This document shows, piece after piece, positions 1-32,282 of a DNA stretch of 32,282 nucleotides. Origin of the DNA: Sandaracinaceae bacterium. Lineage in GTDB: Bacteria; Myxococcota_A; Polyangia; Polyangiales; Sandaracinaceae. The notes under the pieces were generated by a model. It was given only the letters and a program-made list of their open reading frames with translations. It was not told the DNA's origin and made no database searches. The position numbers and the translations under genes are program-made. Numbering within the stretch: the first letter of the stretch is position 1; each line of letters opens with the position of its first letter. Location: the NCBI GenBank assembly GCA_044220955.1, contig JBGAQA010000082.1, forward strand, positions 1 through 32,282, read 5' to 3'.

Positions 1-90
1 CAGCCCGCCCCAGGCAACATCGGCGGCGCGGAGCGACGCGCAGGTCATCGATGGGTGGCCGGTGGGCCACGAGCTGCGTCGGGAATTGCC

Positions 91-232
91 GAGGACGAGA
101 GCGAGGACGAGGGCGAGGGCGAGGGCGAGGGCGCGAGGCGAGAGGCGAGAGCGAGAGCGAGGGCGAGAGCGAGAGCGAGAGCGAGAGCGAGGGCGAGAGC
201 GAGAGCGAGGGGGCGAGAGCGAGGGCGAGAGC
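91..232 (+). repeat. Intergenic tandem hexamer array (GAGNNC)n: GAGGAC/GAGGGC/GAGAGC units with a few slips
   Basis: Directly visible run of more than 20 units ending ~35 nt upstream of the ATG at 267; it creates spurious RA/EG/ES-repeat ORF extensions. Confidence 0.95.
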
Positions 233-266
233 TGGCGCGCTCGACCGCGGTGCCTATCCCCTCGCC

Positions 267-1382
267 ATGCGCTGGGCGTTCGCGGGGCTGCTCGTGATCC
301 ACGGGCTGATTCACCTCATGGGCTTCGCGAAGGCCTTCGGGTACGCCGAGCTCGCGGCGCTCACGCAGCCCATCTCTCGCTCGCTGGGCGCGCTCTGGCT
401 GCTCGCGGCGCTGATGTTCCTCGCGACCGCGGCCGTCTACCTCGGGGGCGTCCGCGGCTGGTGGGCGCTCGGGATGGTCGCCCTCGTGGTCTCGCAGGGG
501 CTCGTGTTCGTGAGCTGGACCGACGCGCGCTGGGGGACGATCGCGAACCTCCTCGTGCTGGCGGGCGTGCTCGTCGGCGCGGCGATGGGCGGCCCGACGA
601 GCCTGCCGGCCGAGCTCGAGCGCGAGCTCGACTCCCGGCTCGAGCCGAGCCGCCGCGCGCCGGCACGCCCGATCGCCGCGAGCGACCTCGAGGCCCTGCC
701 GGCGCCCGTCCGGCGCTACCTCGAGGCCACCGGCGCGGCGCGGCTCCCGCGCCCTCTGCACCTCTTCGTGCGCTTCAGCGGCCGCATCCGCGGCGACGCG
801 AAGGCGCCCTGGATGCCCTTCGTGGGGCAGCAGCACAGCTTCTACGGCGCCGCCGACGGGCCGGTGCGCCTCTTCTTCATGGACGCGACGATGATGGGGC
901 TGCCGGTGCAGGTCTTCCATCGCTACGCGCACGGCGAGGCATCCATGCGCGTGCGGATGCTCGGGCTCGTGCCCATCACGAGCGCGTCGGGCGAGGCCAT
1001 GACGCGCGCCGAGACGGTCACGCTGCTGAACGACGCGTGCCTGCTCGCGCCCGGGGCGATGATCGATCCCGCGATGCGCTGGGAGGCCCTCGACGCGCGG
1101 CGCGCCCGCGCGACGTACACGAACGGGGCACACACCATCTCGGCCGAGGTGACCTTCGGTGACGACGGCATGATCGCGGACTTCGTCTCGGACGACCGCG
1201 CGATGATGAAGGGACGCGAGGCCATCCCGTGCCGCTGGTCGACGCCGATGCGCGAGGTGCGGGCGTTCGGTCCCCAGCGTCTCGCGTCGGTCGGCGAGGG
1301 CATGTACCACCCGCCCGAGGGCGCGTTCGCGTACCTCGAGATGCGGCTCGACGACGTGGTGGTCGAGCCGACGCAGGCGTGA
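267..1382 (+). CDS. DUF6544-like membrane-anchored protein
   Basis: ATG at 267 in the frame of ORF 51..1382; N-terminal TM helices (MRWAFAGLLVIHGLIHLMGFAKAFG) followed by a soluble domain with LPAPVRRYL, AETVTLLND, FVSDDR and WSTP motifs; upstream extension is repeat-derived. Confidence 0.8.
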   Translation: MRWAFAGLLVIHGLIHLMGFAKAFGYAELAALTQPISRSLGALWLLAALMFLATAAVYLGGVRGWWALGMVALVVSQGLVFVSWTDARWGTIANLLVLAGVLVGAAMGGPTSLPAELERELDSRLEPSRRAPARPIAASDLEALPAPVRRYLEATGAARLPRPLHLFVRFSGRIRGDAKAPWMPFVGQQHSFYGAADGPVRLFFMDATMMGLPVQVFHRYAHGEASMRVRMLGLVPITSASGEAMTRAETVTLLNDACLLAPGAMIDPAMRWEALDARRARATYTNGAHTISAEVTFGDDGMIADFVSDDRAMMKGREAIPCRWSTPMREVRAFGPQRLASVGEGMYHPPEGAFAYLEMRLDDVVVEPTQA

Positions 1383-2011
1383 CCTCCTTCCGCACGTACT
1401 ACGCGGCCTTCGTGCGCTCGCCCCGCGCGGCCGCCGGCGATCTCGCGAGCGACCCGCGCGCGCTGCGCCTCGGCCTGCTCGCGATGGCGGTCCCGACCTT
1501 CGGCTACCTCGTCGTGTACCTCGGCCTCGCCCGGGGCGGCGCGTACCCCTCCACGTTCTCGCCCTGGCTCGCCATCCCGGCCGAGCACTACTACGAGACG
1601 AACGTGTACCTGATCGTGCCGAGCATGGCCGCGGGCTGGCTGCTCTCCGCCGCGCTCGTGCAGCTGCTCGGCCACGCCGTCGGCGCGAAGGGGAGCTTCG
1701 AGGGCACGCTGGCGGCGCTCGGGTTCGCCATCTCGATCGGGCACTGGACGCTCCTGCCCCACGACCTCGTGGTGAGCGTGCTCGGCGCGCTGCACGTCAT
1801 CGACGCGCTCGCCCACGAGCACGCGATGAACGCGCCGACGCTCGCGCGCGACGTGCTCTGGGCGTTCATGCTCGTCTACACGGTGGTGTTCCCGTGGATG
1901 TTCTCCGCGGTGATCGCCGGTGTGCACGGGCTCGACGCGCGGCGCGCGGGCCTGCTCGGCATGCTGGGCTTCGCGGCGTACCAGGGGGTGTTCTTGCTGT
2001 TCAACCGCTGA
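1379..2011 (+). CDS. Yip1-like polytopic membrane protein
   Basis: GTG at 1379 overlaps the upstream stop (GTGA); ~5 TM helices, with SP near the N-terminus and GAKGSFEGTL typical of Yip1-domain proteins. Confidence 0.7.
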   Translation: MTSFRTYYAAFVRSPRAAAGDLASDPRALRLGLLAMAVPTFGYLVVYLGLARGGAYPSTFSPWLAIPAEHYYETNVYLIVPSMAAGWLLSAALVQLLGHAVGAKGSFEGTLAALGFAISIGHWTLLPHDLVVSVLGALHVIDALAHEHAMNAPTLARDVLWAFMLVYTVVFPWMFSAVIAGVHGLDARRAGLLGMLGFAAYQGVFLLFNR

Positions 2012-2045
2012 TGGCCGTCGATCAGCGCGGGGCTATCCTCGTCCG

Positions 2046-3476
2046 GTGCGCGCCCCCCGCTTCATCCGTCCGAACGCGCTGGTCGGCGCAGGGCTGGCGC
2101 TCGCGCTCGCGCTGGTAGGCTGCGACGGGCCCCTCGTCGTCCGGGGCAGCGCGGACGGCGCTGCGCCCGACGCCGGAGCGCTGGACGCGGCAGCACCGGA
2201 CGCGGCGATGCGGGATGCGACGATGCAGGACGCGGGACCGCTGCCGGACGCCGCGTCTGCGCCCGACGCCGCGCGCGATCCCGACGCGGGGCCGCCGCCC
2301 CCGACCGGGCGGGTCGTCTACACGGCCGATCGTGGTGTCTCGCCCGTCACCGAGGATCTCGCGAGCGGCCTGCGAGCGATCGCCGGACGCGCGGCCGCGC
2401 ACGAGGATCGGTTCGCCAAGATCGGCGACTCGATCACGGTGAGCACCTCGTTCCTCGACTGCTTCGACGGCACACGCTTCGACCTCGACGGCCGCACCGC
2501 GCTCGAGGAGACGCGCGCCATCTTCGCGGCGGCTGACACCGGGGGTGGCGTGTCGCCGTTCTCGCGCACGAGCCTCTGCGCCACGGTCGGCTGGAGCGCG
2601 TCGGCGGCGCTCGCGGGGACGCCGCGTCCGCTCGACCTGGAGCTCGACGCGATCATGCCGCGCTACGCGTCGGTGATGTTCGGGACCAACGACGTCGGCT
2701 TCCGGACGCCGTTCGCGTTCGCCGAGAACATGCTCGACATCACCGACGCGCTGCTCGACCGCGGCGTGATCCCGGTGCTCTCGTCGATCCCGCCGCGCGA
2801 CGACGACCCGGCGGCGGACGCGAGCGTGCCGCTCTTCGGGTGGCTCGTGCGCGGGATCGCGCAGGGACGGCAGGTACCCTTCGTCGATCTCCACGCGGCG
2901 ATGCTGCCGCTCGCGTCGCACGGCCTCGGCCCCGACCACGTCCACCCGAACGCGTACTCGGGAGGCGCCTGCGTGCTCACCGCCGCGGGCCTCGGCTTCG
3001 GGTACGACCAGCGCAACCTGCTGGTGCTGACGGCGCTCGACCGCGCACGCCGCGCGCGCGCGGGCGAGCCGGCGCCGGACGCGAGCGCGACGCGCACGGC
3101 GGGGGCCGGGAGCTTCGCCGATCCCTTCGTGATCGGCGGGCTGCCGTTCACGGATCTGCGCTCGACGGCGACGGCCGGCGCGATGCGCATCGACACCTAC
3201 GGCTGCTCGACGGCGAACGAGGGCGGCGCCGAGCTCTACTACCGGCTCGACGTCTCGAGCGCGACGCACGTGCACGCCTGGGTCGTCGATCGCGGGACCG
3301 TCGACATCGACGTGCACCTGCTCGACGCCACCGGCGCGGGGGCGGGCTGCATCGCGCGCAACGACCGCGAGCTCTCGCTGGATCTCGCCGCAGGCACCTA
3401 CTACCTCGTGCTCGACTCCTACGTGACGTCCGACGGTGCCGCGCACCCCGGCGAGTACCTGCTAGTCGTGATGTAG
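2046..3476 (+). CDS. SGNH/GDSL hydrolase lipoprotein with C-terminal beta-sandwich (PPC-like) domain
   Basis: Lipobox LVGC, DA-rich linker, SGNH blocks IGDSIT, FGTND and DHVHPN; C-terminal DIDVHLL...GTYYLVLD...GEYLL; start GTG 2046 inferred. Confidence 0.8.
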   Translation: MRAPRFIRPNALVGAGLALALALVGCDGPLVVRGSADGAAPDAGALDAAAPDAAMRDATMQDAGPLPDAASAPDAARDPDAGPPPPTGRVVYTADRGVSPVTEDLASGLRAIAGRAAAHEDRFAKIGDSITVSTSFLDCFDGTRFDLDGRTALEETRAIFAAADTGGGVSPFSRTSLCATVGWSASAALAGTPRPLDLELDAIMPRYASVMFGTNDVGFRTPFAFAENMLDITDALLDRGVIPVLSSIPPRDDDPAADASVPLFGWLVRGIAQGRQVPFVDLHAAMLPLASHGLGPDHVHPNAYSGGACVLTAAGLGFGYDQRNLLVLTALDRARRARAGEPAPDASATRTAGAGSFADPFVIGGLPFTDLRSTATAGAMRIDTYGCSTANEGGAELYYRLDVSSATHVHAWVVDRGTVDIDVHLLDATGAGAGCIARNDRELSLDLAAGTYYLVLDSYVTSDGAAHPGEYLLVVM

Positions 3477-3491
3477 CCGTCGCGCCCGGCG

Positions 3492-4683
3492 TCAGGGCGA
3501 GAGCCAGGCGGCCAGCGCCTCGCGATCCGTCTCGTTCAGGTCCCGGCCGAAGGGGTGGCCGACGTGGGCGCTGGGCTCGAGGCCGAGCAGACCGCGCAGG
3601 CTGCTCGCGGTGCCGTCGTGCAGCACGCCGCGGCGATCGCCGGCGCCCAGCAGCGAGGGTGCGCGGTAGCCGCCGGTGCCGCGCTGCCCGCCGGTCGTGG
3701 CGGCGGCGTCCGTCCCGACGGTCTCGACCGCGACGAAGGCCCCCGCGAGCGCTTCGCCGGCGTGACAGCCCGCGCACGCGCGCTCGAAGGTGGCGGCGGC
3801 GGGCGCGGCGGGATCGGGGCGCGCGAGCGCGGCGTCGAGCGACTCGAGGTAGAGGGCCAGCGCGGAGACGACCTCGCGCTCGGGGCGGAAGGTGCTCGCC
3901 GAGCTGCGTGATCGCCAGCGTTTCGATCCGCACCATCCGAGCCAGGCGCCCGTTGAAGAGGTTGCCCGTGTGCTGCAGCCGCGCCTGCGAGGCGAGGGGG
4001 CGCAGGTCGGCGGGCCGGAGCGGCGCGTCGATCCCGTCGTCGGTCACGTCCATCGTGCCGAGCGGCCAGTCGAGGTGGCCGGTGAGCGAGCCCAGGTCGA
4101 GCCGCTCGCTCGGGAGGCCGAGCACGAACGCCCCGTCGCGCTCGGTCGAATGGCAGCCCGCGCAGGTGAGGGCGACGTTCCACCCCGTCGATGTCTCGAC
4201 CTCGACCGCGCCGCGCACGATCCCGTCGTCCGTCACGACGAAGCCGAGCCGCTCGGCGGTCGTGCGATCCCGGATGGGCGCGAGCGCGAGATCGATCTGC
4301 ACCGGGTAGCGCTCGAACGCCCGCTCGCCGGCGCGGACGTAGCCGGCCAGGTCGACCGGCGCGGCGTCGAGCACGCTCCCTTCGTCGAGGCTCCCGTCGC
4401 TGGCCGACCCACCGCGCACCCGCAGCCGCCGCACGCGCGGCGCGAACACCGGCAGCGCGTCCCAGTCGTTCCCGGGGTCGTCGATGCCGGCACCGGCGAG
4501 CGCGTAGTGCGCGAGCCGCTGCGCGGCGTACGGCGTGTCGGCGGCGGCGACGCTCGCCTCCATCGCGGCGCGCCGCATGACCGCGTCCGACTCGAACGCG
4601 TGCGCGTCGGCCATGGGGTCGCGCGGAGCCTGCGCGCAGGCCCCGAGCATCGCGACCGAGAGCGCCGCCCTCAGCCGGCGCAC
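3492..4683 (-). pseudogene. Dihaem c-type cytochrome lipoprotein (peroxidase/RoxA-like fold) interrupted by a +1 frameshift near 3890
   Basis: 5' part (MRRLRAALSVAMLGAC...LTCAGCH...RIETLAITQLGE) is in one frame; 3' part (RPEREVVSALALYLESL...RACAGCH...YRAPSLLG...LHDG...GHPFG...LAAWLSP*) is in another; span is 1192 nt = 3n+1. Confidence 0.75.
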
Positions 4684-5396
4684 TCGGACGTCGAGCAGGC
4701 CCAGTGTCCGGTGATCTCGTCGAACGCGCAGTAGCCCGGGGCGGCACAGTCGGCATCGACGGTGCACGCGTCCGTCGCGGTGTGGCACCGGAACGCCACG
4801 AACCCGGAGTAGTGGCCGCACATGCCGAAGGTCGGCGAGCACGCGCGCCCGCCGGCGCAGTCCGCGTCGACGCGGCAGTTGCTCGGCACGCACGTGTTGC
4901 CGCCGCCGCTCGACCCGTCGCAGAGGCAGACCTCGCCGGCGGCGCAGTCGGTGTCGGCGAAGCACGTGTCGTAGTCGCAGAACGTGCCGATGCGGCCGAA
5001 CACGCAGCGCCCGTTGCTGCCCATCGTGTTGTCGCTGCAGTCGGCGTCCGACATGCAGCCTCCGGTGGTCGAGCTGGTGCCGCTCGGCGGGCGGCAGTCG
5101 CTGCACTGCATGGGCGTCGGGCGCGTCGGATCGGGCGGGAGGTCCACGCACATGCCGGCATCGCCGCGCGCGGCGTCGTTCGGAGCGTCGGTGCCCGCGT
5201 CGGCGGGGCCGGGGCCGGCGTCGACGCCCGTGTCCGCGAGCGTCGCGCCGTCGATCCCCGTGTCGGACAGAGCGACTCCACCGTCCGCTCCCGAGTCGCC
5301 CGGGCCCGTGCCCGAGTCCCCGGGCGTCGTCGCCTGGCTACAGCCCACAGCCAGCAGCGCGAGCGCCGGTCCGATCCACACCAGCCACCGCCCCAT
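4671..5396 (-). CDS. Cys-rich myxobacterial lipoprotein (Dickkopf-like CxxDxDC repeats)
   Basis: GGAGG RBS 5 nt before ATG 5396; lipobox AVGC; D/G/A linker; repeats CMSDADC, CFADTDC, CRVDADC, CTVDADC. Confidence 0.85.
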   Translation of the reverse strand: MGRWLVWIGPALALLAVGCSQATTPGDSGTGPGDSGADGGVALSDTGIDGATLADTGVDAGPGPADAGTDAPNDAARGDAGMCVDLPPDPTRPTPMQCSDCRPPSGTSSTTGGCMSDADCSDNTMGSNGRCVFGRIGTFCDYDTCFADTDCAAGEVCLCDGSSGGGNTCVPSNCRVDADCAGGRACSPTFGMCGHYSGFVAFRCHTATDACTVDADCAAPGYCAFDEITGHWACSTSECAG

Positions 5397-5463
5397 GGGA
5401 GCCTCCGTCACGCAGAAGACAAGGAAAGGGTCACGCGCGTCCCGCGTGCGGCCCGCCGTTTCT

Positions 5464-6522
5464 CTAGCGCGTCGCCGGTGGCCGGGCGAGCGCGGGGTCT
5501 CCGAGGCCGGCGTGGAACGCGCGCATGCGCGCCAGGATCCGCGGGAGCGAGAGCGGGAAGGTCATGTGCCCGCCGGGGATCCACTCGATCGGCGGCCGGC
5601 CCCACTCCTCCCACTGCTGCTTCACGAGATCGGCCGTGATGTAGACGTCGTCGGTCGCCTCGACCCAGAGCTGCCTCGCGGGCGCGAGGCGCGGCTTCAT
5701 CGTCCCGAGCCCGAGCCGGCGGAAGAGCGTCTGGCGCGCGGCGCGATCGATCCCGAAGCCCTCGAGGTCGGACTTCATGCGCCACAGGATGGGCGCCTCC
5801 TCGACGGCCTCGCCGAGCTTGAGGTGTCCGATGATGGGCACGATGTAGTCGGGCGTCGGCTCCACGCACGCGAGCGCCATCGTGAGCCCCCCGCCGAGGC
5901 TGATGCCGGTGACGCCGAGCTGCTCGTAGCCGTGCTCCGCCCGCAGCCACGCCATGAGCGTGCGGACGTCGATGACCGACTGCCGCACCGACTCGACGGT
6001 GCGCACGAGGTCGGCGCTCCAGAAGAACTCGCCGTGGAAGAGCGCGCTGCGCGGGTTCCGGCTCCCGTGGAAGGGCAGCTGGATGTGCAGCACGTCCACG
6101 CCGAGCTCGTCGTGCAGGCGGGGCAAGAGGAGCGCCTCCTCGATGCCGGGCCCGGGCTCGAGCCAGCCGTGCACGTAGATCAGCGCGCGCTTGCGGGGCC
6201 CCGAGCGCGGGTGGATCCAGCGCGCCGTCACGCGCTGGTTCAGCCAGTACTCCCCGGCGTGGCGCGCGCGGTAGTGCGGGCAGAGCACGACGTGCTGGCT
6301 GTGCCAGCGCAGCGTCTCGATGACGCGCGGCCCGAGCGCGAGGCGCGGCTTCTTGCGCACGACGTCGCGCGGGACGACCGGCGTCGGGAAGAGCGTCTCG
6401 ATCGGAGCGTCGAGATAGGGCCCGAGGTCGTCCACGGTGTTGACGTGGGCGCCACGGAGCCCGTGCAGGAGGTGGGAGCCGGCGCCCACGACGCGATCGA
6501 CCGCTTCGCCGAAGGAGAGCAT
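5464..6522 (-). CDS. Alpha/beta hydrolase (ABHD18/DUF2048-like)
   Basis: ATG at 6522; oxyanion HGW, LPFHGSR, nucleophile GISLGG, acid DDVY, catalytic GGH. Confidence 0.85.
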   Translation of the reverse strand: MLSFGEAVDRVVGAGSHLLHGLRGAHVNTVDDLGPYLDAPIETLFPTPVVPRDVVRKKPRLALGPRVIETLRWHSQHVVLCPHYRARHAGEYWLNQRVTARWIHPRSGPRKRALIYVHGWLEPGPGIEEALLLPRLHDELGVDVLHIQLPFHGSRNPRSALFHGEFFWSADLVRTVESVRQSVIDVRTLMAWLRAEHGYEQLGVTGISLGGGLTMALACVEPTPDYIVPIIGHLKLGEAVEEAPILWRMKSDLEGFGIDRAARQTLFRRLGLGTMKPRLAPARQLWVEATDDVYITADLVKQQWEEWGRPPIEWIPGGHMTFPLSLPRILARMRAFHAGLGDPALARPPATR

Positions 6523-6582
6523 GCGGCTCGTTGTATCACCGAGGACGATCCGTGCGCGTCCGGACCGTCGAGCGCGCTGGGC

Positions 6583-6738
6583 GAGGGCGAGATCGAGGGC
6601 GAGATCGAAGGCGAGATCGAGATCGAGAGCGAGAGCGAGAGCGAGAGCGAGGGCGAGGGCGAGGGCGAGGGCGAGGCGAGGGCGAGGGCGAGGGCGAGGG
6701 CGAGGGCGAGGGCGAGGGCGAGGGCGAGGGGCGAGCTC
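6583..6738 (+). repeat. Tandem hexamer array (GAGNNC)n, ~25 units, left flank of the four-helix-bundle cassette
   Basis: Blocks of GAGGGC/GAGATC, then GAGAGC x4, GAGGGC x4, a 5-nt slip unit GAGGC, and GAGGGC x8. Confidence 0.95.
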
Positions 6739-6762
6739 CGAGGTCGCATCGGGGTGGGCGCT

Positions 6763-6955
6763 CTGCTCGGGGGTCCTCATCGTGCCCGCGGGCTTGTCGC
6801 GTTCAACCCCGCGCCTGCGGCGCGCCGGTGCTCGCTTCCTCCGGCTCCGCATTCGCGGAGCCTCCGTGCAGCTCCGCTCCGGAGCGACTGCATTCGCAGT
6901 CGCTGGGTTGAGCGCGCCTGCGACCCGCGGGCGGGAAGGGCTGTGCCCCGAGCAG
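6763..6955 (+). ncRNA. Putative structured leader element A (multi-stem; RNA or ssDNA) upstream of a four-helix-bundle gene
   Basis: Stems 6763-6772/6946-6955, 6784-6791/6925-6932, 6798-6809/6905-6916; hairpins 6811-6823, 6843-6862, 6883-6904; same architecture as 7675-7895 with compensatory changes. Confidence 0.6.
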
Positions 6956-6982
6956 GTCGGGGCACCAGCCAGGAGAAGCTCC

Positions 6983-7297
6983 GTGTTGAACATCTATCTC
7001 GTCTCGATTCAGCTCTGCCGCGATGTCCGGGTGATCGGTGAGCACGTCGGGCGCCACGACCGGAACCTGCTCGACCAGCTGCGGCGGGCGGTGACCAGCG
7101 TGCCGCTCAACCTCGCGGAGAGCGACGGCGTGCAGGGCGGCAACCGTCGGCAGCGGCGGCTGACGGCGCTCGGCTCAGCCAAGGAAGTTGGCGCGTGTCT
7201 CGACGTGGCGGAGGCGCTCGGGTACGCGGCGGTGGATCGGACCGTCCGAGAGCGACTGGACCACGTCATCGGCGTGCTCGTGAAGCTGACGCGCTGA
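6983..7297 (+). CDS. Four helix bundle protein (TIGR02436 / 23S rRNA IVS / Avd-like), 104 aa
   Basis: AGGAG RBS at 6971-6975, GTG start; signature DQLRRAVTSVPLNLAE...TALGSAKEV...LDVAEALGY. Confidence 0.9.
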   Translation: MLNIYLVSIQLCRDVRVIGEHVGRHDRNLLDQLRRAVTSVPLNLAESDGVQGGNRRQRRLTALGSAKEVGACLDVAEALGYAAVDRTVRERLDHVIGVLVKLTR

Positions 7298-7304
7298 GAG
7301 ATCA

Positions 7305-7336
7305 CCGAGGCCCGCGGCGACAATCACGGGCCTCGG
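7305..7336. terminator. GC-rich hairpin between convergent four-helix-bundle genes (possible bidirectional terminator or processing site)
   Basis: CCGAGGCCCG (7305-7314) is the perfect reverse complement of CGGGCCTCGG (7327-7336); no U-tract on either side. Confidence 0.5.
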
Positions 7337-7342
7337 CCCTGC

Positions 7343-7657
7343 CTACACGAGCTTGTGCAGCGTCCGCGCGATCCGATCGAGCGCGTCGACCTGCCTCGCG
7401 TCCGCGCTCACGTATCCCATCGCGTCCGCGGTCTCGAGGATGGCGCGGACCTCGTTCGCGCTCCCCATCGCGGTCTCGAACCTCGCGCGCGCGTTCCCGT
7501 TCCGCCGCCACTCCCCTTCCGCGATGTTGAGCGGCACGCTGGTCAGCGCCCGCCGCAGCTGCTTGCCGAGGTCTGCGTCGTGCTGCGCGATCTTGGTGAC
7601 GACGTCGCGCATCTCTCGCGTGATCTGGAGTGCGTCCTTGTAGATGTGCAGGCCCAT
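7343..7657 (-). CDS. Four helix bundle protein (TIGR02436 / 23S rRNA IVS / Avd-like), 104 aa
   Basis: ATG at 7657 with GGAG upstream; signature KQLRRALTSVPLNIAEG...RFETAMGSANEV...LETADAMGY. Confidence 0.92.
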   Translation of the reverse strand: MGLHIYKDALQITREMRDVVTKIAQHDADLGKQLRRALTSVPLNIAEGEWRRNGNARARFETAMGSANEVRAILETADAMGYVSADARQVDALDRIARTLHKLV

Positions 7658-7674
7658 GTTCCGTTCTCCGTTCT

Positions 7675-7895
7675 GCCCGCTCGGGGCACAGCCCCACCTC
7701 CGTCGCGCGCAGCGGCAGTCCACCCTCGGTCCGCGGAGGCGGACCGACGCGAGCGGAGCACCCCGGAGCCACGGCGAGACGTACTTCTCGCCATTCCGGT
7801 GCCCTGGCGAGGAGTGCGAGCACGCGCGCTTCGCGCAGCGAAGCGGGGTGGACGGCCGCGAGCACGACGGCACCATTCTCCAACCCCGAGCGGGC
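7675..7895 (-). ncRNA. Putative structured leader element B, homologous to element A
   Basis: Outer 12-bp stem 7884-7895/7675-7686, GTCCACCC/GGGTGGAC stem (7846-7853/7718-7725) and three internal hairpins; shares motifs GTGCTCGC, GCTCCGCTC and GGGCTGTGCCCCGAGC with element A. Confidence 0.6.
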
Positions 7896-7955
7896 CACCG
7901 GATTTCTCGTCCTCATTCGAGCGGCGAGTCCGGCCGAAGGCCGGAGAGCCCGAGA

Positions 7956-8086
7956 GAGAGCGAGGTCGAGAGCGAGGTCGAGAGCGAGGTCGAGAGCGAG
8001 GTCGAGAGCGAGGTCGAGAGCGAGGTCGAGAGCGAGGTCGAGAGCGAGGTCGAGAGCGAGGTCGAGGTCGAGGTCGAGGTCGAGGC
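7956..8086 (+). repeat. Tandem array (GAGAGCGAGGTC)x9 + (GAGGTC)x3, right flank of the four-helix-bundle cassette
   Basis: Perfect dodecamer higher-order repeat of two GAGNNC hexamers, read directly from the sequence. Confidence 0.97.
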
Positions 8087-8100
8087 GAGCGCGGAGCCCC

Positions 8101-8643
8101 TCAGTGCACCACGTGCTCGTGCACGCTCGCGCCGCCCTCGACGGCCGTGCCGTAGATGTCCGCGAAGCGGAGCGAGCCCGGGCTCTCGCCGAGCGTGAGG
8201 TGCACGTGATCGAGGTACGCGTCGGTCCCCGCGATCGTCAGCGTCGCGCGCGCGGTACAGCCGTGCGGCGCGCGCGCCGTGTGCACCTCCAGGTGTCGCG
8301 ACGAGAGCGCGCGGATCTGGATCAGCATGGTCATGCCGTCCTCTCGCGTCTCGGTGACGCGCTGCGAGCCGACGCCGTATACCGGCCCCTCGAACATGTT
8401 GAGGCCGTGCGTGACGCGGCCGTCCGCGCCGTTCTCGAACTCGCGCCAGTACACCTCCATCGGCGAGCCGCTCGCGGGGTGACAGCTGGTGTCGAGGTGG
8501 ATGCCGTAGTCGACGCGGTTGCGGTCGTCGCTCTTGTCGATGAAGAAGATCGTCGGCACGTCGTGCCGCTCGAACTGCACGTCGGCGCGCGCGATGCCCA
8601 CGACGCCGAGCACGACGAGCGCGATCGTCGTAGCGCGCCTCAT
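8101..8643 (-). CDS. DUF4833-like secreted protein
   Basis: ATG at 8643 overlaps the upstream stop; signal peptide; IFFIDKSDDRNRVDYGIHLD...VYWR...LNMFEGPVYGV pattern. Confidence 0.75.
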   Translation of the reverse strand: MRRATTIALVVLGVVGIARADVQFERHDVPTIFFIDKSDDRNRVDYGIHLDTSCHPASGSPMEVYWREFENGADGRVTHGLNMFEGPVYGVGSQRVTETREDGMTMLIQIRALSSRHLEVHTARAPHGCTARATLTIAGTDAYLDHVHLTLGESPGSLRFADIYGTAVEGGASVHEHVVH

Positions 8644-9146
8644 GGCCGGGTCACCTCGGGCGGTCGGGACCCGTCCAGCGTGCACTCTTCGAAGGCCTCG
8701 CACTCGTCGAGGTTCTCGCCGTAGGGCCCGCCGTCGCAGGGGTGCTCGACCATCGCGAGGCGGCAGGCGACCATCTCGCCGAGCGAGATCGTGCACGGCA
8801 GGCTGCGGGCCGCGGCGGACCAGGCGTCCGGGACGCAGTGGTGCTCGACCACCGCGGCCGTCGACCCATCGGGGCAGCTCGCCGTCGAGCCTTCGAGGTG
8901 CACGTTCCGGTCGAGATACGGACAGAGCGAGACGAAGTCGTCCGGCGTGAGAGCGGCGACCGGCGTCGCCCAGGGCTGCGGCGGCGCCGGGAGCGGGCCG
9001 AGGCGAGCGTGCACCGCCGCGCTGCCCGGCAACGCGGCCTCGGTGCTCGTGGGCGTCGTCTCGTCGGACGGAGGCGGCTCGGAGTGCGCGCACGCGACGA
9101 AGAGGAGCGTGGCGCCGAGGGCGGGAACGCGGTGCGTCGGGCGCAT
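8640..9146 (-). CDS. Cys-rich lipoprotein, hypothetical
   Basis: Lipobox FVAC, 8 further Cys; tightly packed between neighbouring genes. Confidence 0.75.
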   Translation of the reverse strand: MRPTHRVPALGATLLFVACAHSEPPPSDETTPTSTEAALPGSAAVHARLGPLPAPPQPWATPVAALTPDDFVSLCPYLDRNVHLEGSTASCPDGSTAAVVEHHCVPDAWSAAARSLPCTISLGEMVACRLAMVEHPCDGGPYGENLDECEAFEECTLDGSRPPEVTRP

Positions 9147-9147
9147 C

Positions 9148-10305
9148 TCAGCCCGCGTCGGCGGCGAACGTGGGGCGGCTCGTGTAGCGCGCGAGGTGGT
9201 GCTCCTCGTCGCCGTAGCTCGCGTTGAGCACGCTCATGCGCTTGAAGTAGAGGCCCACGTCGTGCTCGTCGGTGATGCCGATCCCGCCGTGGAGCTGCAC
9301 GGCCTGCTGCACGACGAACTTGCCGCCGACGGCGAGCTGCGCCTTCGCGATCGAGATCGCGCGCCTGCGCTCCTCGACGTCGGGCTCGTCGGCGCGCACG
9401 GCCGCGAGGATGCACGTGCTCTTGAGCAGCTCGACCTCGACGAACATGTCGACCGCGCGGTGCTGCAGCGCCTGGAAGCTGCCGATGGGCACGCCGAACT
9501 GCTTGCGCGTCTTGAGGTAGGCGACCGTCATGTCGAGCACGGTGCTCGCGATGCCGAGGCCCTCGGCGCACGCCGCGGCAGCCCCGAGATCGAGCGCCGC
9601 GTCGAGCGCCTGCGCGGCCTTCTCGCCCGGCTCGCCGAGCAGGGCATCGGCGCCGACCTGGCAGCCCTCGAGCTTCACCATCGCCGCCGCGCGTCCGTCC
9701 ATCGTCTTGATGCGCTGCACGCTCAGGCCCGTCGTGCCCCTCGGCACGGCGAAGAGCGCCAGCCCCGCGTCCGTCTTGGCCGACACGACGAGCACGTCGG
9801 CTGCGTGGCCGTTCTCGACGAAGATCTTCTCGCCCGTGATCGCGAAGCCGCTCCCCGTCTTCTTGGCCGTCGTCGTCACGGCCCGCACGTCGTAGCGGCC
9901 CGCGCGCTCGGTCCACGCGAGCGCGAGGCTCGTCCTTCCCTCGATCATCGGCTCGAGGATCGCCTTCTGCTGCGCCGCGGATCCGGCCCGCAGCACGGCG
10001 CTTCCCGCGACGACCGCCGACGCGATCAGCGGCTCCGGCGTCAGCGTGGTGCCGAGCTTCTCGATCACGAGCGCGAGGTCTTGGAAGCGCATGCCCATGC
10101 CGCCCACGCTCTCGGGGTAGGCGAGGCCGAGCCAGCCGAGGCCGCCCATCTCCTTCCACACCTTGGTCTCCCAGCCGTGCTCGACCACGTCGCGCTCGGC
10201 GGTGCTGCGGAGCTTGCGGAAGCGCTCCACGGGGGAGCTCTTCTTGGCGAAGCTCGCGGCCTGCTCGGCCAGCATCTTCTGTTCGGCGGTCAGCTCGAAG
10301 TCCAT
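9148..10305 (-). CDS. Acyl-CoA dehydrogenase family protein (PimD-like, probably non-catalytic subunit)
   Basis: MDFELTAEQ start, RKQFGVPIGSFQALQHR, AVQLHGGIGITDE; C-terminal YGDEEHH lacks the YxGxxE motif. Confidence 0.93.
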   Translation of the reverse strand: MDFELTAEQKMLAEQAASFAKKSSPVERFRKLRSTAERDVVEHGWETKVWKEMGGLGWLGLAYPESVGGMGMRFQDLALVIEKLGTTLTPEPLIASAVVAGSAVLRAGSAAQQKAILEPMIEGRTSLALAWTERAGRYDVRAVTTTAKKTGSGFAITGEKIFVENGHAADVLVVSAKTDAGLALFAVPRGTTGLSVQRIKTMDGRAAAMVKLEGCQVGADALLGEPGEKAAQALDAALDLGAAAACAEGLGIASTVLDMTVAYLKTRKQFGVPIGSFQALQHRAVDMFVEVELLKSTCILAAVRADEPDVEERRRAISIAKAQLAVGGKFVVQQAVQLHGGIGITDEHDVGLYFKRMSVLNASYGDEEHHLARYTSRPTFAADAG

Positions 10306-10323
10306 GCTCGTCTCCGTCCGTCT

Positions 10324-11511
10324 CTAGGCGTTCGCCGGAAGCCCGAGGATCCACTTCGCGATCACGTTCCGCTGGATCTCGTTGGACCCGCCGTAGATCG
10401 TCGTCGCGCGCGTGTAGTTCATCGTGCTGGCGATCCACTGCTCGCCCGGGTCGACGACGCCCGCCTCGTTGAACCAGCTCACGCTGTCCGGGCCCATGAT
10501 CTCCATCGCGAGCTCGAAGCACTGCTGCAGGATCTCCGCGCCGCGGATCTTCAGGATCGAGCTCTCCGGCCCCGGCGCGTGCCCGAGCTGGGCGCCCGCG
10601 AGCGCGCGGTAGTTCTGCATGCGGAGCGACTCGAGGCGGATCTCGAGGCGCGCGATCTTGCCCACGAAGCCCGGGTGCTGCAGCGCGGGCTTGCCGTCCA
10701 CCATCGTCTTGCCCGCGATGCGCTTGACCCGCTGGAGCGCGCGCGTGCTCGTGCCGACCGCACCGATGAGCGTGCGCTCGTGGCCGAGCAGCGCCTTGGC
10801 CATCGACCACCCGCCGTCGATCGGGCCGACGACGTTCTCCTTGGGCACCACCGCGTTGTCGAAGTACGTGTCGCAGAAGGCGGGCGTGTGCCCCGTCGTC
10901 AGCATCGGCACGGCCTTCACGCCCGGCGTCTTCATGTCGATGAGCAGGAACGAGATCCCGGCCTGCTTCTTCACGGCCGAGTTCGTGCGCACGAGGCAGA
11001 AGATCCAGTCCGCGTACTGGGCGTACGTGGTCCACGTCTTCTGGCCGTTCACGACGAGGTTGCCCTTGCCGTCGTCGACCGCCGTCGTGCGGAGCGAGGC
11101 GAGGTCGCTGCCGGCCTCGGGCTCGCTGTAGCCCTGGCACCACTTCTCCTCGCCGCTGAGGATCTTCGGCAGGTACCGCTTCTTCTGCGCGTCGTTGCCG
11201 AACTGGATGATCAGCGGTCCGACCATCGAGAGGCCGAAGGGCGAGAGCACCGGCGCGCCGCTCCGCTCGAGCTCCTCGCCGAAGATGAAGCGCTGGGCCG
11301 CGTCCCAGCCCGTGCCGCCGACCTCCTTGGGCCAGTGCGGGGCGATCCAGCCCTTCTTGGCGAGGTGGCGGTGCCAGTCCATCACCTCGTCCATCTCGAA
11401 GTGGCCGTCGTCGTCGGCCTTCTTCTTGATGCTCGCGGGCATCTGGCCGGCGATGAAGGCGCGCACTTCCTCGCGGAACGCTTCCTGTTCGGGCGTGAAC
11501 GAGAGATCCAT
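10324..11511 (-). CDS. Acyl-CoA dehydrogenase family protein (PimC-like catalytic subunit)
   Basis: ATG 11511 (MDLSFTPEQ); WCQGYSEPEAGSDLASLRT, NGQKTWTT, TIYGGSNEIQRNVIA. Confidence 0.94.
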   Translation of the reverse strand: MDLSFTPEQEAFREEVRAFIAGQMPASIKKKADDDGHFEMDEVMDWHRHLAKKGWIAPHWPKEVGGTGWDAAQRFIFGEELERSGAPVLSPFGLSMVGPLIIQFGNDAQKKRYLPKILSGEEKWCQGYSEPEAGSDLASLRTTAVDDGKGNLVVNGQKTWTTYAQYADWIFCLVRTNSAVKKQAGISFLLIDMKTPGVKAVPMLTTGHTPAFCDTYFDNAVVPKENVVGPIDGGWSMAKALLGHERTLIGAVGTSTRALQRVKRIAGKTMVDGKPALQHPGFVGKIARLEIRLESLRMQNYRALAGAQLGHAPGPESSILKIRGAEILQQCFELAMEIMGPDSVSWFNEAGVVDPGEQWIASTMNYTRATTIYGGSNEIQRNVIAKWILGLPANA

Positions 11512-11540
11512 CCTCTTTGTCTCCTGCTCCTCGGGTCGAC

Positions 11541-11861
11541 TCAGGCGGGCTTCGCCTCGGCGAGCATCTTCACCAGCTGGTTGATCGCCCAGGCCTCTTT
11601 CGCGCGCAGCGATCCGAACTGCACTCCGACCGTGCCGCCCTGGATCCAGCGGACCGTGACGGGGATGTCGAGCGCGGTCGCGTGGGGAGGAAGGGCCGCC
11701 TTCAGCCTTACGGTCGCGCCGAAGGGGACGCCCTCGCCGCCCGCGATCAGCATGCCGCCCGAGCTGAGGTTCCGGGACTCGGCGGCGATCTCGCGGCCCT
11801 CGTGCACCAGGACGACCGGGATCGCGATCTCGAGCCTCTCGTGCTGTCGCTTGTTGGTCAC
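11541..11861 (-). CDS. Single-domain PilZ protein (c-di-GMP receptor)
   Basis: RQHER (RxxxR) and NLSSGG ((D/N)xSxxG) motifs, VRW and GVQF strands; GTG start inferred. Confidence 0.88.
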   Translation of the reverse strand: MTNKRQHERLEIAIPVVLVHEGREIAAESRNLSSGGMLIAGGEGVPFGATVRLKAALPPHATALDIPVTVRWIQGGTVGVQFGSLRAKEAWAINQLVKMLAEAKPA

Positions 11862-11944
11862 GAATCGTCTTTCCGGGCCCGGCCGCTGTCTCGTAGGCTG
11901 GAGTCTCACTATAGCGAGAAGCTCCCCGGAGGGAACAGCGCACC

Positions 11945-12829
11945 GTGGCTGACGAGATACGCACCGAGAGCATCGCCGGCAAGGACGGCCCGGCCGGGCG
12001 ATCGGGACGCGCCGAGCTGGCGGCGCTCGTGCTGGCGGTCTCGATTCCGGCGGGTCTGATCGCCCTCTGGGCGAGCCCGCGGGCGGCCCGGCCGGTCGAG
12101 ATGCCGCCGCTCGTGCTGCCGTCCGCCGAGGTCGCGCGGGCGATCGCCGCGGAGAACGCCCTCGGGGCCGAGGCGACCGACGACGACCACGAGGCCGCCC
12201 GTCGCGAGCTCTACCTGGCGCAGGGACTGGCCGAGGTGCGGATGGACGACTTCCCCGAGGAGGCCTCGGGACGTGCGGCGCGGCTCGCGCACCTCACGAG
12301 CGAGATCGGCGCGGCGGACCCGGCGGCGATCCCGCGCGCGCGCGCCCGGGACGTGGTCCGGATGATGTCGGCCCTGCGCGGCGAGGGGCACCTCGACGCC
12401 ACCGGTCGGGCCTCGGAGCTCGGGGTGTTCCCGCAGATGCTCGAGCGCTACGGCGCCGTCGTGGCGGGGCGCCGCGTCGCCCCCGAATTCGTGATCCGCA
12501 CCATGTTCTACGCGCGATGGAACGCCATCCACGGGATCGCGATGACCGAGGGCATGACGGCGCTGCAGCTGCGCGCGTACTACGGCTGGCTCGCCCTCGA
12601 GGGCGGGGCCGCCCCGCTCGGGATGCGCATCGAGGCGCTGGACGCGTACGCTGCGGCGGGCGGCAGCCGTGTCTGGGAGGCGCGCGGCGTGCTCGCGTTC
12701 GAGGGCGGCGAGATGGCGGAGGCGCGCGGGGACTTCGAGCGCGCCTGCGACCTGACGGGCTCGCTCCGCCTGCGCAACCACGCCCTCGAGGCCGAGCGCG
12801 TGGCGCTCGAGGACGGCGCCGCGCTCTGA
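11945..12829 (+). CDS. Hypothetical membrane-anchored helical/TPR-like protein
   Basis: GC3-biased ORF, one N-terminal TM helix, C-terminal TPR-like ARGVLAFEGGEMAEARGDFERA. Confidence 0.75.
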   Translation: MADEIRTESIAGKDGPAGRSGRAELAALVLAVSIPAGLIALWASPRAARPVEMPPLVLPSAEVARAIAAENALGAEATDDDHEAARRELYLAQGLAEVRMDDFPEEASGRAARLAHLTSEIGAADPAAIPRARARDVVRMMSALRGEGHLDATGRASELGVFPQMLERYGAVVAGRRVAPEFVIRTMFYARWNAIHGIAMTEGMTALQLRAYYGWLALEGGAAPLGMRIEALDAYAAAGGSRVWEARGVLAFEGGEMAEARGDFERACDLTGSLRLRNHALEAERVALEDGAAL

Positions 12830-12952
12830 GAGAGCGGTCCGGCGCGCCGCGCGGGTCGGTCACCGTTCGACCACGCCAGGGTTGCGCGCGGGAAGAACCG
12901 GAACATCCTCGGCAGCTTTCGCGTACCCTACGCGAGCACGGCGGGATGAGCG

Positions 12953-13840
12953 ATGCGCGTCGACCTACGCAAGACTCTGTTCATTCTCCCGAACCTGTTC
13001 ACGCTCTCGAGCATCTTCTGCGGCTTCTACGCGATGCTCGTCTGCACCTCGCCGGCGGTGCCCATCCCCGGCGGCACCACGACCCCCGCGGGGGACGGAG
13101 ACGTCAGCCCCGAGGCGTTCTACAAGGCCTCGATCCTGATCGTGTTCGCGATGTTCTTCGACACGATCGACGGGCGCGTCGCGCGCCTGACCAAGACGCA
13201 GAGCGCGTTCGGCGTGCAGATCGACTCGCTCGCCGACGTCGTGAGCTTCGGGGCAGCGCCCGCCGTGCTCATCTACCGATGGTCGCTCCACCAGCTCGGC
13301 GTGCTCGGGCTCGTCGCGAGCTTCGTCTTCCTCGGCTCCGGTGCGATCCGCCTCGCGCGCTTCAACGTGCTGGCGATGGGCGCGGGCGGCGCGCCGAAGA
13401 AGCCCAGCAAGTTCATCCTCGGCCTCCCGATCCCGGGCGCGGCCGGCATCGTCGTGGCGCTCGTGGTCGCGAACTGGTTCCTGAACGTGCCGGCGCTGCG
13501 GCTCGACAGGCACCCCGAGATCGTGCTCGCGATCGTGCTCGTCCTCTCGTTCTTCATGGTGAGCACGATCAAGTTCCGCTCGTTCAAGAACGTGAAGCTC
13601 TCGCTCGCCTCCGTGCTCGTCGTCGTCGGCGCGGTCGGCTCGACGATCGCGATGATGATGCTCTTCCACTGGAGCGTCGCGCTGGTCTGGCTGCTCTGTG
13701 GCTACGTCACGCTGGGGGTGATCGAGGCGATCCTCGAGCTCTCGCGCGTGGCGACGGGGCGCCCGCGACGTCTCGTGGACGACCACTCCGACGCCGCGCC
13801 GCCGGCGGCCGACGAGCCCGCTCGCCCGTCGCGCCCCTGA
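12953..13840 (+). CDS. pssA: CDP-diacylglycerol--serine O-phosphatidyltransferase
   Basis: LPNLFTL, CDP-alcohol motif DTIDGRVARLTKTQSAFGVQIDSLADVVSFG, RLARFNV, GLPIP. Confidence 0.95.
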   Translation: MRVDLRKTLFILPNLFTLSSIFCGFYAMLVCTSPAVPIPGGTTTPAGDGDVSPEAFYKASILIVFAMFFDTIDGRVARLTKTQSAFGVQIDSLADVVSFGAAPAVLIYRWSLHQLGVLGLVASFVFLGSGAIRLARFNVLAMGAGGAPKKPSKFILGLPIPGAAGIVVALVVANWFLNVPALRLDRHPEIVLAIVLVLSFFMVSTIKFRSFKNVKLSLASVLVVVGAVGSTIAMMMLFHWSVALVWLLCGYVTLGVIEAILELSRVATGRPRRLVDDHSDAAPPAADEPARPSRP

Positions 13841-13856
13841 CTGTCAGAGTCGGTGG

Positions 13857-14372
13857 ATGCTTCGCCGCCCGCCGCCCGCCGCCCTCGCGCTGATCGCTGC
13901 TCTCGCCGGTTGTGCCGCGCAGGATCCGCCGATGACCCGGAGCTGCCGCGGCGAGTACGTCAACGAGTGCCGGCCGCGCACGTACGCCCGCGTGACGGCC
14001 GCGACGCTCACGCCCGAGCGCATCACGCTGAACGATCCGACGATGCACGCGATGGTTCACGTCGAGTTCACCCGCTGCGACATGGCCCCGCTGCCGCTCT
14101 ACGTGCAGGTGGCGGCGTTCATCGGCGGCGGTGACGGGGCGATCCCCGAGCCCGACGGCGGGAGCACGAGCGCGCGCGTCGTCCCGCTCACGATGATCGG
14201 GCCGGCCGACCCCGGGGCGAGCAGCATCGACGTGACGATCCCCAACCCCTTCTTCGCGAACGTGCCCGCGGATCGCGACATCACGCTCCAGTTCGCGCCC
14301 ATCATCGACGACTGCCAGGGCGAGCTCGTGTCCGTCCGGTACCACACCGGGGTGCTCGCCACGATGCCGTGA
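13857..14372 (+). CDS. Hypothetical lipoprotein
   Basis: Lipobox LAGC; beta-rich mature part; GC3 bias. Confidence 0.78.
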   Translation: MLRRPPPAALALIAALAGCAAQDPPMTRSCRGEYVNECRPRTYARVTAATLTPERITLNDPTMHAMVHVEFTRCDMAPLPLYVQVAAFIGGGDGAIPEPDGGSTSARVVPLTMIGPADPGASSIDVTIPNPFFANVPADRDITLQFAPIIDDCQGELVSVRYHTGVLATMP

Positions 14373-14387
14373 GGGCTCTCGCGCCCG

Positions 14388-15776
14388 TCAGGGTGCGCGA
14401 TCGAAGCCGGTGATGCGCGGTGGATCGATAGGGCCCTCGAGCGGGTCGACGCAGGCGACGCCGGAGGCCGCGACGACGCACACGGCGCGCCCGATCGCGA
14501 AGAGCTCGCCCGTCAGCGCGCCCGGCATCGGGATCTCCTCGCCGGTCGCCCGCTCGAAGCACCGCGCGTGCTCGTCGCGATCGAGGCCACATGCAGCGCC
14601 GTGCCATCCGTCGAGGACCACGAGCGAGCGCAGCGGAGCGACCGGCAGCCGCACCGGCGCGTCCTCGGAGGGCGGGGCCCGGAAGCACGTCACGGCTCCC
14701 TGCGCGTCCACGGCGCAGCCCGAGCCGTCGTCGGCCGGCACCGCGTCGACGACCGCGCCGAGCTCGGGGTGCAGGAGCACGCGCTCCACGCGGCCGCGAT
14801 CGCTCCACTCGATGCAGCCCGCCGTCCCGGCCTCGTCGACGAGGCACACCGCGCGCCCATCGAGGGTGTCGCACGCGCGCACCGAGCGGATCGCGTCGAC
14901 GCGCGGCAAGGCGTGCGGCCAGCCGAAGGCGCTGCCGTCGTCGCGTCGCCCGACGATCTCGACGGATGTCACCGCGAGCTCGACGACGCCCTCGCTCTCG
15001 GGGAGCGCCCAGGGCAGGCGGCCGTCGGTGGGCGGGCGCAGCAGCTCGCGTCCGCCCCAGCAGACCGCCCCGCCGGACGCGCGGATCGCGCAGCTGACGC
15101 CGTCGGCGAGCGCGAGGCTCGTCGCGTCGTCGAGCTGGGCGACCGGTCCCGGCCGCTCCTCGGAGCTCGTGCGTCCGTTGCCGAGCTCGCCCTGGTAGTT
15201 GGCGCCGAGGCACGCGACCTGGCCGGTGGAGAGCAGCGCGCACTGGTGCAGGCCCGTGGCCCCGACCGACGTGATCCGGCCGGGCAGCTCCGTGAAGGCC
15301 ACGTGGGCGCTCAGGTGCTCGAGCGCGCCGAGGCCGACGACGACGACGGGGACCACGCCGAGGATGGCCCAGCCTCGGGTGCGCGCGGGGCCGCGGAGCG
15401 CGAGCAGGGCGATGCTCGCGCCGACGAGGCACGCAGGGATGATCGCGGTGCGGACGAGCCAGGTGACGAGCTCGCCGCGCTCGAAGAAGGCGGCGAGCAA
15501 GAGGTGCATCCCGAGCAGCACCGAGGAGAGCACGACCGCCCAGCCGGCACCTCGGCCGTCGGGACGCCGGACCGCGCGGTGCACGGAGACGGCCCACGAC
15601 ACGAGGAGCGCCAGCGCGCTCGAGCCCGCGACCGCGAGGACGACGACGACGACGAGCGCGATCGCCGCCCCGACGGCGCCGAGCGCGCTTCCGGCGGCTG
15701 CGCACCCCGGAATCGTGGCGAGCGTGATCGCGATCCCGACGGCGGTCCCGGGCTCCGCCTTCCCCCGAACGTCCAC
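14388..15776 (-). CDS. Membrane protein with C-terminal RCC1-like repeat beta-propeller
   Basis: 4-5 N-terminal TM helices, then HQCALLSTGQVACLGANYQGELGNG and SCAIRASGGAVCWG repeats; GTG start at 15776 inferred. Confidence 0.75.
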   Translation of the reverse strand: MDVRGKAEPGTAVGIAITLATIPGCAAAGSALGAVGAAIALVVVVVLAVAGSSALALLVSWAVSVHRAVRRPDGRGAGWAVVLSSVLLGMHLLLAAFFERGELVTWLVRTAIIPACLVGASIALLALRGPARTRGWAILGVVPVVVVGLGALEHLSAHVAFTELPGRITSVGATGLHQCALLSTGQVACLGANYQGELGNGRTSSEERPGPVAQLDDATSLALADGVSCAIRASGGAVCWGGRELLRPPTDGRLPWALPESEGVVELAVTSVEIVGRRDDGSAFGWPHALPRVDAIRSVRACDTLDGRAVCLVDEAGTAGCIEWSDRGRVERVLLHPELGAVVDAVPADDGSGCAVDAQGAVTCFRAPPSEDAPVRLPVAPLRSLVVLDGWHGAACGLDRDEHARCFERATGEEIPMPGALTGELFAIGRAVCVVAASGVACVDPLEGPIDPPRITGFDRAP

Positions 15777-15896
15777 CCGACGAGGATAGTCGCCCGGGCG
15801 CCCGCGCGCGTGCTGGACCGACGGACGACGGAATGGACCGAGCGAGCGTGCGCGGACCCGGCGGGGTGCATCGTGTCCTTCGAGGAGAACGCGAAC

Positions 15897-16640
15897 ATGA
15901 AGGGACGCATCGACGACGGGGCGCCGCGGAGTCTGCGCGGGCTGAAGGTGGTGGTGACCGGCGGGACGGCCGGGCTGGGACGAGCGCTCGTGGGCGAGCT
16001 GAGCGCGCGCGGCGCGCGGGTCGGCTTCGTGGCGCGGCGGCGCGAGCTCGTCGAGCAGGTGGAGCGCGAGGCGCCGGGCACGGTGGGCGTGGTGGGCGAC
16101 GTCGGGAGCAAGGACGACGTACACCCCATCGCGCTGCAGCTCTCGGCGCGGCTCGGCGGCGTCGACGTGCTCATCCACAACGCGTCGAGCCTCGGACCGG
16201 TGCCGCTCCGGCCGCTGGCCGACACCGAGTGCGAGGACCTCGAGCGCGCCCTCGCGGTGAACGTGCTCGGCCCCTTCCGGCTCACCAAGGCGATGCTCGG
16301 CGCGCTCGTCGCTTCGGCGAGCCGCGGCGTCGGCGGGCTCGTGATCGCGGTCTCGAGCGACGCGGCCGTGACGCCCTATCCGGGGTGGGGCGCGTACGGC
16401 GCGAGCAAGGCGGCGCTCGCGCACCTCTCGGCGATCTGGGACGCCGAGCTCGGAGAGCAGGGCGTGCGCTTCGTCTCGCTCGACCCCGGCGACATGGACA
16501 CGGCGCTGCACGCGCTCGCGATCCCCGATGCCGATCGCGCGAGCCTGAAGCGGCCCGAGACCAGCGCGAGGGAGATCGCCGATCGGATCGCCGAGCGCCT
16601 CCACGCGCCCGCCGCCGCGCTCGCTGTGGAGGCGTCGTGA
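15897..16640 (+). CDS. SDR family oxidoreductase
   Basis: GAGGAG RBS; TGGTAGLG, HNAS, SSDAA and YGASK catalytic motifs. Confidence 0.92.
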   Translation: MKGRIDDGAPRSLRGLKVVVTGGTAGLGRALVGELSARGARVGFVARRRELVEQVEREAPGTVGVVGDVGSKDDVHPIALQLSARLGGVDVLIHNASSLGPVPLRPLADTECEDLERALAVNVLGPFRLTKAMLGALVASASRGVGGLVIAVSSDAAVTPYPGWGAYGASKAALAHLSAIWDAELGEQGVRFVSLDPGDMDTALHALAIPDADRASLKRPETSAREIADRIAERLHAPAAALAVEAS

Positions 16641-17707
16641 TCCCGGCGAGCGCTCCCGCGCAGCGGCCCGACGACGCGCGCCTGCTCGTCGTCGACGCGG
16701 ACGGCGGCCTCTCGCACCACGCGCGCAGCGAGCTCGCGAGGGTGCTCCGGCCGGGGGACGTCGTGGTCGCGAACGACGCCGCCACGATCCCCGCGAGCCT
16801 GCACGGCGTGCACGTGAGGACCGGGCGCGCGATCGAGGTGCGCCTGGCGGCTCGACGGAGCCTGGACGCTCGTGATCCCTCGCGTTTCCGGGCGGTCCTC
16901 TTCGGCGAGGGGGACCACACGACCCGCACGGAGGAGCGCCCGCTCCCGCCGCCGGTCGCGATCGGCGACGCGCTCGCGCTCGTCGACGGGGCGCTCGGTG
17001 CGCGCGTCTCGGCCATCGAGCACCCGCGCCTGGTCGACCTCGTGCTCGAGGGCGGTGCCGCGCACGTCTGGGAGGCCATCGCGCGCGGCGGCCGCCCCGT
17101 CCAGTACGCTCACGTGCCGACGCCTCTGCGCCTCTGGGACGTGTGGACGCCGATCGCGGGTCCGCCCGTCGCGCTCGAGCCTCCGTCGGCGGGGTTCGTG
17201 CTGGACTTCCGCACGCTCGCGGCGCTGCACGCGCGGGGCATCGAGGTGCACACGCTCACACACGCCGCCGGGCTCTCGTCGACCGGAGATGCCGCGCTCG
17301 ACGCGCGCCTTCCGCTCGACGAGCCCTACGAGATCCCGGCGGCGGCGGCGGTCGCCGTGCTGCGCGCGCGTCGGGCCGGGCGCCGTGTGATCGCGATCGG
17401 CACGACGGTGGTCCGGGCGCTCGAGTCGAGCGCGCGTGCGCACGGGCGGGTCCGGCCCGGACCGGGCCTGGCCACGCTACGCATCGGCCCGCACACGGAC
17501 CTGCGCGTCGTGGACGCGATCGTGTCGGGGACGCACGAGCGCGGGACGAGCCACCACGCGCTGCTCTCGGCGTTCACCGACGAGGAGACGCTCGCGCGCG
17601 CCGACGACGCGCTCGACGCCGCCGCGTACCGCACGCACGAGTTCGGCGACAGCTGTCTCGTCGAGCGTCGGGTCGCGCGCGCGGTGAGCGCGCCATCGGC
17701 GGCGTGA
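16637..17707 (+). CDS. queA: QueA-family protein (S-adenosylmethionine:tRNA ribosyltransferase-isomerase-like, divergent paralogue)
   Basis: GTGA overlap with the SDR gene; ARLLVV, GDVVVAND, EPPSAG, RVIAIGTTVVRALES, YRTHEFGD. Confidence 0.82.
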   Translation: MIPASAPAQRPDDARLLVVDADGGLSHHARSELARVLRPGDVVVANDAATIPASLHGVHVRTGRAIEVRLAARRSLDARDPSRFRAVLFGEGDHTTRTEERPLPPPVAIGDALALVDGALGARVSAIEHPRLVDLVLEGGAAHVWEAIARGGRPVQYAHVPTPLRLWDVWTPIAGPPVALEPPSAGFVLDFRTLAALHARGIEVHTLTHAAGLSSTGDAALDARLPLDEPYEIPAAAAVAVLRARRAGRRVIAIGTTVVRALESSARAHGRVRPGPGLATLRIGPHTDLRVVDAIVSGTHERGTSHHALLSAFTDEETLARADDALDAAAYRTHEFGDSCLVERRVARAVSAPSAA

Positions 17708-17751
17708 GCCACGCGGGAGCCGTCCGCCCTCGTCGGCCGCTCCGCCCGGCG

Positions 17752-18780
17752 TCACTCGACGGTGTAGGTCCAGCGCCAGCTCTGCGGGCTCGTCGGGTCG
17801 GCCGCGATCATCTCGAACACCAGGCGCTGCCCGGCGGCCACGTCGTGCGCCTCGGTGCGCAGGAGCCGGCCGTCCCAGTGGGTGTGCGGGTGCCCCGGCC
17901 CCGTCGAGAGCCGCAGCTCGTCGTCGAACGCGAGCTCGAAGTACTGCGCGAACCCGTCGAGCCTCCCGGAGGCGGCGAGCGTCGTCTCGTACGCGAGGCG
18001 CACGGGCAGCGCGTCGCGCGCCATGGTCCCGAGGTCGAAGCGCAGCACGCTCCGCTCCGGCGCGAGGTTCCGCTCGACGTCGTCGGGTGCGAGCCAGCGC
18101 TTGTCGCGCCCGTCGTGCATCCCCGGCGTCATGCCGGGCCCGGGCGCGAAGCAGGAGAAGTCGAGCCCGTGGAAGCGGTGCTCCCAGCCGTACGGCACCG
18201 TGCGATCCGCGCGCAGCTGCACGGGATCGGCGTAGAGCGCGAAGCGCGCTGGCAGCACGAGCCCGCCGGGCGCGAGCACGCGATCTCGCAGCGACACGAC
18301 GTTCTCGACCATGTCCTCGTCGATGAGGTTGTGTCCGACCTGCTCGTGCAGGATCACGTCGACGGGCACCTTCACCTGGAAGTCCCGGCTGTGCATCGCA
18401 TGAAAGGTGATCGACGACGCGAGGCCGTTGGTGCGGGCGAGCTCGCGCGCGTGCTCGATGACGCCGGTGTGCTCGATCGCGTGCACGTACGCGCCGCGCT
18501 GCGCGGCCAGGCACGCCAGGACGCCGCTGCCCGTTCCCAGGTCGACCACCGTCATCCCCGGCTGCACGTAGCGATCGATCGCGCGGGCATACGCGCGCAT
18601 CCGCACGCGGTCTGCGAGCATCCCGTCGTGCCAGGCGATGTTCTTGAACCCGTCGCGGTTGCTCGCGCGGTACGCCTCGCGCCGCACGGCAGGCACGCTG
18701 CGGATCGCGCGGATGGTCCGCCGCGCCGCCTCGACCGCTGCGCTCTCCAGCCTGCGCAGGCCCCGGGAGGCGATCAACAC
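17752..18780 (-). CDS. Protein arginine methyltransferase (PRMT)-like SAM-dependent methyltransferase
   Basis: HDGMLADRVRMRAY, VVDLGTGSG, VHAIE, double-E loop VDVILHEQVGHNLIDE, LAPGGLVLP, THW loop; start codon uncertain. Confidence 0.85.
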   Translation of the reverse strand: MLIASRGLRRLESAAVEAARRTIRAIRSVPAVRREAYRASNRDGFKNIAWHDGMLADRVRMRAYARAIDRYVQPGMTVVDLGTGSGVLACLAAQRGAYVHAIEHTGVIEHARELARTNGLASSITFHAMHSRDFQVKVPVDVILHEQVGHNLIDEDMVENVVSLRDRVLAPGGLVLPARFALYADPVQLRADRTVPYGWEHRFHGLDFSCFAPGPGMTPGMHDGRDKRWLAPDDVERNLAPERSVLRFDLGTMARDALPVRLAYETTLAASGRLDGFAQYFELAFDDELRLSTGPGHPHTHWDGRLLRTEAHDVAAGQRLVFEMIAADPTSPQSWRWTYTVE

Positions 18781-18921
18781 CCGCTCGCGGGGAGCGGGCG
18801 GGCCGCCATGAGGACGGTCCGGTCGAGGCGCGAGTGGCTCATGGCGCGATCAGAGCGCGGCCCGGGGGCGGGCGCAACCGGCTCCGCTCACACACGGGCG
18901 ATCCGCTAGGATTCCTCGCCG

Positions 18922-19593
18922 ATGTCGCTCACCGACGCCCAGCGCGAGGCCGCGCTGTCCCTCCGCGCCTCGCTGCTCGCCGACACGATGCCGCCCGACG
19001 CGTTTCGCGCGGCGCTCACCCGCATCCCCTCGCAGCTGCGCGACGCGTGGCTCGACCTCGTGCTCGACACGGCAGAGATCCCGCCGGACGACGACGACCT
19101 GCCGCGGGGGTGCGCGCCCTACCTGCCGTGCTCGGTCGACGCGATCCTCGCCATGATCGACCACGCGCGCGTGGAGAGCCGGGACGTGTTCGTGGACGTG
19201 GGCGCCGGGGTCGGGCGGGCGGCGATCCTCACGCACCTGCTCACGGGCGCGGCGGCGATCGGGATCGAGATCCAGGCGCGGCTGGTGTCCGCCGCCCGCG
19301 AGCGGCGCGCGCTCCTCAACCTCCGCAGGTTCGGCGTCGTGCACGGCGACGCCACCGAGCTCACCGGCTACGTCCCGATCGGCTCGGTCTTCTTCCTCTA
19401 CTGCCCCTTCAGCGGCGAGCGCCTCGAGAAGGTGCTCGACGAGCTCGAGCCCATCGCGCGCAGGAGGACGATCCGCGTCTGCTGCGTCGGGATGCCCGCG
19501 CCCGAGCGCCCCTGGCTGCGCCCGATCGCGACGCACGAGGGAGAGCTCGCGGTGTACCGGAGCACCTGCCTCGAGGACGCACCGTCGCCGTGA
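18922..19593 (+). CDS. Class I SAM-dependent methyltransferase, DOT1-like
   Basis: YLP...DVFVDVGAGVGR...AIGIEI...HGDA...VFFLYCPF. Confidence 0.82.
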   Translation: MSLTDAQREAALSLRASLLADTMPPDAFRAALTRIPSQLRDAWLDLVLDTAEIPPDDDDLPRGCAPYLPCSVDAILAMIDHARVESRDVFVDVGAGVGRAAILTHLLTGAAAIGIEIQARLVSAARERRALLNLRRFGVVHGDATELTGYVPIGSVFFLYCPFSGERLEKVLDELEPIARRRTIRVCCVGMPAPERPWLRPIATHEGELAVYRSTCLEDAPSP

Positions 19594-20213
19594 AGGGTGC
19601 CGTCGCCGTGGCGTTCGTCCGCGCGGCGCTCGTGCTGCTCGTCCTCGGCGGCACGCTCGGCGTGGCGCTCGACGCCTGGCACGTCGCGAGCGGCACCACG
19701 CGCTACGCGCACGCGTGGACGTTCGGCATCGCGACCTGGACGATCCCCCTGTTCGCGTGCGCGGGCGTGGCCGTGGGGCTCGCGCCCGTCGCGCGCGAGC
19801 GGGCGCTCGGCCGAGTGCTCCGGCCCGCGAGCCCCGGTCGTGTGGCCATCGCGATGGGCCTCTTCGTGCTCGCCTACCTCGTCACCGGCGTGCTGCGCGG
19901 CGCGACGTGCGCGGCGGCGCTCGCGCTGCTCGCGCTGGCGATCTACGCCGTGGGCGATCGTCCACCGCCCGGCGTCGCGATCGCGCACGCGGCCGGAGCG
20001 GGGATCGGCGGCGCGCTCGTCGAGATGACGCTCGTCCACGTCGGCGCGTTCTTCCACACGGACGACCGCTTCTTCGGCGTCGCGCCCTGGCTGCCGCTGC
20101 TCTACGCGTGCGCGTCCCTCGCGCTCACCGCGCTCGCACGTGCGCTCGTCACGGGATCGGGAGCGTACGGCCCCGCGCCCCACCCGTCCGCCACGCCGAC
20201 GCGCACGGCGTGA
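19590..20213 (+). CDS. Polytopic membrane protein (DUF2878/INSIG-like internal duplication)
   Basis: GTGA overlap; ~6 TM helices; two similar halves (FGIATWTIPLF / FGVAPWLPLLY). Confidence 0.7.
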   Translation: MKGAVAVAFVRAALVLLVLGGTLGVALDAWHVASGTTRYAHAWTFGIATWTIPLFACAGVAVGLAPVARERALGRVLRPASPGRVAIAMGLFVLAYLVTGVLRGATCAAALALLALAIYAVGDRPPPGVAIAHAAGAGIGGALVEMTLVHVGAFFHTDDRFFGVAPWLPLLYACASLALTALARALVTGSGAYGPAPHPSATPTRTA

Positions 20214-20304
20214 CGGTGTCGATCGGAACCGAGCTCGCTCCGGCGAAGACGATCGTGCGATGAGACGACTCGCGCGAGCCAGCGCGCCAGGGTAAGGCCT
20301 CGTC

Positions 20305-20835
20305 ATGCGCGTGACCGGCTGGCTGGCGCTCTCTGCCTTCGCGCTCCTGGCGCTCGAGACCGCGTGCGGGCCGCTCGCCACGCCCGACGACGGCACGCTC
20401 GTCGGGAACTTCACGATCGTCGCGACCCTGCAGTCGAACTCGTGCGCTCCCGGCTACAACCCCGCCACGCCCACCACGTTCCGCGCGAGCGTGCACGCGA
20501 GCGGCGGCAGCGCGACGTGGTCCGCGGCAGGATCGAGCGTCACCGGCACCGCGTCGGGCAGCTCGATCCACGTCGTCGCGCACGCCGCGACGAGCCCGTA
20601 CACGAACTGCGTCATCGACCAGACCGAGACCATCGACGCGACGTACGTGATCACGCCCGCCGACTCGGGCACGCCCGACGCGGGCGCCCACTCGGCCACC
20701 ATCACGGGAACGGACAGCGTGACGCTCTCGACCAGCTCCGGGCCGCCGTGCCTGCCGCTCTTGATCGTGAACGGCGGCGCGTACCCGATGTTTCCGTGCA
20801 CCGCGACGTTCACGTTCACCGGCACGACGAGCTGA
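20305..20835 (+). CDS. Hypothetical lipoprotein (beta-barrel-like)
   Basis: Signal peptide ending ETAC; Thr-rich beta strands with 4 further Cys. Confidence 0.78.
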   Translation: MRVTGWLALSAFALLALETACGPLATPDDGTLVGNFTIVATLQSNSCAPGYNPATPTTFRASVHASGGSATWSAAGSSVTGTASGSSIHVVAHAATSPYTNCVIDQTETIDATYVITPADSGTPDAGAHSATITGTDSVTLSTSSGPPCLPLLIVNGGAYPMFPCTATFTFTGTTS

Positions 20836-20881
20836 TCGTCGAGTCCTGCGCGTCGCCTCGGAATCGTGCTCAGATGGCGCG

Positions 20882-21631
20882 GTGACGGAGAAGAAGCCGG
20901 CCAAGGCCGCTGGCGTGCACATTCACTCGACCGGCGGCGCCGACGCGGCCATCGTCGATGACCTGCGCCCGAAGGGAAGGCGGCGTGCTGGACGCGCCGT
21001 CGACGACGCGGGGGGTGCGACGTCCGGAGCCGCCGAGAGCGCCAGCCGGACCCCGAGCGAGGAGCTGCCGCTGCCCGAGGCACCCGCGACTGCCGACCCC
21101 GAGCCGCCGGACGCCGGGGCGACGGGCGCTGCGGTGGCGGAGGCCGGGGTGGCGGAGGCCGCGGTGGCGGAGGCGGTCGCCCCCACGGCGCCGGCGGCGC
21201 GCGGCAACGCCCGGCGGACGATCCCGGCCACCCCGCGCACCAAGGGGATCCCGGCGCCCGACCCGCGACTGCCCGAGGTCGAGAAGGCCCTCGCGCGCGG
21301 CGACTGGGCCGCGATCACCAAGCTCCTCGATCCGTCCGGAGAGCCGGGCGCGCTGTCGCCGCCGATGCGCCTGCTCTGGGCCGTCGCGACGAAGGAGGCG
21401 AACGCCAGCGCGGGCTCGGCCGTCGACAACGTGGCGATCGAGGCCCTCGCCGAGCTGCTCGACGTCGGCAAGCAGAGCCCCATGGCGCTCGTGCTCGCCA
21501 AGCGCACGCTGCGTCGTCGCGCCTGGACGAGCACGCCGGCCCCGAGCGCGACCGTCTCCGGGGTCATCATCGTGCTCGGCCTCGTCCTCGGCCTCGGCAT
21601 CGGCTGGCTCGCGACGATCCTGCTCTACTGA
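20882..21631 (+). CDS. Hypothetical protein with C-terminal membrane anchor
   Basis: Disordered A/P/E-rich N-terminus, helical core, C-terminal TM helix; GC3 bias. Confidence 0.72.
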   Translation: MTEKKPAKAAGVHIHSTGGADAAIVDDLRPKGRRRAGRAVDDAGGATSGAAESASRTPSEELPLPEAPATADPEPPDAGATGAAVAEAGVAEAAVAEAVAPTAPAARGNARRTIPATPRTKGIPAPDPRLPEVEKALARGDWAAITKLLDPSGEPGALSPPMRLLWAVATKEANASAGSAVDNVAIEALAELLDVGKQSPMALVLAKRTLRRRAWTSTPAPSATVSGVIIVLGLVLGLGIGWLATILLY

Positions 21632-22227
21632 CCCGCCTCCCGCGGCGCCGGCGGGAGCCAGCGCGGGTTGATCCGCTGCGTCGTCACGTGGTCGACCCAG
21701 CTGCCCGCGATGAGCAGGTAGTCGCGCGCGTAGCCGAAGGGCACGAAGTCCAGGCGTCGGAGCAGCGTCGCGCTCCGCACGTTCTCGGGGCGGTGGCTCG
21801 CCTCCAGCCGGTGCAGGCAGAGCTCGTCCCACGCGTGCGCGATCACCGCCTCGCACGCCTCGCGCATCACGCCCTGTCCCTCGCGCGACGCGCAGAGCCC
21901 GAAGCCGAAGTTGGCCGAGTGGAAGCAGCCGCGCGCGACGTTCGAGAGGCCGACCGTCCCGATCACGCGGCCGCTCGGCCGCTCGAAGAGATGGAAGCGG
22001 TACGCGCGGTCCGCGTCGCGCTCGCGCCGGTGGTTGGCGAGCCGGTCGAGCCAGAACGCCTCCGTGTAGAAGCCCGGCGGCGCCTCGGGCTCCCAGCGCT
22101 CGAGGTGCGCGCGGTTGCGCGCGAAGTAGTCGAGCACGAGGCGCGCCTCGTGGTCCGCAGCGAGGCGGAGCACGAGGCGATCGGTGACGAGCTCGACCTC
22201 GCCCTCCGCGCTGGCTGCCGCGCTCAC
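21625..22227 (-). CDS. rimJ: RimJ-type GNAT N-acetyltransferase (ribosomal protein S5-alanine N-acetyltransferase)
   Basis: TDRLVLR, NRAHLERWEP, SNVARGCFHSA, EGQGVMREA, LHRLEA, ENVRS, GYARDYLLIAGSWVDH. Confidence 0.85.
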   Translation of the reverse strand: MSAAASAEGEVELVTDRLVLRLAADHEARLVLDYFARNRAHLERWEPEAPPGFYTEAFWLDRLANHRRERDADRAYRFHLFERPSGRVIGTVGLSNVARGCFHSANFGFGLCASREGQGVMREACEAVIAHAWDELCLHRLEASHRPENVRSATLLRRLDFVPFGYARDYLLIAGSWVDHVTTQRINPRWLPPAPREAGQ

Positions 22228-23285
22228 TCGCCTTCGGTGACGCGCGTGAGCGCGCTGCCCGCGACCACGCCGCGCACGGCGCAGCCCTCGTCGACCGCGA
22301 CGTACACGTCGACGTCCTCCGAGCCCGCCGTGCGGCTCATCTCGCGCGCCCAGCCGTCGGCGCGCAGGCGCGCGACCTGCTCGCCGTAGAAGCGCACCCA
22401 GGTGCCAGACGCCACGCGGAAGAGCGCGCCCTCCTCGACCGCGATGCGCTCGGGCATGTGGCCCTCGGCGACCTCGACCGAGGGCGCGACCGGGCGCGTG
22501 CCGAGCTGATCGGCGCTCGACGCCGCGAGCTCGCCCTGGATGTAGCCGACGAGGAAGGGACCGACGCCGACGCGCACGCCGTTCCAGCCGTCGCGGCTGC
22601 GGATCACGACGACCGTGAGCGGCGGGTCGAGCGCGGGCAGGCGTGCGATCACCGCGCCGCCCGGGCGATCGTAGACGGGCACCTCGGTCGCGGCGGGCAG
22701 GCTGCGGAACTCGCCCGGGCTCAGGCCCGTGTCGCCGTCGGCCTCGGGGTGATCGACGAGCCAGTCGCCGGGGACCGAGCCGACGAAGGGCCCGAGGTCG
22801 GCGGCGCCCTCGCGGCCGAGGCGCGGGCGGATCTCCACGCGGAAGCTGCCGTCGGACGACTGCGACACGATGCCCACGGGATCGTTGGCGCCGAGGAAGG
22901 CGGGCGTGCCGTCGATGCGGCCCCGCTGGTTCACGTAGGCGCGCAGGCGCGCGAGCGGCACGTAGCCGTGCACGACCAGCTGTCCGCCGACCGTGACGGG
23001 CAGGCGCCCGTTCTCGGGCGGGCCGTTCACGCGGACGCGGACGCCCTCGGTGAGGTAGCCGAAGGGCGGCGCGTTGTCGTCGGCCGCCGCGTAGAGCGCG
23101 GGGCCCTGACCGGGGGCGACGACGAGCACGCCCGGCCAGCCCGCGGGCGGGCCTCCGCTCGGCGTGGTGCTCGCGCCGGTGCCGGAGGACGCGCTCGCGC
23201 CGCCGCCACCACCGCCGCAGCCGGCGAGCGCGAGCAGGAAGAGGACGGCACGAAGGGAAGAAGAGGTCCGCATCCGCGAGATCAT
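22224..23285 (-). CDS. Hypothetical lipoprotein (repeated SH3-like beta domains)
   Basis: Lipobox LAGC, G/S linker, repeated (L/V)Y..P/A....G/A.L..G pattern; GTGA overlap with rimJ. Confidence 0.75.
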
Positions 23286-23383
23286 GGCGCGATCGCTACC
23301 AGATCGCCGCCTTTGGTGCGAGGGGGCGGCTGATCCGGGGCCGGCGGCGTCAGTCCGATGGAGTAACCACCGTCGTTGCCCTC

Positions 23384-23911
23384 ATGCCACACGACGTTGC
23401 GAAGCTCGATCTCCCGTCCCGTGAGCGTGCCGAGCGCGCGATTCTCATCCTGCGCGGGCAGCGCGTGATGCTCGATGAAGAGCTCGCAGTGCTCTATGGC
23501 GTCGAGGTCAAGGCGCTCAACCAGGCGACGAAACGGAACCGGGAGCGCTTCCCGAGCGACTTCATGTTCCAGCTGACCTCCGACGAGGTTCGTGCTTTGC
23601 GGTCACAAATCGTGACCGCAAAGTCGAGGCGCGGTGGGCGCCGCTCCGCTCCCTATGCGTTCACCGAGCACGGGGTTGCGATGCTCTCGAGCGTGCTGAG
23701 GAGCCCGCGCGCAGTTCGGGTGAACATCGAGATCATGCGCGCATTCGGCCGCCTGCGGCAAATGTTGCAGGAGAACGCCGAGCTCGCCCGGCGGCTCGAC
23801 GAGCTGGAGAAGAAGTACGACGCACGCTTCCGGATCGTGTTCGACGCCATCCGCGAGCTCACGTCCCCGCCGGGCCTGCCGCGCCGACCGATCGGATTTC
23901 GGTCTCCGTGA
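23384..23911 (+). CDS. ORF6N-domain (KilA-N-like) DNA-binding protein
   Basis: [62 protein letters not shown]-terminal RPIGF. Confidence 0.93.
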
Positions 23912-24259
23912 GGTGCGAGCGGCGTGTGCGAGCCTTTCGCCGACGAGACACACGGCGCATGCCTCGGCGTCTGCGATCCGACCCGGGCCGACTCGTGCGG
24001 CGCGGGACCGTGCGAGCCCCACCGACAGGTGAGCGGACCCACGCGCTTCGAGTGCGGGTCGATCGCCGGTACGCAGCCGCTCGGTGCCTCGTGCTCCAGC
24101 TCGTCGTGCGCGTCCGGTCTCTTCTGCACGACCGACGCGACGGGAGCCTCGGTCTGCTACGGCTACTGCGATCCCGCGAGCTCGACACCGTGCGCCGGGG
24201 GCGGCCCGTGTCTGATGTTCGATCCGGCCGACCCGGTCGGATACTGCGACGGCTCGTGA
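23912..24259 (+). pseudogene. 3' remnant of a Cys-rich secreted repeat protein
   Basis: Cys-dense frame (GASGVCEP...CASGLFC...GYCDGS*) begins right after the ORF6N stop in the same frame; no signal peptide or RBS. Confidence 0.55.
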
Positions 24260-24319
24260 CGTCACTGTGCACGGCCGAGGCGGGGGCGCGTTCTCCGTCC
24301 TCGGTCGTTCGATCGCTCG

Positions 24320-24488
24320 TGGGTTCTGCGTGAACGAAGAGGTCGAGGTCTTCCGTCGTGCGGTGCCCGCAGTGGAGCCCGGCGAGCGCACCACCGCAGG
24401 TCAGGAACCACTCGGTCGCGTTGGGCGCGAAGCCGAGCAGCACCTCGCGCTGCAGCGGCGAGAGCCGGCTATCGCGGAAGGAGTCCAT
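24320..24488 (-). pseudogene. Truncated AbiEii/AbiGii-type nucleotidyltransferase toxin
   Basis: MDSFRDSRLSPLQREVL...WFLTCGGALAGLHCGHRTTEDLDLF matches the GGTAL...HR.S.DLD NTase N-terminus; similarity ends after ~55 aa. Confidence 0.75.
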
Positions 24489-24768
24489 CGCGGCGCCATC
24501 CCTCGACGAGGAACTCCCAGAAGTCACGCCGCCGTCCGAGCATCGGCCGCAGCGCCTCCCAGTGCGGAAGCACGTCGCGCCGGAGCGAGAGGTAGCGCCA
24601 CACGTCGCGGTAGCGCGCCTCCGAGAGGATCCGCGCCATCCAGAAGAGACGCGCGTCGGCGTCATCGCCGGCGAGCGCCGCGCGCACCTGCGCGTTCGTC
24701 GTGCTGACGTCCCAGTTGAAGTACGGGACCGCGCCCTCGCGGTCCACGTCGAGCTCGATGGAGGACAC
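24469..24768 (-). CDS. Small helical protein, probable cognate antitoxin (DUF6922-like)
   Basis: PYFNWD...WMARILSEARYRDVW...RRRDFWEFL; overlaps the start of the AbiEii-like gene. Confidence 0.72.
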   Translation of the reverse strand: MSSIELDVDREGAVPYFNWDVSTTNAQVRAALAGDDADARLFWMARILSEARYRDVWRYLSLRRDVLPHWEALRPMLGRRRDFWEFLVEGWRRDGLLPR

Positions 24769-24795
24769 GAGCCCGATCCTAGCGCATCGCCCGGC

Positions 24796-25743
24796 TCAGA
24801 GCGGGCGCGTGAGCACGCTGCCGAGGCCGGCGCCGGCCACGAGGTGCGTGCGGGTCGCGCACGCGCCGACGATCTCTCTCTGATCGCCCTCGCCGAAGTC
24901 GTACGAGGTGAGCGCGCTCTGCCAGGTGCCGTCGGCGCGCTCGAAGACGCCCACGCTCGTCGCCGCCCAGACGCGGCCGCCCTGCGCGCTGACCTGGCGG
25001 AGCTCGTCGCCGAGCGGCGGCGGGATGGCGATCCACTCACGACCGTTCCAGCGCAGGACGATCGGCGTCGCGCCGCGCGCGGACCACGCCCACACCTCCG
25101 ACGCGCTCACGGCGAAGAGGCCTCCGAGCGTGACGTCGGTGCCGCTCGCGCTGCGCGCCCAGGCGCGTCCGTCCCAGTGCATCAGCGTGCCGCCCTGGCC
25201 CGCGGTCCAGAGATCGCCCGGGCCGGTGCCGGCGACGGCCGAGAGGTCGCGCCAGGTGCCGGCGTCGTACGTGCGCAGGTCCGTTCCATCGCGGCGCGCG
25301 ATCCAGCCGCGCCCCACGGCGTACACGTCCGCACCGACCGACGCGAGGCCGCCGAAGGGATCATAGCGACCGGCCGACGCACGCGTCGCGATCGACCACG
25401 CGCTGCCGTCCCAGCTCGCGACGCGTCCGCTCGCCTCGACGAGCACGCCGGTGGGCGTCGCCTCGAGGTGCGTGCCGTACGTGCGGCCCTCGCCGTAGCC
25501 GGGGATCTCCGGGAGCTCGTGCCACGCGCTGCCGTCCCACTCGGCGACCCCGCCGCCCCAGCCGCGCGCGTAGGCGCGATCGGCGGAGCAGGCGACGGCG
25601 TTCACGTCGGTGAGGCGGCGCAGGCGCGAGGTGAGCGACCAGCCGTTCGAGAGCGCGATGGTCTCGCCCTGGGCGAGAGCGAGGGCGGGAGCGAGAGCGA
25701 GAGCGAGAGCGAGAGCGAGAGCGGGTGCGAGAGCGCGGGTCAT
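24796..25743 (-). CDS. Secreted beta-propeller repeat protein (WDGxxW repeats)
   Basis: ATGA overlap; (AL)n signal peptide encoded by hexamer repeats; repeats WDGSAW x2, WDGRAW, WNGREW. Confidence 0.82.
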   Translation of the reverse strand: MTRALAPALALALALALAPALALAQGETIALSNGWSLTSRLRRLTDVNAVACSADRAYARGWGGGVAEWDGSAWHELPEIPGYGEGRTYGTHLEATPTGVLVEASGRVASWDGSAWSIATRASAGRYDPFGGLASVGADVYAVGRGWIARRDGTDLRTYDAGTWRDLSAVAGTGPGDLWTAGQGGTLMHWDGRAWARSASGTDVTLGGLFAVSASEVWAWSARGATPIVLRWNGREWIAIPPPLGDELRQVSAQGGRVWAATSVGVFERADGTWQSALTSYDFGEGDQREIVGACATRTHLVAGAGLGSVLTRPL

Positions 25744-25926
25744 CGGCGCCTCCGCGTGATCGCGAGGGCCGCGAGGGCGAGGGCGAGGGCGAGGGCGGGC
25801 GTGGTCGGACCGGCGCCAGCGGCGGCACAGCTGCACGAGGGCGAGGGCGAGGTCGAGGTCGAGGTCGAGGTCGAGGTCGAGGTCGAGGTCGAGCGCGAGG
25901 GCGAGGGCGAGGGCGAGGGCGAGGGC
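25675..25926 (+). repeat. Three intragenic GAGNNC hexamer runs (25675-25734, 25773-25796, 25837-25926)
   Basis: GAGAGC/GAGGGC/GAGGTC units, read on the minus strand as (Ala-Leu)n, (Ser-Pro)n and (Thr-Ser)n. Confidence 0.92.
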
Positions 25927-26357
25927 GAGCCCGTCGGCAGGCTCGGAAGTTCATCGGGGACGCAGAAGCTCGCCTCGCGGCAGCTCGGATCGCCCGTCAG
26001 CGTCCCGGCCGTGGGCGGCGGCGGCTCCTCGTCGCCGCGGCACGCGGCTGCCGGCTCGCAGCTCCCGACGACCACATCGACCTCGTCGGGCGAGGGCGGC
26101 GGATCGCGGAATTGCCCGAGGCCGCCCGGCGGGATGCTCGCGCGCCGGGTGCACACGCGGTACGCGCGGCAGTGGCCGCCGGTGCTCGCGCAGTCCGCGT
26201 CGCTCGCGCACACGGCCGGCTCGCACCACTGTCCCGAGTGCGACGAGCGCCCGACGGCGCCGGGCGGGCAGGCCGGCGGGCCGTCGATCGCATCGGCGCG
26301 GGCCGCGAGCGGCGAGACCGTGAACAGCAGGACGAGCAGTGTTGCGGCGCGCTTCAT
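25740..26357 (-). CDS. Cys-rich surface protein with MYXO-CTERM sorting signal
   Basis: Signal peptide MKRAATLLVLL...ARA; Cys-rich domain; S/P/T linker; SCSCAAAG + hydrophobic helix + RRRR. Confidence 0.85.
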   Translation of the reverse strand: MKRAATLLVLLFTVSPLAARADAIDGPPACPPGAVGRSSHSGQWCEPAVCASDADCASTGGHCRAYRVCTRRASIPPGGLGQFRDPPPSPDEVDVVVGSCEPAAACRGDEEPPPPTAGTLTGDPSCREASFCVPDELPSLPTGSPSPSPSPSPSRSTSTSTSTSTSTSTSPSPSCSCAAAGAGPTTPALALALALAALAITRRRR

Positions 26358-26418
26358 GGGTGGTCGGACCCGGCCGACGCCTACGGAGCTTGGCCGAGAG
26401 GTCACGCGCGCCATCGGG

Positions 26419-26625
26419 TCAGAGCGGCCGGGTGACGCCGGTGAGCGTGTCGTCGACGAAGAACATCGGCTCGTAGCCGGGGCTCGCTCCCGCACGCAGC
26501 GCGGTGATCGCGGGCGAGGCCAGCCACGCGCGGACCTCGTCCTCCGTCTCGCACTCCACCGTGGGCCCGTCGGCGTCCACGTCGCCGTGCTTCCACCACT
26601 CGCAGCGAGCGCGGTAGCGGGGCAT
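26419..26625 (-). CDS. Small hypothetical protein (68 aa), translationally coupled to coaD
   Basis: ATG overlaps the coaD stop (TGATG); GC3-biased codons. Confidence 0.55.
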   Translation of the reverse strand: MPRYRARCEWWKHGDVDADGPTVECETEDEVRAWLASPAITALRAGASPGYEPMFFVDDTLTGVTRPL

Positions 26626-27104
26626 CAGTGTCCGAGCTTGGCCTTGAGGCGCTTGCTCGCGCTCTCGGGGATGAGGCCGCTGACGTCGCCGCCGAGCTTG
26701 GCGGCCTCCTTCACCAGGTTCGAGCTCACGTAGAAGTACGCGTCGTTCGCCATCAGGAAGACCGTCTCGACGTTGCTGTCGAGGTGGCGGTTCATGTTCG
26801 CCATCTGCAGCTCGTACTCGAAGTCGGCGACGGCGCGCAGGCCGCGCAACACCACGCGCACGTTCTTCTTCTTGCAGTACTCGACGAGCAGGCCCGAGAA
26901 CGAGTCGACCTCCACGTTCTTCTCGCTCGCGAACTCCTCGCGGATGATGTCGAGCCGCTCCTCCACCGTGAAGAGCGAGGTCTTGCGCGGGTTCTCGAGC
27001 ACCGCGACGACGAGCTTGTCGAAGCAGACGAGGCCGCTCTTCACGATGCTCACGTGACCGTGCGTGATCGGGTCGAACGAGCCGGGGTAGATGGCGATCC
27101 TCAT
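26625..27104 (-). CDS. coaD: Pantetheine-phosphate adenylyltransferase
   Basis: MRIAIYPGSFDPITHGH, RGLRAVADFEYELQMANMNR, VSSNLVKE. Confidence 0.97.
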   Translation of the reverse strand: MRIAIYPGSFDPITHGHVSIVKSGLVCFDKLVVAVLENPRKTSLFTVEERLDIIREEFASEKNVEVDSFSGLLVEYCKKKNVRVVLRGLRAVADFEYELQMANMNRHLDSNVETVFLMANDAYFYVSSNLVKEAAKLGGDVSGLIPESASKRLKAKLGH

Positions 27105-27117
27105 CGGGGCCTCGGTG

Positions 27118-27678
27118 CTACGGGGGCGGCGGAGCATAGCGCGCGAGGAGCACGGCCGAGTCGCCATAACGCTTCTCGGTGAGCGTCTCGAAGCGCGGTC
27201 CGAGAACGACGCGCGCCTTGGACGGGTGCTCGACCACCACGAGCGCGCCCGCGACCAGCTCCTGCGCGAGCGCCTCGAGCAGGGCCGGAACGGCCGCCAC
27301 CTCGGCGTAGGGCGGGTCCACGAAGACCCGGTCGAAGGGGCCGGCGAGGGCACGCCCGCCGGCCTCGCCCGTGACGACCTGCGTGCGATCTCCCAGCCCG
27401 AGCGCCGCGAGGCTCTCCGTGATCCTTCGCGCCGCGGCGCGGTCGCGCTCGACGAGCACTGCGCTCGTGGCCCCTCGCGAGAGCGCCTCGATCGCCATCG
27501 CGCCCGTGCCCGCGAAGAGATCGAGCACGCGTGTGCCCTCGAAGCCGCCGCGCGCCTCGACGGCGGAAGCGATGGCCTCGCGCACGCGGTCGCTCGTCGG
27601 CCGGGTGACCTTCTCCACGCGCGCGGCGAAGCGGCGCCCCGAGAGCACGCCGCCGACCACGCGCAGCCGGCCGCTCAA
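27118..27678 (-). CDS. rsmD: 16S rRNA (guanine(966)-N2)-methyltransferase
   Basis: LRVVGG, TRPTSDRVREA, LDLFAGTGAMAIEALSRGA, FVDPPY; conserved rsmD-coaD synteny. Confidence 0.94.
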   Translation of the reverse strand: MSGRLRVVGGVLSGRRFAARVEKVTRPTSDRVREAIASAVEARGGFEGTRVLDLFAGTGAMAIEALSRGATSAVLVERDRAAARRITESLAALGLGDRTQVVTGEAGGRALAGPFDRVFVDPPYAEVAAVPALLEALAQELVAGALVVVEHPSKARVVLGPRFETLTEKRYGDSAVLLARYAPPPP

Positions 27679-27705
27679 GACCCAGCCTTCACACGGTCCG
27701 CGCGC

Positions 27706-28836
27706 TCAGAACCGGACGCGCAGCTGCATCGAGCCGCCGTTCGGGCCGACGCTCGGCACGAGCGACACGGTCGGCTCCTCGTGGCTGCTCGAGCCGTCCA
27801 TGACCAAGAGGACGATCCCCGTGGCGCCGGCCGCGGCGGCGACGCCGATGAAGACGTACTGCAAGATCTCGTACGTGCTGCCCTGGCTGCAGACGTCGCG
27901 GATGTGGGCGCTGGCCGGCCCGGTGCCCAGGCGCGCGATGCTGGAGTCCTGGCACGCGACGTCGCCGGTCAGGCCCATCGCGCCGAGGTCCATGCGGTAC
28001 TGGTTGTACGCCGCGTCGTTGCTGAGCGTGAGCAGCTGCGCCCACGAGACCACGGTGCCGATGATGGCCAGGCCCGCTCCCGCGAGCAGCGCGACGGCGC
28101 CCCAGTTGATCGAGGGACCGCCACCGCCCGACGACGCCGCGATCGCGACGAGCGCTTCGGCGCCCTCGCTGACGCTCACCGTCTGCGCCGGTGCGCTGCC
28201 GACGACGACCTCGTGCGGGCCGGTCGCGACGTCGGAGGCCACGTACGTGCCGCTCGCGTCGGTCGTCCCGACCGCGGCACCGTCGATGCGCACCTCCTGG
28301 CCCCCGGTCGCGCTCACCCGGATCGTCCCGACGCGCGGGATGTTGGCCAGCTCGTCGATGATCGCGGCCGCCGGCTCGCGCAGGTCGTCGATGTCCATCC
28401 GTGAGCTCGGCAGGCTCCGCTCGACGTCCTCCTCGACCTGGCCGCTCGCGACGCTGAAAGAGTGCACGCTCAGAGCGAATTCGTAGTGGTCTCCGGACGT
28501 ACGAGAGATCGTGCCGAAGATCAGCCGCTGCGCCTCCACCGTGGAGGCGATCTGCGCCAGACACGCAGGATCGGGCGCCTCGCAGCCCGCCACCAGCTCC
28601 AGGTTGGCCAGGGCCACGTCGCGCTCGCTCACCGACCAGCCGCGGACGGCCGACGCGGCATGACGCAGCGCCCCGGTGACGTTGCGCGCGTACTCGTCGT
28701 CGCCGTCGACCGAGGTCAGGCCGAGCACCACCACCGTTTCCTGCGCTCGCGCGCGGGCGGCGCTCCCGAGCGAGAGGCCCGCCGCGAGCAGGAGCGCGAA
28801 CAGGGGCGACCACACACGAATCGCAGGAATCGACAT
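27706..28836 (-). CDS. PEGA-domain outer-membrane/surface protein (myxobacterial type)
   Basis: GGAGGAG RBS before ATG 28836; signal peptide; C..PDPAC N-domain; PEGA-like VRIDGAAVGTT...GPHEVVV; C-terminal helices and terminal beta-signal (LRVRF). Confidence 0.8.
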   Translation of the reverse strand: MSIPAIRVWSPLFALLLAAGLSLGSAARARAQETVVVLGLTSVDGDDEYARNVTGALRHAASAVRGWSVSERDVALANLELVAGCEAPDPACLAQIASTVEAQRLIFGTISRTSGDHYEFALSVHSFSVASGQVEEDVERSLPSSRMDIDDLREPAAAIIDELANIPRVGTIRVSATGGQEVRIDGAAVGTTDASGTYVASDVATGPHEVVVGSAPAQTVSVSEGAEALVAIAASSGGGGPSINWGAVALLAGAGLAIIGTVVSWAQLLTLSNDAAYNQYRMDLGAMGLTGDVACQDSSIARLGTGPASAHIRDVCSQGSTYEILQYVFIGVAAAAGATGIVLLVMDGSSSHEEPTVSLVPSVGPNGGSMQLRVRF

Positions 28837-28984
28837 GAGCTCTCCTCCGACCAGGCGCCACCTTACTTCTTTCGCGAAGCCTCCGACAAGCCCGACCGCG
28901 TGGCCAGGGATGCCAACCCGAACGGCTTTTCGCGCGTCTGAGCGATCTGTGGGAACCTCTGCGTGGGTCCAGGCCCCTCTTCTC

Positions 28985-31147
28985 ATGAACGGCGCGATGG
29001 AGAACCTCGGTCCCCGGGTCTGCCCCAAGTGCGGGACGCGCTACGAGGGCGACGCCGCGTTCTGCCAGAAGGACGGAGCGATCCTGCGGCCGGTCGTCGA
29101 GGAGCGCGACCCCCGCATCGGTCAGACGCTGCTCGACCAGTTCCGCATCGAGGAGAAGATCGGCACCGGCGGCATGGGCGCCGTGTACCGGGCGCACCAG
29201 TCGACCATCCACCGCGACGTGGCCATCAAGATCCTGCACCCGGATCTCGCGACGAACGCCGACGCCGTGCGGCGCTTCCAGCGCGAGGCGCGCATCTCGA
29301 CCGCGCTCGACCACAAGAACGTCGTGCGGGTGTTCCTCTTCGGACAGCTGCCGGACGGGAGCCTGTACCTGGTCATGGAGCTGATCCGGGGCAGGCCGCT
29401 CTCGGATCTGCTGCGCGTCGAGCCGCACCTCGCGATCGGCCGCGCGATGCACATCCTCACCCAGGTCTGCGACGGCGTGGGGGAGGCGCACGAGCAGGGC
29501 ATCGTCCACCGCGACGTCAAGCCCGAGAACGTCATGCTCGTCACCAAGGGCCGCGACCCCGACTTCGTGAAGGTGCTCGACTTCGGCATCGCGCGCCTCA
29601 CGCGCGCCGAGGAGCAGACGCAGGCGACGCAGGCGGGTCTGGTGTTCGGGACCGCTCGCTACATCTCGCCCGAGGGCGCCGCCGGCGAGCAGACCGACGC
29701 ACGGAGCGACGTCTACTCGCTCGGGGTGCTCGGCTATCAGCTCCTCTCTGGCGAGACGCCCTTCGACGCCGCGGCGCCCGTCACGCTGCTGATGAAGCAC
29801 ATCCACGAGCCGCCGCCGGCGCTGCGCTCGCGGCCGGGCGGGACGCAGGTCCCGGACGTGGTGGCCGACGTGATCATGCGCGCGCTCTCGAAGAACCCGG
29901 ACGGGCGCTTCACCGACGCCAACGAGCTCGGCGAGGTGCTGCGCGACGCCGCCCAGCGCGCCGGGATCGCCGAGCGGCGCCAGCGCACCGGCCCCTTCGC
30001 CGTCGACCGCGGCGACGCGAGCCAGCGCAGCTCGCTGCCCTCGCCGCGAGAGCCGTCCGTGCCCGTGCGCGTCGATCCTCGTCGGAGCGCCTCGCCGACC
30101 GCGCAGGGCGGCAACACGACCACGGAGGAGCTCTCGGCCGCGGGCCTGCGCACGGCACGCAAGCGCGGGGACGGCGGGATCTCGATGCTCACCGTCGGCC
30201 TCGCGTTCGTGGTGGGCGTCCTCGCGGTGGTCGGCGTGGTGGCCGCGGTGCGCGCCTTCGGCGGGCCGTCCCCCGAGGACCGGCATCGGCAGCTCGTGAC
30301 GCAGGCCGAGGCCGCGCTCTCGGCTCACCGCTGGGATGGCGAGGACGGTGTGCGCGCGACCACCGACCACATCCTCGCCGAGCACCCCGACGATGCCGAC
30401 GCGCTGCGCATCCGACACGACGCGGCGGAGCTGATGGTCGACGAGGGCGATCACGAGCGCGATCGCGGGCACGAGGACACCGCCCGCCAGCGCTACGAGG
30501 CCGCCGGCGCGCTCGACCCCTCGAGCCAGGAGGCGCACGCCCGGCTCGATGCGCTCGATCACCCGACGGCGCACCGCGAGCAAGGGATCGTGGTCTCGCC
30601 GTCGCCGGTCGAGGACCAGCAGGTCGTGGTCACCGCGACCGTCGCCGACGGGCACGCCGTCGCGGAGGCGGATCAGCCGCGCTTCGTGCTGGTGGACTCC
30701 CGGCGCCACACCAGCCAGACGGTCACGGCGCAGCCGACGGGGATCGAGGGGACCTACTCCGCGACCACGACGTTCGCGCGTCCAGGGTCCTACGAGGTTC
30801 AGTTCCACGCGGGCGACTACACGTTCGCGACGAGCGTCGAGGTCGCGCGCGGGGCACGGCCGATCGACCCCGGAGGCGCGGACGCGCCGGTCACGACGCA
30901 GGGCTCCCTCGGCCCGGCGCCCTTCTCGCCCATCCCGTCGATCGTGGACGCGCCGATCATCCACTCGCTGCCGGCGCTGCCCTCGCCCTTCACGACGTCC
31001 TCCTCGACGACGCCCTCGACGACGGCCGAGCCGCCGCCGATCCACCCGCTCTCGCGCCCGCCGACCACCACCGGTACGAGCCCGCCGCCCACCACCACGA
31101 CGAGCACGACGCCCGCGCTCCCGCCGGCCTGGACCAGCTCGCCCTGA
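28985..31147 (+). CDS. Membrane Ser/Thr protein kinase with N-terminal zinc ribbon and extracellular TPR/Ig-like region
   Basis: CPKC...FCQKDG ribbon; IGTGGMGAVY, VAIK, HRDVKPEN, DFG, GTARYISPE; TM helix; P/T-rich tail. Confidence 0.94.
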   Translation: MNGAMENLGPRVCPKCGTRYEGDAAFCQKDGAILRPVVEERDPRIGQTLLDQFRIEEKIGTGGMGAVYRAHQSTIHRDVAIKILHPDLATNADAVRRFQREARISTALDHKNVVRVFLFGQLPDGSLYLVMELIRGRPLSDLLRVEPHLAIGRAMHILTQVCDGVGEAHEQGIVHRDVKPENVMLVTKGRDPDFVKVLDFGIARLTRAEEQTQATQAGLVFGTARYISPEGAAGEQTDARSDVYSLGVLGYQLLSGETPFDAAAPVTLLMKHIHEPPPALRSRPGGTQVPDVVADVIMRALSKNPDGRFTDANELGEVLRDAAQRAGIAERRQRTGPFAVDRGDASQRSSLPSPREPSVPVRVDPRRSASPTAQGGNTTTEELSAAGLRTARKRGDGGISMLTVGLAFVVGVLAVVGVVAAVRAFGGPSPEDRHRQLVTQAEAALSAHRWDGEDGVRATTDHILAEHPDDADALRIRHDAAELMVDEGDHERDRGHEDTARQRYEAAGALDPSSQEAHARLDALDHPTAHREQGIVVSPSPVEDQQVVVTATVADGHAVAEADQPRFVLVDSRRHTSQTVTAQPTGIEGTYSATTTFARPGSYEVQFHAGDYTFATSVEVARGARPIDPGGADAPVTTQGSLGPAPFSPIPSIVDAPIIHSLPALPSPFTTSSSTTPSTTAEPPPIHPLSRPPTTTGTSPPPTTTTSTTPALPPAWTSSP

Positions 31148-31232
31148 GCTCGTCCGGGGGGGTGTCGAGCGGATCACGTCCGGCGGCTCGCTTGCCCTAC
31201 CGCGGCGGCCCGCTTTGCGTCACGTTCCGCCC

Positions 31233-32282
31233 ATGTTCGGCCAGCACATGCGTGTCTTCGGCTTCGCCCGGCAGATCCTCGCGGACGCCCGGAACAAGCC
31301 CGTCCTGCTCGCCCCGCTCGCGATGAACATCGCGCTCGCCGTGCCCGTGAACGCGGTCCTGATCGGGCTCTCGCTCTTCGTCCCGGACAGCCTCGCGATG
31401 GCGCTGATGCCGGTGGGCCTCTCGGCCCTCTACTTCATCGACTACTTCTGCGGCGGCCTGAACACCGCGATGGTCCACGAGCAGCAGACGACCGGCAACG
31501 CGACGCTCGGCTCGGCGCTGAAGCGCACGCTGAGGGCCGGCATCGGCATCCTGGTGTTCGCGGTCGTGAGCGGATTGCTCGACTTCGCGGTGCAGGTGCT
31601 GAGCCAGCGCCGCCTTCACCTCCTCCGGCCCCTGCTCCTGATGGTCCGCAGCTTCTGGAGCACGGCGACCTTCGTGATCATGCCCACCATGGTGATCGAG
31701 GGGCTCGGCTTCGGCGACGCGTTCAAGCGCAGCAAGGAGCTCGCGGCGAACGATCCCACGCAGATCGGCGTGGGCTACATCGGGATCGGCCTCGCGACCT
31801 CGCTCATCAGCCTGCTCGGCTTCCTGCTCGTGTCGTTCGTGGGCGGCCGCATCCTGTTCCCGATCAGCCCCCTGCTCGGCCTCGCCTTCTCGCTGGTGGT
31901 CATCAACGCCACCTGGGCCATCGCGGCCTATCTCAAGAGCACCTACTACACGTGCTTCTACATGTGGACGCGCGAGTGCGAGCGCAACCGAGGCGTGAAC
32001 CCGGCGTTCGCGCCGGCGCCGCTGCGCAACGTGCTCGCGGACGTCGACTTCCGGAGCATGGGCATCCAGCTCGCACCGGCGGCCGCCGCGGCGGCCGTCG
32101 CGGTCGCGGTCGCGGGCGCGCCGGGAGCGGTTGGCTTCGCCGCGCCACCGGTGTCTGGCTTCGGGGCGCCGGCGCCGGTGGTCGGCTTCGCGGCGCCGCC
32201 TCAGCCCGGTGGCTTCACGGCCCCGCAGCCGCAGGCGTTCGCGCCCGCGCCGCAGCCCTACGCACCGGCGCCGCAGGCGTTC
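31233..32282 (+). CDS. DUF6159-like membrane protein (3'-partial, runs off the window)
   Basis: Open frame from ATG 31233 (MFGQHMRVFGFARQIL...WSTATFVIMPTMVIEGLGFGDAFKRS...) with ~6 TM helices and a P/A-rich tail; absent from the ORF track because it has no stop. Confidence 0.8.
   Translation, partial: MFGQHMRVFGFARQILADARNKPVLLAPLAMNIALAVPVNAVLIGLSLFVPDSLAMALMPVGLSALYFIDYFCGGLNTAMVHEQQTTGNATLGSALKRTLRAGIGILVFAVVSGLLDFAVQVLSQRRLHLLRPLLLMVRSFWSTATFVIMPTMVIEGLGFGDAFKRSKELAANDPTQIGVGYIGIGLATSLISLLGFLLVSFVGGRILFPISPLLGLAFSLVVINATWAIAAYLKSTYYTCFYMWTRECERNRGVNPAFAPAPLRNVLADVDFRSMGIQLAPAAAAAAVAVAVAGAPGAVGFAAPPVSGFGAPAPVVGFAAPPQPGGFTAPQPQAFAPAPQPYAPAPQAF

Follow-up and report, generated by a model that had tools for sequence, protein, structure and literature searches.

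The window analysed here covers positions 1 to 32,282 of contig JBGAQA010000082.1 from a Sandaracinaceae bacterium (assembly GCA_044220955.1). At 6583..8086 it carries a cassette with the order (GAGNNC)n, leader A, gene A, hairpin, gene B (convergent to gene A), leader B and again (GAGNNC)n. The left array (6583..6725, + strand; found by regular expression and by TRF at 6579–6735, period 6, 26.2 copies) is composed of GAGGGC, GAGAGC and GAGATC units (GG 14, AT 4, AG 4), with one 5-nt slip near 6673; the right array (7956..8081, + strand; TRF 7956–8093, period 12, 11.6 copies, 96% matches) is a regular (GAGAGC GAGGTC)n. Both lie beyond the leaders, as first noticed from the letters of the DNA, at ~37 nt (left) and ~60 nt (right) from the leader cores. 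Leader A (6726..6982, + strand) has its core at 6760–6958, and leader B (7658..7955, − strand) at 7674–7896; the two ~200-nt cores are homologous to each other and match one covariance model with 140 and 157 bits, respectively. Gene A (6983..7297, + strand) starts with GTG and gene B (7343..7657, − strand), of the B1 subtype, with ATG; each encodes 104 residues. Their stop codons are separated by a GC-rich hairpin without strand (7305..7336; MFE −23.6 kcal/mol, z −3.6), a candidate two-way transcription stop, with a comparable hairpin in the copy on contig C5. Outside the cassette lie an alpha/beta hydrolase gene on the left (5464..6522, − strand) and a DUF4833 gene on the right (8101..8643, − strand).

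On the + strand the two arrays alike read GAGNNC; seen from the genes, the upstream repeat is GAGNNC for gene A and GNNCTC for gene B. The cassette is thus polar and unsymmetric, and the mirrored arrangement proposed in the sequence-only reading has to be given up: the arrays are direct. That no transposase, reverse transcriptase or rRNA lies nearby stands, as none of the 22 window ORFs has a Pfam match to a transposase, reverse transcriptase or integrase, and nothing in the whole window reaches a gathering score in Rfam 15.

The two proteins are clearly members of the PF05635/TIGR02436 four-helix-bundle family, with gene A scoring 44.9 bits against PF05635 (curated cut-off 33.8) and 47.2 against TIGR02436 (cut-off 24), and gene B 61 and 58.4 bits; the original identification of two convergent four-helix-bundle genes was therefore correct. 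So was its manual estimate of about 45 identical residues in 103, BLASTP giving 45/101 identities (45%) without gaps. The C-terminal end of gene A, ...DHVIGVLVKLTR, is kept among the A-type copies. Between close paralogues of the cassette genes dN/dS is 0.14–0.22, a signature by which purifying selection is seen to maintain both proteins. A 157-nt contig from an oligo-dT RNA library maps inside gene A (7091–7247), weak evidence of expression because DNA carry-over is possible; the rest of the stretch has no RNA cover, which proves nothing.

The AlphaFold2 model of gene B (pLDDT 89.5) has four helices, and its best fold matches in Foldseek are 2RLD (TM up to 0.87) and 2GSC, structure entries with five chains each. 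After these comes Avd, the accessory protein of diversity-generating retroelements (DGRs): 8UB7_E with a TM of 0.72 and 4DWL_D with 0.71. The likeness is one of fold, since the cassette proteins share 8–9% sequence identity with Avd and have no sequence-level match to it. One could read the genes, on this basis, as a domesticated pair of Avd-like cofactors serving a DGR or another nucleic-acid or defence system encoded elsewhere. The TM of ~0.7 to Avd from DGR ribonucleoprotein structures is in keeping with this, as are a survey that gives PF05635 as the commonest family around DGR reverse transcriptases (PMC10053308) and a paper that lists it as a new association of CRISPR adaptation modules (PMC10910872), each in the portions available to us. 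We consider it very improbable. Avd sits beside a reverse transcriptase and template/variable repeats, whereas the cassette has neither adjacent to it; the window contains no defence gene and no template or variable repeat, no PADLOC 2.0 defence family matches either protein at E up to 1, no DGR-type enzyme is recognised among the four reverse transcriptases of the genome, and ten or more copies, accompanied by truncated relics, suggest a selfish element more than a domesticated one. A retron or DGR at the locus itself was rejected: no reverse transcriptase is adjacent, and the four of the genome (three of group II intron type, one unclassified) are on other contigs.

Both leaders fold more stably than their shuffled counterparts (MFE z −4.4 for leader A and −4.6 for leader B), and the alignment of 12 leader sequences has compensatory changes at 15 of 36 pairs. 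Paired cells amount to 93.7%, against 83.2% in shuffles (reached by 0 of 500), and drop to 38–49% if the partners are slid. The helices contain 33 G-U pairs and 1 A-C, which favours the sense strand as the folded RNA. By this covariation the leaders are established as conserved sense-strand RNA structures, and the homologous structured element noted before each gene is borne out. In leader A, the core is predicted to form helices P1, P2 and P3 and a multi-branch junction, while a local hairpin (6939–6970) competes with the 3′ strand of P1 immediately before the Shine-Dalgarno sequence AGGAGA (6971–6976). In leader B, a 5′ UUCG-loop hairpin (7928–7946), with covariation from B1 to B2 copies in an alignment judged by eye, adjoins the right array, and the Shine-Dalgarno sequence GGAG lies ~9 nt upstream of the ATG.

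The covariance model was searched against the genome itself and the collected loci of relatives. All 11 matches in the genome sit upstream of PF05635 genes, and so do 11 non-seed matches in seven other genera of the family. Rfam 15 gives just two chance-level matches at 6000–8600 (E 2.6 and 6.6, searched up to E 10). A consensus scan for promoters and terminators at 6400–8200 returned no sites and is uninformative at 72% GC in a myxobacterium. Each gene and its own leader may share a transcript, the leader serving as a structured 5′ UTR through which translation is gated; translational control by the leaders is, we believe, a fairly probable function, with feedback from the encoded Avd-like oligomer likely, and binding by that protein is a more tentative addition. 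The arrangement recalls self-regulating mRNA leaders (ribosomal-protein leaders, translational operators), where a covarying 5′ structure likewise comes right before the ribosome-binding site and the gene downstream likewise encodes a small protein, nucleic-acid binding being only putative for the cassette; the leaders described here differ in being known from sequence alone and in matching no Rfam family.

GAGNNC arrays are by no means confined to the cassette. The genome has 158 arrays of at least 6 units when both strands are counted, or 152 after merging, and its forward strand has 88, compared with 0–4 for each of seven control words; this is a dispersed short tandem repeat, with many arrays of one 6-nt unit far above related words. 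About 137 of the 152 have no cassette beside them, making arrays about ten times as numerous as cassettes, and their orientation relative to neighbouring genes is unbiased. Candidate internal coding arrays number 17 of 152, mostly encoding (Glu-X)n, and the array at window positions 25660–25745 encodes an (LA)n signal peptide. From these cassette-free and in-gene arrays it follows that arrays can exist and persist alone, and the idea that they are special to these genes fails. Coding was also considered for the two arrays of the cassette, as parts of the flanking genes, and rejected on the 5-nt slip of the left array and the lack of coding periodicity in the flanking windows. By sequence, (GAGGGC)n fits the quadruplex pattern G3N3G3N3G3N3G3; GAGAGC and GAGGTC units do not. 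A test of array turnover at 25673–25932 was uninformative because the neighbouring gene is non-syntenic in congeners.

Dispersed short repeats have been described in other bacteria; cyanobacterial STRR are one such class. Closest to GAGNNC are the dispersed heptamers of Xanthomonas (GGGAATC) and Nostoc (GGGGAYT) (Rehm et al. 2015, PMC4692102) and of Beggiatoaceae (TAACTGA; PMC4679880), which likewise form hundreds of short, length-variable and mostly intergenic arrays over the genome, with a unit of 7 nt in place of 6. In the parts of them available to us, neither paper ties its repeats to a gene family. Such precedents, together with the number of cassette-free arrays and their lack of orientation bias, would suit an explanation in which the genes are ordinary host paralogues, vertically inherited and with a self-regulating leader, and the arrays are separate, slippage-prone repeats; the two would meet because both pile up in permissive, recombination-prone intergenic gaps. 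The age of the paralogues (75–88% identity) and the purifying selection on them fit as well. Against this, no gene family other than PF05635 recurs beside the arrays (9 arrays, 3 for the next best family; no transposase recurs near them), and the arrangement of arrays around the genes is too regular, as set out below. We therefore regard mere coincidence of host genes and repeats as improbable.

Copy numbers and joins are subject to some doubt, the assembly being a MAG of 301 contigs and 88% completeness. The genome has 15 PF05635 matches, 14 of them above the cut-off, with convergent pairs on contigs C282, C247, C159 and C105; cassette copies share the 75–88% identity at the DNA level and many are at contig ends. 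Contigs assembled from DNA reads show variants and, within gene B, skip 130 nt, probably because of a paralogue. An array lies 260–340 nt upstream in 9 of the 10 evaluable PF05635 genes (p = 5e-20), the chance that a random 150-nt window overlaps an array being p = 0.0056. The polarity is also constant: of 13 arrays flanking cassettes, 12 present GAGNNC when read in the direction of gene A, as do the arrays at 8/8 congener loci; the right array on C5 is inverted. This joint rule of distance and polarity is what separate host genes and repeats do not account for. Nor do they account for the rare unit GAGTTC, of which there are 41 in the genome, confined to five arrays, three of them adjoining B-type genes: a variant that goes with one gene subtype marks the arrays as part of the duplicating unit. 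Two copies deviate, one on C128 with a leader and no strict array, the other on C40 with an array and an unrelated leader region.

Taken across copies, these comparisons establish that the cassette is a unit present many times over and that its arrays are duplicated along with it. The grouping of array, structured element and gene into one unit, proposed at the outset from this single locus, thus survives: the same three parts turn up together at other loci of this genome, in congeners and beyond the genus, and the proposed survey of family genes gave the upstream arrays and leaders described above. Neither family members generally devoid of element and array, nor arrays at chance level beside them, nor a purely vertical locus was found.

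The survey for GAGNNC covered 41 relatives. All 16 genomes with at least 10 array windows carry PF05635, and all 14 without PF05635 have 0–4 array windows; the genomes compared are kin, so tests on these figures overstate significance. Genomes G008 and G028 have an array near a PF05635 gene at 0 of 6 loci each. A second word, CTGNCN, was surveyed in five genomes. In one of them, G032, from another family of the order, CTGNCN arrays flank 7/7 convergent pairs, all 13 arrays present that word in the direction of its gene P1, and there are 750 CTGNCN windows against 9 for the control pattern; the leaders are predicted to fold into hairpins (z −6.9 and −8.0) in which the ribosome-binding site is buried. 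The same polar build, judged from these counts, exists there with a different hexamer, and its 13 of 13 arrays repeat the regularity that is hard to reconcile with independent genes and repeats. In G033 the hexamer is GAGNCC, and 6–7-nt repeats occur within ~200 nt of a PF05635 gene at 7/8 loci outside the genus.

A lineage-specific word combined with a constant build can be taken to mean that the cassette makes the arrays: its proteins or leader RNA, possibly aided in trans by a reverse transcriptase, would guide or promote the synthesis or lengthening of hexamer tracts, each lineage would specify its own hexamer, and arrays elsewhere in the genome would be footprints. The confinement of arrays to genomes carrying PF05635 agrees with this, as do the abutment of arrays on truncated cassettes at varying break points (C5, C53, C241 and, in genome G003, C69), the likeness of the fold to Avd, which is the partner of a reverse transcriptase, and the presence of four reverse transcriptases in the genome. 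However, three of those four are of group II intron type and none is near a cassette, inspection of the leaders by eye brought out nothing like a template copy of the hexamer, some arrays are in frame inside genes, and one orthologous array is present in two species (flanks 76% identical), with a cassette in just one of them. The last case also means that arrays can persist without a local cassette. Manufacture of arrays by the cassette hence seems an unlikely account to us.

Orthologous sites also reveal how the cassette itself comes and goes. The copy on C5 sits between two convergent genes that abut in the congeners G002, G003, G004 and G005, and these empty sites (4 of 5 congeners) have array-free gaps of 15 to 196 nt. 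At a site that is collinear in all other respects, four congeners thereby lack the whole array–cassette–array block, a further point against vertically inherited host genes, and the lack of an array there counts against arrays as a pre-existing target at that site. Conversely, one cassette of G005 corresponds to a solo array at the orthologous site of the genome studied here, and one of G003 to an empty site. As judged from such filled, empty and solo-array sites, copies have been gained or lost between species. The window copy and that on C241 are both at synteny breakpoints. At the junction between hydrolase and DUF4833, where an empty site had been proposed as a check, orthologues of the hydrolase (in one congener and two metagenome contigs) and of the DUF4833 gene (kept in 5/5 congeners) have no array or cassette alongside, but neighbouring genes differ and the comparison yields no clean empty site.

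Comparison of the C5 junction with the four empty sites brings out neither a target duplication nor terminal inverted repeats; near-identical pairs are absent among the copies, and so is a linked recombinase. A transposon, insertion sequence or MITE was accordingly rejected, there being no transposase in the window and neither inverted ends nor target duplication at C5. The initial suggestion of a small mobile or selfish module is upheld as to copy number, truncated copies and presence/absence; movement, an enzyme and a target duplication were not seen.

Weighing all this, we think the best explanation of the locus as a whole, and a reasonably probable one, is that it is one copy of a polar, enzyme-less cassette of ~1.5 kb; our best reading of that cassette, held with the same moderate confidence, is a selfish element spreading with its repeat arrays. 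The spread probably goes through the arrays. As to how, the cassette may relocate with no enzyme of its own if the host recombines the dispersed arrays or if these slip: lying between two arrays in direct orientation, it could loop out and then re-enter at any other array, leaving behind solo arrays and rearrangement junctions. We offer this route as a conjecture, plausible but somewhat doubtful. By binding the nucleic acid of the repeat or of the leader, the four-helix-bundle proteins may contribute to the persistence of the cassette or its arrays.

The nearest known relatives in composition are the 23S rRNA intervening sequences, which in Leptospira, Coxiella and others encode an S23p/PF05635 protein. 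Like the cassette, they are small enzyme-less inserts that some relatives have and others lack, and their PF05635 gene has repeats on both sides. Unlike it, they sit in an rRNA helix (the window has no rRNA match) and have complementary arms that form a processed stem, whereas the arrays of the cassette are direct hexamer repeats of shared polarity and therefore cannot pair into a stem; the cassette further differs in having two convergent genes, each with a covarying leader (core ~200 nt). Our literature search returned no paper describing a link between PF05635 and repeat arrays: papers on PF05635, the 23S rRNA-intervening sequence protein or the S23 ribosomal protein included none about repeats, none was found for TIGR02436 by that identifier, and a search for hexanucleotide repeats in myxobacteria gave nothing relevant.

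PF05635 is a large family whose function outside DGRs is still to be assigned, and the origin of dispersed 6–9-nt arrays (STRR, GGGAATC, TAACTGA) has been a question for decades. The locus is a compact, testable link between the two, offering a polar cassette with a lineage-dependent repeat word, a new covarying leader RNA, and filled, empty and solo-array sites. There is a practical side as well, as cassettes and arrays break short-read assemblies, with many copies ending up at contig ends. Binding of the repeat or the leader by the proteins, if it occurs, would be the first PF05635 function outside retroelements and would account for a source of rearrangement in large myxobacterial genomes. 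A wider and distinctly speculative generalisation, rather unlikely in our view, is that PF05635 cassettes are drivers or obligate partners of the 6–9-nt tandem-repeat families scattered through many bacterial genomes, each cassette lineage setting or recognising its own word (GAGNNC; CTGNCN; heptamers in other phyla) and a protein–RNA pair seeding, spreading or maintaining the arrays. Should this hold, an entire class of “simple repeats” in bacteria would turn out to be the trace left by a single, very small selfish nucleoprotein element.

The cassette lies between genes matched by profile as an alpha/beta hydrolase (5464-6522, − strand) and a DUF4833 protein (8101-8643, − strand), and is built around two convergent genes, gene A (6983-7297, + strand) and gene B (7343-7657, − strand), with a GC-rich hairpin (7305-7336, z −3.6) between their stop codons. 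The two 104-aa four-helix-bundle genes that the sequence-only reading placed within 6583-8086 stand: both clear the PF05635 and TIGR02436 curated thresholds. The proteins are identical at 45 of 101 residues in a gap-free alignment, and close paralogues of the cassette genes have dN/dS of 0.14-0.22. AlphaFold2 models protein B as a four-helix bundle (pLDDT 89.5) whose closest folds are 2RLD and 2GSC and then Avd, the accessory protein of diversity-generating retroelements. The proposed structural kinship with Avd is thus borne out for the predicted model, with TM scores of 0.72 (8UB7_E, in the retroelement ribonucleoprotein) and 0.71 (4DWL_D, free Avd). Searching with the protein sequences recovered only 2GSC, with 2RLD marginal and no match to Avd at this level; a passage in PMC10053308 likens PF05635 to Avd. 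Within the pair, a 44-nt stretch of gene A (7076-7119, + strand) is 95% identical to one of gene B (7518-7561, − strand), forming an inverted repeat that encodes QLRRA.TSVPLN.AE, the most conserved motif of the family. Strong codon bias may be the cause of this identity; possible alternatives are gene conversion and RNA duplex formation in read-through transcripts.

Genes A and B have upstream regions that are homologous to one another and to those of the other copies, and the multi-stem element described before each gene is a genuine structured RNA, with a covarying fold that outperforms shuffles. In an alignment of 12 leaders trimmed to the outer helix, RNAalifold gave 36 pairs, 15 with compensatory changes; 93.7% of cells are paired, compared with 83.2% in shuffles (0/500 reach the observed value) and only 38-49% when partners are slid by 1-3 columns. 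The helices hold 33 G-U pairs against 1 A-C pair, which points to the sense strand of the gene as the folded strand, in a structure itself predicted on that strand. Folded singly, leaders A and B have z of −4.4 and −4.6. Leader A also has a local hairpin at 6939-6970, directly 5′ of the Shine-Dalgarno sequence, whose formation competes with pairing by the outer helix's 3′ strand. No Rfam family matches the leaders or the window. The covariance model finds 11 matches in this genome, all immediately 5′ of PF05635 genes, nhmmer adding just two short fragments, and beyond the seed a further 11, spread over seven of the family's other genera, that likewise stand right before a PF05635 gene; there were none in the six loci searched from each of G019, G028, and G033. 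We infer that the leaders would control translation of the cassette genes.

Outside both leaders lie the expected hexamer arrays, at 6579-6735 (TRF period 6) and 7956-8093 (TRF period 12). Both arrays show GAGNNC on the + strand, so that gene A has GAGNNC on its side and gene B has GNNCTC when each is viewed in its own sense; the cassette is thus polar, and its supposed mirror symmetry fails. This polarity is a rule: arrays flanking cassette copies in this genome have GAGNNC on the coding strand of gene A in 12/13 cases, the sole exception being the right array of a truncated copy on contig C5, and in 8/8 at congener loci. Among PF05635 genes of this genome with sufficient upstream sequence on the contig, 9/10 are preceded by an array at a distance of 260-340 nt (all but the one on C128); the chance that a 150-nt window placed at random overlaps an array is p = 0.0056, giving p = 5e-20 for this count. 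The 41 occurrences of the rare unit GAGTTC in this genome are restricted to five arrays, three of which (28 units) adjoin B-type genes at separate loci, with a fourth at a contig start. Array, leader (11/11 matches), and gene therefore co-occur as anticipated, and this, together with the polarity rule and the confinement of GAGTTC, means that arrays are copied together with the cassette, as a unit.

Arrays are also widespread. Counting both strands, this genome has 158 of at least 6 units (forward strand: 88, versus 0-4 for each of seven control words), which merge to 152 of at least 36 nt, about 15 of them flanking cassettes. The variable dinucleotide is chiefly AG (873), GG (601), or GT (350), and orientation shows no bias relative to neighboring genes. 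PF05635 is the only protein family recurring within 1.5 kb of arrays (9 arrays, versus 3 for the next best); no transposase recurs within that distance in this protein-level survey. By a crude GC3 test, 17/152 arrays are candidate in-frame coding stretches, mostly (Glu-X)n, and the array at 25660-25745 (− strand) encodes the hydrophobic (Leu-Ala)n core of a signal peptide, so coding sequence can take up these hexamer repeats. This signal peptide starts MTRALAPALALALALALALAPALALA, then QG, and the region upstream of its gene is filled with more arrays (25771-25797, 25836-25929). A second small element, gene-free and about 100 nt long, contains two GC-rich hairpins; it may be another passenger of arrays or a relic, and adjoins about ten other GAGNNC arrays on the upstream side (1-90, beside the array at 91-232, and contigs C249, C17, C254, C255 (twice), C53, C28, and C240). 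Separately, C111:218068-218703 (locus L072) holds an unclassified 775-aa ORF whose long N-terminal region lacks a Pfam match and which has a reverse-transcriptase domain (48 bits) and no maturase domain, and an ORF6N-domain protein (119 bits) is encoded amid housekeeping genes at 23384-23908 (+ strand). The ORF6N domain is common in phage and antirepressor-like proteins.

This genome, a MAG of 7.5 Mb in 301 contigs (88% complete, 72.5% GC), has 15 PF05635 matches, 14 over the cut-off, with convergent pairs on four contigs. When the entire cassette is used as a BLAST query, near-full copies appear on C247, C159 (a 1237-bp contig consisting of the copy alone), and C105, partial copies at the ends of C10, C36, C53, C40, C117, and C28, and truncated copies internal to C5 and C241. 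Copies are 75-88% identical, and homology between them ends at the arrays. Judged by eye from the alignment, A-type copies of one genome group together, and gene A is paired with either of two B subtypes. Decaying-looking B copies with an internal deletion coexist with intact ones, as at C36:15220-15428 (a gap of about 90 nt); a metagenome contig skips 130 nt of gene B (7411-7542; runs X2 and X3).

Variation in presence between species was likewise found. The C5 block (array, leader B, gene B, hairpin, last 29 nt of gene A, array) sits between two convergent genes that in congeners G003, G004, G005, and G002 lie 15, 42, 113, and 196 nt apart, with neither array nor cassette; in G001 the flanks are on separate contigs. 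Small elements that differ between species are drawn to this gap, which holds a different hairpin-bearing repeat of about 100 nt in one copy in G005 (L074) and two tandem copies in G002 (L073). Conversely, a G005 cassette corresponds here to a solo (CTCGCC)n array (C36:11730-11818) adjoining the same downstream gene, and two G003 cassettes, on its contigs C167 and C69, correspond respectively to an array-free gap on C15 and to an array at the start of C75. The flanks of the C241 copy are 760 kb apart in G005. For the window copy, the suggested hydrolase-DUF4833 comparison was answered in part: DUF4833 is kept in 5/5 congeners, each time with a different or cassette-free neighbor, and no array lies beside orthologues of the hydrolase (one in G001, two on metagenome contigs at 83% identity), so the window copy sits at a synteny breakpoint.

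Cassette DNA is matched in 27/41 related genomes. PF05635 genes are preceded, at 210-390 nt, by arrays at 5/6 loci in G012, 4/6 in G033 (another family), and 2/6 in G019, and at 0/6 in both G008 and G028. At least 10 GAGNNC windows occur in 16/41 genomes, 16/16 with PF05635; the 14 genomes without PF05635 have only 0-4 windows each, and eleven have PF05635 and few windows (Fisher p = 1.4e-4, Spearman's rho 0.70, both overstated since the genomes are kin). Of eight loci outside the genus (a Polyangiaceae MAG, a Polyangiales MAG, Binatia, and five Chloroflexota), seven show tandem repeats of 6-7 nt no more than about 200 nt from the PF05635 gene, two of them with inverted heptamer arms.

G032, of another family (62% GC), has eight convergent PF05635 pairs in cassettes of about 950 bp, 86-88% identical. 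It seemed at first to be without arrays, and then proved to have arrays of a different word, CTGNCN (750 windows versus 9 for a control pattern; none in the window's own genome), which flank the pair in 7/7 loci and run in the same sense as the first gene in 13/13 cases. The leaders of G032 form hairpins about 100 nt long (z −6.9 and −8.0) with the ribosome-binding site within the 3′ arm. Its proteins are 55% identical to each other versus 40-47% to A or B (longer alignments), so the gene pair arose repeatedly or is homogenized.

Xanthomonas genomes have about 186 GGGAATC arrays each, including 70-75 convergent pairs (Rehm et al. 2015, PMC4692102). Unlike the arrays here, these are described with no mention of PF05635 in the available part of that article, as are the TAACTGA repeats in that of PMC4679880. 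Under the family names PF05635 and TIGR02436, the main-text literature yielded no paper on repeats.

Such a cassette would move by host recombination or slippage at dispersed arrays, a route which would explain the direct flanking arrays, solo arrays, breakpoints, and truncated array-ended copies. It does not account for the array-free empty C5 site, and leaves the first origin of the arrays unexplained; in a bolder alternative, the cassette itself may make or maintain arrays. Taken as the mobile or selfish module suggested from sequence, the locus is supported by the evidence as a selfish, enzyme-less cassette, with the arrays belonging to the unit.

What the first reader, a model, noticed from the sequence alone, without database searches (positions are those of the whole stretch)
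6763..7895. Two divergent copies of an unannotated multi-stem structure with compensatory base changes
Reading each copy in its gene's sense (A = 6763-6955 +, B = 7895-7675 -), the same order appears. (1) Outer stem: CTGCTCGGGG/CCCCGAGCAG (A) vs GCCCGCTCGGGG/CCCCGAGCGGGC (B). (2) Second stem: GCCCGCGG/CCGCGGGC vs CCGTCGTGC/GCGCGACGG. (3) Third stem: TCAACCC/GGGTTGA vs TCCACCC/GGGTGGA (A-T to C-G swap). (4) Hairpin GCGCC-TGC-GGCGC vs GCTTCGC-TGC-GCGAAGC. (5) Conserved linker GTGCTCGC..TCCTC. (6) Variable-length hairpin. (7) Conserved GCTCCGCTC. (8) 9-bp hairpin AGCGACTGC-ATTC-GCAGTCGCT vs TCGGTCCGC-CTCC-GCGGACCGA. (9) Exact 16-mer GGGCTGTGCCCCGAGC (6938-6953; 7679-7694). Stem sequences change while pairing is kept and linkers stay fixed, the signature of selection on structure. 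I do not recognise it as a named riboswitch, ribozyme or REP.
Basis: seen in the sequence. Interest (0 to 1): 0.9.

Follow-up and report, generated by a model that had tools for sequence, protein, structure and literature searches.

The report
Folded leader of four-helix-bundle gene cassettes
The two copies are real members of an apparently undescribed family of intricately folded RNA leaders that sit directly in front of small "four-helix-bundle" genes (relatives of the proteins found in ribosomal-RNA inserts and in diversity-generating retroelements) in a multi-copy myxobacterial gene cassette, which gives a first testable partner for this enigmatic protein family.

Summary
Observation confirmed; interpretation supported and extended. 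A (6759-6959 +) and B (7673-7897 -) fold alike: a long P1-P2-P3 stem closes a three-way junction with hairpin H1, a central rod of repeated UC/UCC internal loops, and a variable hairpin H3. Fold z-scores are -5.5 and -4.0. No Rfam 15 family matches.

Each copy lies directly upstream, on the sense strand, of a PF05635/TIGR02436 four-helix-bundle (Avd/S23p-like) gene. The two genes converge on a 45-nt terminator-like hairpin.

The genome holds 11 such leaders, all before PF05635 genes, four times as the same convergent pair. Covariance models find the motif in 15 of 101 sampled genomes of the same order, and in none of about 126 outside it. A PF05635 gene follows 21 of 26 and 16 of 21 examined hits.

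Covariation is strong: 94.8% of cells paired and 51 of 55 pairs with compensatory changes, against 32-49% in slid controls. G.U outnumbers A.C 132 to 23, so the fold is read on the gene's sense strand.

The units sit in period-6 repeat arrays and lack a reverse transcriptase.

Best reading: a structured 5' leader RNA of an IVS-like cassette, probably a binding platform for its own oligomeric RNA-binding protein. Transcription and binding are untested.

The parts
6583..6725 (.). Period-6 tandem array (GAGNNC)n on the outer side of leader A
   Evidence: About 226 such arrays occur genome-wide, so the array is not specific to the cassette, but cassettes lie next to them.
6733..6758 (+). Conserved 5' flank of A-type leaders, abutting the array; holds a small CCGA...TCGG hairpin
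   Evidence: Same stretch precedes the A-type copies on C247 and, with a compensatory change (CCGG...CCGG), on C105.
6759..6959 (+). Leader A. P1 6763-6772/6946-6955; P2 6784-6793/6924-6932; P3 6799-6809/6905-6915; H1 6810-6824; central rod P4 with UC/UCC loops 6825-6882; H3 6883-6904
   Evidence: R1 43.3 bits; R2 78.2 bits
6943..6965 (+). A-type-only hairpin GTGCCCCGA-GCAGG-TCGGGGCAC; it shares its 5' arm with the 3' strand of P1, so the two are mutually exclusive
   Evidence: It wins in the minimum-energy fold. It is weaker in the other A copies (C.A mismatch) and absent from B.
6983..7297 (+). Gene A, 104 aa, PF05635 / TIGR02436 four-helix-bundle protein (GTG start; GGAG at 6972-6975)
   Evidence: E 1.5e-11, 44.9 bits, cut-off 33.8
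7305..7336 (.). GC-rich hairpin in the 45-nt spacer between the two convergent genes; looks like a bidirectional terminator
   Evidence: all 4 of 4 convergent pairs in the genome have a 45-nt spacer with this hairpin (-23.9 to -38.0 kcal/mol). The simple terminator scan found none because there is no T-run.
7343..7657 (-). Gene B, 104 aa, PF05635 / TIGR02436 four-helix-bundle protein
   Evidence: E 1.5e-16, 61 bits; nearest solved structure 2gsc, E 5.3e-6
7673..7897 (-). Leader B. P1 7895-7884/7686-7675; P2 7871-7862/7708-7700; P3 7859-7846/7725-7712; H1 7845-7827; central rod P4 7826-7748; H3 7747-7726
   Evidence: R1 69.1 bits; R2 86.6 bits
7898..7950 (-). Conserved 5' flank of B-type leaders, with hairpin TCCGGCC-TTC-GGCCGGA at 7929-7945
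   Evidence: conserved in all B copies. It is two base pairs shorter on both arms in the B2 subtype (TCCCC-TTC-GGGGA), which suggests the RNA starts at or before this point.
7956..8081 (.). Period-6 tandem array (GAGNNC)n on the outer side of leader B, in the same orientation as the left array

Best explanation
Each copy is the structured 5' leader of a small four-helix-bundle gene (PF05635/TIGR02436, the family of Avd and of the 'S23p' ORFs of 23S rRNA intervening sequences). Leader and gene form a unit of a multi-copy cassette that lacks a reverse transcriptase, is embedded in repeat arrays, and is found in one order of myxobacteria. In this window two units are joined tail to tail around a shared terminator-like hairpin.

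The leader is read as RNA on the gene's sense strand. It folds into a roughly 35-bp interrupted stem (P1-P2-P3) that closes a three-way junction. The junction bears hairpin H1, a central rod with two to three evenly spaced pyrimidine internal loops (UC opposite UCC, between G-C pairs), and a variable hairpin H3.

Shown here: the fold, its covariation, its strand, its fixed place before the gene, its copy number and its taxonomic range.

Inferred: the leader acts in cis on the cassette transcript. Most likely it is a multi-site binding platform for the oligomeric, RNA-binding protein it precedes (feedback control or assembly of an RNA-protein particle). The long stem may also serve as a processing or stability element.
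For: Fold and covariation: z -5.5 and -4.0. For 11 own copies, 95.1% of cells pair and 36 of 55 pairs are compensatory. For 36 distinct copies from 9 genomes, 94.8% pair and 51 of 55 are compensatory, against 32-49% in slid controls and 0 of 500 shuffles. P3 and its covariation also appear on a MAFFT-only alignment not fitted to any model. P1 covaries across genera, e.g. UCGGGG/CCCCGA, UUCGCGGG/CCCGCGAA, UUCCGGGC/GCCCGGAA.

Strand: 132 G.U/U.G against 23 A.C/C.A among 1804 paired cells, with U.G fixed at five positions.

Link to the gene: 11 of 11 own copies precede a PF05635 gene on the same strand. So do 21 of 26 hits in relatives and 16 of 21 hits in the order. Most misses are at contig ends.

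Non-coding: P1-to-P1' lengths are 199, 201, 202, 206, 217 and 225 nt, and hairpins come and go.

Protein family binds structured RNA: in the Bordetella phage DGR, pentameric Avd grips an 11-bp stem-loop, with flipped-out bases held in crevices between protomers (bioRxiv 10.1101/2023.10.23.563531, passages read).

Repeated unpaired pyrimidines in G-C stems fit such a mode.
Against: No evidence of transcription. The only RNA run that held any of the stretch did not cover either leader, and contigs cannot show absence. No sigma-70-like promoter was found. No binding test is possible with these tools.

The ribosome-binding site is not buried by the fold in either type, so a simple occlusion mechanism is not evident.

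The covariation alignments were fitted to the model's structure, and the copies are paralogues or kin, which inflates shuffle statistics.

Multi-copy spread, contig-end positions and repeat arrays would also fit a mobile-DNA reading.

The UC/UCC string itself is common in this GC-rich DNA: 87 matches against 61 expected for GYGCTCGS. Only its place in the fold is informative.
Confidence: 0.5

Rival explanations
1. The leader is a functional RNA subunit rather than a regulator. It is cut from the transcript and forms a stable particle with the A and B proteins, which then acts on other nucleic acids. This would be an Avd-RNA module working without a reverse transcriptase.
For: A complex three-way-junction fold with conserved loops is more than a simple operator needs. 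Pairs of two distinct paralogue types recur: A and B clades here, and two clades in G032/G069. Avd works as part of an RNA-protein particle.
Against: There is no evidence of a discrete stable RNA or of processing sites. The position is always directly 5' of the gene, at 20-75 nt, as expected for a UTR.
Confidence: 0.2
2. The leader is an IVS-like processing or stability element. The long P1-P3 stem (and, in single units, pairing of inverted flanking arrays) is an RNase III substrate. Cleavage would excise the cassette RNA from read-through host transcripts, leaving a protective 5' structure, as in 23S rRNA intervening sequences.
For: The PF05635 ORF is the hallmark of ORF-bearing IVSs, which RNase III excises (PMC4990558, abstract read). 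No own promoter was found. Inverted arrays flank single units in 4 of the 10 units that have arrays on both sides. In another family of the order, a 24-31-bp near-perfect hairpin replaces the leader.
Against: In the window the two arrays are direct, not inverted. Conserved junction loops and fixed wobble pairs are not needed for an RNase III stem. Compensatory changes keep intra-leader pairing, not pairing of leader A with the antisense of leader B.
Confidence: 0.15
3. The structure acts at the DNA level: a folded single-stranded end or recombination site of a mobile cassette, of the integron attC or IS200/IS605 type. It would be recognised during spread into repeat arrays.
For: At least 11 copies exist, many at contig ends. 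The whole unit from array to array is duplicated elsewhere in a related genome: 78% identity over exactly 1134-2377 of L070. Summed metagenome depth is 10-40 times that of the flanks.
Against: No transposase, integrase or reverse transcriptase lies in the unit or on cassette contigs. The orientation relative to the gene is fixed. The G.U excess (132 vs 23) and fixed U.G pairs favour RNA, though they do not exclude one-strand DNA folding. One cassette is orthologous and conserved between two species, 87-93% identity with both flanks, so it is not recently mobile.
Confidence: 0.08
4. A small-molecule riboswitch controls the four-helix-bundle gene.
For: There is a conserved multi-stem junction with invariant unpaired nucleotides. 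In the A type, a hairpin competes with P1.
Against: The competing hairpin is absent from the B type. H1 and H3 can be lost or can gain 40 nt. The only associated gene encodes a nucleic-acid-binding protein of a selfish-looking cassette, not a metabolic or transport gene. There is no Rfam match.
Confidence: 0.03

Closest known systems
ORF-bearing intervening sequences (IVS) of 23S rRNA, e.g. the 428-nt Coxiella burnetii helix-45 IVS with its S23p ORF (PMC4990558, abstract read)
   Same: Same protein family (PF05635). A small selfish-looking unit in which the ORF is tied to long RNA stems. In related single units here, inverted repeat arrays can enclose the ORF.
   Different: Not in rRNA: it lies between a hydrolase gene and a DUF4833 gene. 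The structure is a covarying three-way-junction leader 5' of the ORF, not a simple stem around it. The window has two convergent units with direct arrays. RNase III cleavage is untested.
Avd-binding stem-loop of diversity-generating retroelement RNA (bioRxiv 10.1101/2023.10.23.563531, passages read)
   Same: A homologous four-helix-bundle protein next to a cis-encoded structured RNA. Avd recognises unpaired, flipped-out bases in a G-C-rich stem through several protomers. The leader here offers repeated unpaired pyrimidines in G-C stems.
   Different: No reverse transcriptase on any cassette contig: the genome's 4 RT matches lie on other contigs. No template or variable repeat. The RNA lies upstream of the gene, is about 200 nt long and is branched. 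Binding is inferred only.
Autoregulatory leaders of RNA-binding protein genes (ribosomal-protein leaders; named from general knowledge, not from a call)
   Same: A conserved, covarying structure in the 5' region of the gene for an RNA-binding protein. This suggests feedback by the gene's own product.
   Different: The protein is not ribosomal. The leader is multi-copy and travels with its gene as a cassette. No mimicry of a primary target is known.
Polyangia four-helix-bundle cassette noted earlier in this scan (e1-5032513; an unchecked AI note)
   Same: Multi-copy cassette of myxobacteria with hexamer repeat arrays, a PF05635 gene and 'a conserved folded leader'.
   Different: It is in another genome, and no sequence look-alike to leader B is indexed. 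This report adds the anatomy of the leader, two covariance models, covariation and strand evidence, the convergent-pair form and the taxonomic range.

Membership tests
Any Rfam 15 family (riboswitch, ribozyme, leader, sRNA) | Covariance-model score at or above the family's gathering score | tested here: not met
   the permissive E-value scan of 6300-8300 returned three matches at 14.3-22.3 bits, against gathering scores of 50-99 (E 2-9.5). Only one (HgcC, 14.8 bits) touches leader A.
ORF-bearing 23S rRNA intervening sequence | Carries a PF05635 ('S23p') ORF | tested here: met
   both ORFs score over the Pfam cut-off (44.9 and 61 bits against 33.8).
ORF-bearing 23S rRNA intervening sequence | Inserted in helix 25 or 45 of a 23S rRNA gene | tested here: not met
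   no rRNA match in 6300-8300. The neighbours are an ABHD18-like hydrolase gene and a DUF4833 gene.
ORF-bearing 23S rRNA intervening sequence | Terminal inverted repeats pair into one stem that encloses the ORF | tested here: not met
   In the window both arrays read GAGNNC on the + strand, i.e. direct. In related single units, 4 of the 10 with arrays on both sides are clearly inverted and 1 is direct.
ORF-bearing 23S rRNA intervening sequence | Excised from the precursor by RNase III | not testable with these tools
   No usable RNA data.
Diversity-generating retroelement | Reverse transcriptase gene next to the Avd-like gene | tested here: not met
   the four PF00078 matches in the genome lie on C290, C263, C167 and C111, none of them a cassette contig.
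Diversity-generating retroelement | Template/variable repeat pair differing at adenines | not tested
   Moot without an RT; no such repeat was sought.
Autoregulatory leader of an RNA-binding protein gene | Conserved covarying structure directly upstream of the gene on its sense strand | tested here: met
Autoregulatory leader of an RNA-binding protein gene | Bound by the encoded protein, with an effect on expression | not testable with these tools
   Inferred only, from Avd's RNA binding.
Riboswitch | Conserved aptamer coupled to an expression platform that switches between two folds | tested here: inconclusive
   A hairpin competing with P1 exists in the A type only. No terminator or RBS-sequestering alternative is conserved across types.
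REP/MITE-type dispersed palindromic repeat | Dispersed copies that occur independently of any particular gene | tested here: not met
   11 of 11 own copies, and 37 of 47 examined copies elsewhere, are followed by a PF05635 gene.

The most novel reading that the evidence does not exclude
The leader is the dedicated RNA subunit of a free-living Avd-like ribonucleoprotein that works without a reverse transcriptase. The paralogous A and B four-helix-bundle proteins would assemble on the evenly spaced UC/UCC loops of their own leaders. The particle, released from read-through transcripts much as an IVS is released from pre-rRNA, would be the entity that maintains or spreads the cassette within period-6 repeat arrays. 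This would place rRNA intervening sequences, DGR Avd-RNA modules and these cassettes in one lineage of RNA-protein elements.
Probability: 0.15. Interest if true: 0.85.

Novelty: new variant of a known kind. Interest (0 to 1): 0.7.

Why it matters
PF05635/TIGR02436 proteins are very common: 47 of 151 sampled genomes of this phylum carry them, with up to 19 copies. Outside DGRs they have no known function, and the ORFs of rRNA intervening sequences have been a puzzle since their discovery.

A large, strongly covarying RNA that always travels with the gene is a concrete, testable partner. It allows binding, probing and reporter experiments. It also gives RNA databases a new family: two working covariance models were built here.

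It further ties these genes to abundant period-6 repeat arrays whose biology is unexplained.

Tried and rejected
RNA evidence. One metatranscriptome run (X20) held a small share of the stretch. Laid on 5900-8700, its contigs covered parts of the neighbour genes, a piece of gene A with 8 mismatches, and the arrays, but neither leader. Contigs cannot show absence, so this says nothing either way.

Joints in DNA run X2 that skip 6509-8062 or 6122-8066 have only 21 letters on one side and end in repeat arrays. I do not count them as a cassette-less allele.

Empty-site search. The left neighbour protein was found in only 1 of 5 same-genus genomes, at a contig start and with different upstream genes, so no comparison was possible.

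Full-length covariance model including P1. P1 was checked by duplex folding of the flanks instead.

A family-level model search returned no usable answer. I used order and phylum samples instead.

Motif enrichment. GYGCTCGS occurs 87 times in the window against 61 expected, so the string alone is uninformative.

HgcC (14.8 bits against a gathering score of 50) is chance.

PADLOC: no defence-system family for either protein.

Coding reading. ORF 7302-7916 (-) runs through leader B, but copy lengths differ by non-multiples of three and whole hairpins are gained or lost.

Literature. Searches for PF05635 / 23S_rRNA_IVP / TIGR02436 / 'rRNA intervening sequence protein', 'S23 ribosomal protein' / 'four helix bundle protein' / 'Avd-like', S23p + IVS and Sandaracinus / Polyangia + tandem repeats found no description of this leader or cassette. 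Subscription journals are not covered.
Full report
OBSERVATION

Folded on their own:
- A (6755-6990, + strand) reaches -147.0 kcal/mol, against -120.1 +/- 4.9 for 200 dinucleotide shuffles (z -5.51; none as good).
- B (7650-7905, - strand) reaches -152.8 kcal/mol, against -130.7 +/- 5.5 (z -4.01; none as good).

The two are 76% identical over 301 alignment columns.

Both folds, and the folds of nine further copies, share one architecture:
- An outer helix P1, then an asymmetric internal loop with a conserved purine run (GGUGGGG) on its 3' side.
- Helices P2 and P3, which with P1 make a stem of about 35 bp.
- A three-way junction closed by that stem. It bears hairpin H1, a central rod (P4) and a variable hairpin H3.

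The motif occurs twice or three times along the rod. In the B type it occurs again between P2 and P3.

CONTEXT IN THE WINDOW

Each structure lies directly 5', on the sense strand, of a 104-codon gene.
- Gene A: 6983-7297 (+), PF05635, E 1.5e-11.
- Gene B: 7343-7657 (-), PF05635, E 1.5e-16.

Both match PF05635 (23S_rRNA_IVP) and TIGR02436 'four helix bundle protein'. The nearest solved structure is 2gsc.

The genes converge on a 45-nt spacer holding a GC-rich hairpin (7305-7336). All four convergent pairs in the genome have a spacer of exactly 45 nt with this hairpin.

Outside the two leaders lie period-6 arrays (GAGNNC)n at 6583-6725 and 7956-8081. Beyond them are an ABHD18-like hydrolase gene and a DUF4833 gene, both on the - strand.

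No sigma-70-like promoter and no T-run terminator was found in 6400-8200.

A FAMILY, NOT A PAIR

The genome is a 7.5-Mb, 301-contig assembly, 88% complete. It has 15 PF05635 matches.

Reading their upstream DNA and searching with a covariance model built from three B-type copies (R1: P2 to P2', 154 positions) gives 11 leaders at 36-165 bits. Nothing unrelated exceeds 20 bits.

All 11 leaders precede a PF05635 gene. Of the other gene matches:
- Three are cut by contig ends.
- One (C40) keeps only the last ~30 nt of the leader, behind a signal-peptide-like sequence.

Subtypes A, A2, B1, B2 and C differ by whole-helix changes, by loss of H1, and by a 40-nt hairpin inserted in H3.

The A->/<-B pair recurs on C282, C247, C159 and C105.

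COVARIATION AND STRAND

- 11 own copies aligned to R1: 95.1% of 547 cells form standard pairs, and 36 of 55 pairs change on both sides. Partners slid by 1-3 columns give 34-49%. No shuffle of 500 reaches any of the five measures.
- 39 copies (36 distinct) from 9 genomes: 94.8% of 1804 cells pair and 51 of 55 pairs are compensatory. Slid controls give 32-49%, and 0 of 500 shuffles reach any measure.

These alignments are fitted to the model, and the copies are kin, so the shuffle figures overstate the case. The slid controls are the fairer comparison. An RNAalifold run on a plain MAFFT alignment also recovers P3 with compensatory changes.

P1 lies outside the models. It covaries across genera: UCGGGG/CCCCGA, UUCGGGGG/CCCCCGAA, UUCGCGGG/CCCGCGAA, UUCGCGCG/CGCGCGA., UUCCGGGC/GCCCGGAA.

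Among paired cells, G.U/U.G occurs 132 times and A.C/C.A 23 times. U.G is fixed at five positions. The fold is therefore selected on the gene's sense strand, as expected for RNA. One-strand DNA folding is less likely but not excluded.

Copy lengths of 199, 201, 202, 206, 217 and 225 nt, and the gain and loss of hairpins, exclude a coding reading.

NO KNOWN FAMILY

A permissive scan of all 4227 Rfam 15 models over 6300-8300 gave three chance-level matches, none near its gathering score.

Four full-text searches found no description of a leader or cassette of this kind.

DISTRIBUTION

- R1 matched 10 of 41 genomes of relatives (including the own genome): 8 of 24 in the same family.
- A second model built from 39 copies (R2) matched 15 of 101 sampled genomes of the order, in seven of its families.
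- In a phylum sample, R2 matched 5 of 151. All five are of the same order, and none of the roughly 126 genomes outside the order matched.

These searches score only 21-74 first-look candidates per genome, so the counts are lower bounds.

A PF05635 gene follows on the same strand, 20-75 nt after the model's end, in 21 of 26 hits and 16 of 21 hits. The ten misses are:
- Five at contig ends. Two of these show the first codons of the gene.
- One decayed copy that keeps five codons (L072).
- Four without a gene on that strand. Two of these are weak hits.

PF05635 genes themselves are far more widespread: 47 of 151 genomes of the phylum.

In another family of the order (G032), convergent PF05635 pairs again lie beside hexamer arrays. 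There, a 24-31-bp near-perfect hairpin that includes the ribosome-binding site replaces the branched leader.

THE CASSETTE

Period-6 arrays lie within 450 nt upstream of 16 of 19 single units examined in eight genomes, and downstream of 12. The unit sequence differs from genome to genome.

Ten units have arrays on both sides. Of these:
- Four are clearly inverted (57-84% of downstream 6-mers are reverse complements of upstream ones).
- One is direct.
- Five are unclear by this measure.

In the window the two arrays are direct.

Such arrays are not specific to the cassette. The genome has about 226 of them, and some are coding (see 'noticed in passing').

One cassette of G007 is orthologous in G023, at 87-93% identity with both flanks. 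The stretch from array to array (1134-2377 of L070) is also duplicated elsewhere at 78% identity. The duplicated unit therefore includes the arrays, and at least that cassette is old rather than recently mobile.

The genome's four reverse-transcriptase matches lie on other contigs. PADLOC finds nothing.

A protein tree (65 rows, 105 columns, poorly resolved) separates the A and B clades and matches the B1/B2 leader subtypes. It also shows two distinct paralogue clades in the G032/G069 pairs. This is co-inheritance, not evidence of binding.

HOW IT MOST LIKELY WORKS

Shown: a conserved, strand-specific fold tied to the 5' side of the gene.

Inferred: it is part of the gene's transcript and acts in cis.

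The best lead to mechanism is the protein. In the Bordetella phage DGR, the homologous pentameric Avd is contacted on all five protomers by an 11-bp stem-loop. The flipped-out bases of that stem-loop sit in crevices between protomers (bioRxiv 10.1101/2023.10.23.563531, passages read).

The leader offers two to four evenly spaced loops of unpaired pyrimidines in G-C stems. I therefore favour a multi-site platform for the gene's own oligomeric product. This would act either as feedback control or as the first step in assembling an RNA-protein particle.

An IVS-like role is compatible and not excluded. The long stem could be an RNase III site that frees and stabilises the cassette mRNA from read-through transcripts (compare PMC4990558, abstract read).

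My odds:
- About 0.85 that this is a functional structured RNA leader.
- About 0.35 that the function is binding of its own protein.
- The combined statement is scored 0.5.

WEAKNESSES

- No transcription data: the single RNA run did not cover the leaders.
- No promoter was found.
- The ribosome-binding site is not sequestered in either type.
- Binding is untested.
- The alignment is model-fitted, and sampling is limited by the first-look filters.

EARLIER NOTES OF THIS SCAN

These are unchecked AI notes. They describe PF05635 genes enclosed by inverted heptamer or hexamer arrays in many phyla. One of them (e1-5032513) describes a multi-copy Polyangia cassette 'with a conserved folded leader'.

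My data agree with the cassette idea and partly confirm the inverted arrays. They add the leader's anatomy, models, covariation, strand, the convergent-pair form and the taxonomic range. No indexed window resembles leader B in sequence.

VERDICT

It is an apparently undescribed structured RNA family: the leader of an IVS-like, reverse-transcriptase-less four-helix-bundle gene cassette of one myxobacterial order.

Noticed in passing
whole genome G000; window 91-206, 6583-6725, 7956-8081, 25693-25932: About 226 tandem arrays of the hexamer GAGNNC/GNNCTC (4-36 units) are scattered over the 7.5-Mb assembly, many at contig ends. In activated-sludge metagenome runs their summed depth is hundreds of times that of the flanking genes. 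Related genera have period-6 arrays with other unit sequences.
   Followed up: partly
window 25500-26400 (- strand): The hexamer arrays also lie in coding sequence. One gene starts MTRALAPALALALALALAPALALAQ..., a signal-peptide-like (Leu-Ala)n run. The gene before it ends in a Pro/Ser and Ser/Thr repeat linker, then SCSC, a hydrophobic ALALALALAALAI stretch and RRRR. The tail resembles a MYXO-CTERM sorting signal, but that label is recalled, not tested.
   Followed up: partly
L134 (G032:C6:419400-421300) and sister loci L135-L137: In a 4.2-Mb genome of another family of the order, at least seven convergent PF05635 gene pairs (45-nt spacers) lie beside (CTGNCN)n/(CAGNGN)n hexamer arrays. Each gene examined (one pair) is preceded by a 24-31-bp near-perfect hairpin whose 3' arm includes the ribosome-binding site. 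Model R2 does not match there.
   Followed up: partly
G000:C40:14380-15066 (L036): A B2-type four-helix-bundle gene keeps only the last ~30 nt of the leader. Upstream, after a hexamer array, there is instead a sequence that reads like a lipoprotein signal peptide. This may be a recombination product.
   Followed up: no
G000:C247:46383-46615 (L002 2422-2663, - strand): One B2 leader carries a 40-nt, lower-GC insertion in hairpin H3. The insertion itself forms a perfect extended hairpin. The covariance models treat it as an insert with little loss of score.
   Followed up: no
L072 (G003:C320:949-1115): An intact A-type leader is followed by only the first five codons of the gene and then unrelated sequence. 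This is a decayed cassette.
   Followed up: no
window 6508/8063 and 6121/8067: Contigs of DNA run X2 join across the whole array-cassette-array region (skips of 1554 and 1945 nt), but with only 21 matching letters on one side. This could be a cassette-less allele or a repeat artefact.
   Followed up: no

Follow-up and report, generated by a model that had tools for sequence, protein, structure and literature searches.

Elements A and B, located upstream of two convergent four-helix-bundle genes in the 32,282 nucleotide stretch of Sandaracinaceae DNA analyzed here (the window), represent a real covarying structure. The antisense strand of the element displays loops of the stable-hairpin type together with promoter-like boxes, thus the role of the element may extend beyond that of an RNA leader to a folded form of single-stranded DNA. 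By analogy with the Frpo/ssi promoters, the leading candidate for its working form is folded template-strand (antisense) DNA that would be a promoter only as a hairpin. This reading is put forward tentatively.

Gene A (positions 6983–7297, plus strand) and gene B (positions 7343–7657, minus strand) are convergent and each encodes a four-helix-bundle protein of 104 aa; protein B is 45% identical to protein A (BLASTP). Both exceed the curated cut-off of PF05635 (33.8 bits), gene A with 44.9 bits (E-value = 1.5e-11) and gene B with 61.0 bits (E-value = 1.5e-16), and that of TIGR02436 (cut-off 24), with 47.2 bits (E-value = 2.1e-12) and 58.4 bits (E-value = 6.8e-16), respectively. The closest solved structure to the gene B protein is 2gsc. 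Neither protein matches any defence family in PADLOC. PF05635 proteins are widespread: they include many encoded by free-standing cassettes as well as those of rRNA intervening sequences and the DGR protein Avd, a member of the same family as the two proteins described here. To our knowledge these proteins are without an assigned function outside DGRs.

The cassette lies between two hexamer arrays detected by Tandem Repeats Finder, (GGGCGA)n with 26 copies at positions 6579–6735 and (GAGAGCGAGGTC)n with 11.6 copies at positions 7956–8093. The two have the same polarity, i.e. they are direct, and arrays flanking the cassettes of relatives are inverted in some and direct in others. An enclosing stem formed from the arrays, as in an intervening sequence, is therefore ruled out in the window and is inconsistent among relatives. 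Long-range pairing of the flanks by RNAduplex gave −50.5 compared with −46.8 for shuffled sequences, which is nearly equal, and these energies were set aside. Among the neighbors, Pfam recognizes an alpha/beta hydrolase and a DUF4833 protein. The source genome, which appears chromosome-like, has 15 PF05635 matches, and the cassettes are spread over at least 11 contigs with several copies at or near contig ends. Among public reads, one RNA-library contig (157 nt, one mismatch) covers gene A alone at positions 7091–7247 and none covers element A or B; these contigs carry no strand and are thus uninformative on the strand question.

The core of element A spans positions 6785–6931 of the plus strand, as defined by a covariance-model match, folds and covariation. 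It consists of a long imperfect helix (6785–6809 paired with 6905–6931) that encloses three hairpins: HP1 at positions 6810–6824 with loop TGC at 6816–6818 (GCA on the antisense strand), HP2 at 6843–6862 with loop ATTC at 6851–6854 (antisense GAAT) and HP3 at 6883–6904 with loop ATTC at 6892–6895 (antisense GAAT). The conserved junctions are GGTGCTCGC and GCTCCGC, the latter at positions 6871–6877 and reading GCGGAGC on the minus strand. An outermost helix is formed by CTGCTCGGGG (positions 6763–6772, plus strand, from sequence) with the 3′ partner strand CCCCGAGCAG (6946–6955), a pairing present in the longer RNA fold; its homologue also forms in folds of B. The spacer (6932–6982, plus strand, from sequence and fold) contains a hairpin at 6943–6965 and the Shine-Dalgarno sequence AGGAG at 6971–6975. 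On the minus strand, antisense to gene A, a −35-like hexamer TTGAAC (6801–6806) is found within the stem, 16 nt before a −10-like hexamer CACGAT (6779–6784) immediately outside the stem.

Element B has its core at positions 7700–7870 of the minus strand (covariance-model match at 7699–7871, folds, and alignment with A). Its long helix encloses HP1 at 7828–7844 (plus strand GCTTCGC-GCA-GCGAAGC), a long irregular middle arm, and HP3 at 7728–7745 (plus strand GGTCCGC-GGAG-GCGGACC). The folded spacer (7658–7699, minus strand) carries the Shine-Dalgarno sequence GGAG and includes the 3′ strand of the outermost helix (7675–7686) and one side of a 13 × 13 internal loop (7687–7699). The 5′ strand of this helix, GCCCGCTCGGGG on the strand of the gene (7884–7895, minus strand), pairs with 7675–7686 in the folds. 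Antisense to gene B, on the plus strand, the −35-like hexamer TGGACG (7849–7854) is within the stem and the −10-like hexamer CACCAT (7871–7876) makes up the first six nucleotides of an unpaired 13-nt stretch (7871–7883). The antisense DNA fold of B accordingly displays a 13 × 13 opening between the stem and the 12-bp outer helix. Further upstream, an extension at positions 7896–7950 (minus strand) is conserved among B-type paralogues and contains a triloop hairpin, TCCGGCC-GAA-GGCCGGA, at positions 7929–7945 (sense c-TTC-g, antisense c-GAA-g).

The original prediction, that the element folds as single-stranded DNA on the antisense strand, was based on antisense loops GCA, GAAT (twice in A) and GGAG, on the reading GCGGAGC opposite GCTCCGC and on the hairpin at 7929–7945, all of which are present in the sequence. 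The three stem positions it gave as G·U pairs on the sense strand only are also found, one in A and two in B, when folds are made without G·U. The list of loops is selective: it omits the non-fitting GCAGG of the A spacer hairpin and TGT of the B spacer, as well as the irregular middle arm of B. The RNA folds of A and B are far better than those of shuffled sequences (z = −5.4 and −4.8), and the antisense DNA folds give z = −5.3 and −7.0.

The element is closely tied to its gene. In 79 of 81 unique Polyangia instances a PF05635 gene is found 31–86 nt downstream on the same strand, and in the source genome all nine covariance-model matches are upstream of a four-helix-bundle gene on the same strand, 150 of about 31,000 first-look candidates having been scored. 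Labilithrix luteola DSM 27648, a cultivable carrier, has two copies. The outer helix has 92.3% of cells paired, and 20 of its 25 pairs have changes at both positions; none of 500 shuffles reaches as high. A search of Rfam 15 gives two chance-level matches (E-values of 3.3 and 4), far under the gathering score. Loops and mismatches were tallied in 55 representative elements, promoter-like boxes in 51 and antisense DNA folds in 48; as the homologues are kin, the counts are of non-independent events.

Triloops show a strong strand bias. Antisense c-GNA-g (sense c-UNC-g), with its stabilizing C:G closing pair, accounts for 30 of 38 triloops and sense GNA for one, and the predicted antisense GNA bias therefore holds in homologues, in a test that was set beforehand. 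Among tetraloops, antisense GNAB or GNNA is found in 14 of 37 compared with four of 37 for sense GNNA. The most frequent tetraloop, sense AGGA (15 of 37), is outside the stable-DNA classes of either strand and is Shine-Dalgarno-like on the sense strand.

The heptamer GCGNAGC displays the same asymmetry, with 94 antisense and eight sense copies in the 55 representatives (Markov expectations 22.8 and 11.9). Per kb this corresponds to 15.5 antisense and 1.3 sense copies, each strand of the genome at large having 1.35, and to an 11-fold enrichment on one strand. There are 1–5 copies per larger covarying fold, and the flanks give just 2–3 pairs in 66 of the 94 antisense copies. The two window cores alone have six antisense and two sense copies, which is a small count; nine new unique cores from three other genomes, taken out of sample, have 17 and none. 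A genome-wide hairpin census at 5-bp stems is dominated by chance matches, and stems of at least 7 bp were used as background only; here c-GAA-g/c-TTC-g makes up 41 of 2133 hairpins. The d(GCGAAGC) DNA mini-hairpin is extremely stable and melts at 76.5 °C, and a much weaker RNA counterpart, r(GCGAAAGC), at 39 °C (PMC13037366). Computed strand energies are equal for RNA, and the nearest-neighbor DNA energy favors the antisense strand by 0.8 kcal/mol, a barely separated value (p = 0.045).

A structured 5′ leader RNA on the sense strand is a serious alternative, nearly as likely as the single-stranded DNA reading, although it too falls short of an even chance. Here a rod-like helix would close a multi-hairpin junction of the four-helix-bundle mRNA, and the leader would be bound by its own protein (autoregulation), processed by RNase III, or both, with the repeated GUGCU and its U·G pair as a recognition site. 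Structured leader RNAs are the commonest type of conserved structure before a gene. The fixed strand and place before the start codon and the strong covariation described above fit such a leader, as do the AGGA loops and the anti-Shine-Dalgarno-like junctions on the sense strand. The loops, however, are un-RNA-like (GNRA in three of 37 sense-strand tetraloops, UNCG in none, and triloops as frequent as tetraloops), and the element is without an Rfam family.

The mismatches bear on this alternative in both directions. The outer stem has 50 G·U and 26 A·C, but a single conserved column, at the GUGC/GCGC motif, contributes 32 of the G·U. This column is sense U·G (antisense A·C) in 32 of 55 elements with Watson-Crick replacement in 10, and the conserved U·G is seen again at the foot of HP1, which argues for RNA. 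With the column removed, G·U falls to 18 compared with 25 for A·C. A symmetric test of 1 × 1 mismatches gives 60 G·U and 29 A·C in the element, most of the G·U being at the two conserved motif sites; away from these, stem G·U is rare. By comparison, tRNAs of the source genome (aragorn; 42 of 54 used, acceptor stem and T stem) have 29 G·U and one A·C, with 5.8% G·U. The original prediction took the wobble pairs as favoring RNA. That stands for the conserved wobbles, which are U·G on the sense strand, but at variable outer-stem positions G·U is no more frequent than A·C. With the antisense loop bias present and G·U not overwhelming, the prediction of a folded antisense strand is not refuted. The gene-proximal spacer, which would be transcribed from a hairpin promoter, has 13 G·U and three A·C, unlike the variable stem positions, and these pairs also agree with an RNA leader.

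A line of evidence beyond the original prediction is the presence of promoter-like boxes on the antisense arm alone. The pattern, which was noticed post hoc, is TTGACN within the stem, 15–18 nt and nAnnnT at its foot, on the gene-distal arm of the antisense strand. Of 51 elements 48 display it, and the spacer is 16 nt in 38 of these. At the mirror position of the sense strand the pattern is found in one of 51. Out of sample, eight of the nine new cores have the boxes, five by script and three by reading of the sequences. Each of the 48 predicted antisense DNA folds pairs at least four of the six −35 bases (five or six in 42 of them), but at least four of the six −10 bases are unpaired in just 23 of 48, and the geometry of the downstream duplex is variable. 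The −10-like hexamers of the window are weak and GC-rich; a strict scan for consensus promoters and terminators finds none on either strand and does not call these hexamers.

The sense strand has zero conserved A/T positions within 66 nt upstream of the element, therefore it shows no conserved promoter there. A search by eye for sigma-54 sites and for a sense-strand −10 near the spacer gave no match. The lack of a conserved upstream promoter goes against a leader RNA, which also leaves the 94:8 heptamer bias and the antisense-only −10-like hexamer unexplained.

Read as duplex DNA, the antisense boxes direct transcription away from the gene, and could be an ordinary outward promoter in the 5′ arm that fires into the hexamer array and the neighboring gene; the inverted repeat would then have another purpose, e.g. 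as a protein operator or RNA. The boxes of A do aim at the alpha/beta-hydrolase gene, which starts at position 6522 on the minus strand. Those of B, however, face a gene of the opposite strand at its 3′ end, and the upstream neighbor is divergent in just seven of the 19 single cassettes that could be called. Covariation of the opposite arm, which keeps the pairing, and the mini-hairpin bias are also left without an explanation, and an outward promoter is considered unlikely.

A folded single-strand promoter would work as follows. When the antisense strand becomes single-stranded, or is extruded from supercoiled DNA, the stem would rebuild a double-stranded −35 box and spacer, with the −10 box at or in an opening of the folded stem. 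The GNA mini-hairpins would nucleate and lock the fold, and RNA polymerase would read the gene-proximal arm and continue through the spacer into the gene. With the convergent A/B pair either exposed strand would express one gene, and such pairs may report exposure of either strand. The element would then be a chromosomal, multi-copy single-strand promoter whose gene is on only upon strand exposure or extrusion; in this complete form the proposal is slightly less likely. No source of single-stranded DNA was found for the scattered cassettes. Exposure of one strand during replication was considered and dropped, as convergent pairs hold both orientations and draft genomes do not show where replication origins lie.

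The element could also serve a mobile cassette as a site that is recognized or primed in single-stranded form when the cassette is copied or moved, comparable to ssi signals, the ends of IS200/IS605 and the attC sites of integrons, with the four-helix-bundle protein as helper. The multi-copy, array-flanked unit with copies at or near contig ends is in accord with this, as are antisense mini-hairpins like those reported at the G4 origin and ssiA (PMC13037366). But the Pfam-annotated genes of the cassette include no transposase, relaxase or integrase, an element without its gene was not found among the matches counted above (nine of nine and 79 of 81), and the flanking arrays vary between inverted and direct; this role is quite unlikely. 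Least probable is a cDNA or msDNA-like product, in which the leader RNA is reverse-transcribed with an Avd-like cofactor and the antisense single strand folds by its GNA loops: the leader cDNA would be exactly the antisense strand and the family includes Avd, partner of a reverse transcriptase (PMC3240598), but the four RVT_1 matches are on contigs C290, C263, C167 and C111, none of which holds any of the 15 PF05635 matches, and a repeat scan of 6500–8150 shows no template/variable repeat pair.

Thus, of the original proposal of a single-stranded DNA, cruciform or cDNA signal, the single-stranded DNA reading is partly supported, as a tentative first choice: the loop bias, the heptamer ratio and the antisense boxes favor it, and the conserved sense U·G and the AGGA loop do not. 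A plain RNA model does not explain the strand ratios of the heptamer (94:8), the triloops (30:1) and the boxes (48:1), which need accounting for on either reading. Should the DNA reading be correct, a response of these four-helix-bundle genes to exposed single-stranded DNA would be suggested; should the RNA reading be correct, the element would be a new leader motif, unusual in its loops. In either case a conserved cis element tied to one PF05635 subfamily provides a concrete partner, whether as sense RNA, as antisense single-stranded DNA or as a hairpin promoter.

Compared with known systems, the element is similar to structured 5′ leader RNAs in its position, covariation and hairpin adjoining the Shine-Dalgarno sequence, but differs in having no Rfam match or upstream promoter and in its loop and G·U statistics. 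It shares with 23S rRNA intervening sequences that carry an open reading frame, e.g. the S23p sequence of Coxiella burnetii, the PF05635 protein and the form of a small, selfish-looking cassette with long stems. Its stem, however, closes upstream of the open reading frame, which lies outside it; the arrays on either side are direct hexamer repeats, and positions 5500–9500 have no rRNA match. The 23S rRNA intervening sequences are excised by RNase III (PMC4990558).

The link to DGRs that had been suggested appears weak. DGR targets are GC-rich DNA hairpins or cruciforms in which the loop sequence matters; their loop is a sense-strand GRNA of 4 nt, and the hairpin follows a gene (PMC3240598). 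The present element has antisense GNA triloops upstream. Neither a reverse transcriptase (by RVT_1 contigs) nor a template or variable repeat (by the repeat scan) is found nearby.

The heptamer and C:G closing pair are identical to those of d(GCGNAGC) and d(cGNAg) hairpins (PMC13037366 and PMC3201870). The known cases (the G4 origin, RSF1010 ssiA and the N4 early promoters) each consist of one hairpin in the single-stranded DNA of a phage or plasmid, whereas here 1–5 copies are part of a larger covarying structure upstream of a cellular gene.

The Frpo and ssi promoters of the conjugative plasmids F and ColIb-P9 provide the closest comparison. Their −35 and −10 boxes are of no use to the downstream genes in duplex DNA and are rebuilt when the template strand folds (PMC9849209 and PMC11541004). 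They are non-coding, imperfect inverted repeats directly upstream of small genes; the element likewise is an inverted repeat before its gene with a template strand able to fold, as judged by the covarying stem and the antisense fold scores. Its boxes, on the gene-distal antisense arm, resemble those of the Frpo single-strand promoters. It differs in being chromosomal, multi-copy and away from any conjugative leading region, in having no match in 72,556 plasmid records (element by blastn, protein by tblastn), in its weak, GC-rich −10, in an inner domain of GNA-capped hairpins and in a promoter activity that is putative. If the comparison is correct, the element would extend Frpo-type promoters beyond conjugative plasmids for the first time, the single-strand promoter would cease to be a device of plasmids alone, and the family of the intervening-sequence proteins and Avd would have its first functional handle.

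Genes A (6983–7297, plus strand) and B (7657–7343, minus strand) are convergent and display 45% identity to each other. Each encodes a protein of 104 amino acids that matches PF05635 and TIGR02436, the four-helix-bundle / 23S rRNA intervening sequence (IVS) protein family, above the curated cut-offs. We take Avd to be a member of this family. The closest solved structure is 2gsc. The host genome is a 7.5 Mb draft with 73% G+C, in which the window is contig C282; it has 15 PF05635 matches, and convergent A/B pairs are found at at least four loci, several of them at contig ends. Gene A positions 7091–7247 are matched by a 157-nt contig of a sludge-metagenome oligo-dT RNA library; the two differ only at 7182 (A>G), and the match does not in itself prove transcription. 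Public reads gave nothing that bears on the choice between DNA and RNA readings of the locus.

A structured element precedes each gene on the gene's own strand (the sense strand; the antisense strand is the template). The core of element A is at positions 6785–6931 (plus strand) and that of element B at 7870–7700 (minus strand), and a search of Rfam 15 gave no match to either. Both elements fold much more stably than shuffled sequence: the RNA folds of A and B show z values of −5.4 and −4.8, and the antisense DNA folds −5.3 and −7.0. The original prediction was that the antisense strand may fold as single-stranded DNA or a cruciform, or serve as a cDNA recognition signal, in place of an RNA or alongside it. 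The loops, motifs and coordinates it named are all present in the sequence, as are its three G·U positions that pair on the sense strand only; its loop list leaves out loops that do not fit.

When relatives were sought in one genome per species, 98 came up and 80 loci were retained; almost all carry the label of Polyangia-type Myxococcota, and two that of Acidobacteria. A covariance model of 27 cores, with the 25-bp outer helix as its only structure, gave 139 hits on both strands of 88 sources. These collapse to 85 places, then to 81 unique sequences, and finally to 55 representatives (<60% of 8-mers shared). A four-helix-bundle gene starts 31–86 nt downstream on the same strand in 79 of the 81 unique instances; in one of the other two there is space for only 66 nt. 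All nine model hits in the host genome, from the 150 candidates scored among some 31,000 in the first look, precede such genes, and 4 of 151 sampled genomes of the class have a hit at E ≤1e-4 under strict filters. Convergent four-helix-bundle pairs make up 21 of the 77 loci with room. At single cassettes (loci L015–L094), crude GC3-based open reading frame calls in flanks of 430–560 nt show a convergent downstream neighbour in 13 of 15 callable cases and an upstream neighbour co-oriented with the cassette gene in 12 of 19.

In the MAFFT seed alignment the outer helix reaches 92.3% pairing, with 20 of 25 pairs changed on both sides, and none of 500 shuffles reaches any of four covariation measures. 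The stem contains a near-invariant GTCAAGG/CCTTGAC and the motif GTGCTCGG facing CCTGCGCGC. Inside it are two or three hairpins; their stems vary freely among paralogues while the junction sequences are fixed. A B-type element elsewhere in the genome (G000:C247, about 46435–46480) has in its third hairpin an additional palindrome of roughly 40 nt, GACCAGGCCTATAGCC...GGCTATAGGCCGTGTC, which is less GC-rich and is absent from the other copies.

In minimum-free-energy folds of the 55 representatives, 88 hairpins have a stem of 4 bp or more; they include 38 triloops and 37 tetraloops. Thirty of the 38 triloops read c-UNC-g on the sense strand (UUC 21, UGC 6, UAC 2, UCC 1), i.e. c-GNA-g on the antisense strand, and a single one is GNA on the sense strand; the antisense GNA bias that had been proposed is thus found among homologues. 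Among the tetraloops, GNAB, a DNA class reportedly described by Nakano and co-workers in 2002, accounts for 7 of 37 on the antisense strand, GNNA for 7 antisense and 4 sense, and 15 are AGGA on the sense strand, which belongs to the class of neither strand. Few sense-strand tetraloops are of the classical RNA kinds (GNRA 3/37, UNCG 0/37).

Across the 6.1 kb of the representatives, the antisense strand has 94 copies of the heptamer GCGNAGC (15.5 per kb) and the sense strand 8 (1.3 per kb). A first-order Markov model predicts 22.8 and 11.9 copies, respectively, and the background in the genome is 1.35 per kb on each strand. In 66 of the 94, the central UNC is flanked by just two or three Watson-Crick pairs; these copies lie in conserved junction motifs, e.g. 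GGTGCTNCGC, with N varying. No comparable excess is present in 19 kb of adjacent coding regions (19 antisense, 11 sense) or in 3.5 kb of leaders from relatives without the element (6 and 1). Three additional genomes supplied nine unique cores, unused before, with 17 antisense and no sense copies of the heptamer. According to PMC13037366, d(GCGAAGC) is nuclease-resistant and has a melting temperature of 76.5 °C, compared with 39 °C for an RNA counterpart, r(GCGAAAGC); hairpins with a TTC loop are not nuclease-resistant, and such mini-hairpin motifs are described from the G4 origin, ssiA and N4 promoters. PMC3201870 describes d(GNA) loops as stabilised by a C:G closing pair.

The outer stem of the 55 representatives has 1196 Watson-Crick pairs, 50 G·U, 26 A·C and 75 others. 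A single conserved column (32 U·G, 10 U·U, 10 Watson-Crick) supplies 32 of the G·U; once it is set aside, G·U and A·C number 18 and 25. A strand-symmetric count, with folding without G·U and 1x1 mismatches that have two flanking pairs per side, gives 60 G·U, 29 A·C and 54 others; inner 1x1 mismatches are 17 G·U vs 2 A·C, at a second copy of the GUGC/GCGC motif that also holds the conserved column. Terminal hairpin stems have G·U at 22 of 604 pairs on the sense and 7 of 581 on the antisense strand. The control, 42 of the 54 predicted tRNAs of the genome, has 469 Watson-Crick pairs, 29 G·U and 1 A·C in its acceptor and T stems. Nearest-neighbour energies as RNA are −76.2 for both strands (p 0.9); as DNA the antisense strand is favoured by 0.8 kcal/mol (33 vs 20 of 55, p 0.045). 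The mismatches are therefore not overwhelmingly sense G·U, although the conserved wobbles do belong to the sense strand.

On the antisense arm far from the gene, two promoter-like boxes can be read: a −35-like TTGACN lies inside the stem and is followed, after a spacing of 16 nt in 38 representatives, 17 in 6, 15 in 3 and 18 in 1, by a −10-like hexamer with A2 and T6 (CACGAT, CACGCT, TACGCT and GACAAT among others) just outside it. The boxes of element A are at 6806–6801 and 6784–6779 (minus strand) and those of B at 7849–7854 and 7871–7876 (plus strand). Of the 51 representatives whose flank is long enough, 48 have them, and one has them in the mirror place on the sense strand; the pattern was noticed after the fact and these counts rest on related sequences. 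Of the nine cores from additional genomes eight have boxes, five by script and three by eye (TTTACA with TACGAT, TACCCT or TACCAT). A strict consensus scan called no promoter on either strand, and no conserved A/T positions were found further upstream on the sense strand.

In duplex DNA the boxes point away from the gene. An ordinary outward promoter is unlikely. The boxes of element A aim from 6779 through the left hexamer array at an alpha/beta-hydrolase (ABHD18-like) gene with coding start at 6522 (minus strand); a start at the in-frame ATG at 6781 would give the protein an unusual N-terminal (PR)n(LA)n stretch that is unlikely to be coding. Should the antisense strand fold, the boxed arm would become the non-template strand of the stem, and the template arm would run on into spacer and gene, a geometry that follows directly from the sequence. 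Predicted antisense DNA folds pair at least four of six bases of the −35-like hexamer in 48 of 48 representatives (5–6 in 42). In just 23 of the 48 is most of the −10-like hexamer left unpaired, and downstream geometry is variable. The fold of B shows the stem, a 13x13 internal loop whose first six boxed-arm bases are the −10-like hexamer, and then a 12-bp outer helix.

The two hexamer arrays beside the locus (6579–6735 and 7956–8093) share one polarity, and stretches at 96–232 and 25673–25929 are of the same class. The genome has 280 arrays (period 6, 12 or 18; at least 48 bp), with period-6 units mostly AGGGCG (67) and AGAGCG (61); only 12 have a four-helix-bundle gene within 600 bp, and 56 have a contig end within 300 bp. 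Arrays also lie beside cassettes in relatives, with a unit specific to each genome, and the flanking arrays are not inverted in a consistent way. At G000:C40:14780–15007 a four-helix-bundle copy has only the last ~30 nt of the leader, with unrelated sequence after a hexamer array instead of the element. A minus-strand reading frame over the array at about 25743 to 25660, with a GGAGG Shine-Dalgarno sequence and ATG near 25743, begins MTRALAP(AL)n...ALAQGE when translated by eye; this (GCTCTC)n-encoded start looks like a signal peptide.

We tentatively prefer, at somewhat less than an even chance, a hairpin-form promoter made of folded template-strand DNA; a sense RNA leader is nearly as likely. 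Such folding is favoured because the triloop and heptamer biases and the boxes are one-sided, a sense promoter is missing, the downstream gene is constantly present, and variable positions have no RNA-type G·U excess, whereas the spacer between element and start codon, transcribed in the model, has 13 G·U vs 3 A·C. Against it stand the weak −10 matches, the conserved sense U·G (an antisense A·C), the Shine-Dalgarno-like AGGA loops of the sense strand, and the lack of a known route to single-stranded form for this chromosomal DNA. A search of 72,556 plasmid records found no relatives of element or protein, which also counts against DNA folding; a mobility or priming site, for which the origin-type mini-hairpins could be cited, is quite improbable. 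A cDNA product, as in the diversity-generating retroelement (DGR) version of the original prediction, is very improbable since no reverse transcriptase is found on any contig of the genome with a PF05635 cassette.

The element is neither an rRNA intervening sequence nor a DGR. Full-text searches by family names and IVS/S23p, covering journals outside subscription, returned no element of this kind before four-helix-bundle genes in titles or abstract openings. By context or sequence it does not belong to the Frpo family of single-strand promoters of conjugative plasmids; however, its proposed mode would be like that of Frpo and ssi, and it carries the same motif as mini-hairpin DNA.
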